A DNA stretch of 24,000 nucleotides, taken from NCBI GenBank assembly GCA_963706825.1, contig CAVPNT010000003.1:1147725-1171724 (forward strand), read 5' to 3'. The notes beneath the pieces were generated by a model that saw nothing but the letters and a program-made list of their open reading frames with translations, was not told where the DNA came from and did no database searches. Source of the stretch: an uncultured Chitinophagaceae bacterium. GTDB lineage: Bacteria; Bacteroidota; Bacteroidia; Chitinophagales; Chitinophagaceae. Positions 1-24,000 of the stretch are shown here, piece by piece (position 1 is the stretch's first letter; each line of letters begins with the position of its first letter). Both the position numbers and the translations under genes were made by a program.

Positions 1-578
1 TCGATACTGCACCATTAATGACAGGAGATATTATCGCTTTGGATAACGATAGGTTTGGCATTATCATAACTCCCGAGTGTGATATTCGGCAAGTAATTAA
101 TCATCCGGAAACGGACTTATTTGAACTACTTTGTTTTTCAAAAGGAGATTTCAAAAAATCTGATTTTAATCTTCAAGCAACAATTAAGGCGATGCCTATA
201 ATTACAAAAGCTGAAGAGCAACAAAATATTTCGTTTACTTCGGCTCAACAAAAAGAGCTAAGTAAGTTATTGAATTCACAAATTAAAGAAGCGGAAAAGC
301 AACTTCAAATAAAAGCTTTTACTCAAACAAATCCAAGATATCATATTCTTCCGTGCTTTGAATTTGAGCAGGACAATCTGAGTGGTATTATTAGGATTGA
401 CTTCAGAAGTAGCTTAAAAATGTTTTTTGGTAAGGATATTACGATTGAAAAAAGAATAGGCAAGGTTAATAGTCCATATATTCAAGAGCTTCGTCAACGA
501 TATTTTTCTTATAAAGGAAGAGTTGGAGTTCCAGGACATTCTAGAAAGTTGCGTGAGTGGATTCTGGATAATAATTGA
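1..578 (+). CDS. hypothetical protein, 5'-truncated by the window edge
   Basis: The frame is open from nt 3, with no stop before the first ATG at 18, so the gene very likely starts upstream of the window. 186 aa are visible and look protein-like (..IIITPECDI.., ..NSPYIQELRQRYFSYKGRVGVPG..). I cannot name a catalytic motif. Confidence 0.55.
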   Translation, partial: DTAPLMTGDIIALDNDRFGIIITPECDIRQVINHPETDLFELLCFSKGDFKKSDFNLQATIKAMPIITKAEEQQNISFTSAQQKELSKLLNSQIKEAEKQLQIKAFTQTNPRYHILPCFEFEQDNLSGIIRIDFRSSLKMFFGKDITIEKRIGKVNSPYIQELRQRYFSYKGRVGVPGHSRKLREWILDNN

Positions 579-600
579 TTTCATAGTTCCTTTTACCAAA

Positions 601-975
601 CTGGCGCCGGTCTCCAGACCTGTGACTGTTCGTTACTAATCCAGGTTGAAAGAATTGGCAATCTAAAGAAAAGATAATCGCCTTAGTTCATTATTTAGTT
701 TTTGTATATTTACTTAATGAGCAGCAAGTACAAATTTGATGACAGATCACCAGTTGTTTGTTTATCTGCATGAAAATCCGGAAAGAACCGGATTTGTAAA
801 GCATCCGATAGATTGGGAGAATAGTAGCGCCATTGATTATTATACTGAAGAAGCAAAAGGCTTATTGGAATTAGTAAGATTAGATTGAGAATTGTCGTAT
901 GTTACTATTCGAATGACGTTTTTATTAAATGAAGGCTAAGTAACCCTCTTACACAGGTCAGAAGACCTGCGCCAG
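601..975. mobile_element. decayed RAYT (REP-associated tyrosine transposase) locus bracketed by inverted REP-like hairpins
   Basis: Imperfect 24-nt inverted repeat: 601-624 (ctggcgccggtctccagacctgtg) matches the reverse complement of 952-975 at 21/24 positions. The right arm is itself a GC-rich hairpin (caggtc-agaa-gacctg, 954-969). The arms flank the transposase stub at 739-888. RAYT genes flanked by inverted REPs is an established arrangement. Confidence 0.5.
739..888 (+). pseudogene. C-terminal fragment of an IS200/Y1-type (RAYT, COG1943-like) transposase
   Basis: The 49-codon ORF MTDHQLFVYLHENPERTGFVKHPIDWENSSAIDYYTEEAKGLLELVRLD* matches the conserved tail of this family (YIHxNPVxAGxVxxPxDWxYSSAxDY...GLxEL). 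The N-terminal catalytic HUH and Tyr parts are absent. A second copy of the extreme tail (KGFVPLVRLEE, sharing ttagtaagattaga) lies at about 1027-1059. Confidence 0.55.
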
Positions 976-1367
976 AGCGATTTTATGGAAACTACGGGAC
1001 TAGGCAATGTAGAAATAAAAAAATCAAAGGCTTCGTACCGTTAGTAAGATTAGAAGAACAAGCAGATAACATTCACAATAGCAGGCCAGACGCAAATATT
1101 ATCAGCTTTTTGTTCGCGATTGAACTGTAGTTCTATCTGACGATTTTTAGCACTTTCATACTGAAGAACTTATAAAGACGACGTAAAACCATTAGCTATT
1201 GATTTTATGAACAATTTATAGCGTGGCCGGAGCGGGAAAATCTTTTATGAGCTTTAATACTTTTCTGTACTTTTATTTCTTTAATTGGCTGACGGCACGG
1301 GCTAAAAGTTCATTAATTCCCTGCCAATGCGTTTGCGGTCATGCTATTAGACACACTCTAATAAATT

Positions 1368-1805
1368 ATGAATACAGACATAACCATTACTGCGGCTGCG
1401 ATTGCAACTCTAATTTCTGCACTAACATCTGCTTGCATGACATTATGGATAACAGGCACCAATAAAAAAAAGAGCTTAGATGATCAATTGGATTCAATTA
1501 TTAAAATTGCTATACAATATCCTTACTTAGAAAGCGAAGCATTTTCATTAGGATGGAAACCGGACTTTGACAAAGACGATGAAAAGTATTTGCGATATGA
1601 TGCATATTGCAATTTGCTATTTAATTTTCTATCCCGTGTTGCTGAACACTTCAAATACAACAAAGAAAAGATTGAAAAATATATTGCCGTAAAAGATTGG
1701 GTTAGGCTACATGGGAATTTCTGGAAAAACCCGACTTCTGCATACGAAAATGTTGACAGTTACGACAAGCAATTCGTTGAATTAATTAATAGTTATCTAA
1801 AATAA
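1368..1805 (+). CDS. small membrane-anchored protein of unknown function (single N-terminal TM helix)
   Basis: ATG start, 145 aa. Residues ~5-29 (ITITAAAIATLISALTSACMTLWITG) form a hydrophobic helix followed by a KKK stop-transfer. The rest is a soluble, helix-rich domain. The stop lies 5 nt before the next gene, which suggests an operon. Confidence 0.6.
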   Translation: MNTDITITAAAIATLISALTSACMTLWITGTNKKKSLDDQLDSIIKIAIQYPYLESEAFSLGWKPDFDKDDEKYLRYDAYCNLLFNFLSRVAEHFKYNKEKIEKYIAVKDWVRLHGNFWKNPTSAYENVDSYDKQFVELINSYLK

Positions 1806-1810
1806 AATAA

Positions 1811-2500
1811 ATGGAAAAAAGAATATTGATTATTGGCAATACTGACGGTTTGCCAGGTGTAAAAGTTGATGTTGAAAGCTATAAGACTTTTTTTAAAAGT
1901 TCTTATGGTGGCGACTGGTATGATAGCGAAATAATCGAAAAGGTTAACTCTTCAAAATCGGAGATAAAAACAACTCTTGAGAACCTAAAGTCTAAATCTT
2001 TGAGTTATTTAATTGTAATATTTAGCGGTCATGGTGGACAGGAAAGGGAAACCGTATTAGAACTGAATTCAATTGGCGAATTAATTAATGAAAGTGAGTT
2101 GAAAAATATTGCTTACCGACAATTAAATATTTTTGACTGTTGTAGAGCTTACCCTGAGACGTTAACCAAGAGCATTATAAATGAAATGCAAACAAGAACT
2201 TTTTCAACTACAAATACAAGAGCGAGATTTGAGAAAAGAATTATGGACGCTAATCACCAACAAGTAAGTTTATATGCTTGTGCGATTGGCGAGTGTGCTC
2301 ATGACACTTCGAAAGGTGGAGCATATTCAAAGAATTTACTTAGTTGTTCATCAACTATTGCAGGAGATTTTAAATTAGTTGGTACTGCCCATGAGGAAGC
2401 AAGTGTACTCACAACAAGAGAATTTTCAGACCAACATCCTGATGCCGACTTGTTAAGGTTGCTTTCTTCACAACAGTTAATAATTGGAATTAAGCCATAG
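1811..2500 (+). CDS. stand-alone caspase-fold protease (peptidase C14 / caspase-HetF-like), 229 aa
   Basis: Caspase signature in canonical order. Beta-1 is ILIIGN. The catalytic His is in YLIVIFSGHGG (His74, nt 2030-2032). The catalytic Cys is in LNIFDCCRA (Cys110/111, nt 2138-2143). Next come SLYACAIGECAHD and GGAYSKNLL, which correspond to the conserved 'A..GQ.A.E' and 'G.FT..L' blocks. Confidence 0.8.
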   Translation: MEKRILIIGNTDGLPGVKVDVESYKTFFKSSYGGDWYDSEIIEKVNSSKSEIKTTLENLKSKSLSYLIVIFSGHGGQERETVLELNSIGELINESELKNIAYRQLNIFDCCRAYPETLTKSIINEMQTRTFSTTNTRARFEKRIMDANHQQVSLYACAIGECAHDTSKGGAYSKNLLSCSSTIAGDFKLVGTAHEEASVLTTREFSDQHPDADLLRLLSSQQLIIGIKP

Positions 2501-2790
2501 TGGAAAGCACGACCCATTTTTAGCGCAACGGTCTCCATTCTGAATTATTTTGTAAGGTTCCAGAAGGCTGTCTTTTTGGAATTGGCAGTTAAGGTAATTG
2601 AAAATAATGTGGAGTCTATGTAAGGTCGAGAAGAAAGTTCATGTTTATCAGTTGTTTCTAAAAGTTCCCCCAATTTGTCCCAAGATTGTGGCTTTTAATT
2701 AGAGCAAGCGTCCCGCTTGTGCTGGAATGAAAAAGGTTTGTTTTTTATAAACAATAAAAGAAAATTGCCTGAATAAACACAAGCGGACGC

Positions 2791-2973
2791 TTGCGCCACC
2801 AAGGGGTGTTGTTATGCAAAACTAAAAACGAGGAAGTAGTAGAGTATGCAATGAGCCGGAATATGTCGCCAACATTGATAAGCCGATATACTATTGCATT
2901 GCCCGATAAAAAATTGCTACAGGCAAAATTGCATGAGCTCTTTGAATTATACTCTATCGAAACAAAAGAATGA
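2791..2973 (+). pseudogene. C-terminal stub of a YhcG/DUF1016-type PD-(D/E)xK nuclease
   Basis: GVLLCKTKNEEVVEYAMSRNMSPTLISRYTIALPDKKLLQAKLHE matches the typical tail of this family (GIILCxxKNxxVVEYAL....I.vSxY...LPxKExLxxxL). About 60 codons are open, preceded by a stop. There is no ATG and no upstream nuclease core. Confidence 0.6.
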
Positions 2974-3047
2974 AATTCAAAAAACATACTGAAAATAAAG
3001 AAGACGTAGCAACAGAATTTCAAGTGCAAGGTTTAGAATTAGACTGA

Positions 3048-3314
3048 GCTTGCGTTACATGGGATGGAGACTTTAGATATTCTCCTGATGAATGGAAATG
3101 TTTTTCTTTTGTAGGCAGCAGATGGAATAATATTAATAAAGCCGAAAGGAAATTATATTTAAAGAATGCGTATCGGGTTTTATTAACGAGAGCACGGCAA
3201 GGAATGGTGATTGTAGTGCCAGAAGGAGATACCGAAGATGCGACGAGGAAAGCGGAATATTATGATGAGACGTTTGAGTATTTAAAGAATTTAGGGATGA
3301 AAATTGTTGAATAA
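3048..3314 (+). pseudogene. C-terminal stub of a DUF2075 (Schlafen-like ATPase/helicase) protein
   Basis: Frame open 3048-3311, stop 3312-3314: ..RWNNINKAERKLYLKNAYRVLLTRARQGMVIVVPEGDTEDATRKAEYYDETFEYLKNLGMKIVE*. 'NAYRVLLTRARQGMVI.VPEGD' is the hallmark C-terminal block of DUF2075 proteins. A TGA at 3045-3047 lies immediately upstream and there is no N-terminal ATPase part. Confidence 0.6.
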
Positions 3315-3333
3315 GTCAACGAAAATAATTCTC

Positions 3334-3915
3334 ATGAATATTTTAGATAGAGACCGGAAAATATTATGGGCAAAATCAGGAAATAGATGTGCAATATGCC
3401 GTCGTGCTTTGATTGCAAATTCAAATGAAATTGACAAGGAGTCTGTGGTTGGTGATGAATGTCATATAAATGGTCAAAAAAAAGGTGCAGCAAGATTCTT
3501 TGAAAACGAAAATATTCTTATGAGTAATTCTTATGAGAATTTAATCCTCTTATGCAAAATACATCATAAAATTATAGATGACCAAGAACAAACATTCACT
3601 GCAGACTATTTACATGAAATAAAAAGTGCGCATGAAAAATGGGTGAATGACACTTTAAATTTTAGTAAGGATAATAATTTTACTGTTCCCCTAAAAAAAT
3701 CGTTTATTAATGGAGGTTTAAAAAATTTAACTCGTATAGACATATCAATTAACTTTTCAACCAAAAAAATTCATGGCAGTTTTAATATTGTTCATAATTA
3801 TTCTGATGACGAAAAAGATCGTTTAACCTTTTTATTTTCCGGTAATTTAATTGAAAATCATCTTTTACTCGGAGATTTTTATGATCAAATATTACCCTAT
3901 GAGGTTAATCCTTGA
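3334..3915 (+). CDS. HNH endonuclease with an uncharacterised C-terminal half
   Basis: HNH/zinc-finger core: SGNRCAICRR...VGDECHI...YENLILLCKIHHKIID. ATG at 3334; the ORF track alternatively starts at TTG 3304, which overlaps the DUF2075 stub. The frame stays open for 43 more codons after the TGA at 3913-3915 (see findings). Confidence 0.8.
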   Translation: MNILDRDRKILWAKSGNRCAICRRALIANSNEIDKESVVGDECHINGQKKGAARFFENENILMSNSYENLILLCKIHHKIIDDQEQTFTADYLHEIKSAHEKWVNDTLNFSKDNNFTVPLKKSFINGGLKNLTRIDISINFSTKKIHGSFNIVHNYSDDEKDRLTFLFSGNLIENHLLLGDFYDQILPYEVNP

Positions 3916-4183
3916 TTAAAATCATTTGGTTCAAAAATAGATATCTGGAGATTGAATGAATTTTCTGATGGCATTTTCAATATTTCTATAAATACACACG
4001 GAAAGAACTACGAAACTCTATATTGGGAAGCCGACAATGACATTTGACGAGCAAACAAGTTGATATCTAATAGCACAATCCTGTTAGCAAAAAATATTTA
4101 CATGAATTGTGTTCTATTTATAAAGTCACCAGCGAGACGCTGACGACAACAGGAGGCAATGAATCCAAAAGTCCTTTAGTGGA

Positions 4184-7100
4184 TTAAAATATGAATTGAT
4201 TTGTTTTCAATTCGTAAAATGAAATAATTGGAATATCAACTATCTTTAGGTGTTTAAGAGGTAAAATGTTTTTTGATATTACCAGCGACTTAATTTTTGG
4301 CTTTCCCAGTAAAGTTAATTTAGCCTGAACTTGTTCAATATTTTCTTCCAGCCATTTGTGGCGCTTAACATGTTTTTCTATTAATCCTTCTTTTCCATCT
4401 AGACCCAAATAATTATCAAATTCCATCTTGTAATCATAAATAAGTTTTGACTGCACCGTATTTTTGCATTCAACGGAATATACAATGTTATTTATTCTGT
4501 CTATTACCAGAATATCAATGTCTCCCTTGTCAGAGTCACTGATAAAAAAGCCTTTTGGTTTAATTTTTATCTCATAATCGTAAATATCCAGAAAAGTATT
4601 TTCTTTTAACCATTTTACCACTTCATCACGATATTCTTTCCCCTTGATTTTGTTTCTTTCAGCTAATAACTGTCTAATTTTCTTATTCCCCTTATCTGCT
4701 TTTAGAGTACCATTAAAAAACAACGACATTAAGTTTTCCGAGGCCGCAAGCAAATGTCTTGCACTCAACAGAAAATATTCTTTGCCATCCTTTTTTAGGA
4801 ATATAATAGGGCGAAGTAGATAAGATAAGCGCCTGTTAAATCTCCAAGGATATGCTTCCCAATTATCATATCCTTCAGGTGGGGTTAAAGGATTTGGTCT
4901 CCTTAAAAATTTCATTCTGTTTAAAAAATAAAATATTTTTTCTTTGTTTAAATCTGTAATTTTTACTACCCATTCAATAAAATCATTTTCCTCTATAATT
5001 CTTACAGATGTATTTTCGGACAAAAGAACAGAGCAAATTGTATGACAGATCATATCAATTTCGCCCAAGGTGATTCCCCATTCTTCCAAAAAAGCATCAA
5101 TCAATTTTTCTGCATAACGTTTTTGCCCGGCACTTGGTAATCTTTCTCGTTTTCTTCTTTTGAAGTATTGGTGAAAATCTTGCGTGTAAGAATGAACCTC
5201 CTCTGCGTATACTTGATCCCTAAATTGCCCCATCCCTTTTCTTTCCATTTCATTACTGATACCGATCCTACCAGAGGGCAATTCAGTAATTTCAGGATCT
5301 TCTATCTCATAATTGATTGAATCAGAAAGGCTGGCATAATTGACAATTTGCATGACGTGTGCGAGTAAAATGTCTATTTCGTCTTCAGAGGCAATTTTTT
5401 GTCCTGCTTCAGCCTGTAGCGTAGCAAATTCGATAAGTATCCTCACTGAAAGACTTGTTTCTACAAGGTCAGCTTCAGAATCTGAAAATTCTTTATGCAC
5501 GTCATAATATTTAGAATAACAAAGAAATTTGGCGGGATAACTAATATGTCTGAATGCTCTTGCCTGAAGCAGAGATTCATGCTTCCGCATGAGAGCAAAT
5601 AGAAAACGCTCCCTATCAAATTCTTTAATTTTTTTTATTACTATTTCATAATGCAACGCTACCAATTTATTAAGGAAATCAGTTTTCTCTTTATTGGTGA
5701 TAGGAGGTATGGAAATTTTACAATTTGACTTTAGCCATGCAAGTTGATTTTCCAGGATGTAAGAAATATCTGCGTCCGGAATGTATCTTTTAGATGGAAT
5801 ATTTGTTTCTGAAATTTTCAAATCCTTATCCCCAGTAAATAACAGTAGCATTTTTCTCTGGGATACCGGAATATGTTTGTCCAATAAAAGTTGCTTGTCT
5901 CCCTCGGTTAGAAGATTACCACCCCGGGCAACTATTATCTTCCCAAAAGCATCCAATAGAAAATCAATCAGAATCCTTTCGCCTCTATTTTCGGGTCCAG
6001 AAAAGAATTGAATCATTTCAATCGGAATGGTGAAAAGGATTTGCCGTTTTATAGGATCTACTTTGAAAGGGATTGAATGATCAACCTCATCATAAATTTC
6101 GAGGCTTTCCAACTGCTCAAGTGCGTAAAACTGCTCGTGAAGTTTTAATTCAATGCGAACTGGAGGCTCGCCTAATTGATTCATATAATCCTTTGCATCC
6201 CCAAATAACTCATTCAACCAATATAGAATAGCAGTTATATACAAATCTCCTTTCCGGTCATTATCCGCAGCTTCGAACCAAATGGGACAGGAATATTTTA
6301 ATAAGCATGAACGCACAATCCCAAAATATACCTCTTGGGATACATATACTGGATAATAGTCTTCTTTCTTAACACATTGCATAAAGCCAAAAACCCCAGG
6401 AGTCCCGTAACCAATTCCAATTTTATCAAGCTTAGACAATCCCCTTCTTCGCACATCTCCAGCTATGTCAAACTCCAGTAAAATGTAATTATATCTCTCC
6501 TCGTCACTATGAAAAAAAGATTCTGAATTGTTTTTATAAAAGTCGAATAATGCCAAGTGAGATGTGAAGGGTGCAAATTGAATAGTTTGTTCAGCGAGTT
6601 TTAAATATTTTACATATTTCCAAAGAGTTAGATTATCAAATTTCCACTCCCTTGTAAGCACTAATAGTTCAACAGGTGTAAGACCAATGAAATAAGTTAT
6701 GTTCTTGAACTGCTTTAGACCAAGAATAGTATTGCTAATTAGCCCAATTTTGGATGTGATAATAATTAACAAGATTTCTTCTACTTCGATTATCCTTTTT
6801 AACTTCTCTATTACACTATAAAATCTTTTTCCTATGTATTCCGAAAAACTTTTTTGTACCTTATATTTTTGTTCTCGGTTTAGAATGTTTTCTGTGAATA
6901 CAACAGCATAAGCGAACTTTCTTTCATCAACTTGCCATATACTTTCATCAAAGAGCATATAATCAGGAGCATTTACAGGCTCCGAAAATTCAAAGCGAAT
7001 TCGTTTCCATCTCATTCTACCAAAGGTTGATAGGATTTCCGGCTGCACAGCTTTTACAAATTCTTTAGCCAATAGAAAGTTTATATTGTATGTCGTTGCC

Positions 7101-7969
7101 TTTCCCAATATAAATTCAATTAAACATTGAACTATTGCAGTAGGCATTACAAGTAAAAATGAGTCATCTATAAATACAAAAGGTTGTCGGAATAAGGGGT
7201 TTTCATTTTCGTTTTCAAATTCAATAGGATGAGTTTGCCACTTCCAAACAAATGCATCAATTGTATTGTATGGTATTTGGTATTTATCACAAATCTCTTT
7301 GATATCAGTAAAGCTGAATTCAAATATATCTTTATATTGAAGAAGGTATTCATCATTCGGGATATATAGTGCATTGCTTAGTGGCAACTCAAATAAACGA
7401 TGCGAGTGATTTAGCGTTTTTGCTATTTCATTCTGTATTGTGAGAAGTAATGTAATAGCGTTTTTGCAATCCTTTAAAAAAGCAACAGGAAACGTTGACG
7501 AGATCAAACTATTGATGTGATATTGCAATATTTCAACCACATCGATAAAAATTCCAGGATAAACGACGTTATTTCCATTTGAATAAACAATGTTTTCGGT
7601 GAAATAGTTGTCTGGTGGATCTTCCCTATAATCCTTTGGAAATTCTTTCAACAAGTCTTTGCCAAGCTGGGCGGTATTTAAAGTGTTCCTTGTTTCACTT
7701 ATAGAATTAACTACTGCTGTAACCGCTACTTCAAGTCTAATATTCTTACCATGATTTTGTGGCTGTAATTGCAATAAAGAAAGAACTTTCAGAACTTCAA
7801 TGGATGGATAATTGTTGCAAATTGAAAGTTTTGATTCCCCTTCCCGCTTTTTTTTTGAAGTAGGATTATTTAAGACTTTGGATCGCCACTCTGCCTTTGG
7901 TTTATGGATACAGCATCTCTTATATTGTTTTCCACTTCCACAAGGACATTTTGCATTTCGGGCAATCAT
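4184..7969 (-). CDS. 1,261-aa protein: N-terminal SEC-C zinc-binding motif, long uncharacterised middle, C-terminal PD-(D/E)xK nuclease core
   Basis: Uninterrupted 3.8-kb ORF in AT-rich DNA. Residues 8-20 are CPCGSGKQYKRCC (nt 7910-7948), the SecA C-terminal type motif. The C-terminus has KGDIDILVIDRINNIVYSVECK (nt ~4463-4535), i.e. D...ExK of the restriction-endonuclease fold. I found no Walker A or helicase motifs in between. Confidence 0.85.
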   Translation of the reverse strand: MIARNAKCPCGSGKQYKRCCIHKPKAEWRSKVLNNPTSKKKREGESKLSICNNYPSIEVLKVLSLLQLQPQNHGKNIRLEVAVTAVVNSISETRNTLNTAQLGKDLLKEFPKDYREDPPDNYFTENIVYSNGNNVVYPGIFIDVVEILQYHINSLISSTFPVAFLKDCKNAITLLLTIQNEIAKTLNHSHRLFELPLSNALYIPNDEYLLQYKDIFEFSFTDIKEICDKYQIPYNTIDAFVWKWQTHPIEFENENENPLFRQPFVFIDDSFLLVMPTAIVQCLIEFILGKATTYNINFLLAKEFVKAVQPEILSTFGRMRWKRIRFEFSEPVNAPDYMLFDESIWQVDERKFAYAVVFTENILNREQKYKVQKSFSEYIGKRFYSVIEKLKRIIEVEEILLIIITSKIGLISNTILGLKQFKNITYFIGLTPVELLVLTREWKFDNLTLWKYVKYLKLAEQTIQFAPFTSHLALFDFYKNNSESFFHSDEERYNYILLEFDIAGDVRRRGLSKLDKIGIGYGTPGVFGFMQCVKKEDYYPVYVSQEVYFGIVRSCLLKYSCPIWFEAADNDRKGDLYITAILYWLNELFGDAKDYMNQLGEPPVRIELKLHEQFYALEQLESLEIYDEVDHSIPFKVDPIKRQILFTIPIEMIQFFSGPENRGERILIDFLLDAFGKIIVARGGNLLTEGDKQLLLDKHIPVSQRKMLLLFTGDKDLKISETNIPSKRYIPDADISYILENQLAWLKSNCKISIPPITNKEKTDFLNKLVALHYEIVIKKIKEFDRERFLFALMRKHESLLQARAFRHISYPAKFLCYSKYYDVHKEFSDSEADLVETSLSVRILIEFATLQAEAGQKIASEDEIDILLAHVMQIVNYASLSDSINYEIEDPEITELPSGRIGISNEMERKGMGQFRDQVYAEEVHSYTQDFHQYFKRRKRERLPSAGQKRYAEKLIDAFLEEWGITLGEIDMICHTICSVLLSENTSVRIIEENDFIEWVVKITDLNKEKIFYFLNRMKFLRRPNPLTPPEGYDNWEAYPWRFNRRLSYLLRPIIFLKKDGKEYFLLSARHLLAASENLMSLFFNGTLKADKGNKKIRQLLAERNKIKGKEYRDEVVKWLKENTFLDIYDYEIKIKPKGFFISDSDKGDIDILVIDRINNIVYSVECKNTVQSKLIYDYKMEFDNYLGLDGKEGLIEKHVKRHKWLEENIEQVQAKLTLLGKPKIKSLVISKNILPLKHLKIVDIPIISFYELKTNQFIF

Positions 7970-8263
7970 AATAAACCTCTGTTTTATACTCTGTGTAAAA
8001 ATATTAACTCAGTTCCACTTAATTGTTTATTTTTTATGTGCGACAGCCGATATTCCTTTTAGTAATCTTAAAATCTCAATTATTTAATTTTTTTTCAAAG
8101 AACATTAATTCATAAATTCTAAAATAAAATCGTGTTGTTTCCATATTATTATTATAACCATATTATGTAATCGGTAAATAGCAATGTACAATTTCGGTAA
8201 ATAAGGAATGATACTCCCAGATGAGTGAAGCGGACTATGCTTCTTTTTTTGTAGAGCACCTTA

Positions 8264-8463
8264 CATTCCGGAGCATGCTGCCTTCCAATGCTGTAACATG
8301 TTGACCACCTTTTTCGGAATAATTATCAACACTTTTAATTTGCAATTTTAAATTTATTCCGGGATGTTGACCCATCTTTATTATTCAGAATTATTTTTAT
8401 TCAGATTTTTACGTAGTGCCATTCCGGCATATTGAGCCACCCTGCAGGACATATTGATTATGC
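8264..8463. repeat. degenerate direct repeats, core CCGG-N-AT(A/G)TTGA-NN-CCA
   Basis: Copies: acatgttgaccacc (8296-8309), ggaataattatcaacac (8316-8332), ccgggatgttgacccatc (8359-8376), ccggcatattgagccaccc (8424-8442), aggacatattgattatgc (8446-8463). Three of the AT(A/G)TTGA cores are spaced about 65 bp apart. A perfect 16-bp palindrome tccggcatatgccgga follows at 8514-8529, and ccggacttg occurs twice at 8524-8544. Confidence 0.6.
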
Positions 8464-8715
8464 TTCCCCTTCGTTTCAAATAGTAGTTTGAGCCGGATTA
8501 TTACCGGGTTAACTCCGGCATATGCCGGACTTGCCCCGGACTTGATACGGCAATGGTGGGGGAATAAAGGCAGCCTTGGTACTGTTAGATTACATTTAAT
8601 ACTGCAAATAACCGAGGTTATTTAATTCTTTTACTTATAAATTAAAACCCCTGACCCCTAGCATCGTCAACACACAGAAGCTTTTGCTACCAAATTTGTG
8701 CTATTAGACCTTGAG

Positions 8716-8751
8716 CAAAACGAAACTTTAGTTCAAAACGAAACTTTAGTT
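8716..8751. repeat. perfect 18-bp tandem duplication (caaaacgaaactttagtt x2)
   Basis: Read directly: 8716-8733 and 8734-8751 are identical. The duplication lies immediately 3' of the stop of the minus-strand gene at 8769. Confidence 0.9.
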
Positions 8752-8768
8752 ATGGAGTGTAATATTGA

Positions 8769-9770
8769 TTAATTATGGTTTTTAATTTGTTGCACAATAT
8801 CATAATACTGCTCTTTGTAGGATATTATTTTATCGCTCCAAGTAAAGTTGTGTCCGAATTGTTTATCCCACATTTGTAGTCCAACGCAAGCTATACCCCA
8901 AGCGAAATGATTATCAGCTAGGTTCAGTCTCTCTAGTGCATTTGTCAACCTATCTTCTGTATTTGGATGCTTTACGCCCTCAGTGTTAGAACTGAAGAAA
9001 AACATTGACAGAAATCCAAATACAATTCCCGTCTCGACAGCAAGTCTATGTGCTACCGAGAATGACGTATCGGTATATGAAATTCCTTTTATCATCATAT
9101 CAATGGCATCATTATCTGCTTCAACTTCAAAAGCTAAAAAGTGCGAGTTAGTTGTTTCTTTAGTAATTTGATCCACATGTTTTTTTAAGTGACTAAATTC
9201 ATGACATAGTATAAATTTTACAGCTTCCGTATAAAATAGGTTTGTTTGCTCAACATAGTCTCTTTTTTCAGCTAAATAAATCTCCGGATTTGGTAGCTCA
9301 TTTTTGGCCCAAGATTGAAAGTCAATAATTAAATATTTAGCATACTCGAATATCTCTTTTGCCTTGCTAATATTGTCTTGCGATATTTGTTTTATCACTT
9401 TTCCATTTTCCTTATTCACTCTAGGATAATCTATTGTTTCTATATAGGTCACATAAATGGAATATACACAACACCATAGAAAAGATAAGAATGTCTCATG
9501 TATCTCAATTTGTTTTGTTTCATGGTTTATTCTAGGCGTCCTGTACTTCTTGTTGTCAATTTTTATAGGCTCCTCACCCAATAAAAGATTTAATTCCTTG
9601 TTGATTTTACCTTCGTCAATTTGCTTTTGCAAATCAGCAAAGAATTCTTTGTTGGTATTAATAAACATATAAGTTAGCATGTGGTGAATAACTCTCACGG
9701 GCTGCGTCCCAATATGAATACCAGAATTATAGTGATTTATAGCTCCCGTAGTCTGAAATACCCAGTTCAT
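8769..9770 (-). CDS. HExxH zincin metallopeptidase, ImmA/IrrE- or Lit (peptidase U49)-like
   Basis: 333 aa. ILCHEFSHL (HEFSH = nt 9189-9203) is followed 20 residues later by FEVEADNDAIDMM. This gives the HExxH...ExEA(D/N)xxA pattern of ImmA/IrrE-type and Lit-type zincins. Assignment to either named family is not verified. Confidence 0.7.
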   Translation of the reverse strand: MNWVFQTTGAINHYNSGIHIGTQPVRVIHHMLTYMFINTNKEFFADLQKQIDEGKINKELNLLLGEEPIKIDNKKYRTPRINHETKQIEIHETFLSFLWCCVYSIYVTYIETIDYPRVNKENGKVIKQISQDNISKAKEIFEYAKYLIIDFQSWAKNELPNPEIYLAEKRDYVEQTNLFYTEAVKFILCHEFSHLKKHVDQITKETTNSHFLAFEVEADNDAIDMMIKGISYTDTSFSVAHRLAVETGIVFGFLSMFFFSSNTEGVKHPNTEDRLTNALERLNLADNHFAWGIACVGLQMWDKQFGHNFTWSDKIISYKEQYYDIVQQIKNHN

Positions 9771-9800
9771 AAGTCTATAGGTAGTGATTTTATTTTTTTA

Positions 9801-10712
9801 TTACAAGTTTCTCAGAAAGTCATCTTCTGATAAAATTTCAAGCATTGAACCTTTCTCAATGAACTTGATTGCCTTTTCTTGTTTGCTGCTCATCCCGTCG
9901 TCTCCAACAACTCGATAGTCTTGTTGTCCTACTATTAGAAAGTCGGTGTCCCTGGTTACGTTTCCACCAATATTTCCGCCAATATCTGCAATGGTCTGGT
10001 GTGCAGATGCTCTCACCATTGAAGATAATGTTCCTGTAAAAACAACTGTCCTTCCATAAAATATACTTTCACGATTATGTTTTGCTGGATCGCCAATGAT
10101 TTGTGTTAAGTCTTTTGGTTTATAAATCCGCTTTGTTTCTGATGGTCTATAATCACCATCATAAAGTTGTCCGACAGATATCTTTAATTTTTCTGGAAAA
10201 TCATCAATAGAATAAACTCCTGCAATGTCAAATGCTTTAAGAGCTAACTCTGCTGTGGCTTTACTGTCTGAACCCGCGCTATGATGATTCAAATCTATAT
10301 TGTTGATTTTACAAAGTGTTTTTAAATCATAAGCCGGTAATGCCGGCCATATCGATTTCGAAAAAATATAGCTACAGGAATAATTTAATGTCGGAAAAGG
10401 TAATTGATATGTTTGTAGCGTGTTTCTTAAAACACTGATATCAAAGCTCGCGTTGTGCGCAATCAAAAACTGATTTTCAATAAGTGGTTTTAATTCCGTC
10501 CATAATTCACTAAATTCCGGTTTATCGGCAACGTGTTCCGGTTTAATGCCATGAATCAAAATATTGAAATAATCAAATTCAGAATATCTTGGTTTAATTA
10601 ACCATGATTTTGTTTCTACGATTTGCCTCTCTTTTACGAAAGTCAAACCAATCTCGCAGGGACTATCCCTTTCTGAAGTTGCCGTCTCAAAGTCAATAGT
10701 TATAAAGTTCAT
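9801..10712 (-). CDS. DEDDh 3'-5' exonuclease (DnaQ/epsilon-like) fused to a C-terminal BRCT domain
   Basis: ExoI is ITIDFETA, ExoII is LIAHNASFDISVL, ExoIII is HHSAGSDSKATAEL (H-x4-D). The C-terminus GRTVVFTGTLSSMVRASAHQTIADIGGNIGGNVTRDTDFLIVG...EILSEDDFLRNL is a LigA-type BRCT. Its stop lies only 30 nt upstream of the peptidase gene start. Confidence 0.85.
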   Translation of the reverse strand: MNFITIDFETATSERDSPCEIGLTFVKERQIVETKSWLIKPRYSEFDYFNILIHGIKPEHVADKPEFSELWTELKPLIENQFLIAHNASFDISVLRNTLQTYQLPFPTLNYSCSYIFSKSIWPALPAYDLKTLCKINNIDLNHHSAGSDSKATAELALKAFDIAGVYSIDDFPEKLKISVGQLYDGDYRPSETKRIYKPKDLTQIIGDPAKHNRESIFYGRTVVFTGTLSSMVRASAHQTIADIGGNIGGNVTRDTDFLIVGQQDYRVVGDDGMSSKQEKAIKFIEKGSMLEILSEDDFLRNL

Positions 10713-10895
10713 AATAGAAGTAGTTATAAAAGGCAGTTACTAATATTGGAATGAATATATTTCCTCTTTTAAATAATGATCGAAAAATATTCCAAGATTC
10801 TGCGATTTATTTTTCATCACCAGGTTCTGCGTACAATATTGAGCCTCATCGAAAGCACTACATATCCTACAAACTCTTTTTTGTTGGCTATAATT

Positions 10896-11756
10896 TTACT
10901 CCAGGCTTATTTTTGAGGTCCTGCATTTGCCGATTAAAAAATTTATGAAGGAACTGCAAACAACCAACATGAATTTAGCATCGTCAAAATCAGGCTGTTT
11001 ATGTTTATCAATAATTGCGTGTCTAATTCCACTTTGCTTATTGTTTGTTGAAGCATAAAGTTTCTCTAATGCTCCTTTAAATTGTTCGTCAATTTTTAAG
11101 CCTTTGCCTTCTAAATTATTCAATGCTTTGCCTAACGTATTCTCACCTGTCAAAATTCTACAGGTTGTCTCTACTGAAGAAATTGCTTCCTTTATTGAGT
11201 TTCTGTAATCTGGTTGAACCTTATCGGAAAGTTTAGATAAAGCAGTAGATAAATGAATGTTAGCTCCTTTTAATGCTGTGAATTGATTTGCATTGATCAA
11301 TGCTTTTTCAATTTCATCAATTTCGATTTTATTGGTGATTGGTGCAATTTGATTATTTATGAATCTGTATGCAGAAAACTCTTTTTCAAGTAATAAATTT
11401 ACTGCATCTATATACCTTACCCTGTTAATGCCATCAATTGCCAATGTTGATAGATATTCAATAAAGTCGTAAACTTGGTACCATTGATCATTAAAGAATC
11501 TTTTTCGAATGTATGCAATTGAATCAGAAGGATATTTTGGAACAATATCTACTGGAAGTTTATAAAATTTATGCCAAATTATAGAAGTAAACATTGGAAA
11601 ATCTCCGTCACCGCCATATCGTCCATATGTAGAAATATTGTCTAGAATATGAATTTTTGTCAAATTCCATAAGCCATTTAATAATTCCATGTCAATACTT
11701 TCTATTTGTAAGTCCTTTATCGAAGGCTCTTTTCCAATTCTTTGAGAAAATTTCAT
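10896..11756 (-). CDS. AbiJ-like abortive-infection protein (AbiJ-NTD4-type N-terminus plus HEPN/Abi_C-like C-terminus)
   Basis: The N-terminus MKFSQRIGKEPSIKDLQIESIDMELLNGLWN matches the characteristic start of AbiJ N-terminal-domain proteins (MxFSxRxG..P....Q.eS.d.eLrN.LWN). The C-terminal helical domain contains SGIRHAIIDKH, a candidate HEPN R-x(n)-H motif. Confidence 0.6.
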   Translation of the reverse strand: MKFSQRIGKEPSIKDLQIESIDMELLNGLWNLTKIHILDNISTYGRYGGDGDFPMFTSIIWHKFYKLPVDIVPKYPSDSIAYIRKRFFNDQWYQVYDFIEYLSTLAIDGINRVRYIDAVNLLLEKEFSAYRFINNQIAPITNKIEIDEIEKALINANQFTALKGANIHLSTALSKLSDKVQPDYRNSIKEAISSVETTCRILTGENTLGKALNNLEGKGLKIDEQFKGALEKLYASTNNKQSGIRHAIIDKHKQPDFDDAKFMLVVCSSFINFLIGKCRTSKISLE

Positions 11757-12262
11757 GGTCGTTAAAAATTAATTACAGCCAACATTTAGAAAAGTATCCG
11801 AAAGGCCCGCTTATAAAGTCCCGCATTAAAAATTACTCTACGTGGCTTTGCGGCATACTTTTGCGTTGACCGATGTCGCCCTAATTGGAAACAAACGTGT
11901 CAATAGGTTCTTTTCTTTATGTTTGTTTTTAAAATTTAGTTTCGGCTTCAATACTGTTGCCATTAAATGTTCGAGACTAAAAGTAATATTTTATTTTCAA
12001 AGTTGTTCATTAATTCAACTCATCTTATAAAAAATAAAATCCTCAATATTTCTTCGTTTACTATTAAAGACTTCCGCTCTATAACAGTCATGCACAAACG
12101 AAATTATCCACGAATAAAAACCGCCGATATCTATCCGTTTACTGAATTGTTGATTATCCATCTATAAATAACAGAAACACATTTAAATCTATTAATCAGG
12201 TCAAGCTATATTTACTGCATACCCACCAAAAGAATAGATAAAAGAATTGTCAGACATTTATA

Positions 12263-12505
12263 CTATCTTCCAATCAAACCAAAAAATTGTTCGAGTGTAA
12301 GATCCTTCGCATCACACATCAATTCTAAGGTTTCAATTGACATTTTATAATTTTTATTTGAAACAATTTTACGTGCAATCTTTTCGTCGATGAAATGATC
12401 ATTTGCAAATTTGGTATACATGTAGGAACCGTCGTCATACGCATATTCGCACATCCAATTTTGAATAATATAGTCGTTAATGACAGAACCGATTTTTTGC
12501 TTCAT
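12263..12505 (-). CDS. small helix-turn-helix (XRE-like) protein
   Basis: 80 aa with an ATG start. The C-terminal MSIETLELMCDAKDLTLEQFFGLIG resembles the last helices of XRE-family HTH domains. The N-terminal half is atypical. Confidence 0.5.
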   Translation of the reverse strand: MKQKIGSVINDYIIQNWMCEYAYDDGSYMYTKFANDHFIDEKIARKIVSNKNYKMSIETLELMCDAKDLTLEQFFGLIGR

Positions 12506-12635
12506 TTAACGAAGTAACAGGAGCTATAAAAAAAAGTCACGGACGATTGTCCGTTGTAATAAAAAACTCCTTATATTTGACGATGAAAATATATATCATT
12601 ATTCTTTTCGAGTAATGGGCTATAAAGAGTCTCGC

Positions 12636-12800
12636 CCCCGAACGTGACAATTTGAACCGCGAGAGTAAGTATAGCGCCCAATCACTACATTGCGTATAGC
12701 AAAAGGGTTGGGCCTACTTATATCTTGTGGTTCAGCCGCCCATATTGGGCGGAGGGTCGTCACACCCGGGGACAAAGATAGAGTGGGTCCAACCCTTTTA
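12636..12800. ncRNA. candidate structured RNA or recombination-site element at the island boundary (unclassified)
   Basis: 14-bp stem: aaaagggttgggcc (12701-14) pairs with ggtccaaccctttt (12786-99), with one G-U pair. It encloses a 7-bp hairpin ccgccca-tat-tgggcgg (12736-12752). A possible long-range pairing joins ccccg..gtgac (~12636-12657) with gtcac..cgggg (~12759-12771). The element is locally GC-rich within AT-rich non-coding DNA. Strand is unknown. Confidence 0.25.
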
Positions 12801-13354
12801 ATGTATTCACTCTTTCAGAAGACTCATCCAAATCAAAAAGGATGAGAGCATTTCAAGTATATACAAATTTATTGTTTCCAACTAATTGGTTGCGCCATTC
12901 ATTGATTTGCATGTGCCGCTGTTTCTATCTCTTCCTTTCCGGCTCCATCACTCTCAAAACAATCTTTCACTACTTCCAGAATTATATTTTCAAAACATAC
13001 CAATGCATCAAAGATAACTTTGAAAAACCATCGATACTGTTATTTCAGCAGTATCCTGTAGCCCTCCTGGTTCTCCATTTAATACAGTGGCATTTGGCGA
13101 ATGAGGTCGAGAGCCTTATGGTCGTTCAATATGCCTCCAAACCACGTAATCCGGAATAAATAATTTCGTGTAAGCGTTGCCGTTATACAACAGCTTTTTG
13201 TGTACCGATCAATGTTATACACACAACTGGCAGTAGCCTTCGTGCATTTTTCTTTTCATGTGTTGTAACGAAGGCAATGGCTGCCTTTGGTGACGGCCGG
13301 GCAGCCACTGCTAGCATTTCTTTCAACCAATTTTTTTATTCCAAATTATGTTTC

Positions 13355-14632
13355 ATGAAATATATTATTGGGTTAGTGGCCATGCTATTGCCCATACTTT
13401 CCGGCGCGCAATCGCCGCCGGTAAAGGCGCTTACTATTGGAGATACGGTTCCGGATATGCCAACCGGTATAATGATTAATTATTCAAAGCCTTCTGCCCG
13501 CCTTTCTGATTTTAAAAATGACCTTGTCATCCTCGATTTTTGGTCCACATGGTGCGTTCCATGTATTCAGGCTTTGCCTGAGTTTCAGCAATTACAGCAA
13601 AAATTTGACGGTAGAGTGCAGTTTATATTATCTACTTCCCAGGAGCCTGATAAAATTCAAAAATTCTTACAGCAAAAAGATATCAGCCTGCCTTGTTTTG
13701 TTGAAGATAAGATCTTGCCGGAATATTTTCCTCACAATTCAGTACCACATGAAGTATGGATTAACAAAGGAAGGGTAATAGCCATAACCTATGCACAGGA
13801 GGTGACTGAAGAAAACATACAAAAGGTACTGAACGGGGAGGAAATAAGCGTGACCGAAAAGAAAGCCAGGTTTGATTATGATATTTCGCAACCGCTCTTG
13901 GTTTCAGGCAACGGTGGTAATGGAAACGACTTGTTGTATCATTCTGTCATCACCGGCTATCTTGATGGGATAAGTGGTGCAGGCGGTGTAAGTACCGATA
14001 GTTTAAACAGGTTTAAGATAAGGGTAATTAATGCAGCTATTGCACGCTTGTATGCCACAGCGGCAAAACAATACCACCTGGATTTTACGCTGCCCAACCG
14101 CACTTTAATTGAAAGTGATGAGCAGGAAAAGATCAACCCGTCTGCCCGACCCGAATATACGCCACTGGTAAGGAAGTACTTTTATTCATACGAGCTGGTC
14201 ATCCCTGCATCAGACAGAGCGAACACAGGAATCTTAATGATGGAAGATCTGAATCGCTATTTTGGAATGGTATATCATATTCACGCCGCCATAGAAAGCA
14301 GGAAAGTGCTGTGCTGGGTGTTGCGCAAAGTGGATGGACCTCTCCTGATACGAACGAAACACCAGGCTACAGGTGGTATAAGCCAGAAAGAAGGAAGTGA
14401 GTTGTGGCAAAATCAGCCCTTTGCATCTTTCTTTTATGCACTGTCTTATATAAACCAAAAACAGCCGCATCCTTTCATCGACAAAACAGGCATCACCGGC
14501 AACGTGGATATAGAGCTTCCGCTGAACCTCCCTGATGTCCCTGCATTACAATCTTACTTACAAAAATACCAGCTGCGGTTAGCGCTTGAAGAAAGCACAC
14601 TTCCAATGCTGGTGATCAAAAACATTCAATAA
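13355..14632 (+). CDS. TlpA-like thiol:disulfide oxidoreductase (thioredoxin fold) with a ~250-aa uncharacterised C-terminal extension
   Basis: Signal peptide MKYIIGLVAMLLPILSGAQS from ATG 13355; the track's 13277 start adds a non-signal extension. Redox motif ILDFWSTWCVPCIQALPEF (WCxxC). Confidence 0.8.
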   Translation: MKYIIGLVAMLLPILSGAQSPPVKALTIGDTVPDMPTGIMINYSKPSARLSDFKNDLVILDFWSTWCVPCIQALPEFQQLQQKFDGRVQFILSTSQEPDKIQKFLQQKDISLPCFVEDKILPEYFPHNSVPHEVWINKGRVIAITYAQEVTEENIQKVLNGEEISVTEKKARFDYDISQPLLVSGNGGNGNDLLYHSVITGYLDGISGAGGVSTDSLNRFKIRVINAAIARLYATAAKQYHLDFTLPNRTLIESDEQEKINPSARPEYTPLVRKYFYSYELVIPASDRANTGILMMEDLNRYFGMVYHIHAAIESRKVLCWVLRKVDGPLLIRTKHQATGGISQKEGSELWQNQPFASFFYALSYINQKQPHPFIDKTGITGNVDIELPLNLPDVPALQSYLQKYQLRLALEESTLPMLVIKNIQ

Positions 14633-14648
14633 TCAAAACTTATAGTTT

Positions 14649-17600
14649 ATGTTAAGACTAATTATTTTCAGCCTTTTTGTGGGCGTTGGCAATATAACCT
14701 TCGCGCAACAACGAATTATATCCGGAAAAGTATTGACTGAAAACGGGGAGCCGGTTGCCGGCGCCACCATTTCAGTCAAACAATACAACGCGTTCATTGT
14801 ATCTGATACCACGGGTTTCTTTTTGCTGGTGGTGCCGGATAAGGATATTGAAGTACAAATCAGTCACACCGGGTTTGAGGCCCAAACCTTTAAAGTACCG
14901 GTCAGGCAAACCGGTCTGTCAGTATATTTGAAACGCAACGAATCCGTATTGCAAAATGTAATTGTTTCTACCGGTTACCAGGAGATTCCAAAGGAAAGGG
15001 CAACCGGCTCTTTTACTATGGTTAATAACGAATTATTGAACAGGAGCGTGAGCACAGACGTGTTGAGCAGGCTCGAAAACGTAAGCAACGGTCTCCTTTT
15101 TGACCGTCGCAACAACGGACAGCCGGTTTTAAGCATCCGTGGCCAAAGTACGATATTGTCAGACGCGACACCTTTAATCGTGCTGGATAACTTTCCCTAT
15201 GATGGCGATATCAATAACCTGAATCCCAATGATATTGAAAATGTAACGATCCTGAAAGATGCAGCGGCAGCTTCAATATGGGGCGCTAGGGCAGGCAATG
15301 GAGTAATCGTGATTACCACCAAAAAGGGAAGGACTGATCAGCCTCTTCAGGTAGAACTGAACAGTAATGTTACCAGAGGCAATAAACCCGACCTGTATTA
15401 CAATCGCGCTTTTATACCCTCTGCTGATTTTATTGATGTGGAGAAAATGCTCTTTAGCCAGGGCTATTATTCGTGGCAGGAGGGCGATCCCGGGCAAACA
15501 CTGTCACCGGTGGTACAACTGCTGATAGCAGGAAGAGACGGCAAGATCACACCTGCAGAAGCGGAAAACAGGATAAACGCATTGAAACAGGTGGATGTGA
15601 GAAAAGATATTTCAAAATACTTCTATCAGCAAAGTGTAAATCAGCAATATGCGCTTTCGCTAAGGGGAGGCCAGCCCAAACTAAGCTACTTTTTCTCAGG
15701 CGGCTTTGACAATAATAAAGATAACCTGGTACGAAACGGGCTTAGCCGGGTTTCACTTCACTCCTTAACTACATATCATCCGGCCACCTCTCTTGAAATA
15801 AGTACCGGCATTACTTATTCCAATGCCGCACAAAAGCAAAACAATACCGGTGCTGCCCAGATCAACAGTGGAGGAGGGAAGGGACTTTACCCTTACGCGC
15901 AGATTGCTGACGCCAACGGCAATCCGTTGCCGGTACTAAGAGATTACAGCAGCAGTTATGTAGCAGCAGCCCCTGGTAACGGGCTGTTGGACTGGTACTA
16001 CCGGCCGTTACAGGACCTGCGTAATGCTGATTACATCTTTAACACAGAAGAGACGCTTATCAATACAACCGCAAAATATCATGTTACCCGCTGGCTCAGG
16101 CTTGAGGCTTTATACCAGTATGAACATCAGACAACAACGGTGAATAACCTGCAGGATCAGCAAATGTATTATGTGAGGAATCTGATCAATCAGTTTGCGC
16201 GGAATGACGGCTCTGGCATCTTACAGTTTGGGATTCCAAAGGGAGGCATCCTCGATCATTCCCTAAGTTCAATGGTGTCGCACTCAGGCAGACTACAGCT
16301 AAATACCTCAAAACAGTGGCGTGAGAACAACCAGTTAAATGCATTGGCTGGATTTGAAATAAGGCAAACAAAGATATCAGGGCTGGATAACAGATATTAC
16401 GGCTACGATGATAACCTTGCTAATTCAATTCCCGTTGATTATGTAAGCCAACTGCCGGTAAATCCTTATGGCTATTCGAGGCAGATTCCATCTTATGACT
16501 TTGTAAAAGGGCTTATAGACCGCAATCTTTCTTATTTTGCCAATGCAGCCTACTCGTACCGTAAGCGTTATATATTGTCGGCAAGTGCAAGGAAAGATGA
16601 ATCAAATTTGTTTGGGGTAAATGCCAATCAAAAAGGAGTGCCATTATGGTCAGCAGGTGTCGCGTGGGTCGCCAGTTCTGAAAAATGGTTCCCTTTTTCA
16701 ACATCGCTTCCCTACTTTAAAATAAGAGCTTCCTATGGCTATAATGGCAATGTGAATAAATCGCTCACTGCCTATACCACAGCAATCTACACTACTGATT
16801 ATACCACAGGATTACTCAATGCACAAATACTTACACCGCCCAACCCTGATTTGAGCTGGGAGAAGATCGGCATTACGAACCTGGGCGTCGATTTCGAGAC
16901 GAAAAACAACCTGCTTTCCGGAAGCGTGGAATATTATCACAAGCGCGGGCTTAATCTCATTGGCAATGCACCGCTTGATCCGACTGCCGGTTTTAATATC
17001 GCAGGCAGAACCAATTTCACCGGCAACAATGCAGATATGAAAGGCCACGGGGTCGATGTACAGTTATTGATCAAAAAAGAATTCGGTAAGATGAGGTGGG
17101 CTGGTAATATTCTCTTTAGTTATACCACAGATAAGGTTACCCGCTATGATTATAAAAGTTCAGTATCAGATTACTTATCCTATTATCCATCACCAATGGT
17201 AGGCAAGCAGCGGTATGGTATATATGCTTTTAAATGGGCAGGCCTTGATCCGGAAACCGGCGATCCCGAGGTTTATCTTAAAAACGAAAAAAGAAAGGAC
17301 TATGCAACCATAAGTTATGATGCCACAACAGATGACCTGGTATATCTCGGTCCATCCTTGCCTCCGTATTTTGGCTCGTGGCGCAATACATTTAGCGTTT
17401 TTGGTTTTTCGGCAGGCTGTAATATCACTTATAAATTCGGCTATTACTTTACCCGGTCTTCAATTAATTATGTGGGATTGTTCGACAACTGGATTGGTAA
17501 TGTAGATTTTGAAAAGCGATGGAAGCAACCCGGTGATGAAAAAATAACGCAGGTACCGTCAATGCCTTCTTCACCCGATTACAGCCGCGATTATGTGTAC

Positions 17601-17843
17601 AACAGTTCTTCGGTTCTCGTCGAAAAGGCGGATCATATCCGTTTACAGGATATTAACCTCAGCTACCGGTTTGAAAGATCAAAGAGCCACTGGCTGCCAT
17701 TTAAAGGTGTATCCGTTTACGCTTATATTAATAACCTTGGCATTCTCTGGCGGGCCAATAAGAATAAAATAGATCCTGATTATGTATTTCAACCTTATCC
17801 GCCTTCAAAAACATATTCACTCGGCCTTTCTGTTCAATTTTAA
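14649..17843 (+). CDS. susC: SusC/RagA-family TonB-dependent outer-membrane receptor
   Basis: Signal peptide, then a carboxypeptidase-regulatory-like domain ([21 protein letters not shown]). Plug domain ([24 protein letters not shown]...[34 protein letters not shown]). Long beta-barrel ending in the terminal aromatic ..LGLSVQF. A SusD gene follows immediately. Confidence 0.95.
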   Translation: [1064 protein letters not shown]

Positions 17844-17853
17844 AATCTACAAC

Positions 17854-19215
17854 ATGAAAATAAAATATTATTACCTTCTGCTGGTATTGCCATTATTCGT
17901 TTCCTGCAAAAAGGATTTCCTGGAAGCCAAACCCGACAAAAAACTCGTGGTGCCTTCTACACTGCAGGATTTGCAGGCCCTTTTAGACAATACAAACATT
18001 ATGAATGCGTGGATGCCCTATCTTGGAGAGATTGGCGGCGATGATTATTATTTGCAGGACGACAGCTGGGAGACCCTGAGCTATCCACCGGAGAAAAACG
18101 GGTACATCTGGGCAAAAGAAATATACCAGGGAAATGCTTCTTATGATTGGGAATATATGTATCGAATTGTCTTTTATGCCAATAATGTGCTGGAAGGATT
18201 GGAAAAAATAAAAAATACCGATGACCCTGCTACTTATAAGTCAATAAAAGGGAGTGCCTTGTTTTTTCGTGCCTATGCATTTTACCAGCTTTCCCAGCTT
18301 TTCTGTCAACCTTATTCGCCCTCGTCAACAAATGAGGGGTTAGGTATTCCCCTACGATTACATTCAGACATTAATGCCGTTTCGCACAGAGCAAGCGTGG
18401 CTCAAACGTATAGCCAGGTCCTGGATGACCTTACGGCATCCGTTTCTCTTTTACCTTTACAGGTTTCTGTTAAAACAAGGCCCGGTAAAACCGCTGCTTA
18501 TGCAATGCTCTCTAAAGTGTACCTGTTGATGCAGGATTATAGCCATTCACTTCTTTATGCAGATTCTGCGATATTACAGCCGTCAAATGAGCTGATGGAT
18601 TTTAATTATTTGGACACACTCGCTTCTTACCCGGTTGCTCAATATAATGCAGAAGTGATTTTTCAGACGACGCTCAATTATGCCAGAAACCTTACTAGTG
18701 CCCGGATCAATATCGATTCAATACTTTACCGCTCATATTCACAAAATGATTTACGAAAAGCAGTGTTGTTTACTCTAAAAAGCGGCCGACGTATTTTTAA
18801 AGGCAGCTACAATGGTTCCTCACCATATTACTTTAGTGGCCTTGGTCTTGACGAAGTGTATCTCAATAAGGCTGAATGCCTGGCCAGGACAGGAAAAGTG
18901 CAGGAGGCAATGGATGTCCTGAACGGCTTGCTTGCAAAAAGATACAAAACGGCCACATTTGCGCCTTTAACAGCGCAGGATGAAGCTGATGCCATACAAT
19001 TGATCTTGAAGGAAAGGAGAAAGGAGCTTTTGTTTCGCGGAATTCGCTGGAGCGATTTGCGAAGGCTGAATCTTGATCCGGCAACTGCGAAAACGCTGCA
19101 AAGATTTGTACAGGGAAAAATGTATGAGCTGCCACCAAATAGCCCCAACTATGTATTTGCTATTCAGGATAATGTGATCCAGCTAAGCGGTATTGAACAG
19201 AACATAAGAAATTAG
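17854..19215 (+). CDS. susD: RagB/SusD-family nutrient-binding outer-membrane lipoprotein
   Basis: ATG at 17854 gives the lipoprotein signal MKIKYYYLLLVLPLFVSC (lipobox Cys). TPR-like SusD hallmarks are present (YRIVFYANNVLEGL, ALFFRAYAFYQLSQLF, ERRKELLFRGIRWSDLRR). The gene starts 11 nt after SusC. Confidence 0.9.
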   Translation: MKIKYYYLLLVLPLFVSCKKDFLEAKPDKKLVVPSTLQDLQALLDNTNIMNAWMPYLGEIGGDDYYLQDDSWETLSYPPEKNGYIWAKEIYQGNASYDWEYMYRIVFYANNVLEGLEKIKNTDDPATYKSIKGSALFFRAYAFYQLSQLFCQPYSPSSTNEGLGIPLRLHSDINAVSHRASVAQTYSQVLDDLTASVSLLPLQVSVKTRPGKTAAYAMLSKVYLLMQDYSHSLLYADSAILQPSNELMDFNYLDTLASYPVAQYNAEVIFQTTLNYARNLTSARINIDSILYRSYSQNDLRKAVLFTLKSGRRIFKGSYNGSSPYYFSGLGLDEVYLNKAECLARTGKVQEAMDVLNGLLAKRYKTATFAPLTAQDEADAIQLILKERRKELLFRGIRWSDLRRLNLDPATAKTLQRFVQGKMYELPPNSPNYVFAIQDNVIQLSGIEQNIRN

Positions 19216-19232
19216 AGAGACGAATAATAACA

Positions 19233-19264
19233 AAAGAGGGCAATCCTTTAAAGGTGCCCTCTTT
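19233..19264. terminator. bidirectional intrinsic-terminator-like hairpin between convergent genes
   Basis: aaagagggca-(12 nt)-tgccctcttt forms a perfect 10-bp stem at 19233-19242/19255-19264 (core agagggca/tgccctct at 19235-19242/19255-19262). It has an A-run on one side and a T-rich tail on the other. It lies between the SusD stop (19215) and the minus-strand gene stop (19291). Confidence 0.6.
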
Positions 19265-19290
19265 AATTCCCAAGGTAGCGATCTTACTGA

Positions 19291-19587
19291 TCACTTTTTT
19301 CCTCTGGAATCAATCTGCAGGTTTTCCTGCCCTGCCTTTACTTGTCTTACTCCTCCTACAATTACCGTCTGGCTTTCATTGTATTGCCGCGCGCAGTCAC
19401 TCCCTGGATTAGGGCATAGTGAGGCGGGATTAGAAAGTTGTGTTGCAGTAACATGCGTTCCTGATGCATCCATTTCAAACCAATAAGTAGGATCAGTTTT
19501 TACTGAAGTTGTTTTGTTCACTACAGCAAAGGCACTTGCAACAATGATTATCATCATTGTGATCATCCCAAATAAGTATTTCTTCAT
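19291..19587 (-). CDS. small secreted protein with a conserved Cys pair (possibly DUF6520-like)
   Basis: 98 aa. N-terminal signal/TM MKKYLFGMITMMIIIVASAFA, followed by ..YWFEMDASG...CPNPGSDC... The family name is from memory of similar small Bacteroidota proteins and is not verified. Confidence 0.55.
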   Translation of the reverse strand: MKKYLFGMITMMIIIVASAFAVVNKTTSVKTDPTYWFEMDASGTHVTATQLSNPASLCPNPGSDCARQYNESQTVIVGGVRQVKAGQENLQIDSRGKK

Positions 19588-19648
19588 AACTAATAATTTA
19601 AATGAATAATTTAATTAAATCCTTGAGGCAGGATGGGCCGGTGGGAGA

Positions 19649-19662
19649 ATATTGATCAATAT
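19649..19662. promoter_or_regulatory. perfect 14-bp palindrome ATATTGATCAATAT, candidate operator
   Basis: Read directly. It lies about 60-75 nt upstream of the start of the minus-strand small secreted protein gene (19587). The TTGAT/ATCAA half-sites are reminiscent of Fnr-type boxes but lack the usual spacer. Confidence 0.3.
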
Positions 19663-20033
19663 GCTAACACCTTTTTATAAATTAATTTATGCGGAGATGC
19701 CGCCTCGGAAAACCGTATGCCGCCAAAGCGTTTTTTCGCCTGAGGAATAGTAAATGACAATGAAAAAGAATCGAACATGCATAAAAGCCGCCTTTACCGG
19801 AGCAGTGGTGCGCTTTCCAATTTCATTAGAATTCTTTGCTTTGCGGGGAAAGATATACGAAAGCAAAAAGCGGAATAACTTATAAATAATATCGGGTAAC
19901 CATTTTTTCATTGTAATTCTTTTGGAGCCAGACAGCGGCTGTTTACTTTTTGTTTTGCTTATGTAAAAGTAGAAACGCCTATTGCCGGGCAGATGGGCAT
20001 ATGCCCATATTTTTAAAATATTTTCTGATGAAT

Positions 20034-20597
20034 TTATCTCCTCTTTCTTGCCCGGGTAAGTGTGCGGATATCCATATCAAGGTAGGAGGCGATGTGTTCC
20101 AGTTTTACCCGGTTCAGCAAGTGAGGAAAATGTTTTTCAAAATAGCGGTAGCGTTCTGTAGCTGCGAGCATGCTGGTTGCCCTGATGCGGATATCTTTAA
20201 GATTGCTGAACTTGTCGGTAATCATAGTACGGATATGCCGGGCTTCCGGATGTGTTTCCAGCACATGCTGCATTTCTTCAAAGCGAATGCCATACAACTC
20301 GCAGTCTTCAAGCGCCTGTATATTGTACACGCTTTTCTTTTGCCTGAACAGGCTTTCAAACAGTACGATTGCATGATCTTCTTCCATAAACCACGTCGTT
20401 ACTTCGTGCTCATCCCGTTCATAATAACACCTTACCAGTCCCTTTTGCAAATACCAGGCATAACGTGATACCTCTCCTTCAAAAAGCAGGAATTCGTTTT
20501 TCTTCTTTTTGCTAAAGCGCAATGTGTTCCGGAGCTCCGCTTCTAATGAAGGGGAGACAGAATGGAGGCGCTTTAAAAAAGAAATCACTTTTTCCAT
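20034..20597 (-). CDS. Crp/Fnr-family transcriptional regulator (cNMP-binding domain plus C-terminal HTH)
   Basis: MEKVISFLKRLHSVSPSLEAELRNTL..FLLFEGEVSRYAWYLQKGLVRCYY..DHAIVLFESLF.. is a cNMP-binding beta-roll. The C-terminal ..RVKLEHIASYLDMDIRTLTRARKR is the HTH. ATG at 20597 is preferred over the non-ATG start at 20648. Confidence 0.85.
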   Translation of the reverse strand: MEKVISFLKRLHSVSPSLEAELRNTLRFSKKKKNEFLLFEGEVSRYAWYLQKGLVRCYYERDEHEVTTWFMEEDHAIVLFESLFRQKKSVYNIQALEDCELYGIRFEEMQHVLETHPEARHIRTMITDKFSNLKDIRIRATSMLAATERYRYFEKHFPHLLNRVKLEHIASYLDMDIRTLTRARKRR

Positions 20598-20745
20598 TAC
20601 TTTAAGATTACAGGTTGATACCGGCTTATTGATAAAAGCGGGCAGCAAACTGTGGATTTAATAATTGGGCGGGTAGGGAGCTAACAGAAATATAGTTGGT
20701 ACAAAGTTCAGATAGACGTACGCCAAAGCCAGGGAAAAATAGGTG

Positions 20746-20798
20746 TCGTTTTCTGCAATTATGTACACTTTTCAGTCATTATGTATCGTTTTCTGCAA
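20746..20798. promoter_or_regulatory. 13-bp direct repeat tcgttttctgcaa x2, spaced 40 bp, with attatgta x2 in swapped order
   Basis: 20746-20758 and 20786-20798 are identical. attatgta occurs at 20758-20765 and 20778-20785. The repeats lie about 150-200 nt upstream of the Crp/Fnr gene start. Confidence 0.3.
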
Positions 20799-21012
20799 AA
20801 AGGGATTCCCATAATAACCAGAGCTAAACCCGCAAGGCCTGGTAAACACGTATTGGATGGGTACATTTTGAATCGTATGATGAGAAATGAGAAGTATTTA
20901 CTATTAGTATATCGTATGCCCTATTAAATTAATCAACAAGGTTTGTTAGAATAAATGCCACCTTTAAAAAAAATTCAATTAGGTACGTGCTGCTTTAACC
21001 TTCTCAGTAATT

Positions 21013-21303
21013 CTTTCCGGTAAGCTGAACGGGAAACTAGTGGTCGGATATGATAAAGAATCAAACCAATATTATATTGATCGTACAATGGCAGGTAAAT
21101 CTGATTTTAATAAAGAATTTGCTGAAAAACATTTTGCCCCACGAATTGCAAAAAACAAGCAGATGACGCTATCAATCATCGTAGATGAAAGTTCAATACA
21201 GTTATTTGCAGATGGAGGATTATCAGTAATGACATCCGTTTTTTTTCCGGAAAAGCCTTATGATAAAATGGAAATAAGCGCTCCGGGGGAAAGTACTTTT
21301 TAA
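21013..21303 (+). pseudogene. C-terminal remnant of a GH32 fructan hydrolase (levanase/invertase C-terminal beta-sandwich)
   Basis: ..GKLVVGYDKESNQYYIDRTMAGKSDFNKEFAEKHFAPR...LSIIVDESSIQLFADGGLSVMTSVFFPEKPY.. matches the GH32 C-terminal pattern (iGYd...~iDRt.sG...F...F..aP...l.i~vD.sSvElFa.dG..vmT...FP). The frame is open only from 20983 and there is no catalytic N-terminal propeller. Confidence 0.65.
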
Positions 21304-21503
21304 TAATATTACTTATACCTCGTTGAAAAATATCCGGCATTAATTTTTTGGAAAAAGTTGTCTATCTGAGCTGACCCACGACAGTGATGTGCAGTAACTG
21401 TACATTTTGAATAGTATCCGCCATTTTGTACAGTTTTTGAAACGCAGAGGAGGGGTAGGTTTATTATACTGCGCATGGGACAAAACCGTGAATTATTTTA
21501 TCC

Positions 21504-21603
21504 GGTCGGGACGCTTTCTTCGGCGGTCCGAACGTTCGGACTGAACGATTGTCCAAATCAATGGTTCAGTCCGAACGTTCGGACCGCTGATAGCGTTCCG
21601 ACC
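21504..21603. repeat. ~100-bp nested palindrome (long hairpin or cruciform, REP/MITE-like)
   Basis: gcggtccgaacgttcggactgaac (21523-21546) is the perfect reverse complement of 21564-21587, with a 17-nt loop. The outer arms ggtcgggacgct (21504-15) and agcgttccgacc (21592-603) match at 11/12. Each arm contains the self-complementary 14-mer tccgaacgttcgga. Confidence 0.85.
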
Positions 21604-21660
21604 CGCTTTTAAAAAGCTCACTAAATTACCCGTATAGGAGTATAACTGCACGATAGCTCT

Positions 21661-22014
21661 TTATTTCTTAAAGAATCCGGGAGAGTGTTTGTATCTCTTT
21701 TTAAAAGCATTATTGAAAGTTCCCCTGTTTTTATAACCGGTTGCCGCCATCACTTCTTTCACCCATTTCCCTTCGCGCAGCAGTTGCAGGGCTTTTGTCA
21801 GTCGCATTCTTTCAACATAAATGTGATAAGTTTCGCCCTCCTCCTTTTGAAACAGGTGACGGAAGGTACCCTCGTTCAAATCAAACTTTGCCGCAACAGT
21901 TCGGGCACTGAGATCGCGGCCCAGGTTAGCCTCTGCATATTCCTTTATCCGCTCCACCCGGCTTTGCCAGTGTAGTAATTCGTCTTCATTTTCTCTGTTG
22001 ACGGCAGTCTGCAT
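21661..22014 (-). CDS. AraC-family HTH-only transcriptional regulator (117 aa)
   Basis: ATG at 22014. It has the double HTH of the AraC C-terminal domain (..SARTVAAKFDLNEGTFRHLFQKEEGETYHIYVERMRLTKALQLL...VMAATGYKNRGTFNNAFKKRYKHSPGFF). Confidence 0.8.
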   Translation of the reverse strand: MQTAVNRENEDELLHWQSRVERIKEYAEANLGRDLSARTVAAKFDLNEGTFRHLFQKEEGETYHIYVERMRLTKALQLLREGKWVKEVMAATGYKNRGTFNNAFKKRYKHSPGFFKK

Positions 22015-22332
22015 TTATTATCTTTTACCAGTTAATTTAGTAGCAATCTTTATTTTAGTGCTTTCGCGTTTATGCTGATAATTTCATTTTTAAAGCTCCG
22101 TTAACTTCCCGGTAATTTGATGGCGACCGTCCGCCAATCTTTGTGTAACGGTCGCCATTTTTTTGTGGAAAACCACATTTTATCCGGATAAGCTCCCCGT
22201 GAATGGGAATCGCCACTTTATTTTCCTTGTCTGCAAATTAGAAGGTGGCATATATCATTTCCGACATTTTATATATCCGCTCAGGTTTATTACTTATCCG
22301 CTTGGGTTGGCTTTAAAGTCTGGAGGCGTATA

Positions 22333-22737
22333 TCACACTATAAGGGTAGTGATGGTTTCAAAAGGAAAAAGAAAAAGGTGCCCGGTAATCATTAAGATGG
22401 ACTTCACCGATTTCCGCCACTCATGGGGAGATAAACCGGAATTTCTTTTGAATGCCCTGCTGAAATTATTGAAGTATTGAAATCCTGCCAGGTTGCTGAT
22501 TTGTTTCAGCGGTTTATCTGTATTGCGCATTAGGGCCTTTGCCTTTTCCATCCTTTCTGTTTCCAGGTATTCAAAAAGGGTCATTTTAAAAACTTCCTTA
22601 AACCCTTTCTTCAATTTGGTAGGGCTGAGCAGAACATGATGGGCGATCTCCTCAATCGTATAATGGCGTGAAATATCAGCCACGATCATTTCGCGGGCTG
22701 CCTCAAGGCATTTAATATCGGATGGAGTTAGTTGCAT
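22333..22737 (-). CDS. AraC-family HTH-only transcriptional regulator
   Basis: MQLTPSDIKCLEAAREMIVADISRHYTIEEIAHHVLLSPTKLKKGFKEVFKMTLFEYLETERMEKAKALM..LKQISNLAGFQYFNNFSRAFKRNSGLSPHEWRK. ATG at 22737 is preferred over TTG at 22770. Confidence 0.8.
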   Translation of the reverse strand: MQLTPSDIKCLEAAREMIVADISRHYTIEEIAHHVLLSPTKLKKGFKEVFKMTLFEYLETERMEKAKALMRNTDKPLKQISNLAGFQYFNNFSRAFKRNSGLSPHEWRKSVKSILMITGHLFLFPFETITTLIV

Positions 22738-23108
22738 AATATCCTCATGTGATGGATCCGTAAAAGACAAACTTCACAAATACCGGTTAATCACAACTGC
22801 GTAGAGCTACGGTATTGATACCCTTTTTTTACACTCTTAAATAAAAAACAGTACGGCAAGTTTCACTGGTAATGTTTTAAACACAGCTCCGCGGATAGTG
22901 CCATATCAAAAGTCAAATGTCTTTAAACATTTCTTCTGTTTTTGGGGGGTTTCTACCCTTTTTTTATTTTGTGCAGCGGGAACGAAGTTGCATCAGGTGT
23001 TTTGTTAAAAAACCAGCATTTATACGGTTAGGCATACCACAAGTTGTTTTCATGATAACGAAGTATGAGTGAATCACTAAGGTAGAGAGCGTATCAGGAC
23101 TAGACATA

Positions 23109-23184
23109 AAGCATGGATCAAGCATGGATAAAGCATGGATAAAGCATGGATAGTGTATGAGGAGTGTATCAGCAGTGTATCAGA
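23109..23184. repeat. seven helically phased 11-bp tandem repeats (4x aagcatggat[a/c], then 3x agtgtat[g/c]ag[g/c/a])
   Basis: Read directly. The aagcatggatN units are at 23109-23152. The agtgtatNagN units are at 23152-23162, 23163-23173 and 23174-23184. Confidence 0.9.
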
Positions 23185-23195
23185 ATTATCGTAAC

Positions 23196-23950
23196 GTCAT
23201 TGCGAATCGCCTTCCCAAATCTTATTATCTACTGGAATGCTTTCAGGCGATGTGGCAATCTCCTCATTCCGGATTATAACATCAGGGTTATTGAAACTCT
23301 TCATCTCATAACGATAAGATTGCCGCGGCGCAAAAAAATCATCAATGAAACGATCATAGATATATGCGCCTCGCAATGACGGAAACAGTCGCGGATGTGG
23401 CAATCTCCTCAGCACGTCATTACGAATCGCCTTCCTCAAATCTTATTATCTACTGAAATGCTTTCAGGCGATGTGGCAATCTCCTCATTCCGGATTATAA
23501 CATCAGGGTTATTGAAACTCTTCATCTCATAACGATAAGATTGCCGCGGCGCAAAAAAATCATCAATGAAACGATCATAGATATATGCGCCTCGCAATGA
23601 CGGAAACAGTCGCGGATGTGGCAATCTCCTCAGCACGTCATTACGAATCGCCTTCTTTAATCATTATCATTTACTGGAAATCATTAAGGCGATATGGCAA
23701 TCCCCTCATTCCGGATTATAACATCAGGGTTATTGAAACTCTTCATCTCATAACGATAAGATTGCCGCGGCGCAAAAAAATCATCAATGAAACGATCATA
23801 GATATATGCGCCTCGCAATGACGGAAACAGTCGCGGATGTGGCAATCTCCTCATTCAGCGGTTATAACATCAGGGCTATTAAAACTTCTCATGTCATGAC
23901 GATAAGATTGCAGCGGCGCAAAAAAATCATCCATGCGACGATTACAGAGC
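23196..23950. repeat. tandem array of a ~220-bp unit (3 full copies plus 1 divergent, internally deleted copy), possibly continuing past the window
   Basis: Units start at 23196, 23416 and 23637, giving periods of 220 and 221 bp. The distal ~150 bp of each unit is essentially identical between copies. The proximal ~70 bp is variable, especially in copy 3. An 18-mer gatgtggcaatctcctca occurs twice per unit. The fourth copy (~23838-23950) joins through this 18-mer and lacks the variable part. Confidence 0.9.
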
Positions 23951-24000
23951 ACTCTCAAAATTTGTCAATACCCCCTTTGTGTACCTTCTTTTCTTTGTGG

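Follow-up and report, generated by a model that had tools for sequence, protein, structure and literature searches.

Bacterial caspase-like proteases drive the gasdermin, type III-E CRISPR, type IV Thoeris, EACC1, Pepco and MBL immune pathways, and to our knowledge the protease in each of these pathways is told when to fire by a sensor domain or a signalling enzyme. The locus analysed here raises the question of how such a protease is controlled where the pair of genes encoding it has neither: a 145-aa membrane protein and a bare 229-aa caspase are kept together as a strict two-gene unit over at least five phyla, yet no sensor domain or signalling enzyme belongs to the pair. Sensing by these two proteins would define a minimal caspase activation logic, solving the pair would give an orphan protein fold a function, and the module is compact (~1.1 kb) and easily testable. 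In the window, i.e., the whole stretch of 24,000 nucleotides that was analysed, the pair comprises the following features:

1368..1805, + strand: small membrane protein gene (ATG ORF, 145 aa), encoding an N-terminal transmembrane (TM) helix followed by an all-helical domain of ~110 aa
1380..1454, + strand: predicted TM helix (residues 5-29 of the small protein), Ala/Ser/Thr-rich, with KKK at residues 33-35 after it
1806..1810, + strand: intergenic spacer of 5 nt between the small gene and the caspase gene
1811..2500, + strand: gene for the stand-alone caspase-fold (clan CD, C14) protease (ATG ORF, 229 aa)
2030..2032, + strand: codon of the catalytic His74 in the SGHG motif, invariant in 32 homologues and conserved at ≥95% in 38 pairs
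2135..2146, + strand: codons of Asp109-Cys110-Cys111-Arg112, with Cys111 as the catalytic residue and Asp109 as the predicted acidic residue of the S1 pocket
2156..2203, + strand: disordered, variable linker (caspase residues 116-131; pLDDT <50) between the Cys strand and the next helix

The first-pass annotation of this DNA had noted a 145-aa protein with one TM helix followed 5 nt later by a 229-aa protein, and both ORFs and the spacer at 1806-1810 were confirmed. Neither ORF is a chance one, since searches gave 190 homologues for the small protein (best E-value 1e-85) and 239 for the caspase (best E-value 1e-129); at 50% identity the small-protein family formed 311 clusters. The 5-nt spacer points to an operon or to translational coupling of the two genes. 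Rfam elements were absent from the whole window, the 790-nt gap upstream of the pair included; sites resembling promoters or terminators were at or below the frequency expected from shuffling.

The small gene and the caspase gene are an obligate, co-inherited pair. The aligned caspase region lay at most 19 nt downstream of the small gene in 34 of 38 species loci, a total that is a lower bound for the 185,579 species genomes covered by the pattern-based scan; three of the other four loci ran into a contig end and one had a truncated small-gene match only. ORF-to-ORF gaps in the 38 non-redundant pairs ranged from a 62-nt overlap to a 15-nt spacer, except at two interrupted loci. Divergent relatives with 25-35% identity were paired likewise (L050, L052, L054 and the MBL fusion L058), and the three caspases that were looked up from their own side had the small gene upstream, though at one Chryseobacterium locus (L071) it was seen as two short fragments only and seems to be broken up beside an intact caspase. 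Linkage in other genomes, without which the first-pass annotation would have abandoned the pairing, thus proved near-universal across phyla and down to this level of identity. The distances among the small proteins co-varied with those among the caspases (Mantel r=0.44; 0 of 5000 permutations gave a value as high). The cytoplasmic domain of the small protein was the more conserved of the two, with a mean distance of 0.55 versus 0.62 for the caspase. More than one caspase paralogue accompanied a single membrane protein at three loci (L022, L034, L037).

A third conserved gene was not found among 112 flanking ORFs of 29 species loci, where the most frequent Pfam family was seen three times and represented extra caspase paralogues. 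The upstream 186-aa ORF (18..578) and the downstream HNH gene (3304..3915) were considered as partners and rejected, both being absent from the first nine related loci. At the locus of a Puia sp. (L048) the small protein is instead preceded by a 253-aa protein whose HFDCHG...SFSSCKG motifs resemble a clan-CD dyad; hhalign gave a probability of 1.2% for this protein against the caspase profile.

The 229-aa protein is a member of C14 (caspase fold, clan CD) by profile, by catalytic dyad and by fold. Residues 4-181 matched the Pfam Peptidase_C14 model PF00656 with an E-value of 1.3e-14 (54.9 bits; gathering cut-off 21.4), and the AF2 model (pLDDT 90.5, pTM 0.87) consisted of one caspase/hemoglobinase alpha/beta domain, in agreement with the earlier description of a caspase without extra domains. 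The best Foldseek match was the MALT1 paracaspase (E-value 5.7e-9, TM-score 0.62), followed by caspases 9, 3 and 7; over these matches E-values ran from 5.7e-9 to ~1e-7 and TM-scores from ~0.62 to 0.66, with an identity of merely 13-16% in the alignments. Searches for sequence relatives of solved structure returned none for the caspase profile or for the small-protein profile. Among the 120 caspase matches listed, lengths ranged from 221 to 272 aa.

The His-then-Cys dyad H74/C111 was invariant in 32 close homologues, and in the 38 non-redundant pairs H74, D109, C111 and R112 were conserved at ≥95%, with C110 below this level. Read from these alignments, the protease dyad is intact and conserved, and the first-pass annotation, which had made its reading depend on conservation of the catalytic His and Cys, was upheld on this point. 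The SGHG and DCC motifs that it had named are present; the catalytic Cys is Cys111, since this residue is conserved at ≥95% and Cys110 is not, and the suggestion that Cys110 might serve was dropped. In a pairwise global alignment to what we take to be the MALT1 sequence, caspase residues D20, H74, D109 and C111 fell on D365, H415, D462 and C464 of MALT1; the N-terminal anchors came out aligned and the p10 half did not, D165 was matched by eye alone, and profile alignments to the presumed MALT1 and caspase-3 sequences gave local fragments only. Cleavage after Arg or Lys is predicted because D20, D109 and D165 are acidic, conserved and located at the S1-pocket positions of MALT1. According to the structure model, residues 116-131 are the equivalent of the p20/p10 linker. 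The linker columns were variable, and position 137 was basic (R/K) in 38 of 38 sequences; R137 opens the helix after the linker, with residues 132-136 between it and the linker end.

The stretch of residues 5-29 in the small protein carries no charge and abounds in Ala, Ser, Thr, Ile and Leu. Here the top 19-residue Kyte-Doolittle window reached 1.82, and 37 of 38 homologues had an N-terminal window of ≥1.6. Close homologues shared invariant A10, A13 and S17 in the TM helix, and the polar and small residues of this helix were gathered on one face (mean R 0.34 versus 0.26 ± 0.02 in shuffled sequences, no shuffle reaching 0.34). Basic residues follow the helix, with positions 30-35 basic in just 40-76% of the sequences. 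The AF2 model (pLDDT 86.2) had helices throughout, residues 3-50 forming a single unbroken one, and the residues conserved at ≥95% in the 38 non-redundant pairs were L41, P52, E55, W63, R76, Y77, L83, F85, N86, W111, H115, W119 and Y132. Fold relatives at E≤0.001 were found neither in PDB nor in BFVD, and no Pfam or NCBIfam family covers the small protein. The first-pass argument that it is not a gasdermin holds for a protein of 145 aa that is all-helical and of orphan fold. A relationship to DUF6082 was rejected (matches in 3 of 28 family members, E≥0.056; hhalign probability against a true DUF6082 protein 8.9%), as were relationships to RmrA and PDC-M01B, the matches to which were weak and sporadic.

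The topology of the small protein is indicated by natural fusions. In protein P0286 a secreted MBL domain is fused N-terminal of the TM helix, which argues for an N-out, C-in orientation. The unit of TM helix plus domain is fused to N-terminal modules in P0250 and P0252 also, and across the three proteins these modules are extracytoplasmic or polytopic. Judged from such sequence features, the partner of the caspase is anchored in the membrane, and its conserved helical domain is predicted to be cytoplasmic.

The family of small protein plus caspase is mostly found in Bacteroidota and Proteobacteria and extends to at least five phyla. Identities of 50-65% were observed across Bacteroidota, Beta- and Gammaproteobacteria, Spirochaetota and Chlorobiota, and such similarity between distant groups, combined with a patchy distribution, points to horizontal transfer of the pair. 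The window itself contains a low-GC island with an HNH protein like PDC-M68A and with Upx-like, Lit-like, PDC-S48 and PDC-S32/AbiJ genes. CBASS was a neighbour elsewhere, DUF4062, Abi_2, MazG and an SLFN helicase were neighbours of the pair among the divergent relatives, and type I R-M, PARIS and bSEFIR occurred among the flanking ORFs of the species loci. At one locus (L072) a type IV Thoeris-like TIR gene and the gene of its own 315-aa C14 protein directly adjoin the pair. Neighbours at several loci thus bore out the defence-island setting that the first-pass annotation had proposed to look for, this association being a qualitative reading of the neighbours at the examined loci and not a computed enrichment. 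The pair also lies within a toxin-antitoxin cluster with ParE, Phd and BrnT in Ignavibacteria and among classical toxin-antitoxin genes on Leptospira plasmids. Two near-identical prophage contigs with the pair were found in IMG/VR, and at a prophage locus (L056) it immediately follows a CI-like repressor gene in a stretch that reaches an integrase gene; the small protein had no tblastn match in GenBank phage genomes. Ordinary metabolic genes flank the pair at some loci. No match of the pair to a named system was found in PADLOC 2.0, NCBIfam 20 or Pfam, and a literature search found no published account of it; none of the three outcomes by which the first-pass annotation would have been refuted was seen. 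Recurrence in many phyla within anti-virus islands, prophages and plasmids suggests that the pair is probably an undescribed two-gene immune module.

The explanation that we favour, tentatively and at somewhat below an even chance, is a mobile, self-contained anti-phage or abortive-infection module at the inner membrane face, in which the caspase would cleave its membrane partner and the TM helix would kill. The protease, expected to cut after Arg or Lys, would probably be latent as an unprocessed monomer with linker 116-131 intact. Upon infection the caspase would become active and cleave the membrane partner encoded upstream, so that the Ala/Ser/Thr-rich TM helix would come away from the cytoplasmic domain; the freed helix would self-associate and harm the membrane, and death or arrest of the cell would precede phage release. 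Since the caspase has no sensor domain, the best candidate for the sensor would be the conserved 110-aa domain of its partner. Such a licensing logic, with the substrate and effector encoded by a small gene 5' of the protease, would be shared with gasdermin-protease, EACC1-caspase and Pepco-protease modules, and it is from these that we infer, along with the first-pass annotation, that the protease may process its partner or the reverse. In published systems with a small gene 5' of the protease, cleavage unleashes a membrane effector (10.1101/2025.11.14.688446), and a TM helix with a similar small and polar face has been reported for the pore-forming EACC1 (PMC7159879). A cleavage-site motif was not apparent in the small protein, positions 30-35 having no sharply conserved basic stretch, and the unbroken helix of residues 3-50 in the AF2 model likewise speaks against cleavage there. 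As a counterpoint to the cleaved-partner model, the higher conservation of the cytoplasmic domain and its invariant polar and aromatic residues would suit a sensor, an enzyme or a ligand-binding role better than a disposable pro-domain.

These same features lead to a reading with the roles swapped, which we regard as possible although on balance doubtful: the membrane protein would be a sensor or platform that clusters the caspase for proximity-induced dimerisation, and the caspase would be the effector, acting on numerous proteins of the host or the phage. Such an anchor would resemble a minimal death receptor, with the conserved cytoplasmic domain or the TM helix detecting a cue that is membrane-proximal or comes from the phage. 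Of the two partners the small protein is the better conserved, and its invariant E55, R76, N86 and H115 together with an aromatic cluster are what is typically seen where a domain binds or senses and guards some conserved feature of the host; the caspase itself has no sensor domain, and the N-terminal fusions in P0286, P0250 and P0252 look receptor-like. Caspases without a dedicated effector can defend alone (10.1101/2025.11.14.688446), the Arg-specific caspase of type IV Thoeris kills promiscuously by cutting, e.g., EF-Tu (10.1101/2024.10.24.620036), and Kaur et al. gave the TM helix of EACC1 the same sensor role (PMC7159879). The proposal for EACC1 was, however, superseded when EACC1 was experimentally shown to be a cleaved pore-former (10.1101/2025.11.14.688446), and a small gene 5' of the protease is the order of substrate-effector modules. 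The setting among toxin-antitoxin genes in Leptospira plasmids and the Ignavibacteria cluster, as well as the tight bicistronic layout, in which the small gene comes first and the overlaps are of the kind seen in translational coupling, would fit an addiction module in which a constitutively toxic caspase is inhibited or sequestered by the upstream membrane protein and freed upon loss or degradation of this inhibitor. Antitoxins, however, seldom depend on a conserved TM helix, and in most cases the toxin is better conserved than its antitoxin, the opposite of what was observed here; the presence of two caspase paralogues per membrane protein at some loci is unlike 1:1 neutralisation, and the seemingly fragmented upstream gene beside an intact caspase in Chryseobacterium would not be tolerated with a strict, essential antitoxin. 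An addiction module is therefore considered unlikely.

It is likewise improbable that the pair represents a far-diverged branch of the EACC1-caspase two-gene system, without a sensor, and is hence already named. The gene order is common to both, as is one conserved TM helix that is small-residue-rich and encoded 5' of the caspase (PMC7159879), and the best NCBIfam match of the caspase was NF047832 ('caspase, EACC1-associated type') with an E-value of 8e-4; this match, however, covered residues 13-104 only and scored 19 bits against a cut-off of 140. At E≤1 the small protein matched nothing in Pfam, NCBIfam or PADLOC save for the weak match to Drt1b, and its all-helical AF2 model is set apart from the alpha+beta fold by which EACC1 is described. 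EACC1 caspases are extended C-terminally by large, variable domains and are concentrated in multicellular Actinobacteria, whereas the caspases here are 221-272 aa long among the 120 matches listed and come mostly from Bacteroidota and Proteobacteria. A housekeeping or developmental membrane-associated protease with its anchor, e.g., for regulated proteolysis of envelope or signalling proteins, would be compatible with the high conservation of both proteins and with the metabolic genes beside some loci. This reading appears very unlikely in view of the patchy distribution, which indicates horizontal transfer, of the small number of loci (at least 38 in 185,579 species genomes) and of the low-GC island, the prophages, the plasmids and the many different defence systems adjacent to the pair.

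Beyond the favoured cleavage model, we consider it conceivable, though rather less than probable, that the pair is the simplest receptor-to-caspase death axis known from any organism. In such an axis the orphan-fold membrane protein would sense infection by its conserved cytoplasmic domain or by the small-residue TM helix and would activate the bare, Arg/Lys-specific caspase by clustering it at the membrane, and either the caspase or the released TM peptide would kill; system and fold would both be new and unrelated to gasdermin, EACC1 and Pepco.

Compared with MALT1, metacaspases and orthocaspases, the caspase shares the D-x-C-R active-site motif and acidic residues at the S1-pocket positions, but this bacterial protein is without death, Ig or p10-type accessory domains and has a dedicated membrane partner. 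A functional analogy, presumably, exists with prophage abortive-infection modules of the lambda RexAB type, in which a cytoplasmic and a membrane component are encoded beside a repressor gene, like the pair at L056. RexA is not a protease, and RexAB has no sequence or fold relationship to the pair. In gasdermin-protease operons, too, the gene upstream of the caspase-family protease encodes its partner, and this partner damages the membrane and is licensed by proteolysis (for gasdermins; as proposed here for the small protein). Several protease paralogues are present at some loci, as is the case here at L022, L034 and L037. The partner here differs in being 145 aa long, helical, anchored by its TM helix beforehand and without the gasdermin fold, and a gasdermin signature was found neither by PADLOC nor by Pfam searches with the pair, nor among PDB folds for the small protein. 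Gasdermin-linked proteases normally have repeat or NACHT-type sensor domains.

Type IV Thoeris (Rousset et al., 10.1101/2024.10.24.620036) likewise has two genes in an operon, the upstream one for a small protein, and is found in defence islands, and its caspase-like protease cuts after Arg and kills by proteolysis. Its caspase has a C-terminal ligand-binding domain, whereas the 229-aa caspase has none, and no TIR domain or signal-producing enzyme was found in the pair, TIR being limited to occasional neighbours such as at L072. EACC1-caspase (10.1101/2025.11.14.688446) comes closest among described architectures in its two-gene core, its conflict-system context and its small 5' gene with one conserved, small-residue-rich TM helix directly before the caspase gene, and cleavage of EACC1 by the caspase releases a pore-forming fragment. 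The "distinct pairing" of the first-pass annotation is hence right insofar as no gasdermin is involved, but its novelty was overstated, given the same gene order and conserved single TM helix in the EACC1 system. The two nevertheless differ in that (i) EACC1 is ~115 aa long and alpha+beta, with strands for autoinhibition and pore assembly, whereas the small protein is all-helical with a 110-aa cytoplasmic domain, (ii) ~50 different fusions have been reported on EACC1 caspases and the caspase here is single-domain, (iii) the basic P1 residue predicted here contrasts with the reported EACC1 cleavage site Asp49, and (iv) EACC1 is concentrated in multicellular Actinobacteria, the pair mainly in Bacteroidota and Proteobacteria.

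Drt1b, a small TM protein encoded beside ~18% of DRT1 RT-nitrilase genes (PMC13275509), resembles the small protein in its similar size, its single N-terminal TM helix and a near full-length PADLOC alignment with the window protein. This match was weak (E-value 0.0046; residues 2-143 on profile positions 13-147 of 151), the TM helix may supply much of the score, and just 3 of 28 small-protein family members matched the Drt1b profile, again weakly (best E-value 9e-4). An RT or nitrilase gene was absent near the pair from the top-listed families of the 112 flanking ORFs and from the annotated contexts. The small protein and the Drt1b of DRT1 systems may share an ancestral membrane module, and understanding the pair could illuminate further small TM proteins, Drt1b among them, whose partnership with defence enzymes is so far unexplained.

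The two open reading frames (ORFs) which the first-pass annotation had singled out as a membrane protein followed by a minimal caspase were recovered as described with respect to coordinates, lengths, the 5-nt spacer between them, the transmembrane (TM)-type N-terminus of the first product and the C14 domain of the second:

1368..1805, co-oriented with the caspase ORF: small-protein ORF, 145 aa
1811..2500, co-oriented with the small gene: caspase ORF, 229 aa

Residues 5-29 of the small protein are uncharged, rich in Ala, Ser, Thr, Ile and Leu and followed by KKK; the most hydrophobic stretch of 19 residues scores 1.82, and 37 of 38 homologues reach 1.6 or more in an N-terminal window. The caspase scored 54.9 bits against the Pfam Peptidase_C14 model (threshold 21.4) and carries the motifs SGHG (His74) and DCC (Cys110, Cys111). 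AF2 models it as a single compact domain of caspase fold (pLDDT 90.5), for which MALT1 paracaspase and caspases 9, 3 and 7 are the closest structures. The 229 aa leave no room for a sensor domain.

Caspase residues H74, D109, C111, R112 and D20 are conserved at ≥95% and D165 at 85-95%; Cys110 is not conserved, which makes Cys111 the nucleophile. D20 and D109 with the D-x-C-R motif align with the MALT1 S1-pocket residues D365 and D462, which we treat as a lead and not as a test, and D165 was matched with E500 by eye only. Because D20, D109 and D165 would thus sit at MALT1 S1-pocket positions, a P1 preference for Arg/Lys and not Asp is predicted. The only disordered part of the caspase model is a variable linker (116-131). 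The helix after it begins at R137, a position that is basic in 38/38 caspase sequences and a candidate site of autoprocessing.

The TM helix of the small protein is itself conserved (A10, A13 and S17 are invariant among close homologues), and small and polar residues lie on one helix face more than in shuffled helices. The following domain is near-invariant at P52, E55, W63, R76, Y77, N86, W111, H115, W119 and Y132, and at C81. The AF2 model is all-helical (pLDDT 86) with a single long helix at residues 3-50; neither PDB nor BFVD gave a significant structural match, no solved structure is related to the protein in sequence, and it belongs to no Pfam or NCBIfam family. The helical domain is predicted to face the cytoplasm, the compartment that also holds the signal-less caspase, since the positive-inside rule agrees with the fusion homologue P0286 (locus L058), in which a secreted MBL-fold domain precedes the TM helix and the caspase gene is still next. 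In the variants P0286, P0250, P0252, P0291 and P0297 the unit of TM helix and helical domain is fused C-terminally to a secreted MBL-fold domain or to polytopic membrane regions, or continues into another TM helix and a further helical region.

Homology searches detected 190 homologues of the small protein in a 90%-clustered database and, with its profile, 311 clusters in a 50%-clustered library (216 at E≤1e-10); the caspase has 239 homologues, with lengths of 221-272 aa among the 120 matches listed. Scanning the small-protein profile over one genome per species yielded 38 loci, in 34 of which the caspase alignment begins ≤19 nt after the small gene. Three of the four loci lacking a caspase match stop at a contig edge and the fourth is a truncated small-gene match only; insertions separate the two genes at L025 and L041. 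A C14 gene still follows small proteins of 25-35% identity, namely P0395 (L050), P0320 (L052) and a Leptospira interrogans plasmid copy (L054). Conversely, the small gene lies directly upstream of each of three caspases used for a reverse check, the copy at L071 appearing fragmented. Pairwise distances of the two proteins co-vary (r=0.44, 38 non-redundant pairs), none of 5000 Mantel permutations being as high. The pair survives deep divergence as a linked unit. No conserved third gene was detected among 112 flanking ORFs, where the commonest Pfam family, seen 3 times, represents extra caspase paralogues.

Several loci depart from this arrangement. At L071 (Chryseobacterium sp., 4567-5687) the small-gene position upstream of an intact caspase homologue holds only two short genes, called at 36 and 73 aa, which suggests a disrupted partner beside an intact protease. 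Two caspase paralogues accompany one small gene in the order caspase, TM, caspase in Treponema (L034, 5276-7186) and TM, caspase, caspase at L022 (4069-5967) and in Prevotella (L037, 5977-7933); they may form a two-protease cascade or be redundant. At L048 (Puia sp., 5222-6456) the gene before, and not after, that of a divergent small-protein homologue (6001-6456) encodes 253 aa with the motifs HFDCHG...SFSSCKG, which resemble a clan-CD His/Cys dyad; the 253-aa product gave no Pfam match and an hhalign probability of 1.2% to the caspase profile, and may be a cryptic protease partner.

Within the window the GC content is 31-37% in the left half (~1-13,000) versus 40-47% at the SusC/SusD-type housekeeping genes to the right. 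The left half also contains:

3304-3915, + strand: 203-aa HNH protein, HNH N-terminal, without a SAVED domain (E 4e-26 to 2e-25 to PADLOC PDC-M68A and the HNH of SAVED-HNH CBASS effectors)
4184-7969, - strand: 1261-aa Upx-like protein with an N-terminal SEC-C zinc motif and an Upx-related C-terminal half (PADLOC 2e-32; NCBIfam 139 bits, cut-off 1900)
8769-11756, - strand: Lit-like U49 peptidase, DEDDh exonuclease-BRCT protein and AbiJ_NTD4 protein in a row (PADLOC Lit 1e-25, PDC-S48 1e-27, PDC-S32 3e-93)

The 4184-7969 product is a distant relative of the anti-phage protein Upx. The low GC and the row of defence-type genes mark the left half as a defence island beside SusC/SusD genes. Upstream of the pair, a gap of 790 nt contains a short ORF (736-888, + strand) whose product includes a stretch, NPERTGFVKHPIDWENSSAIDYY, that resembles the C-terminal motif of IS200/RAYT-type Y1 transposases; a PDB sequence search gave chance-level matches only, and the ORF may be a decayed mobile-element remnant.

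In other genomes the pair adjoins a wide variety of defence and mobile-element genes: a CBASS operon, DUF4062, Abi_2, MazG and SLFN-like helicase genes, ParE, Phd and BrnT clusters, type I R-M, PARIS, bSEFIR and SIR2-type genes, and, on Leptospira plasmids, toxin-antitoxin genes. In an IMG/VR prophage it immediately follows the gene of a CI-like repressor, within the stretch that extends to the integrase gene, and L052 and L053 look similar. Hosts are mostly Bacteroidota, with Beta-, Gamma- and Alphaproteobacteria, Chlorobiota, Ignavibacteria, Spirochaetota and Geobacteraceae; identities of 45-65% across phyla point to horizontal transfer. At L072 (5865-7234) a ThsB-type TIR gene (136 aa) and a 315-aa Peptidase_C14 gene, in type IV Thoeris architecture, lie directly downstream, so that two different caspase-based modules are adjacent. 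At L001 (Parasulfuritortus), 3 kb downstream of the pair (10993-12324), the gene of a DUF6082 protein (E 5e-17) has that of an HNH_3 protein directly after it, another pairing of a small hydrophobic protein with an enzyme; no relationship between DUF6082 and the small protein of the window was detectable.

These comparisons show that the two genes form an obligate and mobile unit, in which a minimal caspase with an intact catalytic site is accompanied by a membrane-anchored partner of orphan fold; the unit recurs in conflict-gene contexts. The first-pass annotation had proposed that the protease may process the membrane protein, or the reverse; what it had observed was borne out and its interpretation in part, and the mechanism and defence function of the pair we continue to infer, the latter as an abortive-infection-type module at the inner membrane face. 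Tentatively, and with somewhat less than an even chance of being right, the caspase would cleave the membrane partner encoded 5' of its own gene, and cleavage would unleash the TM helix to damage the membrane. This reading is preferred because characterised modules in which a small protein gene precedes the protease (gasdermin, EACC1, Pepco) are protease-licensed (10.1101/2025.11.14.688446), and because the TM helix has a conserved small-residue character, as noted for EACC1 (Kaur et al., PMC7159879).

The main rival, which we rate a little less likely, reverses the roles: the small protein would be sensor and clustering platform, and the caspase would execute cells by promiscuous cleavage, as its counterpart in type IV Thoeris does (10.1101/2024.10.24.620036). 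It is favoured by how strongly the cytoplasmic domain is conserved, which is unusual, and by the receptor-like look of the fusions. A toxin-antitoxin-like pair, a hidden EACC1 system and a non-defence role are less likely. That the pair is a conserved unit is well supported, and it can be tested directly.

Among named systems, gasdermin and type IV Thoeris were rejected for the pair. The small protein weakly matches the PADLOC model of Drt1b, which has no known function (PMC13275509), near full length (E 0.0046; 3/28 members), and no RT-nitrilase is adjacent to the pair in the loci examined. A search of literature outside subscription journals found no paper describing the pair, which is a candidate new defence system of the 'protease plus small partner' type. 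The EACC1-caspase system has the same architecture; however, three of its defining features are missing here: the small protein has neither the sequence nor the predicted fold of an EACC1 domain, the caspase reaches 19 bits where NF047832 (the NCBIfam model of EACC1-associated caspases) requires 140, and no variable domains are fused to it. The pair is distinguished by its sensor-less caspase and its orphan-fold membrane partner.
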